From assembly GCA_000182565.2 (NCBI GenBank), contig KQ257455.1: a DNA stretch of 64,000 nucleotides; one strand, written 5' to 3'. Shown piece by piece: positions 1 through 64,000 of the stretch. The notes below the pieces were generated by a model that was not told the DNA's origin, did not search any database, and saw only the letters and a list, made by a program, of their open reading frames with translations. A program made the position numbers and the translations under genes. Numbering within the stretch: the stretch's first letter is position 1; each line of letters opens with the position of its first letter. The DNA comes from Spizellomyces punctatus DAOM BR117 (taxonomy: Eukaryota).

Positions 1-949
1 GCATTGAAGATGCCGGCTTCGTTGGCTGATGCGTACAAAGACACTTTTAGACATTATCCTTTGAAATCATAACCAAAACTAGCATACCCTTGGCCCATCG
101 CTGCTGACTTTGAAGAGCAAATTCATCACACTCTTTACGGGTAATACCATATTTCTTTCCAAGGTTTTCGCCAGTGATACCCATGGGAACACGCTGAGGG
201 AAACTGTCAACCAAGGCATGGGCAAGGGTGTCTTCCAATTTTTGGCTGTGTTTTGCATCCTTATGAGACCACGTACACGGGTACGTCCATGGAAGTAAAG
301 CACTTACTCTACACCATATCTTGTACCAGACCGAATGTTCCGAAGCGCGTAGGGTGCTTGGGTCATGTTTTCTGTACCACCGGTCAGGACAACATCCGCT
401 TCTCCCAAGATGATCTCTTGTGCTCCGTTAATGACAGCCTGGAAACCGGATCCACAAAGACGGTTGATTGTCAACGCGGGAGACTCAATGGGAACTTTGG
501 CCCGATGTCCAACATGGCGGGCAAGATAGGCCGCATCTATATAAAGGGAAGATTTCGCATTGTTTTTAACCTGATCGCTAAACCTTCCATAACACTGGAT
601 GTATCTGGCTTACCTGCTGAGGTCTGCAGCACGTTGCCGTAAATAACAGAGTCAACCTTGGTACCCTGAGGCAAGTCCTTGATCGCGGCAACAGAAGCTA
701 ACCCACCAAGCTCGGTAGCGCTCAATTGCGCAAGCTTTCCTCCGAACGCACCAAAAGGCTGCAAAGGTCGATACCAGCGGTTAGTGATAGCTGCAAAGTG
801 AGCCAAATTCCGTAGAGATACCCACTGTGCGCTTGGCGGCAACTTTATGTGACGAAAAGCAAAGAAGTCAGCGATAATGCAAAGAACGAAATCTCTAGGG
901 GTACAGTACGAAGCTCACCAATGAAAACGTCTTTGGCGATCTTGGACAT
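1..949 (-). CDS. ACAA2: 3-ketoacyl-CoA thiolase, mitochondrial ACAA2-type (spliced; 3' end runs off the window)
   Basis: Spliced N-terminus MSKIAKDVFI-VAAKRT-PFGAFGG; active-site INRLCGSGFQ; PMGITGENLGKKYGITRKECDEFALQSQQRW. ATG at 949. Confidence 0.9.
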
Positions 950-1137
950 GACGATGAGGTTGGTCTGGTGGAGGAAGAGCAGCAAGCGAGGCAGATGGAA
1001 ATTGTCAGCAGCTCGGAAGGACTCGGCGATCATGTGAGTCTGTCCCACCTTGGCTTAGTATTTGTAGATATTAATTTAACCGACCCACGCTCTCGGACGC
1101 GCTTTTGAATTTGCGATTTACTGGACGGACTTTCAAG

Positions 1138-2543
1138 ATGAGCAACGATTCTGAAAAGCCATTTAGTGCACGCCCCGAGTGGGCAGATGTCACGCCCGTG
1201 TCCCAAGATGATGGTCCAAGCCCACTTGTTCCAATTGCCTACTCTTCTGCTTGTAGGTGAACTTTGAACGCTACCGCGGTCCTCACCTAACCAACGTGCA
1301 ACTGTTTAGACTCGGATGCAATGAGTTACTTTCGAGCAATCTTGCAAACCAACGAATATAGTCCTCGCGTACTGGATCTCACTGCCCATATCATTCGCCT
1401 TAATCCCAGTCACTACAGTGTGTGGTCAGTCTCCCTAGTCCGATCTCAAAGGGCTACGGCAAGGGCCTGGCCGCTTTGCTCAAAAACGATCCTCTCAACC
1501 CTATGGATGATTACTCCAGGAAATACCGCCAAGATGCCGTAATTGCGAGGGATGCAGATCTCCTGAAGGAGTTGGAATTTGTGGAAGAGATGGCAGAGGA
1601 CCAGCCAAAAAGCTACCAAACATGGTAAGGATGGTGGGTCACGTTCAACCCCCAGTAATCTGTGCCCACGCGACGAGTGGGCACTAAGGGTAAGTCGAAA
1701 ATTACAGGCACTATCGACAGGCCATAATACGGAAGCTCGGCGATGCGTCGCGGGAAGTGGAATTCATCAATCGAATGCTCCATATTGACTCGAAGAATTA
1801 TCACGCGTGGTCATATCGGTAGGATTACGATACCTCCACAGATATTGCATACCACTTCTCATCAATCAACTTTTATGGCCTGCTCCAGTCAATGGGTCAT
1901 CTCTACCTTCGATTTATGGGATGGAGAAATGGCGGATACCAATCGCTTTCTGGACATGGATGTGCGTAATAACTCTGCGTGGAACCAGCGATATTGGGTG
2001 TTGAAAAATCGTCCAAGTGGTTTCACGGATGAAGATATTGCGGCGGAAGTGAAGTATGATATTTATCGACTGCGTCCTTGACGCCGCTTGGCAGCAATGA
2101 CTTAGATGGTCCCGGATGCAGATATGCTTTAGAGATGATCTATTTGGCACCGCGTAATGAGAGTCCATGGGCTTATCTTCGTGGGTAGGTGCCACAATGA
2201 CTGTGATCTGGATATAGTTATCATGAGTATTGACGATCTAGCAGAATAGTGGCACTCGGTGGCAAGACTCTTGACGATTTCCCTTCTGTGGAAGAGACCT
2301 GCAAGGATCTTTCCGATAAAGGGCAATCCATACCACATGCCCTCGCCATGCTTTTGGATATGAAGGTAGCGGTAAAGGATGTTGATGAATGTCGCAGGGT
2401 GAGTTTATTATAACGGGTCTTTAGGACTCGATATGTGAGTCTGACCTCCGTTTGATGGGATCCGCCAGATCTGCGCGATATTGGAGGAAAATGATCCAAT
2501 TCGCCAAAAGTATTGGAAATATCGGGCAGAAAGTGTCAAATGA
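1138..2543 (+). CDS. RAM2: Protein farnesyltransferase/geranylgeranyltransferase-I alpha subunit (spliced)
   Basis: [57 protein letters not shown] prenyltransferase alpha repeats; C-terminal DPIRQKYW. Confidence 0.92.
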
Positions 2544-2748
2544 AGTGCTCCGCGATATCAAGTGGCATCTTCAGGTCACGAAAACGTGTATATAATGACA
2601 TTGTACAAACAATTGCTGTCTAAAGAAGGTCATTGGCAGCTCAAGATAATTATTTGAAATTCCTACGCCATTGTTACGCCGCCGATACTAGATAACTCAC
2701 AAAATTATACAATGAAGAAAAACCTTTACCTACATAAAAATTGCCTAC

Positions 2749-5700
2749 TTATATTCCTATAGGCGCACGCCGCTCTCCAAACGCTTCCATGACGAAATCC
2801 CACAAGAGCACATAAACCTCCCGATTAGCCCCCCCGGCGGACATGGAATGATCGGAGTCAGTATATACTTGCACGCGATAGTTGCGAATGCCATTTCCGG
2901 TTAAGCGCCATACCAAAGACGCAGTGTTTTGAAAATGTACTGCAGAATAGTGACGAAACAAGGACGTTACTAAGAGCGAAAAATAATGACCATCTGAAAT
3001 GAGTAAAATACTCACCATTATCTTGAAGCGTCGGTGAGCGGCGCGGATACCAGCAAGTTAGTTTACTGGACCATAAATTCACGCTACTGCATGCGAACTC
3101 ACCATCAGCTGTTCCATGAACAAGCAAGAACTTGGTCTTTTCAAATCCTTCCATTTCTCTTACCATGCTCTTGTCATAGCCTTCCGGATTCATGCGCGGC
3201 GTCTTCATATACCTTTCAGTATATATCGAGTCATAATACCGCCAATCAGTAACAGGTGCGACAGCCATTCCAACGGCAAATAACCCCGAGTTGGCTTCAA
3301 CCACTTTAGTGGCCATGTAACCCCCATATGACCAACCCCATATAGCTATCCGGCTCGCGTCCACGTACGGCTGCTGACGCAACCATTGCGCCGCTGCTAT
3401 TTGGTCTTCTACTTCCACTGAACCAAGGTGGTTGGCCACCGTCGATCGGTATGCTCGACCCATGAAGCCTGTACCGCGCCCGTCTACGATGATAGAAATA
3501 AATCCGCCAGCACTTGTCACAGCAGTCATAAAATCCACTGAATACGATTGCTGTACCAGCTGCGAGTTGGGCCCACCGTAGACTCGCATCAGCACAGGAT
3601 ATTTCTTCTTTGCATGAGGGTCAAAATCGTATGGAACCTGCATTTGGACGTTCATATTCAGCACGCCACCCTTCCCGTCCGACTTTGCGCCGCTGGGGAT
3701 TTGAAAGAATTTGCGTTTTGGTACCGCGTAGAGGGGCAAAATGTCCCGAAGACGCTGATTATCCGCGACGTCCTGAAACCAGCTCCCGTCGGCTTTCACC
3801 ACTCTGCTCCAGGGTATGTCGGGCCCTCTGTATTGAAGGAGATAGTAAGCACAGCGAGGAGAGAAATTGGCCGTATAATAACCAATGTCTTTCGCATCTG
3901 GGTCTACGGCGGTAGTCCCGTTAGGTTGGAATTCCAGAGGAGGCAAAATGATACTCGAAGAATAGTTCATCGGAGGGGTCAAAGCATGTTTATTCGAACC
4001 ATCTAGATGCACGCTGTACAAGTGTCGCTGCGATGGACCTCTTTCGGTGCTTGTAAAATAGACGATTCCTCTCTCGCCGTCGATCCCGACAATGTCCGCT
4101 ATTTCCCAAAGTCCGCTGGTAAGCCATGCAGTCGGCTTCACTTCGGTCACGGTCGAAAAATACGCAATATGCGCGTAACCGTTTTCGTCCTCCATAACTT
4201 CAAGGTACGATGGATTTTGCCTTCCGACAGCTTTGGAAGGCGGCACAAATACGATCGGTTGTAACCGATTTATCCACCCGTTGTCGCTCACCACATCCTG
4301 TCTAACAAGGTTGCTCTTCCATGTGGCCCCTGTTGCACTGGTCTTCAGTTCCGTCAAAAAAAGCTTCTGGTGGCTTTGTATTCTATTTGTCATCCGGACC
4401 AGCATGGCATCTTCTCTGACCCAGTTGACCTCGACAATGAGACGATCATCGTCAGGGAAATATTGGGCCATGTCAAACTCCACAGGAACATCGAGTCCCG
4501 TTGCGTTTGGAGAAGAAGGTGTCGCGACATGTAGGCTTACAACTGGATTCTGCGCTCCAGGCTTTGGATATTTGATGGACACCTCCTCAGGATAGGACAC
4601 TTTCTGGTTCTTTTCGTAGTACTGCAGATGGTACTCTGGTACCAGTGTTTCGTTGAACTTTAGGTAAGCCAGATGTGTTCCACCAGGTGAGAACCACATT
4701 GCGTCGTGAGTCCCTAGCACTTCCTCTTCATACACCCAGTCCGCTATGCCGTTTATGATGTCTTTCGATCCATCTGTCGTAATCCGCACTTCCGTCTTCG
4801 CATCCATTGTGACGTAAAGATCATTGTCTCTGACCCAGGCAACATGATGACCGGATGGACTCCATAAGGCTAAAGCTACTTTTCCGCTTCCAATCTCACC
4901 GGGTATTGATTTATCGGACTTTGAGGTGGTTAAATGCTCTGCTTTTTTGTCCGCGACGTTCCACACCCAGTAATTTGCAAAGAAAGAGTGCCTCCACCCC
5001 TTCTCATGGTCAGTTTCCAACAGGATGTATTGCAAGTCGCGCGAAATTTTGTAGCTACGGAAATTAATGCGATTCCCGTTGGAGTCTACAGCATCTGCCG
5101 CCTGGAGAAGTGTACTTTTGTTCCCCTGTTCCACATGCTGAATATATATGCTTCCCTCACTTGCAAATGAAAAGTCCCCGTCGTTTCCTAAAGTAATGAT
5201 AAGAATACCGGTTATGCCATATCATTCCTGGACATGACATACCATTCTCCCATTGATACAATGGGAAGCGGGGACCAAACGTGTAATTAAATACGTGACC
5301 TAGCGTGATATTCGGACGGGAGGATCTCTCTACTGACTCATCTGGTTTGGAAATTGAACAGGTTGTTAGTACAGTCAAACGCTCTCCGAGGAGATGACCT
5401 GCATACCTGGGTACGGGCCATTGCTTGCGATTGATGCCAGTACAATCAAAACCAATACCACCGCCAAACCACACATCAGGAACGCTGGCTTTGGTACGGT
5501 TCGCTTGGCATGGCGCTGCAGGATCGACATTGTAAACAATCAAGGGGTGTATGCGGCGACATACATAAGAGCCTCACCTTCGCAACTCTAGCCAACCCTC
5601 CCAATAGTCCTTGTGCAGCAGGCTGCTCCACATCGTCCATATAAGCGTCGTCATACTCTGACAGCTCCTCATCCAATCTACCATGTCTTGGTCGGTCGTC

Positions 5701-5862
5701 ATCAAACCTCCCTCGTAATGGAATCCGATCGCCCCTTTTTCCATCGAGATTATCATAATCAACAAATAGAGCAGGGGTAGACCATGACTCGCTCTCGTAT
5801 CCTGTTTCCGAAAGGTCGACTGCAGCAAATTGCTCTTCTTCTCTCGTGTATGAGGCTGACAT
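2749..5862 (-). CDS. Type II membrane dipeptidyl aminopeptidase (DPP IV, S9B; Ste13/Dap2-like; spliced)
   Basis: DWVYEEEV, GWSYGG nucleophile, YDSIYTERYM, HGTAD|DNVHFQ, YTDSDHS; acidic cytosolic N-tail followed by a single TM (FLMCGLAVVLVLIVLASIA). Confidence 0.92.
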
Positions 5863-6193
5863 CGTGGCAAGTGTTTGATGCTGGCTAGTGTCGTCCGGCG
5901 GCATATGTAAGAGGAAGCAGGAGCCAAGAGCGGGTAGGATCTCTCTCCGCTTCCAAACACCACAGAGTGACCTTTCCCCTCGGTCGTCCTTGGTCACGAA
6001 TCGTTCACTCCTATAACCTAAAACTTCTTTCTTTTGAGTTGGGAAATGGATATCGTTTTGGGCTGGGGGCTCGTACGCTTCACTGGCGTCGCGGTGCTAA
6101 GCCCACGGGACCGTGCCACTTGCTTTGTTGCCATGACTCGCAAGGAAGCAGGAACTCGTCAACGATTCTGCAACGAGACCATTCGACACCAAA

Positions 6194-7206
6194 ATGGCTT
6201 TGGGAGTTCGACAGGCCCTAAGAGCAACATTGGCTCTACGAACACTGCCTACTAGGCTTGTATATGCACAAGTAGGTTTTCCTTTTTTCCTACTCAGTGT
6301 TAGAAGAATAAAAAGCAGTCGGAACCGCGAGGCGATCTGCAATTTGATATTTCGAGCCACGGAGTTAATCCGGTCTTTGTTGAAACTAGAGAACCAAATT
6401 CCAGAAGCCAGATATACATGTGTTCCTGAGAGAAGATATTGCGGGAATAGGTGACAAAGGTGCGAAGATAGCGCAAAAGTTACTGCACGAGTATTATTTT
6501 TTAGCTAACAACAGCGCTCTATAATTGCAGGTGAAATTGCTCTTGTCAATCGTAAGTAGTAGTCTACGTTTCTTGTCAACTGGAACCAAGAAAAGAATGG
6601 AATATCCTGATTGGTGGAACACAGTATCAACAGCACGCAATTACCTCGTCCCATTCGGTCTCGCATATTACGTCCCAAGAATAAAAGGGAAGGCCGTCCT
6701 ACCTGATGGATGGGAACCACGGATTCGAGAAGATGATGTCGTGTTAGAGACGGTACATTATTTCAGGGATATTTTCGCGATTGTCCTGAGCTTTTTCGTC
6801 GCTCATGTATCTATTCCAGATCACACCCGCCTATTCTACTGTAAAAGTTGAACAACGCAAAACTGTCACTGTCACCGCCACCAACGCTGAAACTTCTAAA
6901 CCAACCCGAGAAGAGCGTGCCCAACAGGAAGTCGAGAAACTTGCTGCTCTTGGCACTATTAAAGAACTTGTCTTTGAACGTGTCCTTCACAGACCAGAGT
7001 CAACAAAGATTTATGGTTCTGTGTCACAGGAGGATATCATCAAAAAGCTATTGGCTGAACATGGAGTATCCATAGATCGAGACGCTGTGCAGCTGGAAAC
7101 TAAAATCAAGGACGTTGGTGTTTACAAGGTTACCGTGTCGCTGGGAGATGGATTCAAGCCTGTGGACGTTGACATTATCGTTCGCGGTGCATCTACGACA
7201 CTATAA
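6194..7206 (+). CDS. Mitochondrial ribosomal protein bL9m (spliced)
   Basis: Basic presequence MALGVRQALRATLALR; L9-N VFLREDIAGIGDKGEIALV...ARNYLVPFGLAY; L9-C KIYGSVSQEDI...IKDVGVYKVTVSL. Confidence 0.8.
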
Positions 7207-7420
7207 GATGCTGAGTAAGGATGGAGAAATACCAAGAAAGAAGTAGATAGCATCCGCATAAGTCTAGTCGTTCATTAAGCGTTCATAGGGATTTCGATTC
7301 ATTATTTAAAAGACCCTTGTGTGCAAAATATACAATGCAAATACTGAAATACTCGACGTACAAGACATTACGAGCGTCAACTATACAACATGTACGGTTT
7401 CAGTGCTACAAATAAAGATA

Positions 7421-9345
7421 TTAATCCCACCCGCCTACGAGAAGCCCAGCACTCTCTACTTTGTCACCCGTTCTGCTATGTTCAACAGCCGCTGAAGGTT
7501 CCAGGATACCTTTTGGCTTCCGGCCTTTAACCTCCACAACAGCAATAACCCCTGATCGTGCATTTGTGGACTCCACAACAGGTGCTGGGGGTGTAAAAGG
7601 GGTAGCCGCGTCAAACAATGCAGCTGATGCTGCAGTCGGTGCGGCTGATGGTGCGACCTTTTCCGAAGACGATTCTGAAGATATTCGTTCAACTGTTGTA
7701 GTCTTGTAAGGGGGTTGCGTACTGGAAGACTTCTTTGCGGGAGGGTGCTGGCTTTTATGTGCCGGTTCCTTAGTAGCTGCCGATACCTTCTTCGGAGCAG
7801 TGGCGCCGTTTAGTATCGGCTTACTGGTTGATTTTCCATCAGTCTTCCCACCAGTACCGCGTCGGGGGTTCTTGCTTGACGCTTTACTGGAGACCGCAGA
7901 TTCAGCCTCCTCGACGAGGAAGAATGGATCTACTTCATTTACTTGTTCATTATGGGTAGGTGCGACCTTTTCCTTTCGTCGGTCACTTGCGGAAAGAGTA
8001 TGATTACCCAGTCTATCCCGCGGCTTTGAACCCTTTGACTTCCCCGAAGATCCCATCCCGTTGGCTGCACCGCCGTGCAGTTGATCATTCGTTGCCTCTG
8101 AATGCCTAGCGCGCTTGGCGCTGTTCACCTTACCGCTCGTCGGCCGCTCCTCTTTCTGATGCTTTACATCATGATCCTCCCGTTTTCGCTTTACATTATT
8201 TTCTAGCATTGTCTGCCCCTCTTGCCTTTCTGGCCTACTAGCAGGAATATGGGTATCGCCGATATTTTTGCTTCGCGTCCTCTGTGGCAATTCCGCTCTT
8301 GGTCCAGTACCATCCTCCTCCTTCTCATTCGCTTTCTCTCGTTCCAATTTTCGTTGCCTTTTCTCCATGAAAGCTTTCCGCTTGGTTTTTCTTTCCAAAA
8401 ACTTTTCATCAAATCTCTCTGTATCGAGCACCCGTAACGTTGGGCAGAGAGTCAGCAGTGTTTTACGATATTTGCCACTCGCGGCCTCTGACACGCCTTT
8501 CTCCTTTTCCACCAACGGATTGCCCTTCAGATTCAAATTGATTATGGCATGTAACGATGCAAGACTGGCAACATCCGCAATGGAGCGCATAAGGTTGTTC
8601 CCCATATCCAGGATTTCTAACGCAGGAAGGAATCTGATGTGATCTGGGATTGAGAGAATTTTGTTATCGGTGAGCCGCAGTTCCTTTAGGGAAGGAACCA
8701 TGCGCAGATCAGGAAAGGTTCGAATCTCATTATGAGCCGCAGAGAGTTTTGTCAGGTTGGGAAGGGAACCAAGGCCATCCAAATTCGTAAGTTTATTATG
8801 GGAGACGACTGAAGAAATAGAGGTATTTAGTCAAGAGAAAAGTTGAAAATAAAATGCCAAGGAAACCAACCGAGGGTGTTCAGCTGAGTCAGGTTGGCAA
8901 GGTACTCAAGGCGGGCGATTTTGTTGTGATTAAGAATGAGAGCTTTCAGCAATTTGCAGTTTGCAACATGGTGCGAAATACGGTTGACTTCGTTATGGCT
9001 CATATTCAACACTATTTGCCACCTTGGAATAAGTCGGGGTTTGCAGCGTTGACTACAACATGGACAATACTCACCTAGCAGCCTTTGCAAATGTTCGACG
9101 CCCTCCATACTTTCCAAAGAGTTTCCGGACAAGTTCAACCACGTTATTTCCTTGTTATACTTGATACCACTCAAGGCATCCGCCTTTTTTATAGCATTTT
9201 TGCTGAGATCCAGCTTGTGCAGGTTCACAGCAGCGGAAATGTCTTCAATGTGCGATATGCCGAGATCAGAGCAATTTGCATTGACCAAGTCAGATAAGGC
9301 ACTCCCGGGGTGGCGGGAGGCCAGAATGGCCGGGGTGAGTTTCAT
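7421..9345 (-). CDS. SDS22-class leucine-rich-repeat protein with long Lys-rich low-complexity C-terminus (spliced)
   Basis: Repeated LxxLxLxxNxI units, LRR cap NPL...YRKTLLTLCPTLRVLD, basic disordered tail. ATG at 9345. Confidence 0.8.
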
Positions 9346-9407
9346 TCTTGTCAGTGAACCCAACCTAATTGAATGATCTACCTTGACCCATGCGACCAAA
9401 GTTAAGC

Positions 9408-9438
9408 TGACGTCAAAAACAATTCAGCGTCACGTGAC
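9408..9438. promoter_or_regulatory. CRE palindrome TGACGTCA (9408-9415) and extended E-box GTCACGTGAC (9429-9438)
   Basis: Two perfect palindromes in the divergent intergenic region between the LRR gene and the GPCR gene. Confidence 0.45.
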
Positions 9439-9992
9439 CTCTCATCACATGGACGGAACACTGCAAGTATCGCTTTTCATCCGCAACTGTGTGTTTTTGT
9501 TGATGCATACGGCATCATGATTTATGCGTAATGGTAGGAGTCGTTGTATTTGGGAAGACATTGTGTAGACATTGTTTATAAAGTTTGCTTTCCGCGGAAC
9601 AGGACTATTCATCCAGAACAGGTCTTTTTCAGGGCAATGAATGGCCAAATGCCGTGTACCCTCATGGATACCAATGCCCTGCCACATAAAATTGGTAACA
9701 AAACCGCGGCCATGTTGACATCCGGCTATCTTTTATCACAAATCTTGTATTTGTTTTTGGTCTTTTCAATACGAACAGCTTGAGATTTGGAAGGGATGTT
9801 CCCCTGAAGGGAGCATGGGAAGTGGCTTACTTGCGGCGCGGTGTCACGTCCGTGACAGTTAGACGAACCTTTGTTTGAGAGCTATTTAATATTTCACAGG
9901 CTCACCCCAACCCTGCCGCCTTGTACGGAATGCTCTTGCCCTGGACAACCCTTCCTCGCTTTGTGCACCATCCCTGCTGAGACCATTCAACA

Positions 9993-11113
9993 ATGACTAT
10001 GGATTATACTCTGGGGTTTGAGTACACAAACTGGTCGTTTTATGTGGAGGTGATACTTAGTGCAATCCAGATTTGCGGGGTCATTTTTAATGGCTGTATG
10101 TTGTCTGACCAAAAGCAGCGTCATTTGATTCTATACTTGAGTTTTCCGCTAATGATGTGATATCTCTCGTTAGTTGCCCTCATCCTCTACTGCAATTACC
10201 GAGAACTCCGTACCAGACCAAACTACCTCACGGCCTCTCTTATTGTCGCCGATCTCTGTTTCTGTGCAGGATGCCTTCTGGTTCACATATTCAATTTTGC
10301 CGCCGGAGCTGCCCCAGGAGTTACAGGATGGGATAACATCAAATGTCAATTCATTGGCGTGTGGATAATGACAACTGATGCCTCGGCATTGGGGAGCTTG
10401 GCCGCAATCGCAACCGAACGCTGGTTTACAATCGTCAAGGGCATAACGCTGTCGAAATGGCAGGTTATATCTTTGGCGGCAGGTGTTTGGCTATGGGGTG
10501 GTTTCATGAGTGGGTTGCAATACTCTTTCGGAGGACACTACGTGCTCCAAGCGTCCGCTTCCTGTATGTATCCGAAAACCTGGTTTCTTTTACGCTCAAT
10601 GCTTTATGAATAACTCTATTCTTGATCATAGATTGTGTCGGACAATGGCACGGTCACGAGGCAAAACAGCTCATTTTCACTTTGCTGACCTTCACCACCA
10701 TCGTTGGAACGTACATGTGGTTTGTCTATGTCTACTGGAGCATTTACCGTTTCGTCAAATTCGTCCACGCTCGCATGCAGAGTGCTCTAGACAACGGTGG
10801 CTTATCCGACACGACCGTGGCAACCGATGAACGTGACTTTCAAATTCGTCTGGCTATCAAGTCCGCCATCCTTGTCGGGGTGTTCACTATCTGTTGGACT
10901 CCTGAGCACATGTATTTCCTTTATGAAATGATTAGCGGCCGACCTTCACCTGCATGGCTTGACAGCGTTGGCGTGATTATGCTTGTTATAAACGCTGCTG
11001 TGGACCCCTTAGTCATCTTGATGTTGGATAGCAGATGGAAGAGGGCTTCGAGATCGATACTCCGGCTACCGGAACCAACTCCTCGGGATGTTAATGGGAA
11101 ATTGGCAAAGTGA
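9993..11113 (+). CDS. Class A (rhodopsin-like), opsin-like 7TM GPCR; introns 10096-10173 and 10564-10631
   Basis: Spliced protein has GVIFNG (TM1), LRTRPNYLTASLIVADL (TM2), IKCQFIG...SLAAIATERW (TM3), YVLQASASYC (ECL2), FTICWTP (TM6), INAAVDPLVI (TM7). Confidence 0.88.
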
Positions 11114-11719
11114 GGCTGATTCATTGAAGATACCATAGAATAGGTTGAGACATTTTGGGATTACACTCTCTGAAGGTGAAGTTTGCTTCCTAAATGGACG
11201 AATAGCGTTAGCATTTGTATGAGCTAGATTAGCATTAGTTGTACAGTTATATTTTAGTAGTTTTTCTCAAATCTGGAGATTTAGTAGAGGGCCTATGATC
11301 GATAATCTAAAGCAACACTGTTTGCCAATTCAAGATCGCTCAAGAATGTAGCGGTTGCAATGGCAGCAATTTCCACAGAATGGCTGGGTCTAGGACCGGA
11401 TAAATCAAGAGATCGCTGGGAGTACCCAATGACTGCTGTGACTTGCACGAATTATGTAATATACTAAGCCATCTCCGCGTTGGATTACCTGTACACCCCT
11501 TGCCCTCTCGCCCCAGGGACCTTCCCCTGGTCTTCCTCTCGTCCAAGACACACAAAACAGCGTTAGCCGCTCGCATCAACGCTGCGTAAACACAGCGCTT
11601 TCAGTGGAATCTCCTTCCAAAAGTTGTCTCTTAGCCGAAAGACTGTGGGGCAAAGATCTCGTACAAGATCTGTCATCTGCTCGCTTCTCGTATATATCTG
11701 TCACCGCTGCACACGAAAC

Positions 11720-13387
11720 ATGCTTCCTGTCCTAGTGCCCTTCGGATGGGCTGCGTCTTCGTACCTGTATTGGGTTCGAGGCAAGCGCTTTGACACGTTA
11801 ACTGAGATCCTCGAAGGTCCAGATCCACAGTCGTCACCAGAGGCAGCGTTTCAAACCTATGAGAAGACATGGGAATACGAGTTTCCCTTCCTATCAAGAA
11901 TGGTATGTTGATGTGTAGTCTACGTGCTTCCTTGGAGATCTTGCATAGGAACATGTTTTATAATGTTTGATATATATTGATTCGATCTGACTTGCTGCGC
12001 ACTCAGGCCTTCCACTTCGGCATGCTTCGAGCCTATGCAATTCCTTCCATTGCCCAGGCCATTTCGTCTAGGCATGATATAAACACGTCAACAGATTCAG
12101 GAATGGCAAATGTTGCCCGTCGTTTTGAGGATACCGATCTTCTTGTTAAGGAAATGACGGAGCGTCCACTTACGCACCCTCGAGCGCAGCAAGCGTTGGA
12201 ACGTGCAACGAGGATCAGATCCCTGTATAGGCTGACAAACGAGGAATATTGCTATGTCCTTTCGGTCTTGGTAGTGGAACCTTGTCGGTTGGTGGAGAAA
12301 TGGGGTTATAGGAGTCTTGCAAAGAAGGAGAAGGAGGTGGGTTCCAGGCTCTGTGTTTATGTTAGGCATAGACATAACAGCGATTGTCGAGATTTTGGAC
12401 TAATGTCATTTTCCGGTTAAAGGCACATTATGAAGTGTGGAAAGCAATTGGTACGCATATGGGAATCCAGAATATTCCGCCCAGCTTTCACGACATGGAG
12501 GAGTTCTCTCGGGTACGTTCCAATGTGAATCATGTTAGTTGGAGGATATTTAGCGTATTAACTCATTCGTCATCTAGAAATTTGAAGAGAAGCACATGGG
12601 TGCCCACCCATCTTCCTCTGCGCTGGCTTCGGCAGCGATCGATTTATTCGTCGATACCCTGCCTTTCAAATCCCTGCACTCGATCATTCTCCCAATCGCA
12701 CGACGAACTGTACACGCCTTGATGGACCCAGAGTTAAGGCAAGCCCTTAAAATATCTGCTCCGCCTTTCCTGCTGTCGTGGGTGGCCGACTTCATGTTAC
12801 GCGTTCATGCTGGCTGTGTAAGATACCTATTACTTCCCAGAGAAGAACCGGCGCGTAGAACGCCGGAAATAGCCGCAGGTCCGACCGGACGTTATGTACC
12901 GGTGACACACGTGTACGGGGACTTTTACGTGCACGGTTATCGCGTAGATGAACTGGGCCCCAAAGGGATGCAGGAGCCGTTTACGGTGATGATGGATAAT
13001 GCTGCAGACACAAGTGTACAAGGCAGGATCCGCAGAGCTTTGTCGCTGCATACACCAAGACTGTCTGTCCCTGTCAGTCCTGCCAAGCAGCAAAAACCCG
13101 TACCGGATTCCGCAATAGAAATGGATTTAAGTCCTCGCAAAAAAACAGAAAACTCGATCCTGCGCAGACGAAGTTCCTCCAATCGACTTAGCGTTAATGG
13201 AGAAGACGATCTTAGACGTCGACAAACAGTTGAAGACGATGATGACGACGGTCCTGTTCTCTTCAGACGATACACATGGAATGAAGGCATACACGCGCCC
13301 GTGCCCCGTAGGCCAGTCGTCCGAGGCTTGTTTGCAGAGTCTGCTGAAGTTGACGCGTGGGCGTCCTTTGGAAGCAAAGACACATGA
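11720..13387 (+). CDS. MpaB/DUF2236 (ER-bound oxygenase-like) protein with low-complexity C-terminal extension (spliced)
   Basis: YEFPF, LRAYAIPSIA, RRFEDTDLL, TNEEYCYVLS, KWGYRSL, IGTHMGIQNIP, ALMDPELRQAL are recognisable family blocks. Confidence 0.78.
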
Positions 13388-13830
13388 GATCGGACAAGAG
13401 GCAGACATTCTTGTATCACTTTTACGGCAGAGTGTTCTTTGTTGTCAACATGCCCTTTTGTATAGTTTTTTTTGGGTGTCGGGTAGTGTGTTTTGTTTTG
13501 GCATCTTGTACATTGATATGTTTATGGACTTGGTATTTTAAATGGGCAACGCGACTCTGTGCGCTATTTAATCTAACCAGCGAATCTATTGAAATAGGAA
13601 TCTGGGTGCAATAGGAGCAGCTTATGGAATAATATCTCGATGAGGAAGCCGCTTTCCTCACACTGGATCGTCTTTACTTTGGAGTAAATACTCAACCATG
13701 AGCTTTCTTTGATCCGCATATGCGATCTGTTGTACGCCATTGCCGATATGAGACTTAAATACTATATGGATTGCATTCATATATACACATATGAACTATA
13801 CAGCAGTATTACAAGCCCAGGACTGTGACG

Positions 13831-16800
13831 TTATAGTTGCCATGATCGTATGGTATCGCCCTCATCCTGCGCGATAAAAGGTCTATCAACACTTTTAATC
13901 ATCACATCCCCACATAAGGGGCATTCAGCTGCAATAAGATCATCCAATTCCTCCTGAAAAAAAAGGGTAGAACATGTTAATTACAAAATCAGACGCTGAA
14001 TATGCGACTGGACGTTACCTTTAAGGTATCCGGACTGCGTGCCTTATTATTTCCCTTTGTTTCAACAGCGGAGGGAACAGGGCTGGCTTCCCCTGGTTCT
14101 TTAACACGCCTCATTCCCAACATTGCCGATGACAGTATCGAGCCACCGTCATCAACTAGTGCCGCTCTCTTTGCGGCAATTTCCTGTGTAATCCGTTCCT
14201 GGAGGTCTTGTATCCGCTTACTTTTCGCCGGCGTGGATTCTTTGATCACCTAGTAACAAGGCAAATTGTTAAAATAAGAAGGCATTGCTATTGGAGAGGA
14301 CTCTTGATGCACGTACTTGATTGCTGAGGCAGTCAGCATGAAAAACGTGCTCACAAGGAAACACATAAAACTGTCGTGTCAACAGCGGGGATCGGCATGA
14401 TTTGCACCGTTCTGCGACCGGAATGGTCGTGTATCTATGAATGCCACACTCAAAATATTAGCGGGATAACCCACTTGTCATTACAGAGGTGCAATGTACG
14501 TACCTGTTTCGCAATTCTCGGATATCCAGCCGGATACTCTCAGCGCTCTTGGTTGCTTCATCCATTTCCGCTTTCAATTCGTCAATGTGCTCATTATATT
14601 CTTCCAGTGCACTACAAATCTCATCCTTGAAATCATCAATAAGGACAAAATCTGGGAAAAAGGGTAAGATGTCCTCTATCTTCAGAAGATCTGAGGTTTG
14701 CAATAGGAAAGCCAGGGCTCTAGTATTAATCAAGTCGTGCATTGGTTAGTACTAGCAGATATTTTTCATTCCCGATCCTGCTTTTCCTTACTGTTTGATA
14801 TCCCGGTTTTCTTCAATGACGTGTCGCGCTATCCGCAACCACAGCTTCTTCCTCAGCGAGTTATCTTCTTCGGGCTTATTGGCATTGATCTGGGCTAGCT
14901 CCAAGTCGTTGAACTACAGAAAATATGTCAGTCAGTTCCTCCTTCGCCGGATTACTTCCATCGGACAGGCAGATGGACGCCTACCTTCAATGCCAAATCA
15001 ACAGCCTGCTCGTGCAAATTCATTGCACTATATATATGGACACAGGCCTGGGCCAACCCATGCTGGCTACACAGTCGCAGGGCGTATTGAAGATCATATC
15101 GGGGATGGTCCTTCTGTTTGTGTTCAGATATTTAAGCTCCATAATCTAACCAAGGGCCAGTGTACTTTATGAAGCCCTCAAAAAGTGTTCACATCTAGCT
15201 ACCTGGGAATTCAGGAACTGGAGTAGGCCCTCTTCGTCATGACGTTTTGCTTGGGATATGTAGAGTGAAAGGAGGTAGTTGTGAACGGTCATGTCCGTAT
15301 TTTGCAGGTTTTGTGTGACATATTGTAAATAACGGATGGCTTGATTCTACAGTGGATAGATAGCTCAGCAAAGCCCTTTAACGACTGTATAGCATGCCGC
15401 ACATACTTGTCCCTCTGTCCCTTTCTTTCCTGCGGATCTCACCACTTCGTATTTCAACAAAGCGGGAATCAAATTACGAGGATTCAGGTTGGGCTGTCTT
15501 ATCCATGCATTCACTGTCTCATAAGGGGCATATTCCATTAATATTGGCGAGAACTTGTAGTACAAGTCCACAGACGTCTGAGCAGACTACAGTTAGGAAC
15601 TCTATAGTCGTTTCTTTGCCAGACACATAACAAACCTGCCGTGCTAGTACATCCAAAGCGCTCTGCCATTGTCGCTCTTGAACCCAGTGAGTGACCACCT
15701 TCTCATAGTCACCCATCAGTTCCAAAAAATATAGCAGCTCCTGGGTCCGACCGTGGCTGGCAATGATTTTTGAAGTAGTGTCGCGATCCAGTCGTGTCTA
15801 TGACATTGGTCAACGCCTACCCTATCATCTGTTAAATTCATCCTAACTCACCTTGTACTTTCGCAAAAATTGCTTGAACTCATCAATTGCGATAGCCTCC
15901 TCTTCCTCTAGGGTTTTCTTCTTGGAATTCGCGTCCTCTAGGCCCTCTGTCGCCTCCGCATTCCTACTCAAGGTCTCCACGGTGGCTGCTGCATCGCTGA
16001 CTTTATCACGCAAAACATTTAGCCTGTTGATGAAGATCTCAACTAGCCAAGTGGATATTAGGGTGATCTGCGTCGCATCCTATCCACAAACTGTAAGTAT
16101 GCACACGATTGTCATTTAAAACGGCCATGCCAGCTTACTTGCGATCTAAGCCGCTCAAGCTTCTGAAAAAGGAAATGCTTCAAAGCTTCACGCTCATCTT
16201 TTGCGATAAACTTGAGAACGATTTCCTCAAACGAGAGACTCGCAGACTGAGCATAATACGTAGCAGACAATATATAGCGCTGTTGAGAATAATAATATTC
16301 TGCCTGAGCGGTAATGATTTGATCTTTCTGGGCAGGATTCTGCATGGACCCATGATGACTATCAGCAAAATGATACGCAATGAACACGATACTGCAAATT
16401 CAATACCTTAGCATAAGAAAGAGCTGCGTCGAAGCTCTTTTTGTTCAGATAGATACGCCATATGTCTCTGTCCTCCTCCGTTATTATCAGCTCATAAAGA
16501 GCCAGATTTGTAAAAATCCAGTAGGTGCTTTTGAGGGGATCCACAGAGATGCCAAACACCAGCTCGCCGAATTCCTACAAGTAAAATGAAACGACAACGA
16601 TAAGTTCCACTATTCGGGAGTTTTGAGTATTTGCACTCAAGGCGCACCAAGGGTATCTGTTCTTCGTAATCCACTTCACTTGTCAAGATGTTTATGGCTT
16701 TGATCGAGCTTTCATACAGGAGCAGGTAGTGAAATTTGGTGATATTGATAGATATCGGCACGTCCCCAGGAAGATAAAGACCTTCAGCAGGCGATTCATT

Positions 16801-18323
16801 TTCTTGACGACTGGGGGGTCGCGGATATCTAAGATTTAGGATGATATACTGATTGACATTTTGCGTTTAGTAATGTCCCGGCACACCATCCACTTACGGA
16901 AGTAATTGTGCGTTATTGATCACACTGTCGCCCACGGACTGATTACCAAAGACGAGGTCCCCACAATAGAGACCGGCACCTAAAGGTATTGGGGCAACTT
17001 AGCATATGCGCACGACTGGGCTCATCACCTCACCATTCAAGTACGTACCTGTAAGCCATGCAAATGTCTTGGGAACACTCGGAAAACCAGTCTCTTTGAG
17101 ATACTGGCTCCAAAATTGTAGTTCCGTCCGCACAAGATCTCCTGGCATCTCCTGGAAATCTGGCAGCCCAACGTTAAAGACCGTGGCCATGATGAATACA
17201 TAAAAAGATGTCCGTACTTGCAGTATGACCATCATAATGCTTAAAAAGCTCACTGAACATGCTTTTATCAGCATCATCCTCCCCAATATCACCAATAAAC
17301 TGATACAGTCTGTTAGGGGTAGCTAGAAAGACTACGCATTTCTTCGGAACTGCAGGAAATTGCTCGTAGCGCAAACTGCTGATAGGCATGCCTTCCTCAG
17401 GAATAGTGAAGACCTAGAGACTCTTGTATATCACTTTTCGCTCTACATAACTGCGCAGAAAGCATAAAGGACACGTACTTGTTGGAAGTACTTCTCTTCC
17501 CGCTTAAAGAACTCATCCGTCGGCTGCAATTCAGCTTCAAAGAGATGTCCCTGCTTTGACCCGATGAGCATTACTCCAGTGGATTCCCCAGTCACGTTTC
17601 TTGGCTTTCCCCATCCTATTGATTCAATGATCACTCCCTACAAATTGCGATGAGTTGGCAGGATGATGACTTGTCGGCCTTCGATTGAAAAAGGTGGGCT
17701 ACCCGAAATTTGTTTAAAATTCTCGGTTTTTTCCATTTTTCGAAGAGATAGTAGTTGTCACCAGCCTCGGTGGATATCAACAAGTGCTTTGCGCTGGGAT
17801 CCAAAAATATTTTACGAATTTTATCAGTCTTCTGGCGCAAGGTCGCATCAATCTCTGTTTGTCCATCGTAAAAGCATTATCAGTCGCCTGCATATCGTCC
17901 GCCCAAGGCCGATCTCTTACCATCAATAGCATCAGACTTTCCCAAATCAATTCTATATATCTTTTGTGTATGCACTCCGTCCCTTCCTGCACCGTGTCCC
18001 TTATGCTCCATAACAAACACCAGCATATTGTTTGACACTGCTAAGGACACCAAGTTGCCAATAGGAAATGGAAACTGGACACGATCCAGGGAGAACATGG
18101 GAAGAGTGTGGTTCTCAACTCGAGCACTGACATATCCTTGTTCAAGCTATTGCCAGCAGTAAGAGAGTTGTTACAGGCGAGCGCAATAGTTCTAGCGGCC
18201 ATTTTGTTTATCACATACAATTACGGGCGTCGAGCGGGTATCAAGTTGTTTTCGTCTATCCAGGGCCGCAAACTCTTCGGTATTTATACTCCCATCGTTC
18301 TCAAACTGGTCAAAGAGGGACAT
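13831..18323 (-). CDS. VPS18: Vacuolar protein sorting 18 (HOPS/CORVET subunit; many exons)
   Basis: FLDPSAKHLLIST, EEDRDIWRIYL, SFEEIVLKF, LYYKFSPILM, LLKIEDILPFFPDFVLIDDFK, C-terminal RING FPCEHVFHADC...ECPLCG. ATG (MSLFDQF) at 18323. Confidence 0.93.
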
Positions 18324-18588
18324 TGCTCTGCGGTAAGAGGCCAAGCGTTTGCGAAAACCTTGAAGGAAAGTTGCTTTGGTGGTGAATGACTCATCTCAGA
18401 CCACCTTTGCAAATCTGGACGCGTACTTGTGAGCGTTCGCGTTGAGCGACCGTTAATTCACTCTGTACACCACCCAGTCGTACTCCAGAAGCGCCCAAAG
18501 AGCACTCCACTACCTCTTCCTTGTTTGTATCTTCTTCTACATTGTCCTCTGCGGGATACTTGGCGTGTGAATCAGTGAAAGCATTGAG

Positions 18589-19533
18589 ATGACTGACTTT
18601 GACGAACGGCTCCTTCGTGCCATTACGGGAAACACTGGGGTAGAAAGCCACTTTGAGCCGGGTGACCGCCGCAATCCCGACTCAGACCCCGACTCAGATG
18701 ACGGTCTGTCAGACGGTGAGGATGCCGCAACAGAGTTCACTCCGGACATGGACGCAACAACGACCCGCGCCATGTCGGACGCCGCTCTTCGAAGAGCACT
18801 GGACATAGGTGGTGCCAAAACAGGACCAAAGGGCGTAATGGCCGACTATAAATTCCATCAGCGACAGGAGCGTGCAAGACGAGAACTCAAGCAGCAGAAT
18901 GCCGTTAGTAAATATGAGAGCAAGGCTCTGAAAAGCGGTTGGTTAGCCAGACAATTGGCCAGTGAAGAAACCCCACAAAATCAAGGTGCAAGTGCTGATG
19001 ATATTAGCGCGGAGGAGCTTCTAGAGGAGCTGGAGAACGAGGAAGAAGACGAGTATATCAAGGAATATCGCCTCAAACGATTACTGGAGCTCGCTCAGAA
19101 TGCACAACGACCACGTTTTGGAACCGTAGTGGATCTTCAATCTGCAGATGACTACCTTTCCGCGATTGATGACGAAGATCCAAGTGTGACAGTTCTAATC
19201 CACCTTTATCAGCCACGTATCGAAGCTTGCCGAACTGCCAATACTTTAATGGACTTGCTTGCGCAGCGCCATTCACACACAAAATTCTGTCGAATTTTGA
19301 GCCACGTAGCAGATGAAGGCTTTGACCAAGTCGCTTTACCCGCAATGCTGGCATATGTGGGTGGCGAACTGAAGGCAACCGTAATGAGAGTGTTGGATGA
19401 GGTGGAAGGATGGAAACGTACGGGCAGGTGTACCGTGGAGGAGTTTGAAAATGTTCTCACGGAATGGGGCCTGTTGGATGAAGTCTCCATAGTTGGGGAG
19501 AAGCTTGGTGGCATGTGCGTGGGTGGTGTATGA
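18589..19533 (+). CDS. Phosducin-like protein 1 (G-beta/gamma co-chaperone), single exon
   Basis: TGPKGVMADY motif, YRLKRLLEL, FGTVVDL, thioredoxin-like VLIHLY...KFCRI...ALPAMLAY. Confidence 0.9.
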   Translation: MTDFDERLLRAITGNTGVESHFEPGDRRNPDSDPDSDDGLSDGEDAATEFTPDMDATTTRAMSDAALRRALDIGGAKTGPKGVMADYKFHQRQERARRELKQQNAVSKYESKALKSGWLARQLASEETPQNQGASADDISAEELLEELENEEEDEYIKEYRLKRLLELAQNAQRPRFGTVVDLQSADDYLSAIDDEDPSVTVLIHLYQPRIEACRTANTLMDLLAQRHSHTKFCRILSHVADEGFDQVALPAMLAYVGGELKATVMRVLDEVEGWKRTGRCTVEEFENVLTEWGLLDEVSIVGEKLGGMCVGGV

Positions 19534-20860
19534 GGTTTAGCTTCGCGCCCGATTGAGCGGCTGCACGAGCAATGATGGGGGATGGGAGTGCGCGAGTTAC
19601 TTCCACGTCGTTATTGATTCATCCATCGGCTTCCAATCATGGCATCAACTACTTTGCAACGAGCTCAAACCGTTTCTTTTGAAACGCGGTGGATTCTCCT
19701 TGTGAAACATTCCTGACTGTGTGATATTGGGTTTTGTCTCTCTGTCGTGCTCTACCGAGCTATGTGGTATGCTGTAGTTACCTGCACATGCCGTCTATAT
19801 CTGTGACCTAATTTGAGCGGGCATAACTGATGGAGATTTGCGTAATATATTAGAGTGCTTCCTACTTTCCAAGTAGGAGCGACCAACCGTACAATTTCTT
19901 ATCCTCGAATTGATTTTATGACAGATTTGCGACTGCTCGTCGGAAGCCGTTGCCCGAGGTACCGTACTGAACTCTGCCGACATCGAAGTGAGTAACTTCC
20001 TGACAGGACCGCCCATTATCTAGGCAGAGTCCCTTGTTGCCTTGCGACTATGCTCTCCTTTCCTCGGGTGTCCTTATGGCGTCCTCAGGCGGCACCCGTT
20101 CTCGCCTATGCTCAACTGTACGCCTTTGCGCAAACACTCGTCTGAACCTATCCAAAACCGCTCCTCTACCGCGCTGTCCCAAATCAGTCGTCCACGTACA
20201 AGTGCTTTGCCAAAAACACGCTCGGTCGCACGCTTTCTCCCCAAATTATGGACCTTCATGAAATACTGTGACTTTTCATATTGATTGTTGCAGAACCACC
20301 TGGACTGGGGAGAATTGTGACCAAGCCTTTCTAAACAGAGTTAAATCAAGACAGAACACGGGTTCTCCCATGCAATGATCTGGTCTGCTCCAGCCTCCGC
20401 TGGAGCTTCATATACTAGATGCGTTGCCTCTCAGTCTCGGTCTGCTGCACAGGGATGCGTTGGTGACCCATGCCCGGTGAGCAACAACCTATAGTTGGAA
20501 TACCGAATTACGCTTGACTGTGGCTCTTCCGTGGCGGGCCCTCCTGCCTGGATTCGACAGGTTTTGGTACATCCATCATGTTTAGTGTCACAGCGCTCAA
20601 GCCTGTTTATTCGTTCTGTTGCCGACTGATGTACTCCTGCAGTTTGTTTCTGCTTGATAATACAAGATCTTTTGCAGACATTTCAAGAATATAACCCAAT
20701 CCATTTTTGCCAAAGATTATCTACCATTCTGCACCAGCTTTTCAGGTTAGTCCACGATGTGACTTTCTCGGTGCCCTAAAAAGTACAGATATGGGCACGC
20801 TTCCGAAACATCTGTTTTGTAAGGTCTCCCCATCGCTCTCGTCGAATGATAACAGAAGAT

Positions 20861-22604
20861 CTACTTTTCCAGAGCGATCAGATCCTCCTCTGATACGCTT
20901 TCGTCGTCATCGTCAAGTGCTGTTGGTAAGTCTGTGACAGGATCTGATGCTTCACATATACCCCCAAATGAGTCTTTTATGATCGGATGCATCAGAAGAT
21001 GTAATTGATCTTGAGTGATGTTGGATAAGCGGTTCTGAATCGTGATAAGTGCGAGGTCAGAGTTTGTTGGCTCTCCCGCGTCGTTCTGTCCCGAAGATAC
21101 ATGCAAGTACATAAGCAGCGCTGTGCAGATCCATACAATCCACTGGTTGACGCCAGGCAAGTGGTTCTGGTCGGTGAATTCGTTTGACGCAATGAACAGA
21201 TGGTCAAGTAAATATATGGAAACATGGAGTGGGCAAATGCCTGTGCAAGAATGAGCTTTGTTTCTCCTGTTCTTAGTGACAAGAAATCAAAATAGTCGTA
21301 CCAATAAAGAAGTTTCCAATAAGAAGTAAAATCATGTCCTTGATGTCTGGGATTGCGTATTATGCAGGGAGCGATTTCAGAGGGACACACTTGGACAACT
21401 GAGGTACTGCACTGGAAGCTCAACTTCGTTTACCTTCTTCACCGGCTTCAATTAAACGTGCATACCAAGCGGGATCGTTTTCTTTGAGACACATCCTGAT
21501 CTCATAGGCAATGTGTTCCATCCCATAGCGATCATCCTCTCTCCACACGAATGGCAACCTTGTCCAAAAGGCCTGAACCATCTCAACCATGTCATCTTCT
21601 TGCAGCTCATTTTGAGCGCTTACCGTAAGGAATGGAACAATGGACGCTAAAATTCGCTTGTGTTGCGGCGTGAATGTCTGAGACCTAGTGGGATATGCCA
21701 AGTCTCTTATAGGAAATTGCGTAGCTTCAGCGAGGAGTACAAAGTGGGTGAAGATGCTTTCCATTTGTCGGATTGTCTGGAAAGAAATGGCGAGAGAGTG
21801 AAGGGTCCGGTGTTCGACCAAAAAATCTTGACACCTACATATGTAGATATAAACAAAAGTTTTGATCGCAAGATACATACAACGACCATAAACATAGGAG
21901 CGACATACATTGCATAACAGGTCATGTTAGAGTTCTCGGAAACCAGTGATAGCGGGCGCTCAGGCATTTTCCGCCGCACTAGAAGCAAAATATTCGTAAA
22001 GCTCTGCAAGGTTTGCTTAGGCTGTGGCCTCTGTTAATGTCGTACCATGAGGTTTCAAGGCAGCCCTCCATATGGATTTTCTCAGGTTATGGACGACGAT
22101 TGGTCGGTTGACCAGTGGCAAAAGCTGCCCTTTATATGCTGGCATGCGGTTCAGAACATCTGCTAGAACATATTGCTCTATATCTGAAGGTTCTCTCTGG
22201 AGCGACAACTAAGCTTAAATCTCCTAATCTGAATGATGGAAAGTTAGAAGCTTGAAATATACCTTGACCCCAGGGCACGTATTCAACTCATTCGGAAAGA
22301 GCTCGAGCAATGTCAGATCCAGGGCTCTGTTTACTGCACTCTGGACAAATTTATAAGCAGACTCCTTTTCCAGCGCATGGTGGATATGTTCGGCAGCCCA
22401 CTTCGTCTCTGTCGCTGTCCACTTGCCCACTAGATTTATTTGAGGGACAGTCTCGTGTGTTAACAAATCATACACTAAGTTGCGAAGTTTTCGCCCCGCA
22501 GCTGAGTTTTTAAGACGATAAAGTACTGCCGATATCGACTGCGTAACTGCAAACCGACTTGGTTCATCGCTATCTACCACTTCATAGCTCTGAACTGGCA
22601 TCAT
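20861..22604 (-). CDS. Hypothetical helical protein, weakly TBC/Rab-GAP-like (spliced; exon structure uncertain)
   Basis: Chain of minus-strand exons with splice signals; LRKSIWRAAL and GICPLHVSIYLLDHLFI resemble TBC blocks; ends SEEDLIALEK-stop. Confidence 0.45.
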
Positions 22605-22735
22605 ATCTTGACAAACCCCATCTGGCGAATCTCCAAGCTTCTGAGACGCGTTTGGATGACATAATACAGAAAGTGCACGTGACTCCGTCCCGAAAACGAG
22701 CTGCCGATCTCTGGTTGACTTTGCAGATCATACAC

Positions 22736-24619
22736 ATGGCCGTGGTGCGTAGAGGACCTATAACAGACCGGCAGTTCTCAGCTGTTTTGCGTCTCCTCAA
22801 TATTAAGAATGGGGAAAAGCTGGGTATGTTGCCGTCATATTGCGGTTTCAAGTCCGTCTCGGGAATTTGTGTTCAATAATTGCTTTCCCTGGTAGGAGTC
22901 GGAGTGTCCGGCGAAGCTAAGAGCTTAGCGCTGCTGGCGTTGCTGACACGAGCTGTTGGGAAAGAGAACGTGGTAGCATTTACAGTTGACCACAAGTTGA
23001 AGCATAATAGTACTAACGAAGCAATCAAACTGCAACTGTCCGTCGCAAAACTGGGTATTGCCGAAAGAGCTCGTTTGACGTCTGGGAAGTGCCCTTAACC
23101 TACTCTCTAGGGATTGAGCACCATATCATAACTCCGGACTGGAAGCAAAGTGGGTCAGGCTTCCGTGGAGACAAAAAGGATCCGCCCCTGGCGGACCATG
23201 GAACCTCTCCTTCGTACTGGACGAAGGGCACAGCCGCCAGGATTAGACGATATGCCATGCTATCCAGAGCGTGCAAAGCAAAAGGGATTCGAACTTTATT
23301 AATTGGTCATCACCTTGATGATCAAACCCGAATTGGCTTGAGTAGGCTGAAAAAGAATAGTGGGATTGAAGGACTAACAGGAATGAAAATGCTGCAACCG
23401 GAGATTTCCGGAACGACTGCTTCTGCTGCCAAGCATGTACGACTTGCGAGACCTCTATTGAGTTTTGCGCAGGTGTGATTGGCAAGTTCGATATGATCAA
23501 CATCAAGGAACTCATTTCGGTTGGCATACATAGGAGCAGCTTGTGGACATCTGTCGAGATCACGGCTTGGAACCGAATGATACCTCTAAGAATCATTTAA
23601 GATTTCTCCCTACGGAAGATTATGGACCCATGCTGGCAGCTGCGGAGGAAATGAATGAGAGACTAGGAGCCGAGAGCCCAGTTCGGGCACTATCCCGAAT
23701 ATCCTATGCTCGCTTCATGGAGCATATGGAGATCCACAGAAATGCATTCAAGGCAAAAGGTAGTATGAAAGTAGTCACATCTGGCATCCGCGTGCACTAA
23801 TCAATGTTATGTACAGTTACGCCGCTGCTAGAAGAGCACACCCTGCGTGATCCCCCGACCGGAACCTGTTTTCTGCATGTGAGAGCAAACAGAAATAATT
23901 TACAAAATCACTGGATCAGTCAACCATATCTGGCTGAACGGGTTTTAGCGCATGTGGTTAAGTGGGCCGGTAACGGATCGAATGTACCAGCTTCAACAGT
24001 GCCCAGTGCGTTAAGAGAACAGATCTTGAACTATTTCAAGTACAATTCGCGATTGGTGAATGGTGGAGGCGTGATCCTTTGTCCTCCACGTGCGAGCCAA
24101 ACGGGCGCATTCGTATGGGTTGTGGCGCGATCTCCAATTCAGCGAAGCGAATTTACAAAGAATGCAGTCCAACTCCGCATCGGCGAAAGAGCCATATGGG
24201 ATCAGCGGTTTCTGATCGCGTTGAGGGCACCGCAATTTGCATCAGTCAAGGAAACATTTTACGGTGTCGATCCGCAGGACCTAATTTTTGTTGTACGCCC
24301 CTTTACCGACCGCGATTATCACTCAATTCTTGATAGAATGCGCACTGGCCCCCGGACGGAGTGGAATGAATCCGTGCAGCAAGCATTGACTCATTATTGG
24401 CAAAAAATGCCACCTCCTGCTCGTCAAACGATTCCATGCATTGCGTTGAAGCAAGACAGTGGAGATACAAGCTATGTGATAAGTGTGCCAAGCATATCGA
24501 TAAATCTCGAACCACAATTGCTTGACGTACAATTCAGCTTTGCCAATCATTCGGCTTTCGAACGCGAAGGGGAAGAGATTGGGTTCAGATTGATAGAAAG
24601 AGTAGACGACAATTCATGA
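22736..24619 (+). CDS. tRNA(Ile)-lysidine synthase (TilS)-like PP-loop protein with degenerate catalytic motifs (spliced)
   Basis: VGVSGEAKSLAL, AFTVDHKL, AARIRRY, LLIGHHLDDQ, SGIEGLTGM, LARPLL; C-terminal IWDQRF and RQTIPCI. Confidence 0.8.
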
Positions 24620-25445
24620 TCACGTCGTTAGAGGTCCGTAGAAATATCTAGTATTAATGGCCTATTATATATGCGTACAACCTCACCAATCGCGCGACAC
24701 CTCTATCAAGTGCGTACCGCACACCCTCAAGGGGCGAGGAGGAGATCTAACTACCAGCGAAGTAGCTACGGGCTATTAAACAAATATATGTCAGCTCTTC
24801 CACTGGGTGATATGCACACGGTCTTGTTTCTCCTTGTCCTGGGTCCCAGATCGTGGAATTCACATAGTAACAGCGAAGGAGCCTGGAGAAGAGCGCATCA
24901 GACCAGATAGTGTGGGAAAAACCAGCAGCTACATCAATTGAACAATTTGCGAACAAGATAGCATAATAGCAGCTTTGTTGGCAGTTGAAGCCAGTTTGGG
25001 GTTTCACACCCAAGTGTACCTATCATTACACCGTCGAAATGAAGAGCCCATTATTCGACCATGTCTCGTGGCACCGGCTTGTATGGAAGACCAAAGCAAT
25101 CTTTGATGAGGACCATGGCGTCGTGGTAAGGTATGTACGCTTTGAAGTGGCTGTGGACTAAACTGAGTTTGGCACCGTTCGGCGCGGAGAAGTCAGCTTC
25201 GCGGCAAGTAATAAGGTACAGTCTTGTGTTTTCGCAATGAAAAGGGCCATACAATCGTCCGTTCAACATAAATAGTAAGACCGTTGCGACAGTGATCGGA
25301 CAATGGTTTGTGGCCAAGGGGGATGGTCGCCAACGATCTGCGCCTATTCAACGACAGAGTACGCGGGGACAAGTCTATTTAAATAGTGGTAATAGGGAGC
25401 GCACCTGTATTCTATTTGCTTCCGCATGGTGTTCTCAAACATTCT

Positions 25446-27657
25446 CTATGCAAAGACTACATGGGGATTTTCAAATCCTGTGCCCTTTGGGGACCTGGAA
25501 GCCCATTTCCATATTGTCCTCCCCCACACAAACCATTCCAAAAGCCACACCTTCAGACCAACGCCCCAGAAGTCCCATAAACTTCTCCAAAAACGTGGTT
25601 CCGTCCATACAGGTCTCAACTTTCCTTGTTCTATACGCTCTTTGACCATTTGACGTATCGTCTCACGTTTGATTGCGAGTGCACAATACCATCCCATTGT
25701 GGCGACGGTACGTAACATGTGGTCAGAAGCACTGCTGCCGGAAACACCAAGAGACTCATCAACAGCCCGTAGGAGGTCGTTTGTCTTCAGTAGCAGCAGT
25801 AATTCCCGAGGAAGTTTGGAAAGGATATCGGCAATGGCTAAGAAGAAGCGGCCGCTGGCGGCTTTCTGACGTATAACCTGAAACTCGTGCGTTGTTCGAG
25901 CTTGCGCAATTCCCATCCCACTTTTATTAGCATCGGAAATAACCTCCCAGCTGCGGCCAGTCAGCATGGAAGCAAAGAGGCGGTGATGGTCGATTCCGTC
26001 CTCAGAGGCTCTCTTACTTCTACTCTCCTTGTCATGGGTGAACAGGCGATAGCTGTACATCAATATTCCCGGTTCATCTCCAGCCAATATTGACGTCCAA
26101 AGATGAGCATAGTCTAAGCGGAATTCATCAGGAAGCTGACGGTAAAGGCCGTGGTCAAGAAGGACGATTTCGAAGTTGTAGGGATTGCGTGTGACTAAAG
26201 ACCCAAGGAACGGGATGCGTGATAGCCAAGGGCGGGGACGAGGTCGTACAAAGATGTTGCCAGCTGTTCGGAATAGAGAGATTAGTATACTAACCCATTG
26301 GCCCCACATCATGCAATAGACGTACGATGAGGATCGCAGTGCACAAATCCGTGCAAGAAAATCATTTCATAATAGATTCTGGATAGCTGGGCCGACACCT
26401 CTTGCGGACTTATGCCGTTTGCATTCAAATAATGAAGGTCGTCAATCTTTCCTCCGTCGGCAACTGCAATCAGAAGGGGTCAAAGTCCGGGGTACCATAT
26501 AAAGTAGGTCACGAATGCTACAAGCACCTACATTCCATTATAAGAAGCCGTCGAGCAGCCCAATACACCTTCGGTATCTTGAGAATCGCGTTACCGGCGA
26601 ATAAGGATCGAACGCGCTCTGCGTTGTTTGCTTCATGCACGAAATCCAACTCTTGTGGTAAGCTTTGTTGCATTTCTTCCGCAAGCCATTCAAACTCAAA
26701 TTCCGGAAATATCTTTTTGACGAGCCGTACAAGAAAGGCTGTTGTTGAAATATCGACGGGTGTGTACTCATCCAAGTACGGATGTTGAACTTTCACGGCA
26801 ACCTCTTCACCAGTCAACAGGCGGGCCCGATGGACTTGTGCCAGTGAAGCAACCCCAAGGGGCGTTGGGTCGAAGAAGGAAAACATTTCTGAGATTGAAT
26901 AACCGACATCGCTCTGGAACAGTGCCTCGACGTCGGAGAACGGTGTGGGAGGACAACGATCCTGAAGGGGACGCATAGTCTCTGTATACTCAGGAGGAAG
27001 TAAGAAGACCATGGCGGCGATGTGCTGGCCCTAATAAGACAAAAGACACATGACAACTATCAATTGCAACTCCGTGTCAGAAGATCGCACAATGCTACTT
27101 ACCAGCTTTATGTAGATTCCTTGATTGGTCTTGCACAGCTCCAGCATTCTATTTGCAGCCCTCTTATGACATGCGCTCTTCACCCGCTCGTACTCTTCGG
27201 CGCCAATTAGATCGGGTCCCTTTCTCAGGCTCCATTTGTAATCAATAGCAATCAGGGCGGCTGTCACGGCGGTACGATAGCTCCTAACAAGAGCAAGACG
27301 ATTATGGTTGAAGTTTGCCGGGTCGTACAGGTAGAATCCACCCACAGTGCCACCCGCGAAGGCAATGAATGTCAGTAACACTTTGCCCCTGATAGCCCGC
27401 CGTGGGTGCTGGTTCGTCGATACGAGTGAAGGAGGGATACGCCTTGCTCGCCACCATTTCCATGCACTCTTTTGGAATATAGGATTCGACGCAGTATTCA
27501 CACGAGCAGCCCGAATGTGTGCAGATGGCCTTGAATAGGGCTGTTGATATGAAAAGTTGTTGGTGAACCAAGCTGGACGTTGACGTGGTCCTATAGAGAG
27601 CGAGAAGGACCGTTCACCGAAACAACAAGCCCGCGTAATCTGTCTCACGGCGAGCAT
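25446..27657 (-). CDS. ADCK1: ABC1/UbiB-family atypical kinase, ADCK1/Mcp2-like (spliced)
   Basis: GIYIKL|GQH, LQDRCP, GVASLAQVHRA, VAVKVQHP, LPQELDF, FVHCDPH, LLDHGLY, LLLKTNDLLR. Confidence 0.9.
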
Positions 27658-27975
27658 AGCTGCTTGTCAGTTGAGCCCCGCTGTACGCTTCTCCTACTTG
27701 ACAATCTGCCAGATGAGATCTTTCTGTCCAATTCCAATTCCGCCGATCTGCACCGCAGTCCAGTGTGATTGCAACCAGGTTCCAGTGATTTGAGTCATCC
27801 TACGTGGTCGGAGATGATCAACCGACTCGTTTGTGCTCTGTTCAAGTCAACAAGGCGACGTACACGGGCAAGCTGCAAGAGAGGTCAGGGAACGGAAGCC
27901 AAGCGGAGGTGCGAAAGGCGGCAGTTAGCGCTTGAACGAAAGGAAGGTTCTCGAGGGCCAGTGAAAACGCTCGAC

Positions 27976-29568
27976 ATGGCTGGCCGGGCTTCGACCTCCT
28001 CCCTCGAGTCTAACCTTACGCAGGTTGAACACACTTTTGGGACAGAAACTGACCACCGCTCAGGCTACTTTCAACCCCTCATCACTCTTCTCTCCCCTAA
28101 CGCGGATGACGCTGAACGTTATGCCCACCTAAACAGTCTTGCGAGAAATAATGCTGTTACTATCGCCGCCACTTGCGCGGCGGTGACTAGCGTTGTGTGC
28201 GGGTTTCCTGTAAGTCTGGTCAAGTCTATTGGCGCCTTGAGACCATCAATTGCAACTGCAAGGAAATATTGTCATAAACACTTACACCAGGACATTCTTC
28301 AATCGCTAGTTTGATTCCATCAAAACTCGTATGCAAGCATTCCGCTTCCCTTCGACGCTTGCTTGTGTGAAGACCACATACAACAATGAAGGAATAGCAG
28401 GATTTTTTCGTGGGGTTGTACCGGTTGCAGCTTCCATCTCAGTATTACGGTCCTTGTCGTTCTCTCTGTATAATAGTGGTAAACGCGAAGTACGCGCTCT
28501 TCTGCCGGATGATACGAGCCCGCTCAGCGCGCTTATGGTGTCCAGTTCCGCGTCGGGGGCTTTTGCCGGAAGTGTAGTGGCCACTTTGAATGCTCCAATC
28601 GACTTTATAAAGGTTCGTTCGATGTGATTGCTGTGCGCAACATACACAGCCGCAACCTAATGGGAACTGCATAGCTTCAAAAGCAGCTGGAACGAATCGT
28701 AGCTACTAGTAAGCCTCACATTTCACCTGAAATGGTGGAAGAGGCGGTAGCTTCGTCGCCCACGGCAGCAGCCGGCTTAGGCGAAGGCGCATCAGCAGCA
28801 GCGGCGGCGGCGGCGGCACAGGCGGTCGAGGCATCGCGGGAAACCTCAAGGGGACCCACACCCCATTCGTCACACAGTACCTCTACAGCTGCAACCCCGT
28901 CTTTGTCGCGCTCGCCACCAATACCTAGGACTGGCGTGCCGCTGGCGATGGTACCCACTTCTGCAAAGGAGTTCAAGACAATGTCCACTTTGGAATGGGC
29001 CAAGCGTATCGTTGAGCTCAAAGGTCCTACCGGTCTTTACTCAGGGTACGCACGATTTAGGAGAGCGCGAGATGTGTGACATATAAGCTGATCCCTTCAC
29101 ATTAGCTATTCGATGCACCTCCTGCGGGATGCCATTGGAACCGCGATGTATTTTTGCGGATACGAAACTTGCAAGTACCTCCTTACCTCTGAAGGCCATC
29201 AAGCTGGCCCACTCACGCATATGATGGCTGGTGGGCTCGCTGGAAGCCTATCATGGATTGTCCTGTTCCCGATCGATATGTAAGTAGTATTTGATTTGCA
29301 ATAACCCACTTGGAATATGCAAGCGTGACCGTACTCGAACAACTCTAGCACGAAGTCCGTTTTGCAGCGAGAAGCATTGAATCAGAGCCCAAAATACGTG
29401 CACGCTCTACATTTTGTGCAGACACGTTGGGCAAAGCGCGGTTTGAGAGGGTTTTATAATGGAATTGGCCCACAACTGATACGAAGTTTCCCTGTGCACG
29501 CAATCAACTTTCTTGTATATGAACAGGTACTTCAATGGTGTAAGGGTCTAGGAGACAGATGTATTTAA
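27976..29568 (+). CDS. Mitochondrial carrier (SLC25; carnitine/basic amino-acid carrier-like; spliced)
   Basis: Three Px[DE]xx[KR] signatures (PFDSIKTRMQ, PIDFIK, PIDITKSVLQ); GFFRG, GLYSG, GFYNG; RSFPVHAINF. Confidence 0.88.
28795..28818 (+). repeat. GCN trinucleotide run encoding 8 Ala within the carrier insertion
   Basis: GCA GCA (GCG)x5 GCA read directly. Confidence 0.9.
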
Positions 29569-30175
29569 GCATAATGGGTTAGATCGGCTAGTGTATATAG
29601 GTTCGGGGTTGGGCCTCATCTAAACCGCCATATATTTATTTGTTAAAAGCAGAGATAATTTCAAATTGATAAGGAATAAAATCGGTTCTAGCTCTTAGCA
29701 ACCTTATCCAGGTCTCCATAATCTTGCGACGAGGTTTCTTGTATCGGCCCCTGAACCTCATGCTTTCAGGAAGGGACGTGTCGACAAGCAGAGGGGCAAA
29801 GATGGAAACCATAAGGTGATTCGTACGGTCCAGTATTGATGGTCGTTTTGGAGCGATGAAAAGCCATGAAAGTCATGAGGAAAAGCAACGGACAGGATAC
29901 CCCGTATACAGGATGCATGCACATTGCATGTGAAAGCGACAATCGTAGATATGACTGGTGTGATGATAGAATGCCTGCTTGATGGATCTTTTCCCGTCCT
30001 TTGCTTAGGAGGTTCACATATCTCTTGTGCTCCTCGGGCATATTCAAGTGGTCTTTTTCATATCTCTCTCGTTTCTCGAAAATTAAGCACTGGACTTGTA
30101 ACAATGGCTTAATACCTCATCATCATAGTACAGTTCTTCCTTTGGACACTATAAGATTACGATTATAAACAAACA

Positions 30176-30574
30176 ACGCGTGGACATAATTAGTTCGCGT
30201 GTCCGCGTCAAATGGGGACGATGACGCGAGAGCTGTGCGTTCTTATTGACGGCAGCGCGGTTCGATTTAATCATAACCCTCCTGCGGTAGCCTGATTACG
30301 TGCGCGGGATGCATTTGTATCCAATTTAAAAGAGAGAAAAGCACACAGTCCTCCACGGTTTTAGAAAGACCACTGCTCTCGCCTCTGCCCCAATCTCTTT
30401 GATAGTGCTCCCATTTTCCCTTCTTGTTGGCAAAGGATCGACAGTCCCGCGCTGGACAGGAACGGAGGCCAGAACTTACCGCGGTGGGTAACTTCCAGAG
30501 AAATGTTCAGTCTGAGTCCATCACGTGATTGCTGACTCAGCGATCGCGAACTACCAATTCTCGACATCCGCGAA
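30176..30574. promoter_or_regulatory. Cluster of CGCG-core (MCB/E2F-like) motifs plus TCACGTGA upstream of orphan gene
   Basis: ACGCGT 30176, TTCGCGTG ~30194, CCGCGT 30203, ACGCGA 30224, GCGCGG ~30255 and 30302, CGCG ~30448, TCGCGAA 30544, CGCGAA 30569; TCACGTGA 30521. Confidence 0.45.
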
Positions 30575-30626
30575 GACAAACTTCCAGCGACTCAGTGGCA
30601 TCTATATATCCATCCCCCTTCAATAA

Positions 30627-33600
30627 ATGCTTGAATCGTCCTACAAAGAACTGGACCATTTTCTGGACTTGGTGGATTCGTTTGATATAGCAGATGTAGA
30701 TGAGCGTCTGAACCTCAGCGAAGCGCTTCGGCAAAGGTTGCCTTCGACTCGAAACAAGCCATTTTTGCAATGCAGTATTGTTGATAACTAACAAATCATC
30801 GGGGGCACTTCTCAAAGAGCCCAGTTGCCAGTTATCAAGCGATATGCCTTGGTGCAGAGGGACTTGGATGTTCTCGATATCCTAGTGCCGTTCCTCCGGG
30901 TGCGATCCATGCCCACAACTCGAGGCTGTGGATTTCACGAGTACGAGGCAAAGGCAGGCATGCTTCAATTAGATTTGAAAAGTTATCTTGACGGTTTCTC
31001 AGTATTTCGACCTTATCATTGTTATAGATCGTCAGTAACCTGCTGCAATTGTTCCTCGCACTGGCAGGCGTAAGTATAGGAGACTGCAATGCTACCAGTA
31101 TGGAAGGAGAAGAGCATAATGATGAAGCTGTGGATAAGTTTGCCAAAGTGCGTTTGTGTTGCGCCCTGCTCCTGCTACATGCAGAACTTACCTACTGAAG
31201 CTACAGCGCAACATTGCCATTCTCTTCCATCACCAAGTTTCCTTCCCGACCCGCATCCTCACGTTACTGTATGAAGTCCACCTCACCTCCGATGCGTCTA
31301 CCGTACACCTTCAGGAGCGTTACAATATATTCTCAATGGGATTAGATCTCCTACTCGCAACGTTTACAAACAACTCTACATCTATGAGAACGCAATTCGA
31401 AGATTTTGAATGCGATGAGTGGTAAGGGACACCGTACTGCTGCAGTAAGGATAGTTATTCTCTTCAGCTTACAAACACTAGTACTGCGGAAGACATACTG
31501 GGCAGCATCTTATGGGAGCGCGCTCGCGAGCTAATCCATACCAGCGGTGCAAATGGTACCCCTTGTCGAATGATGGCGCTTGTGCTTTTCAAACTAATTC
31601 AAGTCTACGAGTTAGTTTGTGCAAGGTATTCATTTAATGCAAATTTAATGGAACTGGATTTGTAGTGCCTGGTTTGACCCATCTGATGTTCAGGACGACT
31701 GCCCATCCTGTCTTATCTGTAACGTTGTCATATCTGTTGCGATGTTGTGCACCGAATAAAATGCAGGATCGTGGTTTGTCTGCGTGCAGAGTGGTGGCTC
31801 TGGTGGACGCTGGAACAAAAGATTTGCGGCGGCTACCTGTAAATCGACTGCTTGTGATGCGCATGGCAGACAAACTGGGTCCCTGGGGAGATGTTATATC
31901 AGGAGTGGTCGAGATTGCACGAAGATGGTAGGCATAGTCCGTTAACGATTTATATGAAAGCATCGTATTAACATGGATGTGTATAGGGATCGTCTTCCCG
32001 GTCAACCATCTGATCAAATGTGTTCAGTATCTCTTGATCTTCTAAAGCTTCTGATAAGCTTGCGAAGCGTGGTACGTTAAGTTTTGGGTGTCACCACGGC
32101 GGGCGTCTAATTCATTTGCTGCATCGCAGTATGTTACGATATTTCGCATGTCGAACGATAGTGTATCGCCTGCAACCGATTCCCCAGGCATCTACTTTGC
32201 GATCCCGCCACACTTAAAACCGCTCATTCTGCAGATGGAGTCCTATTTGACCAGCTTTTTCATCACTCGAGTCCGCTGGGTTATCTGTGAACTCGCCCAT
32301 ATATGCCTTGCGTGTATTCGAACGGATTGTGAACAGAGTGCTGTCGAATGGGTGATCAAAGATCTGGAGGACCTGGGAGGTGGTCGAGACAATAAGGCAA
32401 ACCTTGAGCTGAACACCGTGGAAGAGATGTACGCGTTTTTCACGTTCGGAATGGCCGTGCTGAGCAAGTTCTGTGTCGTTACGACAGCGGAGAAGCATAT
32501 ACCACGAGAACTATGTTCAACGGTTTTATCCACCACGAATCAAAAAGAGGCCTTCTCTGCTCCGAATCAGTTGGCTACAAGAAGCATGATCTTAATGTCC
32601 ACGATCGTCAAGATAGGAGACTTATGCAATCGTCCGGCCGAAGCAAACGACAAATTGGAAGCGGGCAACGCTGTTAACAATAGTTCATATCGAATGTTGT
32701 TCCGTAGCGTGTCACAACTTTGTCAAGTTATCTTGAGACGGTGTTTTAGAGACCCACGCCGGTGGCCCTCGATTCCTTGTTTACTCGACTTAGGGTTAGG
32801 GTTAGATTCTGTCTCTTCCGGACATACGTCGATCTCTTCACTCAGAGAACAACAACACAGAAAGTCAATAACATCACACCCTCCCATGTCATCAAAGGTA
32901 TACCTACCACCAATCTCGACACCACTCTCCCAAACACTCTCTACATCCCCGCGCAGCTCATGCACGCAATCAGAAACTGCTTCCCCACCGGCAGAACTCA
33001 CACATCAGCCGACGTGCTACTCAGCAACCATCACTGAAATTCTGACCAGCATGGCTGATATGCTCCGCTCATTCCGATCGCGAACAACAGAAGGCAGACC
33101 CCGCCGCCGACCGCGATCCGCCTTAGACCAATCCTCTTCGGCAAGTGCAGTCCAAGTAGAAGATTTGTCAAAAGGTAAATCCAAAAGCGCTTGCAAAGGT
33201 ACAGACAAGGGCGGCCGAAAGATTGGAGAATCTGCGAACAATCTGAGTATGTGGGATGCTGATATTGCGAGTTTCCTCAAGCATGGTATTGTTGACGATT
33301 CGCATTTGGTTTGTTCGATTATGACTCCATGCAGCATTTGACGCAGAATGATGAATCTCTAGACCTTGCGACACTCATCACCGCTCTACAAACAGATTTG
33401 CTTCGTCCCCATGAAAATTCAAAGACCGGTTTATTAGCTTCACACGTAATTAGAGAACATCTCCATATCTTAACCGACTACATGGTTCCAGAAGACATAC
33501 CATTCCCCGCAGTGCCCGGTTCTCGGATATCAACTGCAGCTCCAGATCCCAGCATTGCCAGCAAACCACGTCGGCTGGATCCTCTTACGCTAGCGAAATC

Positions 33601-33727
33601 AGAGGCAGTAGAGATCAAGTACGGCCAGGTGACACTTGCCACTCCTACACCACCGGCCACGCCCCCTACATTTGGGGGCAGGAAGCTTATATTACCTCCT
33701 AGATTACCCGTTGGAAATGCAATGTAA
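30627..33727 (+). CDS. Large hypothetical protein: helical N-terminal part, Ser/Pro-rich C-terminal part (spliced; boundaries uncertain)
   Basis: Plausible first exon MLESSYKELDHFLDLVDSF at 30627; succession of plus-strand exons with splice signals; 417-aa open stretch at 32088-33341; no family recognised. Confidence 0.55.
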
Positions 33728-34055
33728 ATAATTATAATAGAGGTCACCGTTAAAACAGATACAATGTCTGGCTAGCTGTAGTTCACATCGAGAACTGTTG
33801 CCTGAGGTGACCGAAAGACTGTGAATCGTAGGGTTTAAAAGCCTCGCGGTCTTCATACGAGTAGTAGGATACATTAAAAACTCATCTACATATAGTCTAC
33901 TATACAAGGAAGAGGGCCTGAATAGAGTACACAAGCCAGCATGTGTGCGTATCAATACCAAATTAATGCCATGTCCGATCATCGATACCTTGAAACATAA
34001 CAGGAAACGCCGCAAACAGATAAATTAAAGAAACTGAGAATAATCCCCGCTGAAA

Positions 34056-36402
<2,347 letters not shown>

Positions 36403-37205
36403 TTAGTGTGCAGGTGGTAGAAAATGTCACTAGGGACAAATTCTCCCTCCAACCCACTACAGCCGGTTCTAATTTACAATTAGCCAGCCTGTCCAACCCT
36501 TCATAACCTATCCTGCAAACGAGTCCCACCCCTCTCCTAACTCGCTACAGGTTCCAGCCTGGGTTGAACTGGGGTACGTGCAAACTACCACTAGGCCCAA
36601 TTACACATGCGATAACGGTTGGTCAACCGGGTAACTAAGCCCACCACCACGAGAGAAATCCTACTAAGCCCTTGATTCCGAAATTCTTTAGTCGGAGGAT
36701 GTTCAGATACTAGTAAAATCAGAATAATTAGACTGGATAATCCGCATGGGAAAATACAAAGATAATGCATATCTGCGATCGTAGCAATATAGTAGTAGCA
36801 GCGTTTGCAAGGGGTTATGTTGTTGTTGTAGTCGGGTGGGCGAGGTCCTCAGCACCACCACATCTGTATTCTCATGATTCGACCGACAGTCGTGATGAGA
36901 AGAGTTGCACAGATGCTTGTGAGTCGAGGATGGGTAAAGAGGAAAGGGGAAAGAGACAGAAGGTCCCCCTTTTATAACCATTTGGCATGCGCCTCACCGC
37001 AGTTTAAAAAAAAAACATTACATGCATGCCATTTGAGCGATAGATGGGGGTGCTGATTATTCGATATGATTAACCAGAATAATCCAGATAATAATGAGTT
37101 CTAGTGCCATTTTCAATCACCTCCACACTAAATTCCGACCTCTGACACGTGATCTTGTCCCACGAAAGAATAGTGCATCGTTGGCTGCCATGTACCTCCT
37201 ACACA

Positions 37206-39330
37206 ATGCTCAACTGCACAGGTATGGTCTTGATTTTTTGAATGGGCCTTGTGACTCCCTTTAAAAAAGGGCAAGCTCAACTTTATACTTGTGTTGCTCT
37301 CGTAGATATGGATACCGCTATAAGCACACAACAAGCCCTCCGCGAACAGCATCTTGTCGGAAAGCAGGTGAAAGGGGCCAAACATCTCCTAGAAGTAGAA
37401 GAAACCTCTGAGCGCGGAAGAGGGATTTTTGCAAGAGAAAACCTATCCGCGGGTATGAAAAACGTCGCGATCGGAGTCTAGAAAGATATAGTTGACGAAC
37501 TAAACGATCAGGGACGACGCTACTGGAGGAGCGGGCTTATGCCACTGTTGTGGATGACAAACATCTCCAATCGCACTGCAGTTTGTGCTTTAGTCCGAAC
37601 GCGCGGTTTCGATGTTCAAAGTGTACCCTATTACATTACTGTTCTCAGGTATTTGGTCCAACCCCTCAGCCTCCGCACTAATAACTGACTCAGCGAACCA
37701 TGGCAGACGTGCCAGCGGAAAGACTGGACACTGCATCGAAGTGAATGCGCTTGCTTCCGAAGAATTGCGCCCCGAAGACCCCCAACTGCTATACGCGCAC
37801 TCTGTCGGTTGTTGTGGGTGAGGCAAAAATACCCCAATTCTGTGAGTTTCTGGAGCAATGTTCGGGTGCATTCAAAGTGCTAACAGCTGTTGAAAGTTTG
37901 ATGCCATAAATGCATTACAGTCACGTAAGTGTGCTCATTATCCAATACAGTCGAGGCATGTTCCTCAAAGATGGTTCAAAGACAGCTTAGATTACTCCAA
38001 AGAGAAGCTGGAGACTTTTGCCCAAATGGCCGCTCTAATTCGGACAATAATAGGAGAAGAATCTTGTTTGCCACCCAGCGAAATGATCGATCTGCTGTGT
38101 CGGGTAAGGATTGTGTTCATTAGCATCAATGTGCAGCTTTGCATCTCTATGCAGCCCACAAACGAAGATCTCTATTTCTCAATCACTGCTCCCAACTAAT
38201 CAACATCTACCGCAGTTCAGCTGCAACAGTATCTCGGTGTCAGACGGGGAACTAGTCAACATTGGGGTTGGGGTTTTCCCAGTTCTGTCGCTTGTCAACC
38301 ACTCCTGTTCCCCCAATGCCGCCATCATTTTTAACGGCGAAAGGGCCACATTGCGAGCTATTAAAAACATTCAAGTTGATGAGGAGGTATGCAAAGAAGC
38401 AAGTGAAGTATTGAGAGTGTCCGGCTTGACCTGATGGACTGCTGAAGATCTGCCAAAGTTACATGGAAATTGCTGAGCCACGATACGTGCGCCGAAAAGA
38501 GCTGAAAGAGACCTATTTTTTCGATTGTCGCTGCCCTCTGTGTCTGCGATATGACCAGGTAAGGGTAAATGCCGTGCTGTGCGGTGCATCACCTCTGATG
38601 CTGACCTGTGCATGCAAAAGACAGCGGACCCTCGAACAACCTATAATTGTGTAAGCTCCGGTTGTGCCGGATTCATCGATTTACCTGGTCAGTGTTTACA
38701 TCTATGCTACCTTCGCTTACTTCAAGTAATTGCTAATACGAATACTGCCTTTAGATCAATTGGAGAATGCCACATGCTCGGTACACGGTCGTCTCTCCGC
38801 TGACCTTGAGGCAAAGCTCACCGATGAGGTCACCAAAGCATTCCGTCTTTACCGGAAAGCCGCAGAGGAGTCAGGTATTTCTGCTGGACTTAGTATCCCT
38901 GCATACCTTATTGAGCGTTTTCTTAGACCCGGATCGCGCCCTCTCAACCGGTCTGGCTTGTTTGAGACTTCAATCAAAACTAATGCATCCGGCGAACTCG
39001 GAGATGATTCGCACGCGTCGCCTGGTTCTTGATCTCCTGTTGTCCCGCCAGAGATGGGAAGAGGCTTACAAAGTGTCTCATGACCTATTGGATGCCTATC
39101 AAGCGCTTTACGAGCAACACCATCCTTCTATTTCTGTTCAGGCGTACATGACATATAAGCTGGCGGAGTGGTGTCATGGCGACGATATACAATTGCTATG
39201 TGCGAAGATTAGCGAAGCAGTGCAACTATTACTAGTGTCGCATGGTGATGGGCAAGCCCTAACTAAGGAGGCGAAACAGGCATCGGAGAATTGTATCATT
39301 CGTCGTGGTTCTTTGAATACATTTGGGTGA
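37206..39330 (+). CDS. SET and MYND domain lysine methyltransferase (SMYD-like; spliced; ATG at 37206 or 37308)
   Basis: RGRGIFA, MYND CSLC...RCSKC...YCS...CQRKDW...HRSEC, LVNHSCSPNA, YFFDCRCPLC, helical TPR-like C-terminus. Confidence 0.88.
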
Positions 39331-39413
39331 TCGTGGGCGTTACACCGTCGTGATTACGTAAACCAATACACACAAGTTTGGGCGGCAGGTCTCTCGCGAT
39401 ACCCCTGCAGACG

Positions 39414-41023
39414 ATGAGCCATCCAACCCAGACAAATGGTAGTGAGTCAGTGATCCATTCTGTGCACGAGAAGGGAGAGTCGTACGGCAGCATTGAAGAG
39501 GATGATGTCGGCCTACTAGGGCGGCCGTCTGTCGAGGAGGGCCGTCCAGATCTCCCTGACACAAGCACCGCGGATACCACCGCCTTGTTGCACTCCGAAC
39601 ATGTCTCTGCCGAGGTTTCTGCAGCCAAACCCCACCTCAGCACATTCAAAATCTTGTGCCTGAATGCTTTTTGGTTTGGATATCAGTTATATTGGTTTCT
39701 GGTCTTCGTTGCCATTGTGCCCTCACAGATTAAAGCAATTGCGGGCGACAAGCATAAGGGCTCGGCACTTTCTATTGTTTCACTCTTTTCGGGGCTCCTG
39801 AATCTGTTTTTGGCCGTATTTTTTGGGGCATTGAATGACAGGTTTCGTAGCCGATATGGGAAAAGGCATGTACTTTCGCGTGCTTACTGTACTCTCTGCG
39901 CTCATTAATCTGATGGCTTATAGACATCCATGGATAATCGTGGGAGCACTTGGAATGTGCACGTCCCTTTTCCTCCTGTGGCCTACGAATACGCTGTGGT
40001 TCTACGTCCTTGCCTATGCGTGCTTAACCGCATCTACAGTTATCGCCTCGGTCCCATTCAACGGACTAATCGCAGATGTGACACCCCCCGAACAAAAAGG
40101 TCGTGTATCTGCCATTATGGGAGGAATGAATCTTGGAGGATATCTTGGAGGTGCTCTTGTAGGAATATTTGCAGAGACGTTAGGGCTTGTTCCCCTGTAT
40201 ATGATCATGACGACTATCTTGGCTACGACAACCTTCGTAACGGTGCGACTTGGACCACGAGAACCAGAAAAGCACTATGTACCCCAGGAGATTCCGCCAA
40301 TCGATTGGTGGCCTTTCTTGGCAGAGCTTGTTCGGCCACTATGGTCTCACCGAGACTTCCGATTGGTTTTTATGAGCCGATTCGTGTTCCAGCTAGGCAT
40401 AGCTACCATTCAACAGTTTATGCAATAGTACGTTTCTCTTGTTCAGCCCGGTCTACGAGGGCTACGAGGTTGTCCGTAGACCACTGCCAGACTACTAACC
40501 AGTTCATCTCTTTTAACATAGCTGGATAGATGACTGCGTGAAACCTAGTCTTCCAGCCACTCGAGCTGTCTCCTTGGCACTCATTCCCCTTCTCGCTATA
40601 TCACCAATTACCGCCCTCCTCATCCCGTCCAGCAGCCGCAAGCTCACTGTCTATAGTGCCGCAGTTCTCATGTGTACTACTGCCCTCATCCTCATGACCG
40701 CCCACACATTCCCTCTCGCCCTGCTGGCTTCGTCAATTTTTGGCATTGGATATGGGCCATTCATATCCGTTGAATTTGCGATGCTTATCGATGTACTTCC
40801 AAATGAGCAAGACGCAGCGAAAGACATGAGTCTGTGGCATTCGGCGCTCGTTCTACCACAAATAGTGGCCACCCCTGTCGCGGGATGGGTGCGGGATTTA
40901 GGGCAGACTTGGGGGGAATCATTGGGCGTTGAATGTTTTGGATATAAGCTCATATTTGGGGTCTGTATAGTATATTTTGTATTGGGCGTTTCTGTGACAC
41001 GGGCCATTAGAGGCATTAAATAG
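39414..41023 (+). CDS. MFS transporter, GPH/SLC45 (disaccharide)-like (spliced)
   Basis: GALNDRFRSRYGKRHPWI motif A variant, PFNGLIADVTPPEQKG, DFRLVFMSRF, DAAKDMSLWHSALVLPQ; about 12 hydrophobic segments. Confidence 0.85.
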
Positions 41024-41096
41024 ATTCAAGAGGAAGCTAGGGTAGCGGGAATGACTTTGTATTTACTATGTGCTATTGTGATTTTGATTTTCTGGT

Positions 41097-44043
41097 TCAG
41101 ACTTTGTCCGCTGCCTCACGTTCCGTTATCTTTTCGATGATGGCATTTCGCTGTTTCCATTGGTCGTGTGCGGTCAGGATGCTGTTAAATATTTCGCATA
41201 TTCGGGATTTGAGAGTATGTAGTGCGACTTGGGCTGCGTTGGTAAATATTGTGAGATGCCCTTCCAATGAAATAACAGCCCCAAAGCATTTACTCACGAT
41301 CTGGAGCGTCGAATTCAACCTCCTCAACAACATTGACACCTCCTTCATCTGCCTCTCCGCCTTGTCCAGGTTCACTACTGGCCTCACCAGTAGGTGTCCC
41401 TTCTGCGTGTGCTTGAGCTACCGCCGATTGTATAGTTTCTTCAGCCAATGGGTCAACCTCAGGGCTAGTGCTGGGGCAGTCGTGCGTGTTATTCAAGAGA
41501 GGAAGAACCGAATCCCGATAGTAGTCTTCATGTTGTATCATTGCGCATGCGTATATGAGCTCGAATACCTCGTATGGCACCAACTATGTAGTGATGCAAC
41601 TGGGTCACTTTGAATCGCACATATTGGCACAACAAGTTCTGTAGTTACCTCAAACTCCAGATTATAGTATCCGCCATCTTCGACATATGGCATTTCCTTC
41701 GCAAGCACGCTTATTACTCGTGCAATTGTTAGTGGACCTGTTGGTACTTCGTGAAGAAGACCGTATTCCTGTGACCGTGTAAGCCTCCGTCCATGCGATG
41801 GCTATCTTCCAACAACAATTCCAACCTTCATCATAAGTAAAACCTCTCGGATTGTCATTGTAACATCGCGTAGGGATGGCTCTTTAAAACCATGACTCTT
41901 GTGACGGGCTTTATCAGCGTATAAAGCGTAGATCTGATGACCGTACTGCTTTTCGAATTCCTGCCAGCCATGGATGTGTTGAATATGAGTACGCAACGAA
42001 ATAGGTACTAGCAGCGCCTACCATCAGCAACTCCAACTGCATCTCCCCGTCCCCAGCCCTCTTTTCCGCCTTCGCGGCCACTACATCTGGTCTCAAATAT
42101 GGCAAAATATCTTCTTTGACTAGATATGCCAATTCTGCAGCCAATCCACGGTCGTGTATAGAGAGATCGTTGCGTCCTTTGTAAATCAAATGAGATACTC
42201 GAAGAAGGAAGGAAATGAAATCGTACAGAATGAACATTTCGGAAGGATTATGAGGTTGCTATAGAAGATGAGGAGAAGAAAGTTATTATAAATTTGCATA
42301 CAATCATCTGCTTAGCGTTGCCACACCTTGACTCTCTGCTCAAAGCAGGGGTGGTCCTTGAATTGGATAGCGTACGCTCTATCCATATCGGCTAGATATT
42401 GAAGATTTCGGTATACTGTGAAACAATTGCACTCTCGCCGGCCAAATACCTAATGTTGCGCCTTTTTCTAGAATCTTGCAGTCCTTCAGCAATCGCACTA
42501 ACTGTACGCGAGTCATGGCCGCTGATGTTGCCAATTCTTCTGCATTGCGACCGATGGCTGTATAGTGTTGATATATAGATCGCAACTCACCTGCAAATAT
42601 ATAGTAGGAATTGAGATGCGTTGCTATTATGTATCGTCAAAGAGGCAATTACCGATATATCTTAGGATAACATTATTAATTTGTTTTAGTTGGTCATCAC
42701 TAGATCCAAGATCGGCGGTTGGTGAGGATGCGGAGACTATATCGGAAATTTGGAGCATATAAGGGCAATCTGTATCATTCAAACAAGGTATTTTTTAGCG
42801 GATTAGCTGGTTGCACTTTTGAGCGAATACTGAAGGGGATTTTTACCATTCTGGTATTTTGGCATGTCTCCAACAGGTCGATCATTTTGAAATAAACCGA
42901 CATAACTCCGACCATTTTCTGATATATAACGACCTTGACCATGCTAAACAGCAGGTCAGCATGATCGAAAAATCAAAAAGGACCATATGACCTCCTCGCA
43001 TTTCCATACGGCCGATTTGGTCAGTACCTTCATGTTATCCATCCATTCTCCCTCATACCTCGCCCCGTTCGCATATTGAAATATGCCGTGACCATGGCGC
43101 TTACCATTCAGCCATTGTCCTACATAGTCAAAGTTCATTTTCTTTGTCCTGAGGGTATGGGTGTCGTACCCAATTTTTAAATATACATACCATCGTAGCG
43201 ATTTTGTACAGGAAATTGATGCGGCCTGTGAAGTTTGATGGTCCACGTGTAGGTTCCATATCCATTTGGAACTCCATTCTGCAATATCATCGTTACATCA
43301 GTAACTTTTGTCACTTCAATGCCCAGTTCGTGTCACACTACCTACTTGCCATTCACCCGTATATTCCTCCCCACGGTCACTCCACGTCATTGTACCCACC
43401 CCGTTCTTGACATTTAGTTCCCATTCGCCATCGTAAACATTTCCAGATGCGTAACGCATTAGACCACGGCCGTGCTTCATGCCATTTAACCAAGCACCTT
43501 CGTAACTGGAAGTATCCGAGTCATTGTAGACTAATTTTCCCTTATTATATTAGAGTTAGGGACAGAAAGCTGCTTAACGCAATGTTTATAAATACCTGCC
43601 CGTGCACCTTTCCTTCCTTCCAATCACCATTGTACCAAGCTTTTGATACAGGCTCACCATAAAAAACTCCCTTGCCATGTCGAAGGCCATTTAGTACCTG
43701 CCCCTCATATCGACATCCATTCTTCCTGGAACAAATCTCAATCAAATTCCGTCTTCAACCTCTTGAAAGAAGCACCGACTAACCAGACATATAACCCCAC
43801 CCCACTCAAGTTGTTTTTGTGAAAATCTCCCTCATAACGAACACCATCTGCCCACGTATACGTCCCATTGCTTCCATCCATATAACCATTGGCAAAAGGA
43901 CCGCAATAGGTATTGCCCGAAGAGAAGTGAGCCGTGCCGTGTCCATGGTATTTGCCATTTCTGAGCTCATCACCAGTAAAGCTGGATACGATGAGGGAGG
44001 CCAGACTAAGCGTGTCATGCGAGCTGGAGTCTGTTGCTGCCAT
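41097..44043 (-). CDS. RSPH10B: Radial spoke head 10 homolog B-like MORN-repeat protein (spliced)
   Basis: About 10 MORN repeats (YEGQVLNGLRHGKG, YVGQWLNGKRHGHG) followed by a helical region (LRSIYQHY, LVRLLKDC, YDFISFLLRVSHLIY, MVPYEVFELI). Confidence 0.75.
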
Positions 44044-44312
44044 CGGATTCTTTGTGAAGTAAATTATGCAGGTCTCAGCAGTAGGTGATTAACTCTGAAG
44101 CCAATCTTGTCCACGTCGATCATTGCTTACGTAGTGACTCCGATGCCGTGCACCTGTTGAAGGCCCGTGATCACACGTGAATGCTATTTTGGGCTTCATC
44201 TCTCGGATTTTGCCGGAGTGCTGATAAAAGAATCATTGGCAGGTTTCCCGACTTGACTTCTGGGTTGACGACCGCAGCTGTAAAAGACATTCAATTTCTT
44301 TTGAGAGCAACA

Positions 44313-45271
44313 ATGGCTGGTGACTACGGTAAAGTGAAGGAGGATATCAAGGCTATCCTCAAGAAGCCTGACTATGACGATGGATCACTCGGTCCCGTCT
44401 TTGTGCGCTTGGCATGGCACGCAAGTGGAACCTATGTATGTACTCTCTGACGGGAAAATATTGTGTGGGCTTTGGGCTGACTGTTACTTCAGGACAAGCA
44501 CTCAAGGACCGGCGGCTCCAACGGTGCGACCATGCGATTTAACCCCGAATCCAACGACGGTGCGAACGCCGGTCTCGAACACGCTCGCGCATTCCTTGAG
44601 CCCATTAAGCAGAAGCACCCCTGGATTACCTACGCTGACCTTTGGACCTTGGCCGGATGCACTGCTATTGAGGCTATGGGTGGACCCCAAATCCCATGGA
44701 AGGCTGGGCGTACTGATAAGGATCCCAAAAATCTGACCGCCAAGGATGTCCCGCCAAACGGTCGCCTTCCCGACGCTGCTCAAGGACAAGATCACGTCCG
44801 GGATGTTTTCTACCGTATGGGTTTCAACGACCGTGAGATTGTTGCCCTGATCGGTGCTCACTCGCTTGGTCGCTGCCACAGTGACCGCAGCGGTTACAGT
44901 GGACGTACGTACTGTGATTGACCATTGCAATCGCTTACTCGTGGCACTAATCGAGCTTTTCACCTGTAGCCTGGACATACACCCCCACTCGCTTCTCCAA
45001 CCAATACTTCAAGCTCCTGACCACAGTTGACTGGCGCAAGAAGCAATGGGACGGTCCCCTCCAGTATGTCGATGAGGATGACGAATTGATGATGCTTCCT
45101 GCCGATATGGCAGTCCTTTGGGACCCTGAGTTTGCCAAGATCGCCAAAGAGTATGCCAAGGATCAGGATGTCTTTTTCAAGGATTTCGCTGCTGCTTTCG
45201 GAAAGCTTGTTGAGTTGGGCGTTCCACGTGCAAACGATCCCGGCAATGCACCCAAAAGGTCAAAGTTGTAA
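44313..45271 (+). CDS. Class I heme peroxidase (cytochrome c peroxidase-like, no mitochondrial presequence, C-terminal SKL; 2 introns)
   Basis: [51 protein letters not shown]; ends KRSKL. Confidence 0.93.
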
Positions 45272-45461
45272 GATGGTTGCTCCAATCGATATAGATCGCA
45301 TTATCCTTTTTATTTAGTTAGCTTATAGCATTGTGACACTTGATTTCGAATATTCATAAGAGCCTCTGGTGTGTGTTCATAGCGCTGGAACAACTTCACA
45401 TTTGATGAAACAGTAACAATGCAAATAAAAAAAGATGTCTACTACAGATTACCAGACGACA

Positions 45462-46248
45462 TTATGCTGGAGTTGTCGATGCTATCGTCCGCACCAAGTC
45501 TATGTAATACCTATGGAATCTATCATCGTCCGTCAACTCTGGATGAAAGGCAGTGGCCAGTATATTTCCTTGTCGCACAGCGACCACATACTCTTCCTCA
45601 CCGATCCCCTTATTTACCCTTGCAACAACGCTGACCTTTTCGGGATCTATAGACTCGATGATCGGCGCTCGAATGAACACACCGGAAAAAGGTCGCTCGT
45701 TGTCTGGAAGCACAGGTACTGACAGATCTGCAACGAAAGAATCAACCTGGGCGCCAAACGCATTCCGCTTTACGGTAACATCCAAGCCGCCAATGAGGGT
45801 CTGCCCGCCCTTTTTTGTTCGATGTGCTGTGTTAGACAGCAGGATCATTCCCGCACAGGTTCCCTGTTCGTTCAGAGGTGGTTCAGTAGTTGCCCCAATG
45901 ACAAAACTCGAACCCAAACCTTACCCAAACAGGCTTCCCAGCCTTCACCCATTCTCGTAAGGGCTCCATGATACCAGATCGTTCCGCCACCAGAGCCATT
46001 GTCGTACTCTCTCCACCAGGAAGAATGAGCGCATCGAGTGACGGATCTTGCAGCTGCTCTTTGGTTCTAATTTGGATAGCTTCGGCGACGTCCGCCTTGA
46101 GTTTGTTGAGGAGGTGAATATGTTCCGAAAATGCACCTTGGAGGGCTGCGATTTGCCTAAGCAAGTCAAACGACACATCGTTCAACAACCATAATGGTGG
46201 TCCTGACGTACCTAAAACGCCTATGCGTAGTTTCTTCTTTTCGGCCAT
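45462..46248 (-). CDS. PDX2: Pyridoxal 5'-phosphate synthase glutaminase subunit (spliced)
   Basis: [53 protein letters not shown]. Confidence 0.95.
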
Positions 46249-46429
46249 GTTCAACAGCGAGTGATTAATGTGTGGACAAGGCCGAAATGAGAAGATGGTG
46301 GGGAGGGAAACATTTCGCAATCAAGTCATGTGATCTAAGGACCTTATGTAAGCAATCTGCAGTTTGCGGAAGCAGCAGCTCAATTCAACAGCAATAGTAA
46401 ACTTGAAAACCATAAACGAGAAGCTGCAA

Positions 46430-47818
46430 ATGCCGTCCACGGATATTCCAATGCAAGATATTCATGTCCTCATCTTGGATGAGGTAGGGACACCGACTGT
46501 CAACAACACAGTCACTTATACCTCCTTTCTGTCCCCTGCCGACAATGTGAGTCTTCTGATAATAACGAGCAAAGGTGCTCTCTCTCAAGCCGATAAATCA
46601 AAATGTCTCGACTATGTCGAGATTTCCAATCCAACCACAAACGGTATGGTGGAATTACATGCGCTCAAACTTCACGAGAAGTACCGGATCGATAGGATTT
46701 ACACCAAGCAAGAGGATTTAATCTTGCGAGCGGCTCACCTTCGTCGTTTGCTGGGAATTAACACAGGCTTAGCGCCTGAGGATGCCCTCTTGTTTAGAGA
46801 CAAGCATTCTATGAAGGAGGCTATCAGGAAGAGCGGGTTTGCTGTTCCGGATTTTGCAAGAGTTTATTCGCCTTGTGATGTCTTGGCTTTTGTCAAAACG
46901 CACGACTACCCCGTTATCATCAAACCTACTCTGGGATCCGCATCTGCCGGTGTTCGGGTTGTTAAATCGCCGCAGGATTTGGAAAGGTATCTCGAGAGCG
47001 AGTTCTATGACGGTATAGATGAGCATGGAAAGTGCATGGATTACTCAGGAGACATGATAATAGAAGAGTTTGTCAAGGGAAAGATGTATCATGTCAATGG
47101 ATATGCGAAAAATGGGGCATTGCAGTTAATTTGGCCATTTGTTTATTTGAAAACGAATTTGGAATTTACGATGGGGGAAGCCTACGGAAACGTGCTGATA
47201 CCTCGGAAAGACCAGAGGTGGCAGAACCTCTTCGATGCGACGGAAAGAATTTTAAAGGCTCTGCCAACTCCAGAGGACCTGGTTTTTCATTTAGAGCTGT
47301 TTGAAGTTGATAAAGCTGGAACACAGGAGTTTGTGCTCTGCGAAATCGCTGCCAGAAGACCGGGCGGTAGTATCGGACTCTTGATCAATGCTGCCGAGGG
47401 TGGTTCATTAGCAGCATCGCAGAATCACACCGAATCTATATTTCCCGAAATAGAATTCCGCCTCAGCATTGGCCTTCCACTCCGACACAATCGCCTCGAC
47501 ATTGCAAAAATCGCTCAAAGTCCAGGGTTCGCTGTAGCGGACTTGATGATTCCCCGCCAGCTTGGAAAGCTCGTTACCTTACCATCAGCAGATGCCAAGT
47601 GTCCCGTTCCAAATGTACAATATTTCCCGATTGCCAAACCCGGCAGTGTCTACAAGGGATTCGATATTAACACTATGAATACTTGCGCTAGATTTGTCGC
47701 GATCTGTAGTGAAACAACTGTTGAAGAGATGGAGGGGAAGTTGAGCAAGGCGCATCAGTGGTTTAAAGAGGGAACAGTTTATGAACAGGAAGGGAATATC
47801 CCGCAAACTTCTCAGTAG
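46430..47818 (+). CDS. ATP-grasp amino-acid/peptide ligase-like protein, 462 aa, intronless
   Basis: FRDKHSMK, YPVIIKPTLGSASAGV, IIEEFVKG, FHLELF, CEIAARRPGG. Confidence 0.88.
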   Translation: MPSTDIPMQDIHVLILDEVGTPTVNNTVTYTSFLSPADNVSLLIITSKGALSQADKSKCLDYVEISNPTTNGMVELHALKLHEKYRIDRIYTKQEDLILRAAHLRRLLGINTGLAPEDALLFRDKHSMKEAIRKSGFAVPDFARVYSPCDVLAFVKTHDYPVIIKPTLGSASAGVRVVKSPQDLERYLESEFYDGIDEHGKCMDYSGDMIIEEFVKGKMYHVNGYAKNGALQLIWPFVYLKTNLEFTMGEAYGNVLIPRKDQRWQNLFDATERILKALPTPEDLVFHLELFEVDKAGTQEFVLCEIAARRPGGSIGLLINAAEGGSLAASQNHTESIFPEIEFRLSIGLPLRHNRLDIAKIAQSPGFAVADLMIPRQLGKLVTLPSADAKCPVPNVQYFPIAKPGSVYKGFDINTMNTCARFVAICSETTVEEMEGKLSKAHQWFKEGTVYEQEGNIPQTSQ

Positions 47819-47965
47819 GAAGCGACTTGTTTCTGCTCGAGATGTAGCCCAGAACAATAGATACGTGATTAACAAGAGACTCTAGATGAAGCAAATAGGG
47901 CGAGCTTTGGAACAATTCTTAAGCAGAGGACATCTGTTGTACATCTCACTAGCATACAAACATGC

Positions 47966-50177
47966 TTAATACGCATTTTCTTCGGCAATCTCAATTTCTG
48001 CATTGCATTTGTCTAAGAACGCAATTATCTCGCATACTCTATCACGATTTCGTACGATTTCTTGCTCATGAGCTGTTTGTATTACTCTCTCCAGCTCCTT
48101 TGCAACACCTGTTACCAGTAGATCCTCCTGCTCAGCCGAGGTTAGCAAGCCAGCTAATTAAAGGTAGCCATACTCGAAAGGAAGGTAGCCACATGCCTGA
48201 TGGTCGCATTTACCCAGACGGAAGTCGTGCGAACTGTTAATAGCATTAACGAGGGCATCTTTGTCGTTCATGATCTAATGGAGTGTGTGAGGATCATTAA
48301 GCAAGGCCTGAAATGCTGTACGACCCACATCTCTCAGCTCATCCTCAACATCCGCGAATCCCATTCCTTCTTTATCCTTGTCAATATCTCGTGCAACATC
48401 GCCTTTGATGAAACGATCTACCGCAGCAAGTACTGCCTCGCTCAGTCGCTCGTGGAATTCATTCTCAAGTTCCCGTAACCGAGCAAATGAGGATGCGCCT
48501 GTTTCAGTTATGCTTGACGAGAGTTCAGTATAGTTGCGTTCAAACTCTTTTAAGACGTCCTTTTGGTTGAATTGGTCAGAGAGTAGAAGGTACAATCATT
48601 CTCAACCTCGACATACCTCGAATTGCTCTACAAGCGTCATTTCATGAGATAGGAGACCATCGGACAGTGCGTTGCTCTCTTCGCGGAGGTTTCTAAATAA
48701 GTTGTGTATTTCTCCAGGATTATTGGACTGTTGTATCTGTAATAGTAACTGTACCCACTATCAACCACTACAAGCAAGAGACTTTAGAAATAGCACGGAC
48801 ATAAACATACCCGCTTCTTAATTCCTGAGAATTTCTTACACTTCCCCCAACTTTCAGCATCGGTCTTTTCTTTGGTCTCAATCAAACATTTTCTAAACAT
48901 TTCCATCTCTTCCTGTTTTTCGGTAGAGCGTTTCAGGACAAAATGCTTGAGCTCGTTGATGACCACGTCAAATTTGGCTTGGTATTCCTCACGAAGGTCT
49001 GTAAAGGGTTCAGGAGTGATGATCGGTGCAAAGCGTTGGAAGTCAGGATCTTCGGTAAACAGGCTGTTGAAGAGGCTGTCTATTGAAGGGATATGCGCCG
49101 ACTGTTGTGTGAACGGGACGCGTTAAGGTGGATGTAGGTAGAGGTAATGCAGGTCGCTGGTACCTCATATAACTCCTCCTGTTCACTTCTCTTCTTTTCT
49201 TGTTCTTTTCTGGCTGCTACTATCTTATCTTCCTCTTCCTGTGCAATGATATCGTCTATGTACTGTTGCTTCGCTGCTGCTACCTATGGATGAAATATTA
49301 ATGGTTGAAAAATATTGTGCTTGGAAAAGCTTTTGTACATGCCGAATCATCATCCACAAGTCTGTAATCCAAATACCGTAAGCCGCGGATGTGTGCTAAG
49401 ATGTAGTGGCGATAGTTTTGACTTCTGCATATTGTGTTGCCGGAAAGGTTGAGGACGCGAAGGTTCTCAAATTTGGCCAGATAATTCACCTGAAATTTAG
49501 AAGAGCGTTGGTTGAAAGCAAAGCAGGTCAACGCAAGAGTAATGCCACGAGTACATTTTCCAAAACTGTTAACCCGTTATTCCCCAGCGACAGCACGTTC
49601 AATTTGACAAGATCATCCAAGTTCTCAATTCGTGATATTCGATTATTGTACAGCGTCAAGTCCGTCAATTTCGTAAGACCCTCCAGCCCCTCGATCTTTG
49701 ATATATTGTTAAACGACAGATCTGGTGAATTACGGACCACGATCAATACCCATGCGTCAAGCATGAGGAGTTCCACAACTCAGGAGGAATAATCGGCCAT
49801 CTCACCAACCAAGCCATTGCAGGTTTTTGAGGAAACTGATGTTTTCTATCCGTTCGATGATATTATTGTCAATTTGAAGCTTGGTGAGATTTTCAAACAT
49901 CCATAGATTATCGATCTTGAGGATATCTAAGGATGATAAAGAAGACAGTATTAGCCGTTTATTCGGATGCTACATACGTAAACTAGGGCACTGTATGCTT
50001 AACCCCTCACCCTCCAAACCTACTCTTATAATCTAATCTCAAGGTTGTGACATCTGATGGGTCGATACCTTCCCGTCTTGCCGTATCAGCGATCTCAGGT
50101 GAAGCTTGCTCATTTACGGCCTTTCGAAGAAGGTCTTCGTCAATGACGGTGGGTTCGATGGTGCTGTACGTATTCAT
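47966..50177 (-). CDS. DRC3: Dynein regulatory complex subunit 3 (LRRC48; spliced)
   Basis: [58 protein letters not shown], coiled-coil tail ending [12 protein letters not shown]. Confidence 0.9.
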
Positions 50178-50255
50178 TTTCTGGCGAGGACGGGTGCCAG
50201 GAAAGTGCAATGGTCCAAGTCTTGGATCTCCGACGCATGTGACCAGTTTAAATGA

Positions 50256-50271
50256 TGGTTTACCTAAACCA
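50256..50271. promoter_or_regulatory. Palindrome TGGTTTA-CC-TAAACCA in the DRC3/IFT46 bidirectional promoter
   Basis: 7-bp perfect inverted arms with a 2-nt spacer; function not established. Confidence 0.3.
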
Positions 50272-50497
50272 ACTCGACGCGTCAGGTCGCTCGTTGCTGC
50301 TTGCGTGCTAGATCGTGAACTGTAAAGTATTCCAGGTTCATAAAGTAATTACAAGCTGCCGATTTGCCTCGATTTGTCTGCATGGACTTAATGTTTCCCT
50401 TTATTTAAGATATTCCTGTTTTAAAACAGAAGAGGCTGCCTCTCGCCTATGTTCTTCCCGAAAAGACGCCTCAACAAGAAAACTCTATAAAAGTGGC

Positions 50498-52150
50498 ATG
50501 TCCGGGTTGCAGGACGACCTCGATTACGCAGTATGTTATCGATCTTTCATCATTTGCAGCCTTGGTAAAACCTATTAAATGACTGCTACCCTCTCCAATA
50601 GCTTCATACAACCAAAGTGACGAATAATTACTACGACGAAATCCTAGAGCTTACTGGGAGGGAACTTGAGGAGTTTCCAACACCTATCGACAGGACAGAG
50701 GAGAACGATAGCGTGCAGTCAAGATCAATGGGTACGTCAAGGATCATTCCTCCATTAGGTGTCAGAATGCTTTTGTAATTCATCGCACAGAAGGACACAA
50801 CGAACGCGGTGACAGTCCACCGTCTGCAAACTTGACGGAAAGTGATGAAGAGTATGACGAAGATGAGGAGGAGGATGAGGAAGACATTCCTGCTTCCGTA
50901 CGTATGCGTATCTTGGATTTACTTTGGCGTGTTCTCAACGGATCCCATATCTCATAGGGCATCTCATCCCACCCCGGACGACCGTCCGCAGCCCCTGCCG
51001 GTCGGACAGGTCTAGGAAGACAAAAACAAGATCTCGACGGGGTGACAGTAGGAGGAACCAATGGCTTGCTAGATGACGACGACGAGGATTACGACGAGAA
51101 TGACGACGACTTCTCAACCGGCGGCCATGGTGGATTTTCAACGAAAAGGTATACATCCTGAAATGTCTTGTCATTAGGACAAGGCATGATTGAGACATTT
51201 ATGGTGATTCTCAGCCGAACAAGCAGTTTCGGCGGCGGTGGCACATCTTACAAAGAGCTCTCCGTAAACGACGAACTTCAAGAGCTCTTTCAATATATCC
51301 AACGATATAAACCCCAAGAACAGGAGCTTGAAACGGAATTAAAGTCTTTCATTCCGGACTATGTTCCAGCAATCGGGGATATTGATGCCTTCATCAAGGT
51401 ACAGAGTCCAAATTCAAGTGGCATATCTCTGGCTGTTAACCTCACACTCTTCTCAGATCCCTCGCCCGGACGGAAACCCGGATCAGCTAGGACTGCTTTC
51501 TCTAGATGAACCCAATACCGAGCAATCTGACCCCACCGGTAATAAAATAATACTTGCCATCTGCATTGTTTGCATGTCTAAACTTTGACCAAACCGTAGT
51601 TCTCGATCTCCATCTCCGCGCGATAACCAAATCCACAGCACCAATACCAACAACCGTTCGTTCCATTGACCCTATAAATCTCAAAACAAATCCAAAGCTT
51701 ATTGATGCATGGATCAAGAACACACGAGACCTGCATGCACACAAACCACCCCAAACTGTTCATTATACAAAACGAATGCCCGACATAGAAGAGTTGATGC
51801 AGGTCTGGCCGTCGCAGGTTGAAGAAGGATTGGCAAAGGTGGGACGTACTGCAGGCAATCTGCGAAGACTTCACTTGTACTAACCTTTGCCGGGGTTCCT
51901 GTAGGTTAATCTACCGACTGCAGATATTGACCTTCCCCTCTCACAATTCGCCGCATTCTTGTCACTCATCCTCGACATACCAATTTCCAGTCCATCCCAG
52001 CCCTCAAGTAAAAATCAATCTTCATATCCTTCACAAAAGGGAGCTGCACCAACCCATGTCGTGGAAGCTCTGCATGTCATGTTTACTTTGTATTCAGAAT
52101 TTAAAAACTCGGCACATTTCAAGGCAATGGAACGAAGTGCGCCCAGTTGA
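50498..52150 (+). CDS. IFT46: Intraflagellar transport protein 46 (spliced)
   Basis: Acidic N-terminus; ELFQYIQRYKPQ, FIPDYVPAIGDIDAFIK, LDEP..EQSDPT, MPDIEELMQVWP, LHVMFTLYSEFKNSAHF. Confidence 0.95.
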
Positions 52151-52247
52151 GAATAGAATAAATGAGTTCCAAATTCTTCGATCTTTTCCTTAGGGTACTT
52201 CCAGGGACACAATCTCAAACGGCCATTCGCGAAGAAGAGAGGATCCC

Positions 52248-53857
52248 CTAAATCCTAAGCCCAGCGACACCAGAGGCCAACACGTCCCAAATAACAAGCT
52301 TTCCATCAACGCCGCTGGTCGAGAATTTGGTAACATTGTCAGGGTACCCGGCATATGGACGGACAGATCTAGGGGTTGAGAATGTGCAATGAAAAATGAG
52401 ACCTTTAGCACTCATCAGCATCACATCTTGTCGTTACTCACGTAATCGTGTTTTGGTGCGTGGTATTGAGTTCCACGTCTTGGTTTGTTTGTTGAGCCCT
52501 GCTGTCCATCTGCTGGAATACTCGGAAGGCGCTATTGGCTGCGACGGATTTCTTCTGACCTTGATCAAGCTTTCCAACAAGCTCCCTAAGATCATTACAT
52601 GATATGAGCATCGATCTTGTTCGTTCTCCAATTAGCTACCTACCACTGGCCACCGCGCTGGGCAAATAAGAAAGGCACACAGTCATGACCAACTCCGATA
52701 ATGCTTGTTTCTGACGCAAAGATTATGGACACAATCGGCAGGGCATTCGTCGGAATGGTGATAACGGGGTTATTCGGTCCACTGGCAAGGGATACGACTG
52801 AGTTGTGAGCTGTTGCACAGGGATCAACTCCGCGTAAGCTACATGCTGATGACAGACGTGCACAGAGGAGCAGGTTAGCACTTACAGGACCATGCAACAT
52901 AATTTCCGCTAGGAGAGAATGCCACGCTGTGCACCCAACCATCGTTGTCAAACTCCCCACACAGGGTATGCAACGGAAGCTTATCCCCCCACACAGGGTT
53001 TGAGGCTCTGGGAGGCGTGAGTGTGAACGGAGGAGTATGGATCGATGTAAACGAGTGGATTGACTTACTTCCCGTCAACACCTTTAATGTACGCGGAGAA
53101 CACACGTGTCTGTTCGAAAATTCATGACAGTTAGTGCTCGTTTTGCATCTCTCAGCACGTATAATTAACCGACCTTCATATCGGTAGAACCGGCAACGAG
53201 CAAGATATTATCCGGATGCCAATCCAACGATAAAATTGTACTCTTAATAGGCTTTTTGATATGTTTGCTTCCCCACCAATTGTTCTCCTCCTCAAAATAG
53301 CAGATCGAAATCAAGCGAGCACCACTGGCCACCGCGAACTTGTTCTCTTTGGGACTCCATCTGACATAAGTGGCAGCACGATTAATCCGCAAATGCACCA
53401 GGCTGTGACCCCATTTTCCCTCAGTAGGATTCCAGGTCCACACATAGGCGTTACGGTCCTGAGAGCAAGTCACAATACGGTTGGTTTCGGGAGCCCAGTC
53501 TATTGAGGTAACGAGCTGGTCATGCTAGAAAAATCAAAGGATATCTCTGTCAGCATGTCACACGCTGTTAAATAACCTTTTAGGGATAGGAGCGCGAAAC
53601 AGTTACCCCAGTGAGTGTCTCCGTCAGCTCCCACCCGCTTCCATTCCGTTGGTAAATCTCAACGGTATTATCATTCGGGCATATGGCAACCTCTGCATTC
53701 GAGTACGCGTGAGGTGAGTGGAGGAGTGGGCGGAAAACATGGTTGTTGGCGCGTGAGGCGACCGTGTAGTTAACCACTTACGTGTGCGGTCCTTGTTGAA
53801 GGCGTGGCAAGAAATGGGACGGCCCCAAACCAACTGGTGAACTTCGGGTGAGGTCAT
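52248..53857 (-). CDS. ARPC1: Arp2/3 complex subunit 1 (WD40; spliced)
   Basis: [67 protein letters not shown]. Confidence 0.95.
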
Positions 53858-54419
53858 AGCGGGCACTCAACGTAATATGCTTTCTTATTAGGTAGGAAGG
53901 GGAGGACTCTGTTCAGTCTACAACCCCTTGATGATGTTGGGAATGGTGGAGATGACTCGAAATCCGCCTACGCCAAGCAGAACGCCAGCCAACATTGGAG
54001 TCGATCACGTGGATACATTAGGTAATCCTCGTCAAGCCAGTTCGGATTTCCTCGTTGGAAGTGGGAATGGTATGATAATGTCTTGGCATTTAGTCATGAA
54101 TAGTTGCAGCAGCATTGTATTAGAAAGAGATTGCAAAGCGACAAGATCAATCCTGCTTCCGACTGCTCCATCCGGATGAGTTGCCTTCATCTCAGACGCT
54201 TCATGAGGAGGAGCCTCGATCAGCATGAAGTCTTTTTGATAAAGATGACATAGGAACCTGCGTATTGATGCCTGCTTCAAAATTAGCAGAGATTGACTAA
54301 GGATGCACACAGTAGCAATCGACTAATATTTAACATGAACCATCATAACGGCTGGCCAGCTCCAACGATACATCTGCTCCTTTCAATTTCAAATCGGCTA
54401 CTTTAACAATGGCGAGGAA

Positions 54420-55042
54420 TTATTCTTCTTCTACCCCTTCCCCACCCTCAGGCTCCGCAATATTGAAATAGCGAAGCTCGTACGTGTTTTTACTGATTGC
54501 AATGACTCTGACCCAGTCTCGGAGGCGATTCTTCTTCAAGAACCTCTGGTACAAATGCGGACATGAATTTAGACTCAATAGTGGCTGTGGACGTAGCTAG
54601 CAACGGACCTTTGTCAGATATTTGAGATAGCGTTTGGAGATCCTGACGCCGGGGAGCACCTCAATGACAATGGAGTGATTGGTACGAGTGACATTTACCG
54701 CGTCACTTAGCTTCCCAGTGCGGCCGTCAACCTTAATACGCTCACGCAAGAATCTTTCCTATATCGGAAGGTGTTTGGTGATTGTGTAGTGTCTCAAGTA
54801 ACGCATGCATTGGGAGCCTTACAAACGAAGCAACATCTATAATCCCATCGCTCGCTGGGACAGAGCAATCAATTGTAAACTTTACAGGAACTTTTCTGGC
54901 CTTTTCTTTCTTTCGCTTTCTGGTGATATTGGTCGCGTACACACCCTTCTAATTGTGCATAACCGTAACGTGGTGTACCAGACGGTGAGAACTGGATTCT
55001 GAACTCCAGACTATGATATTCCGAACTTACCGTCTTTGGCAT
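54420..55042 (-). CDS. RPL22: 60S ribosomal protein eL22, divergent-looking copy (4 exons)
   Basis: [57 protein letters not shown]. Confidence 0.9.
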
Positions 55043-55200
55043 TTTGGCGATAGTCTGCTGACTTGGTGGGGCAACTTACAAGACGATGTCCTTCACGCAA
55101 ACAGGAACGTAATGGAAAGCTTGCTTACCAAACCCTCACGATCATTACTTGCTAAGCCACCGTCATTGCTCTTGGTGGGCGTTGCGACTCACTCGTACTG

Positions 55201-56342
55201 ATGGCCATGTCGTCCAGTGAAGCAGCTCTCTCCTTATTTCCGTACACTAGGTGCTATTGTGAAGAAAACGTTTATAACTTTTGCCGGCTTATCGAAGAGG
55301 GAGCATCTAGTGACTTGCCTCAGATTGCCACTGTCGTGTCCAATGCCAATGTCGCAGAAACCTTTGTCGTTTTCGTATCGAGTGAGATAGGATGGGTAGG
55401 TGCCGGGCTGGGGTGAAGAGAGATCGAAACACAGCTTGTGCTTGGCCGGTCGTCGTTCTCTGTAGAATGACGAGATATATAGTGACAGTCACCAAATACT
55501 TGTTCTCTATACTCATAGTTTGAAGGTTGATACCTCTTATCTTGCCTTTTCTTTCTAGGTTGAGATGCACAAGCAAAAGTCTGGCAAAGTCGCTGAGGAT
55601 GGAAGAATTATTTGGGTATGCTGGGTTCCGCCGAAACTGTACGATGGTCATTCATTGAGCCATATCGCGGTTTCTGCCAGGACTACCATGTTTTTGCTAT
55701 TGTGAAACCTAAAAATGCGCCAAGTACCATGGTGTATGACTTCGATACAATGCTAGACTTCCCGACCCCTTTTTCAAATTATATAAATGAGAGTTTTAGG
55801 TCTTCCCGATTTCCAAGGTGAGTCCGGGTCAAGTCTTTGAATTTGAAAATCTCTAACTTCAAACTGCTTACTTAGAAAGTTCCGCATTGTGCCTGCCAAA
55901 GACTATCTGCTCCATTTCGCTAGTGACCGACGGCACATGGTGCGAATTCGGTTTCCCCTCTCAATTGTTCTCTCTCTTTCTATCATATCGCTAACCATTT
56001 GTCTTGACATTTTGTTTTGACATTTCCAAGAGAATGCCCGGCTCGGATGCTTCATCAGAATCACCGGAATTATATAGTGCGCCGCCGCCTTTATACCCCC
56101 CCATTAAATCTTCCATCCCTCTCTCCTCCTCAGCATTTCTACCAGTGAATGCGAGCTCCGAACTATCCAGATATTGGGGATCTGCGCATAATTGTCCCAT
56201 TACTGATGAACACAGGTTACCTTTATATTTGCGGATGGGGGAGGAAATGGGAGGAGGGGAGAGTTCGGACGTGGTGACCTACGCTACCACAGGGTTTGGT
56301 AAGGTCGTAGACCTGCCAGGATTGTGCAAAGCGTTCGGCTGA
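55201..56342 (+). CDS. NTAQ1: Protein N-terminal glutamine amidohydrolase (spliced)
   Basis: YTRCYCEENVY, W|DYHVF across an intron, VYDFDTMLDFP, FASDRRHM, APPPLYPPI. Confidence 0.9.
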
Positions 56343-56636
56343 TGGTATTAGTGCATGTTCTACTTGCAACACCTGGCTGGCAGGTCGAGCTGTATGAGTA
56401 CGTGTCGGATTACGTAATCAGCTCTCCGACACCAGTAGTTGGCAGACGGTTATCTTGTTCTGCAGACGAGTTCGAAGAGATGTGTGAAGTGCTATCCGAA
56501 GCAGAACAGTCGTCTCACTTTCCTCTAAATAATGTCCAAATCCCCAAAGCAAATAAAAAGCACGTGTTGATCAAAACAAATCCAAGAATTTTTGGACGGA
56601 GGGCTCCCTGTCCCCTAATCATATTGCGATTTCAGC

Positions 56637-59600
56637 ATGTTCATCATTTGTATCAGTTTCTTTATACTGTCTGTTATTGCCCGAACATGTGCTATATCTA
56701 CCAAAGCCGCTCTCTCCCCTCAACACCTGCAACGTCGCGAGAGCACATCGATGAATCCTAGGGCCGGTCATTACTGCGACGGATTACAGCCAATTACCGG
56801 ACAGACAACCGGTTACATAACCTCATATTGGAAAGAAGTACCTGCAAATGTTCAACCGTCCGATTGGACCTTGCCGCCTGTGGATGTTCAATACCGGAAC
56901 CAAATGAATTGCCGGTGGCAGATAGTTGCTGATAAGGGGAAAATCATATCGGTAGTTATCGTTACATATATGGTCTGCTCACATGAGACAATCTGATATA
57001 AAGCAGTTGCTTCTGAACCTAGCTCGAATTCGAGTTCTTTCACACAGAATGCGGCTGGGACTTTGTTGATATCTACGATGGACCAGATACCCAGTCCAGA
57101 CAGTTGGGACACTTATGTGGAAACAGGGGCAAGGAAAGGGGCTTCAACGACGTAATCACATCGTCTAATAACTCAATAACGGTCGTCTTCACATCGGACG
57201 TGGCCATTACGACAACTGGGTTTATTGCCATGTTCAAGGTCATGGGTACGTTCACTTTTGAGCTTCTTGATTCTCAGATGGCATGTTGTTGACCGTGTGC
57301 CCCTTGATAGAGCGGACCAAAATGTGCTTCGACAGCACAGATTGCAGCGGGCACCAGTGCCTTGGAGGGGTGTGCCAGTGTGGAAGTGACCGCAGAGGAG
57401 ATTTTTGCCAATTTTGTAAGGTTTTATTCACAGGCAACACAACGAACATAATCATAATATCCCTTTATTATTGAAGCATCATCAGGCTTTCAGGCCTTTA
57501 CGCCACGAGAGTTTCACTCTGCTGCCTATTCTCCAGCTCAAGATGTGCGTGATGTGATCTTTTGCGTCAATGCTCACGAGACGACGTATTGTTGACCTTT
57601 TCCTTTAGACCATGTACATAACGTTTGGTGAGAGTGATATCCGCGGGCAACCCCCACTGAACGATATGTTTGCCTACCATGTAGGTGAGTCGAGGGGAGC
57701 TGCTCAGAATGCAATGACAGCGTGGCTGACGTTGATATCTGTAATTCAGCTACCAATACGTGGGAGCAGATAACAAATACGAGTAGCGCGCCCGTCGGCC
57801 GGCTGTATCATTCGACGTGGGTTACCGATGACGGTAATCTCATAATGTACGGTGGGTCATATCCGAACGGCATTTCAAATAATGATCTTTGGCGATTTCG
57901 CCCAGGTACATGCTTTTATGTTTGAATGCTTTTAATGTTCTGATGTTCGTGAATAGCTGATTCGGCTGTTATCTGTCGTAGATAAAAAGTCTTGGGACCG
58001 CATTGTAGTACGCTCCGACATAAATGACAGAAAAAACTTGCCTCCCGGAAACTTGAACGGGGCTGCGACTGCACTAGTGCGCAATGGCGGTTCTCCTATG
58101 ATATACGTAGTTGGTGGGTACACCAACGACGCAACAAGAGGAACTCGTGAAGCGTATGTCTTTGATCTTGGTATGCTAATTTGCTTCATTGTTGCCAATC
58201 AGTTGGCATCAGCCACTATTCTCGTCTCATATATGTGGATATGTGTCAGTCGCAGGTGTGTGGACCCAGCTTCCATCGGCCCCAGTCAAAACTTTTGGAG
58301 CGTCTCTCATTTACCACCCCGCTACCAATACGCTTCACCTGATCGGAGGGTACCGGTTTGATGTAGGAGAACCCACACTAGGCTATACCAGTTACGTCTA
58401 CTCCATCGACGCAGGGCTATGGTACGTTGGAGCATGGCAGAGTTATACCACGATGAATATCTGGAATCGTGGTGAATATATCGGAGACGATGTGGGAGTT
58501 GTGACTGGGGGTTTACGACCTCTATTAGTTCAGAATGATATTGACATGGAATGTTTTACGGAGACAGTGAGAGTGCTGGACCTGGGTACGCAAAATATCT
58601 GCTACATTGCAACGAAATCTCTGTAAATCATGCTTACATGTGCTCTCTCTTTTGCAGCCTGCAACAAGATTGTGGGCAAGCAATTGGGCTTTCCCTTTCG
58701 TCGAAAAGGTCACTCGATGGTAGTCACGAACAATGGTACACTGCTTCTAGCTGGCGGGAGCAATGGATTCAACTTGAACGATATCGTTTCCGCGCCATCG
58801 AGCAGTCTCAAACCAACGACATCACGCGAGGATAGAGATGCGTGCGCCGTGCAACAGTGGTGTGAGCTTTACTATGACTGCACGGACTGTCTCGCCAGGA
58901 GCTTTTGCGGATGGTGTGGAGATCGGTGTGTGTATGTTGGAGGAGGCACTGCGACGGTGCCGATGGCGGGAAATGCGACTTGCCCCGGTGCAGTGTCAAA
59001 AAACATTGCGCAATGCCCGCTGAGTGAGTTGAAAATTAATCTCTTGCATGCTTGAGTAAATTGCTCAATGTAGTACTGGGCTTGCATTGCAGGACTCCCT
59101 TTGAAACTTTCGAGTCCAGTAAACGCAACAGTTTCTTTAGGTGGATATGTTGATTATAAAGCCAGCATCGATGCCCCAGACAAAGGTGGGGCAGATCTTT
59201 CAGATCTTTTCGGTCTTATCATGCTGACCTCCATTACCAAGATCTACTTTTCACTGTTTCTGCAAACCCTTCTAGCGCTCACCTCAACCTCACAATCATA
59301 TCCATCCGGCCAATCGGGGTTGTTTCATCTGTGACTGGAACTCTGGTTCTCCTTGCGTCAGACTACCGACAGATACCAGGAGACTACGTTATCCGTGTCA
59401 GCTACCCGGCTCCCGCAAATCAGAGGCGCCAACTCACACAGCCACCAGCCGTACAGTTCACTCTGCTAGTCGAAACAAGGGTACCAGAGGAAACTGGTAG
59501 TGGAACTGGTTCCTCAGGATTTCGGATAGATTCGCAAGACATTACGACGTTTGTGGTGATATTTGTGTCATCTGTGCTACTAAGTATGTCTGCTACGTAC

Positions 59601-60358
59601 CTCCTTCGTCGAATGCGAGAACGACTACGGCTGTTGAGATTGGTGAGGGAAGGCGAGATACCAATTATGCCTAAAGAGCCTCCGAAGATTTACGAGGTTG
59701 AGCTCGAAATGACGGGAATGCCGGGGAGTGAGGCATTACTACGAAGTCGTGCGAGAGCGCGGGGATCCGGGGATACGATTGGGTCAATTCCTCGCCGAAA
59801 AGCGGCTACAGATGGTGCAGAAGCGAAAACGGATCCGGAGGGCTTGGAACTGTATAACCTGCGTGAAGGGCAGATTTTGCGTACGGTACATATGGACGAT
59901 GAGGAGCACAAAGGGGAGTCAAAAACTCCGAGACGTAGAAGTGGAGGACGATCGGGGACCACAAGCATAATACAATACGTGAGTTCCTACTTGGTTCCTC
60001 ATTCAAAGAGCTCATGCCTGATGTACCATGATTACAGCCACTCTCCGTCCACCCGTTTTCATATCTACCTCAGCAGGAAGGGGATGCTTCCACGTCGCCA
60101 GAATCGTCAGATCCTCTAATAACAACCTCTTACCTCATCCTCCTCCCAGGGGCGCATGTTCAAGTTTCTCAAGGGATGCTGCCTTCTGTCCAAATTGCGA
60201 CCGCGGTCCTTTATGACAAGACAGCCAAAAACTCACGCCATACGAATAGTGGTGGACATAGGCAAAGGGGTCGGGTGATGCCTGGTTTTATGAGGGGAAT
60301 TTGGCAATACTGTGTTGACTTGTGGAATATTGAGGTTCTTGTCGGCGGACGCTTTTAG
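56637..60358 (+). CDS. Attractin/MEGF8-like single-pass membrane protein (signal peptide-CUB-EGF-Kelch-PSI-TM-cytoplasmic tail; many exons)
   Basis: Signal peptide; CUB YRNQMNCRWQI...TECGWDFVDIYDG...LCG...VVFTSDVA; EGF CSGHQCLGGVCQC...GDFC; Kelch PREFHSA, GRLYHST, YVVGGY, RRKGHSM; PSI DCTDCL...CGWCGDRC; TM FVVIFVSSVLLSMSATYLL. Confidence 0.82.
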
Positions 60359-61227
60359 ATAGGACGCGGGCGGCGCTATGTATCAGCGTCACGAAAATGA
60401 TTATACTCGAGGTCATCCAGGACTTCCAATCATTGTACAAACGAAGCTATGCTTGTCGCATCTGCTAGACACTGTCTCTTTATCGTGAATCATGGCTCCA
60501 ATAAAAATTCATTACACGCTACAGAGTTGAGCGCTTTACCACAACATGGTTTTTGGATCTGAGAGGCACCATATCAGGTTGAAAGCCGGGTGCTAATCCC
60601 GCTTCCTGCAAGACCGACATGTAGGTGAGAATTGCATACATGCATTCATGGCAAAAACAAGCAGTCTGCCAGATTAAGGGAGGTTGAATGGCCTTTCACA
60701 GAGACTTGAGCACGATCGAAGGAGTGGAGGTCGAGCACGAAGAAACATATCGAGTACAAAAAGGGAAGGCCTTTTATAGGCCACGATGTACTGCCCACTG
60801 CCATAGTACCAACCAAATAATCGACGAATACACTCAATTGCCGAATATGATAAAGGCTTATGTAGTGGTTATTAGCAAAGAAGAACCGGCATTGCCCAGA
60901 TGGAAGGACAAACCTGGATTTGGATTACCTAAGTCATTTAGCCTAATATGGCGTCCGGACAAGTTCGACTTTTAAGATCAAGTTCAACGCGTTCTTGGTG
61001 GTTTGAGCTTTTCTCCATCTAGGTGTTCATTAGTACTTTGTCCCTTGCGGCATACCTGTGTGGCCTTTCTTTGTAGGCTGGAGCTTTACTACAGTAGTCA
61101 AAACCGTGGCGTTACTTCTACACATAGTGACAACGTCTCGTCTCTGAGTTGGCGATAGAGGGGACAGCGTTCCCCAGAGGATCTCCAAGCCATTGGCGCA
61201 AACACTTCGTTTGAAGGTTGCCCCAAT

Positions 61228-64000
61228 ATGACCAAGGGCGGGACCACGCCAGCAGCTACCTTGCAGAGCTTCTATCCATCTGCAAAAAAGCCGAATACAG
61301 GAGGACGTGACAAAGTAAGGAGGCGCGCGATGTTCATGTCACCTGCTAGATTGTCTTATCAGTTTACTCCTGCTATAAAGTCGCTGAAATCTGTGGATAA
61401 TGTCATTGCCACTCCTACGCGAACCATATTTAGGAAACCTCGTCTTGGGACCAATGTCGTGGACCCAGCAGGCACTGTCGAGACAGAAAGAATCCCAGGG
61501 CAAACTGGCGGAAAGGTATGGTGATTTGGGTTCGGCCATTTTTCAGCTTTATCACCATTTGGTCAAGGTAACCATAGTAGTCTAATCCATATAATCCAAC
61601 AGCGTCAGCGTGATGCTGCCGAGCAGCGGACAGAGATGACCGTCTTCAGGACGCCAAAGAAAACGAAGGTGGATACGTCGGTTCACCTTCAAGCGGATGA
61701 GGTAAAACATCTCAGTGCGTGAAATTAAACCATAACCTTTCCCACCCATTAACCAAGTCGCGGAAAGATCTCCAGCGTGGATACTGATCCCACAATAGGA
61801 ACGATGGACGATCAGGCCATCATCAGAGACGCGACAAGTATAAAAGGAAAAAGTGCAGCGATTTCTATGCGCGAGCACTCTGATCAAATTTGCAAGACAG
61901 ATAGTTCTCAGCTGAGCTCAGGGGAGATCCCAAGAACACCAGCGAGAAAAGCAGCCAGGTAAACTTGTTTGGTCGCTCGGTATAAGCTGAGGTTGCATCT
62001 GACAACAGGGCAGTCGCCAAACACCGTCTTCCCTATCATTTGTCAGAATTGACCGACCGCGAGTCCGGTCGCCCCTTCCTTCCCCTACGTCGGAGAAAGT
62101 ACCTGAAGTGCATGATCCGCGCGAATCTCCCACCACCCTCAAGTGTGTTTTTTTATCCCTGTGCGGAAGAATTTCTCGTACTGTTCTGTGGTCCTGACGT
62201 GCCATTTATAGATTTTTAGCCACACCTGTCTCGTCTCCGAGTGGACCCATCATTTTAGCGACATCTTCGAAGGATATTGATGGGTCTCCATCTAGCAGGC
62301 GAGGGCCTGCATACCGAAGATACCGGCATCTGATAACTCCGGGGAGGAAGCTCATACTGCCCAGCAAATACGAGCTATTAGAGAAGATGTTCCACGGACT
62401 CGAGTATACCATTATGTTTATGAAGGGAAGAGACCAGCCTTGTGTATACCACAAGATTCGGAAAGCTGTTGAAAACATGTGCCACAGGTACCTTAGGCTG
62501 AACCCTGTAACCTGTAAGTGGCAACTAAGCTAGAAGTTTTATCTTTTTTAGGAATTTTGAACTTCGGAACCTGGCCCAAATCAGAGCGGTGTACCCCGAG
62601 GCGTATAGGTATAAAGCGGTCCAAACTGTTGATAGAGGCGTCAAGGTGGCATCTGTTTGCATTGACATTCCCGATGAAAACGAGGAGATCGCCAGTCAGG
62701 CCGCACCAGGGAGTGCGGGAGATTCACCCTCAATCATCCGGGGCGGCACACTGGTGGCGCCGAGCGCATCCGCTGTAGATAGTGTTGCAATGCGGAATAA
62801 AGCTGCAGGAGCGAGTAGGAGCATGGGCGAACGCAGGAACGAATTTCACAAGAGGTTATTGGAACGGGTGCATATTGAACATGAGGTGAGGCGAAACGAC
62901 ATACCAAATTGTGCCTCCGCATTCGGCGCAACTCCTAAGACCTTTCTGCGACAGAAATTTTTGGGGACGCTGCCATACACAATGAACGCAGCCAAAGAAG
63001 GAGAACTGCGCGCATGGCATCCTCAGTTCAATCTAGGCGCTGTACCGGATATTACACCTGCTGAAATGCCAGAATTGAAGGAAGAGACACCAGATTTTAG
63101 GACGGTCGCGCGAAAACGAGCGAACGAGGCTAGTAAGGTAGTTTGGTTCCGTCGCTGTCTCCGTATTATGTCTTCTGTTCTTAGCCCCAAAATCATTTTA
63201 GGCGTCTCATGACGCGACGAGTCCCGCACAAGGAGATATCCCTCCAGAAAATCATAGCCCCAAAAAGTCAGAAGAAGGCAAGGAACACGTTTCCATGAGC
63301 AAAGACGGCTCTGCTGGCCGTCAGGATCAAGCCAGTCCTCTGCCGCTTATACCGGCAGATCCCTTACCGGCTACGTCTGGTCCGCCGACTAAACCAAAAT
63401 CTCGAGCTGCGGCACTCCTCGAAAGGGTATGCCGCATTGGCCGATTGGATTAGGATCAATATTAATACTGTGTGCTTGGTCTCAGATACGAGAGAAGGAA
63501 CGGAAGAAGATGGAATCGGAGATGTACTCCAAGAAGCTGACTCCTGAGGAGATAAGAAAGAAAGCCATGTTATCGAGACTGGGAGACTTGGCCCAAGCTC
63601 TAAATTTGTAAGTTGGTGCGCCAGATGCGTGGTTCTTGTAAATCTCCGCTGATGTGTATGCACACGATCCAGCCTGTATGTTTCTGCTGGGAAAAATGTG
63701 ATGTCACTGAGCGATGTAACAAGCCATCTTGCGACGAGTTTAAGATCTGCATTGTCTGAAGGTGCCCATCAAATTGCTTGAAGAGCATTGCAAGCTTATT
63801 TTGAACTCATCATCTTCTCTTGAAACATAGCGGAAAGCCGCGAGCACGTCGGGCTTCTCGCAGACGTCGCACCAGAGTGGTGCAAATTGTCCATCCTCGA
63901 CATTGGGACATTTGTTAAAATCGATCGGGGTATGGAATTAGCCAAGGTCAAGGAGAGGGTTCAGGAGGCCTTAGCGGAAATGACGAAGTCAGAGACGTAA
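61228..64000 (+). CDS. CDT1: DNA replication licensing factor Cdt1 (spliced; TAA stop at 63998-64000)
   Basis: LPSKYELLEKMFHGLE, LAQIRAVYPEAY, RRNEFHKRLL, WHPQFNLGAVPDI, LLER|IREKE, EHVGLLADVAPEWC. Confidence 0.88.

Follow-up and report, generated by a model that had tools for sequence, protein, structure and literature searches.

A chytrid gene for an Attractin/MEGF8-like membrane protein suggests that the Attractin-type way of marking surface proteins for removal may predate animals

An Attractin/MEGF8-like gene, with a transcribed 3′ end, is native to the chytrid whose DNA is analysed here, and its occurrence suggests that the Attractin-type way of marking surface proteins for removal may predate animals. 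With odds somewhat on the favorable side of even, the product represents a divergent branch, in fungi, of the Attractin/MEGF8 family, one that putatively recruits an MGRN1-type RING ligase. The whole stretch of DNA analysed, 64 kb in length, is referred to below as the window.

Gene structure and ectodomain

The coding region (56637..60358, + strand) runs from an ATG at 56637 to a stop codon at 60356-60358 in 12 exons, and specifies a product of 992 aa. Its 11 GT-AG introns, of 56-85 nt each, leave a single open frame; eight of the 11 are of phase 1.

56637-56951, 57023-57245, 57311-57415, 57477-57544, 57609-57684 and 57750-57905, + strand: exons 1-6, with frame-keeping GT-AG junctions
57982-58170, 58256-58585, 58658-59023, 59093-59185, 59242-59978 and 60038-60358, + strand: exons 7-12, with frame-keeping GT-AG junctions
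60207..60488, + strand: transcribed 3′ end, comprising the end of the last exon and ~130 nt of 3′ UTR (RNA run X10)

The model matches full-length chytrid homologues end to end, with residues 5-989 aligning to the homologue P0012 at 36% identity, and with P0002, P0026 and P0017 also aligning as far as residue 989. In run X10 the depth on the + side is ~30 over the transcribed 3′ end versus 0-0.6 across the gene body and, because coverage of the latter is so low, splice junctions are not visible in the reads. A pseudogene or a mis-joined model would be in keeping with there being no junctions at that coverage, and with the public gene model of the closest relative differing from the one given here at two places (it is missing the tail exon with conserved strands). 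However, a frame open over 12 exons, the end-to-end alignment with four full-length homologues, the pile-up of reads at a 3′ end complete with UTR and conservation of the family in four early-diverging fungal phyla make the lack of a functional gene highly improbable.

The closest protein to the product is from Spizellomyces sp. ‘palustris’, and IFT46 is present in the same 64-kb window, both in accord with the zoosporic fungal host that an earlier note on this DNA had supposed. No paralogue of the gene lies within the window, no RING gene is among the 72 ORFs scanned in it, and a tRNA scan of its whole length found no tRNA.

The modules that precede the membrane-proximal part of the protein are as follows.

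56637..56693, + strand: signal peptide, residues 1-19 (hydrophobic window of residues 2-20, mean hydropathy 2.38)
56775..57244, + strand: CUB domain, interrupted by intron 56952-57022 (Pfam CUB on exon 2)
57311..57415, + strand: EGF-like exon with six Cys (57325-57408) and a phase-1 intron on either side
57497..58791, + strand: Kelch beta-propeller, Attractin/LZTR1 type in Pfam, encoded by exons 4-9 (exon pieces match PF24981)
58843..59019, + strand: PSI-like Cys-rich module (Pfam PSI, exon 9)

The order signal peptide, CUB, EGF, Kelch, PSI, beta domain, TM and tail, as proposed in the earlier note, is borne out by Pfam, hydropathy and AlphaFold2, with PSI falling under the cut-off on its own exon. 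Exon 2 matches Pfam CUB at E 7.7e-11 (42.7 bits, cut-off 21.4), the start of the domain being encoded in exon 1, and the TECGWD motif to which the note had drawn attention is at 57044-57061 and unchanged in 6/6 aligned chytrid homologues. With the EGF exon of this gene Pfam gives EB only (E 0.14). EGF_TEN is found in three and EGF_Teneurin in two of 30 homologues, and the same Pfam EGF family stands before the propeller in L080, an Attractin ORF used for comparison (propeller 320 bits, PSI, EGF_LMN_ATRN, GBD_ATRN). The propeller exon pieces match Beta-prop_ATRN-LZTR1 (PF24981) at E 2e-8, 0.0021 and 0.0013, scores that are under the cut-off because these are pieces and not the whole domain; whole homologues reach 120-204 bits, where the cut-off is 50 (P0002 119.8, P0012 127.7), and all 30 family members match at E<=0.01. 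The PSI match of exon 9 (E 5.7e-4, 20.6 bits) is slightly under its cut-off of 23.1 and has counterparts in 3/30 homologues, and the Cys pattern C..C.DC....C.WC is conserved in the family consensus. The N-terminal order CUB, EGF and Kelch propeller, within a type I membrane protein, is present. EGF_LMN_ATRN, EGF_laminin and lectin families are matched by none of the 30 members at E<=0.01 in Pfam, whereas the Attractin ORF of L080 and a further locus, L097, do match families of the lectin and laminin-EGF type.

Every one of these domains is promiscuous, which raises the alternative of convergent assembly, in which mobile CUB, EGF, Kelch and PSI modules came together separately in an early fungus, and chance or composition produced the tail matches described below. 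The 8/11 phase-1 introns, and an EGF exon that is 1-1, are as expected of shuffled modules, and in a profile search of 1.84 billion representatives the best 150 matches listed are crowded with unrelated multi-CUB and multi-Kelch proteins and include no animal Attractin. (Word-indexed protein searches also gave fungal or unrelated Kelch proteins only and no animal Attractin, a limit of the word filter and not evidence.) Against such an origin are a module order that is the same as in Attractin, an ATRN/LZTR1-type propeller in every member and, from the C-terminal part of the protein, the observations of the next section.

Stem, membrane helix and cytoplasmic tail

From the end of the PSI-like module to the stop codon the following features are distinguished.

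59020..59540, + strand: juxtamembrane beta-sandwich (stem), interrupted by intron 59186-59241 (AlphaFold2 strands, pLDDT 80-93)
59541..59657, + strand: TM helix (59541-59606) continuing as a basic cytoplasmic helix (59607-59657) (exon-11 model)
59658..59711, + strand: hinge and first cytoplasmic strand, IPIMPKEPPKIYEVELEM, in the place of animal MASRPFAxVxV
59871..59894, + strand: conserved fungal tail block QILRTVHM, of I-L-x-S-A type (family alignment, regex count)
59976..60214, + strand: three hydrophobic tail blocks, of which the first, YPLSVHPF, spans intron 59979-60037 and is conserved family-wide
60116-60154, + strand: hydrophobic tail block LITTSYLILLPGA, conserved family-wide
60176-60214, + strand: hydrophobic tail block MLPSVQIATAVLY, conserved family-wide
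60299..60355, + strand: extreme C-terminal motif IWQYCVDLWNIEVLVGGRF, common to close relatives only (which we take to be Spizellomycetales), a predicted helix in the homologue P0099

With six N-x-S/T sequons outside versus none inside, 21 Cys versus one, and a net charge of +5 after the TM (residues 741-762), the product is a predicted type I surface glycoprotein. AlphaFold2 renders the TM and the basic helix as a single helix of 39 residues (H97-135 in the exon-11 model, H311-349 in P0099; pLDDT 83-97), and Mortierellomycota members possess long E/R-rich helices.

The nearest solved folds to the stem, as the best VIA matches, are the SIDT2/SIDT1 ectodomain (Z 5.1-4.7, 75-84 aligned) and the ColG collagen-binding domain (Z 4.9, rmsd 2.0, 60 aligned), at a Z of ~5 where shared arrangement alone is frequent. 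Williams et al. name the same two, the SIDT1/2 ectodomain and the ColG domain, as neighbors of the MEGF8/Attractin stem. No MEGF8 chain is among the 50 fold matches listed, from libraries that may not include one, and Foldseek with the exon-11 model gave nothing at E<=0.001. At the sequence level, identity to the Attractin stem of L080 is 48% across 25 columns (score 23.2 versus a null of ~11). Pfam GBD_ATRN is matched by 0/30 fungal members and also by 0/3 MEGF8-type ORFs. Neither HMMER nor hhalign links the fungal stem to MEGF8-type stems (E 0.42), and the latter are likewise unlinked to those of Attractin type (E 0.86).

The tail, of 230 residues, has at the position of MASRPFA a hinge of PKEPP type, [ML]PKEPPxh[YF]xVxL; the literal animal motif, sought as M[AGS][ST][RK]P[FYL], is in 0/163 proteins. 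The hinge Pro is 24 residues past the first basic residue in the gene here and 25 in L080, and the spacing of 24 recurs in 11/19 non-Mortierella members. When an Attractin/MEGF8 profile is aligned to exon 11 by hhalign, IMPKEPPKIYEVELE is placed on QMASRPFSHVLVELQ (E 0.025). The three hydrophobic blocks are predicted to be beta-strands in P0099 (E416-420, E430-438, E451-459; pLDDT 60-77), the hinge strand being without structure in that monomer prediction, and have a weak colinear match to PIALEP / LSLLIRLP / GLAIAS of the Attractin tail.

The Attractin and MEGF8 tails used for comparison are from metagenome contigs and were confirmed as genuine by Pfam matches and by comparison with 9qqs_B, the solved chain of MEGF8; L019 is a second Attractin locus, and the MEGF8-type tails match PDB 9qqs_B at 1.4e-42. 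Stem, TM, helix-hinge and three-strand tail are in the same order in the fungal family and in Attractin/MEGF8, each match being weak (E ~1e-2 to 1e-4), and overall the observed module scores were attained in 0-4% of trials in shuffle controls. When 9,438 six-frame ORFs from 117 loci, the decoys among them being mostly bacterial and not eukaryotic type I proteins, were searched with the fungal tail HMM, the best 12 were all MASRPF loci, and 11 of the top 12 still were when the HMM was built without the protein P0141. L080 was matched at E 0.0024, colinearly across the entire tail; some of the MEGF8-type matches put PKEPP onto a poly-Pro run. By hhalign the juxtamembrane and TM region gave E 1.4e-6 and, with module borders set by eye, module 1 gave 2e-4 (LPKEP on MASRP) and module 2, the three strands with P0141 in the alignment, gave 1.7e-3, versus 0.68 and 0.72 for the non-cognate pairs. 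For each module 0/100 shuffles attained the observed score; with block-wise shuffles preserving the TM run the figure was 0/300, and for helix and hinge alone 1/300. Without P0141 the three-strand module gave E 0.034 and was attained by 1/100, 6/300 and 13/300 shuffles, a few null scores >130 on 7-11 columns in two runs, probable artefacts of gap-rich shuffled columns, being counted as attaining it.

P0141 bridges the two groups, since it is joined both to Attractin (3e-36, 569 columns) and to a fungal tail HMM made without it (3e-7). It is also recovered by the Attractin/MEGF8 tail HMM (E 1.1e-3), a search in which none of the named chytrid proteins was. BLASTP of P0012 against L080 independently recovers the same colinear path from stem to tail, only at E 0.6. 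The fungal tail profile has no PDB match at E<=10, though MEGF8 chains are present there and the Attractin tail finds them at 3.5e-12. The last exon alone has no meaningful match, exon 11 compared with the stem and tail of L080 by BLASTP gives nothing significant, and an HMM of helix plus hinge alone recovers no animal tail. With the whole-family profile only CUB and Kelch chains are among the 60 of 205 PDB matches listed, and Foldseek and VIA-wide searches with the P0099 model gave Kelch propellers only. In the Atlas, the look-alikes of P0141 (0.88-0.89) and those of P0012 from a chytrid (0.76-0.83), to be taken as leads only, consist entirely of Attractin or ATRNL1 clusters.

The statistics of tail and stem are marginal singly, as convergent assembly would have it. 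However, four separate C-terminal modules match with their order kept and nearly equal spacing, and this, with the BLASTP path and the double connection of P0141, renders independent assembly unlikely. Homology of the C-terminal modules to the Stem-TM-helix-tail unit of Attractin/MEGF8 is, in contrast, considered probable. The resemblance on which the earlier note was built is real in terms of the 30/30 propellers, the Atlas clusters and the weak matches that run colinearly from the stem through TM and hinge to the tail.

Distribution among fungi and a putative partnership with MGRN1

Members of the family occur throughout Chytridiomycota and Blastocladiomycota, and Mortierellomycota and Endogonales, which are non-flagellated, have it too. 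Genera with members include Mortierella, Podila, Haplosporangium and Jimgerdemannia, and the family is therefore not bound to zoospores or flagella; the view in the earlier note that moulds are not known to have such a protein is not supported. Vertical descent, for which that note argued, is supported within fungi by a gene tree that agrees with taxonomy. In public annotation its members are ‘hypothetical’ or ‘CUB domain-containing’, with two called ‘MEGF8’, and literature searches, partly swamped by the word ‘attracting’, found no report of a fungal Attractin or MEGF8.

Pertinent to function is the distribution of the ligase. The MGRN1 tree of Kong et al. includes Spizellomyces, Batrachochytrium, Allomyces, Catenaria, Mortierella and Basidiobolus, with an MGRN1 orthologue of Spizellomyces punctatus listed in the tree file (XP_016604932.1) and none of the four Dikarya names searched. 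The Attractin-like family is present in five of these six fungal genera.

A homologue of Attractin/MEGF8 may nevertheless have another job, as a surface receptor or in adhesion, with CUB and propeller binding carbohydrate or protein and a tail that has endocytic or cytoskeletal partners and no MGRN1. The replacement of MASRPFA throughout the fungal family is pertinent to this, as its deletion in mouse and fly is reported to abolish MGRN1 binding; the similarity of the fungal tails to those of animals is weak, long inserts are found that are specific to particular lineages, and a C-terminal helix is confined to one clade. However, Williams et al. report that MASRPFA serves as a flexible linker, with recognition being not by this motif but via the next strand and a three-stranded sheet, and the fungal family conserves predicted equivalents of the post-hinge strand and the three-stranded sheet. 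With the co-occurrence of family and MGRN1 in the published tree also counting against it, a job apart from MGRN1 is thought rather unlikely.

For a branch of the family that recruits the ligase, an evenly balanced proposal by analogy with animals is that the tail would fold together with an MGRN1-type RING ligase, and that this unit would hold the RING beside the membrane. Neighboring membrane proteins would, because of that position, be ubiquitylated and endocytosed, and it would fall to the ectodomain to select or sense the partner. That an Attractin-type adaptor and MGRN1 already constituted a membrane-tethered ligase in the animal-fungal ancestor, and that Chytridiomycota, Blastocladiomycota, Mortierellomycota and Endogonales retain it while Dikarya have lost it, is a tentative suggestion, with the chances slightly against it. 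If true, MASRPFA would be a later, animal-side fixation of the hinge, the sole shared requirement being that a Pro lies a set distance away from the membrane, and chytrids would provide a unicellular setting, with just one short adaptor, for finding ancestral substrates. The natural variation in fungi would also part what a hinge needs (position, Pro and following strand) from animal-specific traits.

In Pusapati 2018, conservation of MEGF8 is given as metazoans and choanoflagellates. The Kong 2020 preprint has the MASRPFA family in Filozoa, ‘restricted to animal-like eukaryotes’, and MGRN1 much more widespread, from which its authors reason that there must be different adaptors elsewhere. As far as fungi are concerned, a branch of the adaptor family among them would close this gap and move the origin of the system to the opisthokont ancestor.

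Comparison with known systems

Attractin and ATRNL1 (Distracted in the fly) are type I proteins with, as here, CUB, Teneurin-type EGF, ATRN/LZTR1 propeller and then PSI (PSI-like in the fungal protein), followed by stem, TM, basic helix, Pro hinge, strand, disordered insert and three hydrophobic strands (stem and strands being predicted in the fungal protein), of which the types are P-[LI]-[AS]-x-E, h-h-h-h-x-[FL]-P-G and a strand rich in G/A-T/S. The fungal protein is shorter, at ~990 aa versus ~1,140 aa or more for the L080 ORF, and is without C-type lectin, laminin-type EGF and further PSI repeats (0/30). It has [ML]PKEPP for MASRPF and a stem to which GBD_ATRN is blind, and the likeness of its tail is visible through profiles only (E 1e-2 to 1e-4).

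With MEGF8, solved in association with MOSMO and MGRN1 (9qqs_B), the plan of Stem, TM, helix, hinge and tail is probably shared, fungi keeping one putative post-hinge strand and three predicted later ones. MEGF8 differs in having two CUB-EGF-Kelch-PSI repeats, many EGF modules and a stem that binds MOSMO, the fungal protein having one repeat. (One member, P0025, only appears doubled, since its model runs two tandem genes together.)

Among Kelch proteins LZTR1 is the best solved-structure sequence match of the propeller (9mey_B, E 2.1e-10 with P0002; Z 15.8), but it and other Kelch propeller proteins are cytosolic and without CUB, PSI, stem, TM or tail. GDU1 of plants is small and is not known to have an ectodomain of the Attractin-like kind. 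The GDU1-LOG2 pair, compared here by published description, is similar in that a short cytoplasmic motif of a single-pass membrane protein recruits a RING ligase of the MGRN1 family, and so MGRN1-type ligases do use adaptors that are not those of animals.

Gene model, introns and expression

The coding frame of the gene, on the + strand, begins with an ATG at 56637 and is closed by the stop at 60356-60358; its 12 exons are separated by 11 GT-AG introns of 56-85 nt, and the predicted product has 992 residues. Junctions were set by taking the shortest intron that keeps the frame with a GT[AG] donor, the first having two possible donors, of which 56952 is the one backed by the deposited model of the nearest relative. 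Residues 5-989 align to the full-length chytrid homologue P0012 at 36% identity, and alignment up to residue 989 was also obtained with three others (P0002, P0026 and P0017). Eight of the 11 introns are in phase 1 and three in phase 0; the phase-1 excess has P = 0.004 if a background of 0.3 is assumed. A single exon, bordered on each side by a phase-1 intron, makes up the EGF module. Phase-1 introns and 1-1 module exons are a pattern known from the shuffled extracellular modules of animals; here this animal-style pattern is found in a fungal gene.

At 0.47-0.50, the gene has the same G+C as neighbouring genes, which are ordinary eukaryotic ones including that for IFT46. Pfam on open frames gave:

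51162-51880, + strand, IFT46 (flagellar transport protein)
18571-19530, + strand, phosducin-like protein
2861-5221, - strand, DPP IV-type peptidase

Further neighbours seen in this way are a peroxidase, SNO glutaminase, ATP-grasp, CDT1, an ABC1 kinase, MFS and LRR proteins; no RING ligase was found among the neighbouring window genes by the same scan.

Three DNA runs match the gene stretch without any difference, introns included, and an RNA run with the same species label has + side reads at 60207-60488 at a depth of ~30, covering the 3′ part of the last exon and ~130 nt past the stop. The gene is native and expressed. The rival reading that the feature is a non-gene could draw on the gene-body RNA depth of 0-0.6 in that run, at which splice junctions are not visible, and would have to accommodate near full-length alignment to chytrid homologues and the pile over its 3′ end. 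A separate RNA pile is present at 56400-56580 (depth 52) with a poly(A) loose end at 56580; the upstream + strand transcript thus stops ~57 nt short of the ATG, leaving hardly any space for a promoter and 5′ UTR.

Ectodomain, family members and gene tree

The window protein was scanned with Pfam exon by exon, whole-protein work being done on stored homologues. The features found on window exons, all + strand, were:

CUB, E 7.7e-11
PF24981 (Attractin/LZTR1 propeller) pieces, E 2e-8, 2e-3 and 1e-3
PSI, E 5.7e-4, slightly below cut-off

The stem, TM and tail had no Pfam match. In whole homologues PF24981 scores 120-204 bits against a curated cut-off of 50, and CUB 53-67 bits, above its curated cut-off. 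Over 30 members Pfam found PF24981 in all, CUB in 24, PSI in three, EGF_TEN in three and EGF_Teneurin in two, with GBD_ATRN (the Attractin stem model), laminin-type EGF and lectin families in none. TECGWD, at 57044-57061, is unchanged in six aligned homologues, and the protein has the predicted topology of a type I glycoprotein.

The matches listed by the protein searches include no animal Attractin, and for comparison metagenome contigs were scanned for DNA able to encode MASRPF[A/S]xVxV, the animal cytoplasmic motif; most of the 117 loci so obtained are chance matches. Two groups have the motif ~25 residues past a TM helix. In the Attractin group, a 1,139-residue ORF of locus L080 carries a propeller (320 bits), PSI, EGF_LMN_ATRN and GBD_ATRN, and L019 has PSI, laminin EGF and GBD_ATRN. 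A profile of the MEGF8-type group matches the solved chain 9qqs_B (‘Isoform 2 of MEGF8’) at E 1.4e-42, and one of its loci, L097, has laminin/attractin EGF exons upstream. In L037, L097 and L059 of this group the ~150 residues preceding the TM match no Pfam family, GBD_ATRN included, so that the Pfam stem model is limited to the Attractin branch.

P0141, an unnamed metagenome protein, matches Attractin at 3e-36 over 569 columns, from propeller through PSI repeats, and a fungal tail HMM built without it at 3e-7; judged by sequence, it bridges the fungal family and Attractin. Convergent assembly of the domain architecture would be compatible with the phase-1 introns and the 1-1 EGF exon, and with tail and stem statistics that are marginal one by one; it has against it this bridge and the PF24981 propeller common to all 30 members. 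Homology of the ectodomain core to Attractin/MEGF8 is well supported. The protein represented by P0141, P0153 and P0154 is 941 residues long and has CUB, a propeller, several PSI-like repeats, a TM and a tail lacking MASRPF. Its origin may be a non-fungal lineage, and its tail blocks are the most Attractin-like of those compared.

Nearest in sequence is P0001 of Spizellomyces sp. ‘palustris’, deposited as a ‘hypothetical protein’ and 90% identical on exon 11 and 86% over the whole protein. Its public model reads the EGF exon in a different frame and extends into the last intron, and consequently the deposited 893-aa protein is without the EGF module and without the last exon with its conserved tail strands. 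A profile of six chytrid proteins was searched against 1.84 billion representatives; the matches listed are crowded by multi-CUB proteins and also include many that span the profile from CUB to tail in a single stretch. The tail HMM matched 35 of 163 collected proteins at E<=0.001 (14 of the 35 had served to build it), and 28 of the 30 whose names were looked up are fungal, nearly all family members being publicly named ‘hypothetical’ or ‘CUB domain-containing’:

Chytrids: many members, including Batrachochytrium and Gonapodya
Blastocladiomycota: Allomyces, Catenaria, Paraphysoderma, Sorochytrium
Mortierellomycota: Mortierella, Podila, Haplosporangium
Endogonales: Jimgerdemannia

Phylum assignment was checked for four genera and is presumed for the remainder. 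No member from Dikarya is among the family proteins found, which does not prove absence. A tie between the system and zoospores or flagella finds no support, because the non-flagellated Mortierellomycota and Endogonales retain the family.

With the L080 Attractin ORF as root, a quick maximum-likelihood tree (35 rows, 836 columns) has Blastocladiomycota as one group (SH-aLRT 99), the core chytrids as another (98) and Jimgerdemannia together with Mortierellomycota (91), with P0141 outside every named fungus (98). The window protein falls within a clade of close relatives (99), which we take to be Spizellomycetales. Restricted to close relatives (P0002, P0012, P0017, P0099, P0026) is an extreme C-terminal, predicted helical motif, W-[QE]-[YF]-x-x-D-[ILV]-W-x-[IV]-E-x-L-[LV]-G, at 60299-60355 in the window. 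Six Mortierellomycota proteins (P0123, P0124, P0129, P0135, P0143, P0106) have an E/R-rich helix of 50-60 residues after the TM and K-P-[MFL]-Y-R-[VI]-V-[VL] in place of PKEPP; their tails are of at least 500 residues, with VFPGD and LPPMAIGT blocks still kept. In Gorgonomyces P0025 (1470 aa) the CUB, the propeller and the TM-plus-tail unit each occur twice, the TM helices lying at 633 and ~1345; most likely these are two tandem paralogues joined by annotation, a MEGF8-like double repeat being disfavoured.

Matches between fungal and animal tails

The search space for the fungal tail HMM was the 9,438 six-frame ORFs of all 117 loci, the decoys being mostly bacterial. Ranks 1-12 are all ORFs from MASRPF loci, with L080 (E 0.0024) in a single alignment through TM, basic helix, hinge and then tail blocks, P-I-A-L-E-P, L-S-L-L-I-R-L-P and G-L-A-I-A-S aligning in order. 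Without the TM part L019, L055 and L080 rank 1-3, but at E 0.1-0.4. When P0141 is left out, MASRPF tails still take 11 of the 12 best places, at E 0.06-1.2. For scale, the L080 Attractin tail detects the MEGF8 chain at 3.5e-12.

Profile-profile comparison, with module borders drawn by eye, gave E 1.4e-6 for the juxtamembrane-plus-TM stretch, 2e-4 for the TM-to-hinge module, with LPKEP placed over MASRP, and 1.7e-3 for the three-strand module, against 0.7 for non-cognate pairs. None of 100 column shuffles attained the observed score of each module; with the hydrophobic run kept none of 300 did, and for helix plus hinge alone one of 300. Removal of P0141 takes the three-strand module to E 0.034, attained by 1/100, 6/300 and 13/300 shuffles. 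The animal profile aligns to window exon 11 over 56 columns in the expected register, IMPKEPPKIYEVELE over QMASRPFSHVLVELQ (E 0.025). Of 19 members that are not from Mortierellomycota, 11 have the hinge Pro 24 residues past the first basic residue; the distance is 25 in L080 and, by hand count, also 25 in MEGF8-type tails. The fungal and Attractin stem profiles share 25 columns at 48% identity, scoring 23.2 against a null of ~11, attained by 0/60, 4/300 and 4/264 shuffles (in one run all four being odd outliers above 130).

MASRPF is absent from all proteins collected, and the window last exon alone has no match to animal tails. The animal tail HMM matched P0141 at 1.1e-3 and no named chytrid, some MEGF8-type matches place PKEPP over a poly-Pro run, and the fungal tail profile has no match in the PDB at E<=10, though MEGF8 is present there. 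MEGF8 and Attractin stems could not be aligned to each other, which fits their strong divergence as given in a J Cell Sci 2025 paper, where stem, TM, helix and tail are the common unit of the family.

A putative ligase partner and the predicted fold

A literature search for fungal Attractin or MEGF8 found no paper. In a preprint by Kong et al., the MEGF8 tail recruits the RING E3 ligase MGRN1, and the MASRPFA family occurs in Filozoa, confined to animal-like eukaryotes. The fungal clade of its MGRN1 tree has Spizellomyces punctatus, Batrachochytrium, Allomyces, Catenaria, Mortierella and Basidiobolus, and the tree lacks the names Saccharomyces, Aspergillus, Neurospora and Cryptococcus; five of these six genera of the fungal clade also have the family described here. 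A preprint by Williams et al. finds MASRPFA to be a flexible linker, MGRN1 recognition being by the strand that follows it, paired with the RING domain, and also by a three-stranded sheet, held by pre-engager and engager domains.

For P0099, a Geranomyces protein of 511 aa, AlphaFold2 (30-row alignment, mean pLDDT 74) predicts half a propeller, an eight-strand sandwich at 191-292, a single helix (311-349) that crosses the membrane and continues into the cytoplasm, and, after a disordered stretch, strands at 416-420, 430-438 and 451-459, which fall on the three conserved blocks. Four weak colinear matches together with this predicted fold support probable homology of the C-terminal unit. A homologue of Attractin/MEGF8 whose tail has a different function would suit the absence of MASRPF, and leaves aside the conserved strands and the co-occurrence with MGRN1, from which a link to an MGRN1-type ligase is inferred. 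Most likely the gene is a divergent fungal Attractin/MEGF8 branch that keeps the membrane-proximal unit, and that unit would tether an MGRN1-type ligase to the membrane.

Fold searches with the P0099 model matched the propeller only. The window exon 11 model has stem strands like those of P0099 and a 39-residue helix (pLDDT 83-97), and gave no significant match with Foldseek. With an all-against-representatives aligner, the SIDT2 and SIDT1 ectodomains (Z 5.1, 5.0, 4.9, 4.7) and collagenase collagen-binding/pre-peptidase C-terminal domains (1nqd, Z 4.9, rmsd 2.0 over 60 residues; also 5sv5 and 5iku) are within the top ten of 48,161 chains, a Z of ~5 being weak. Neighbours of the MEGF8/Attractin stem, according to Williams et al., are SIDT1 ECDII and a Clostridium histolyticum collagenase domain, so that the predicted fungal stem, at that weak Z, and the published animal one have SIDT and collagenase domains as common fold neighbours.
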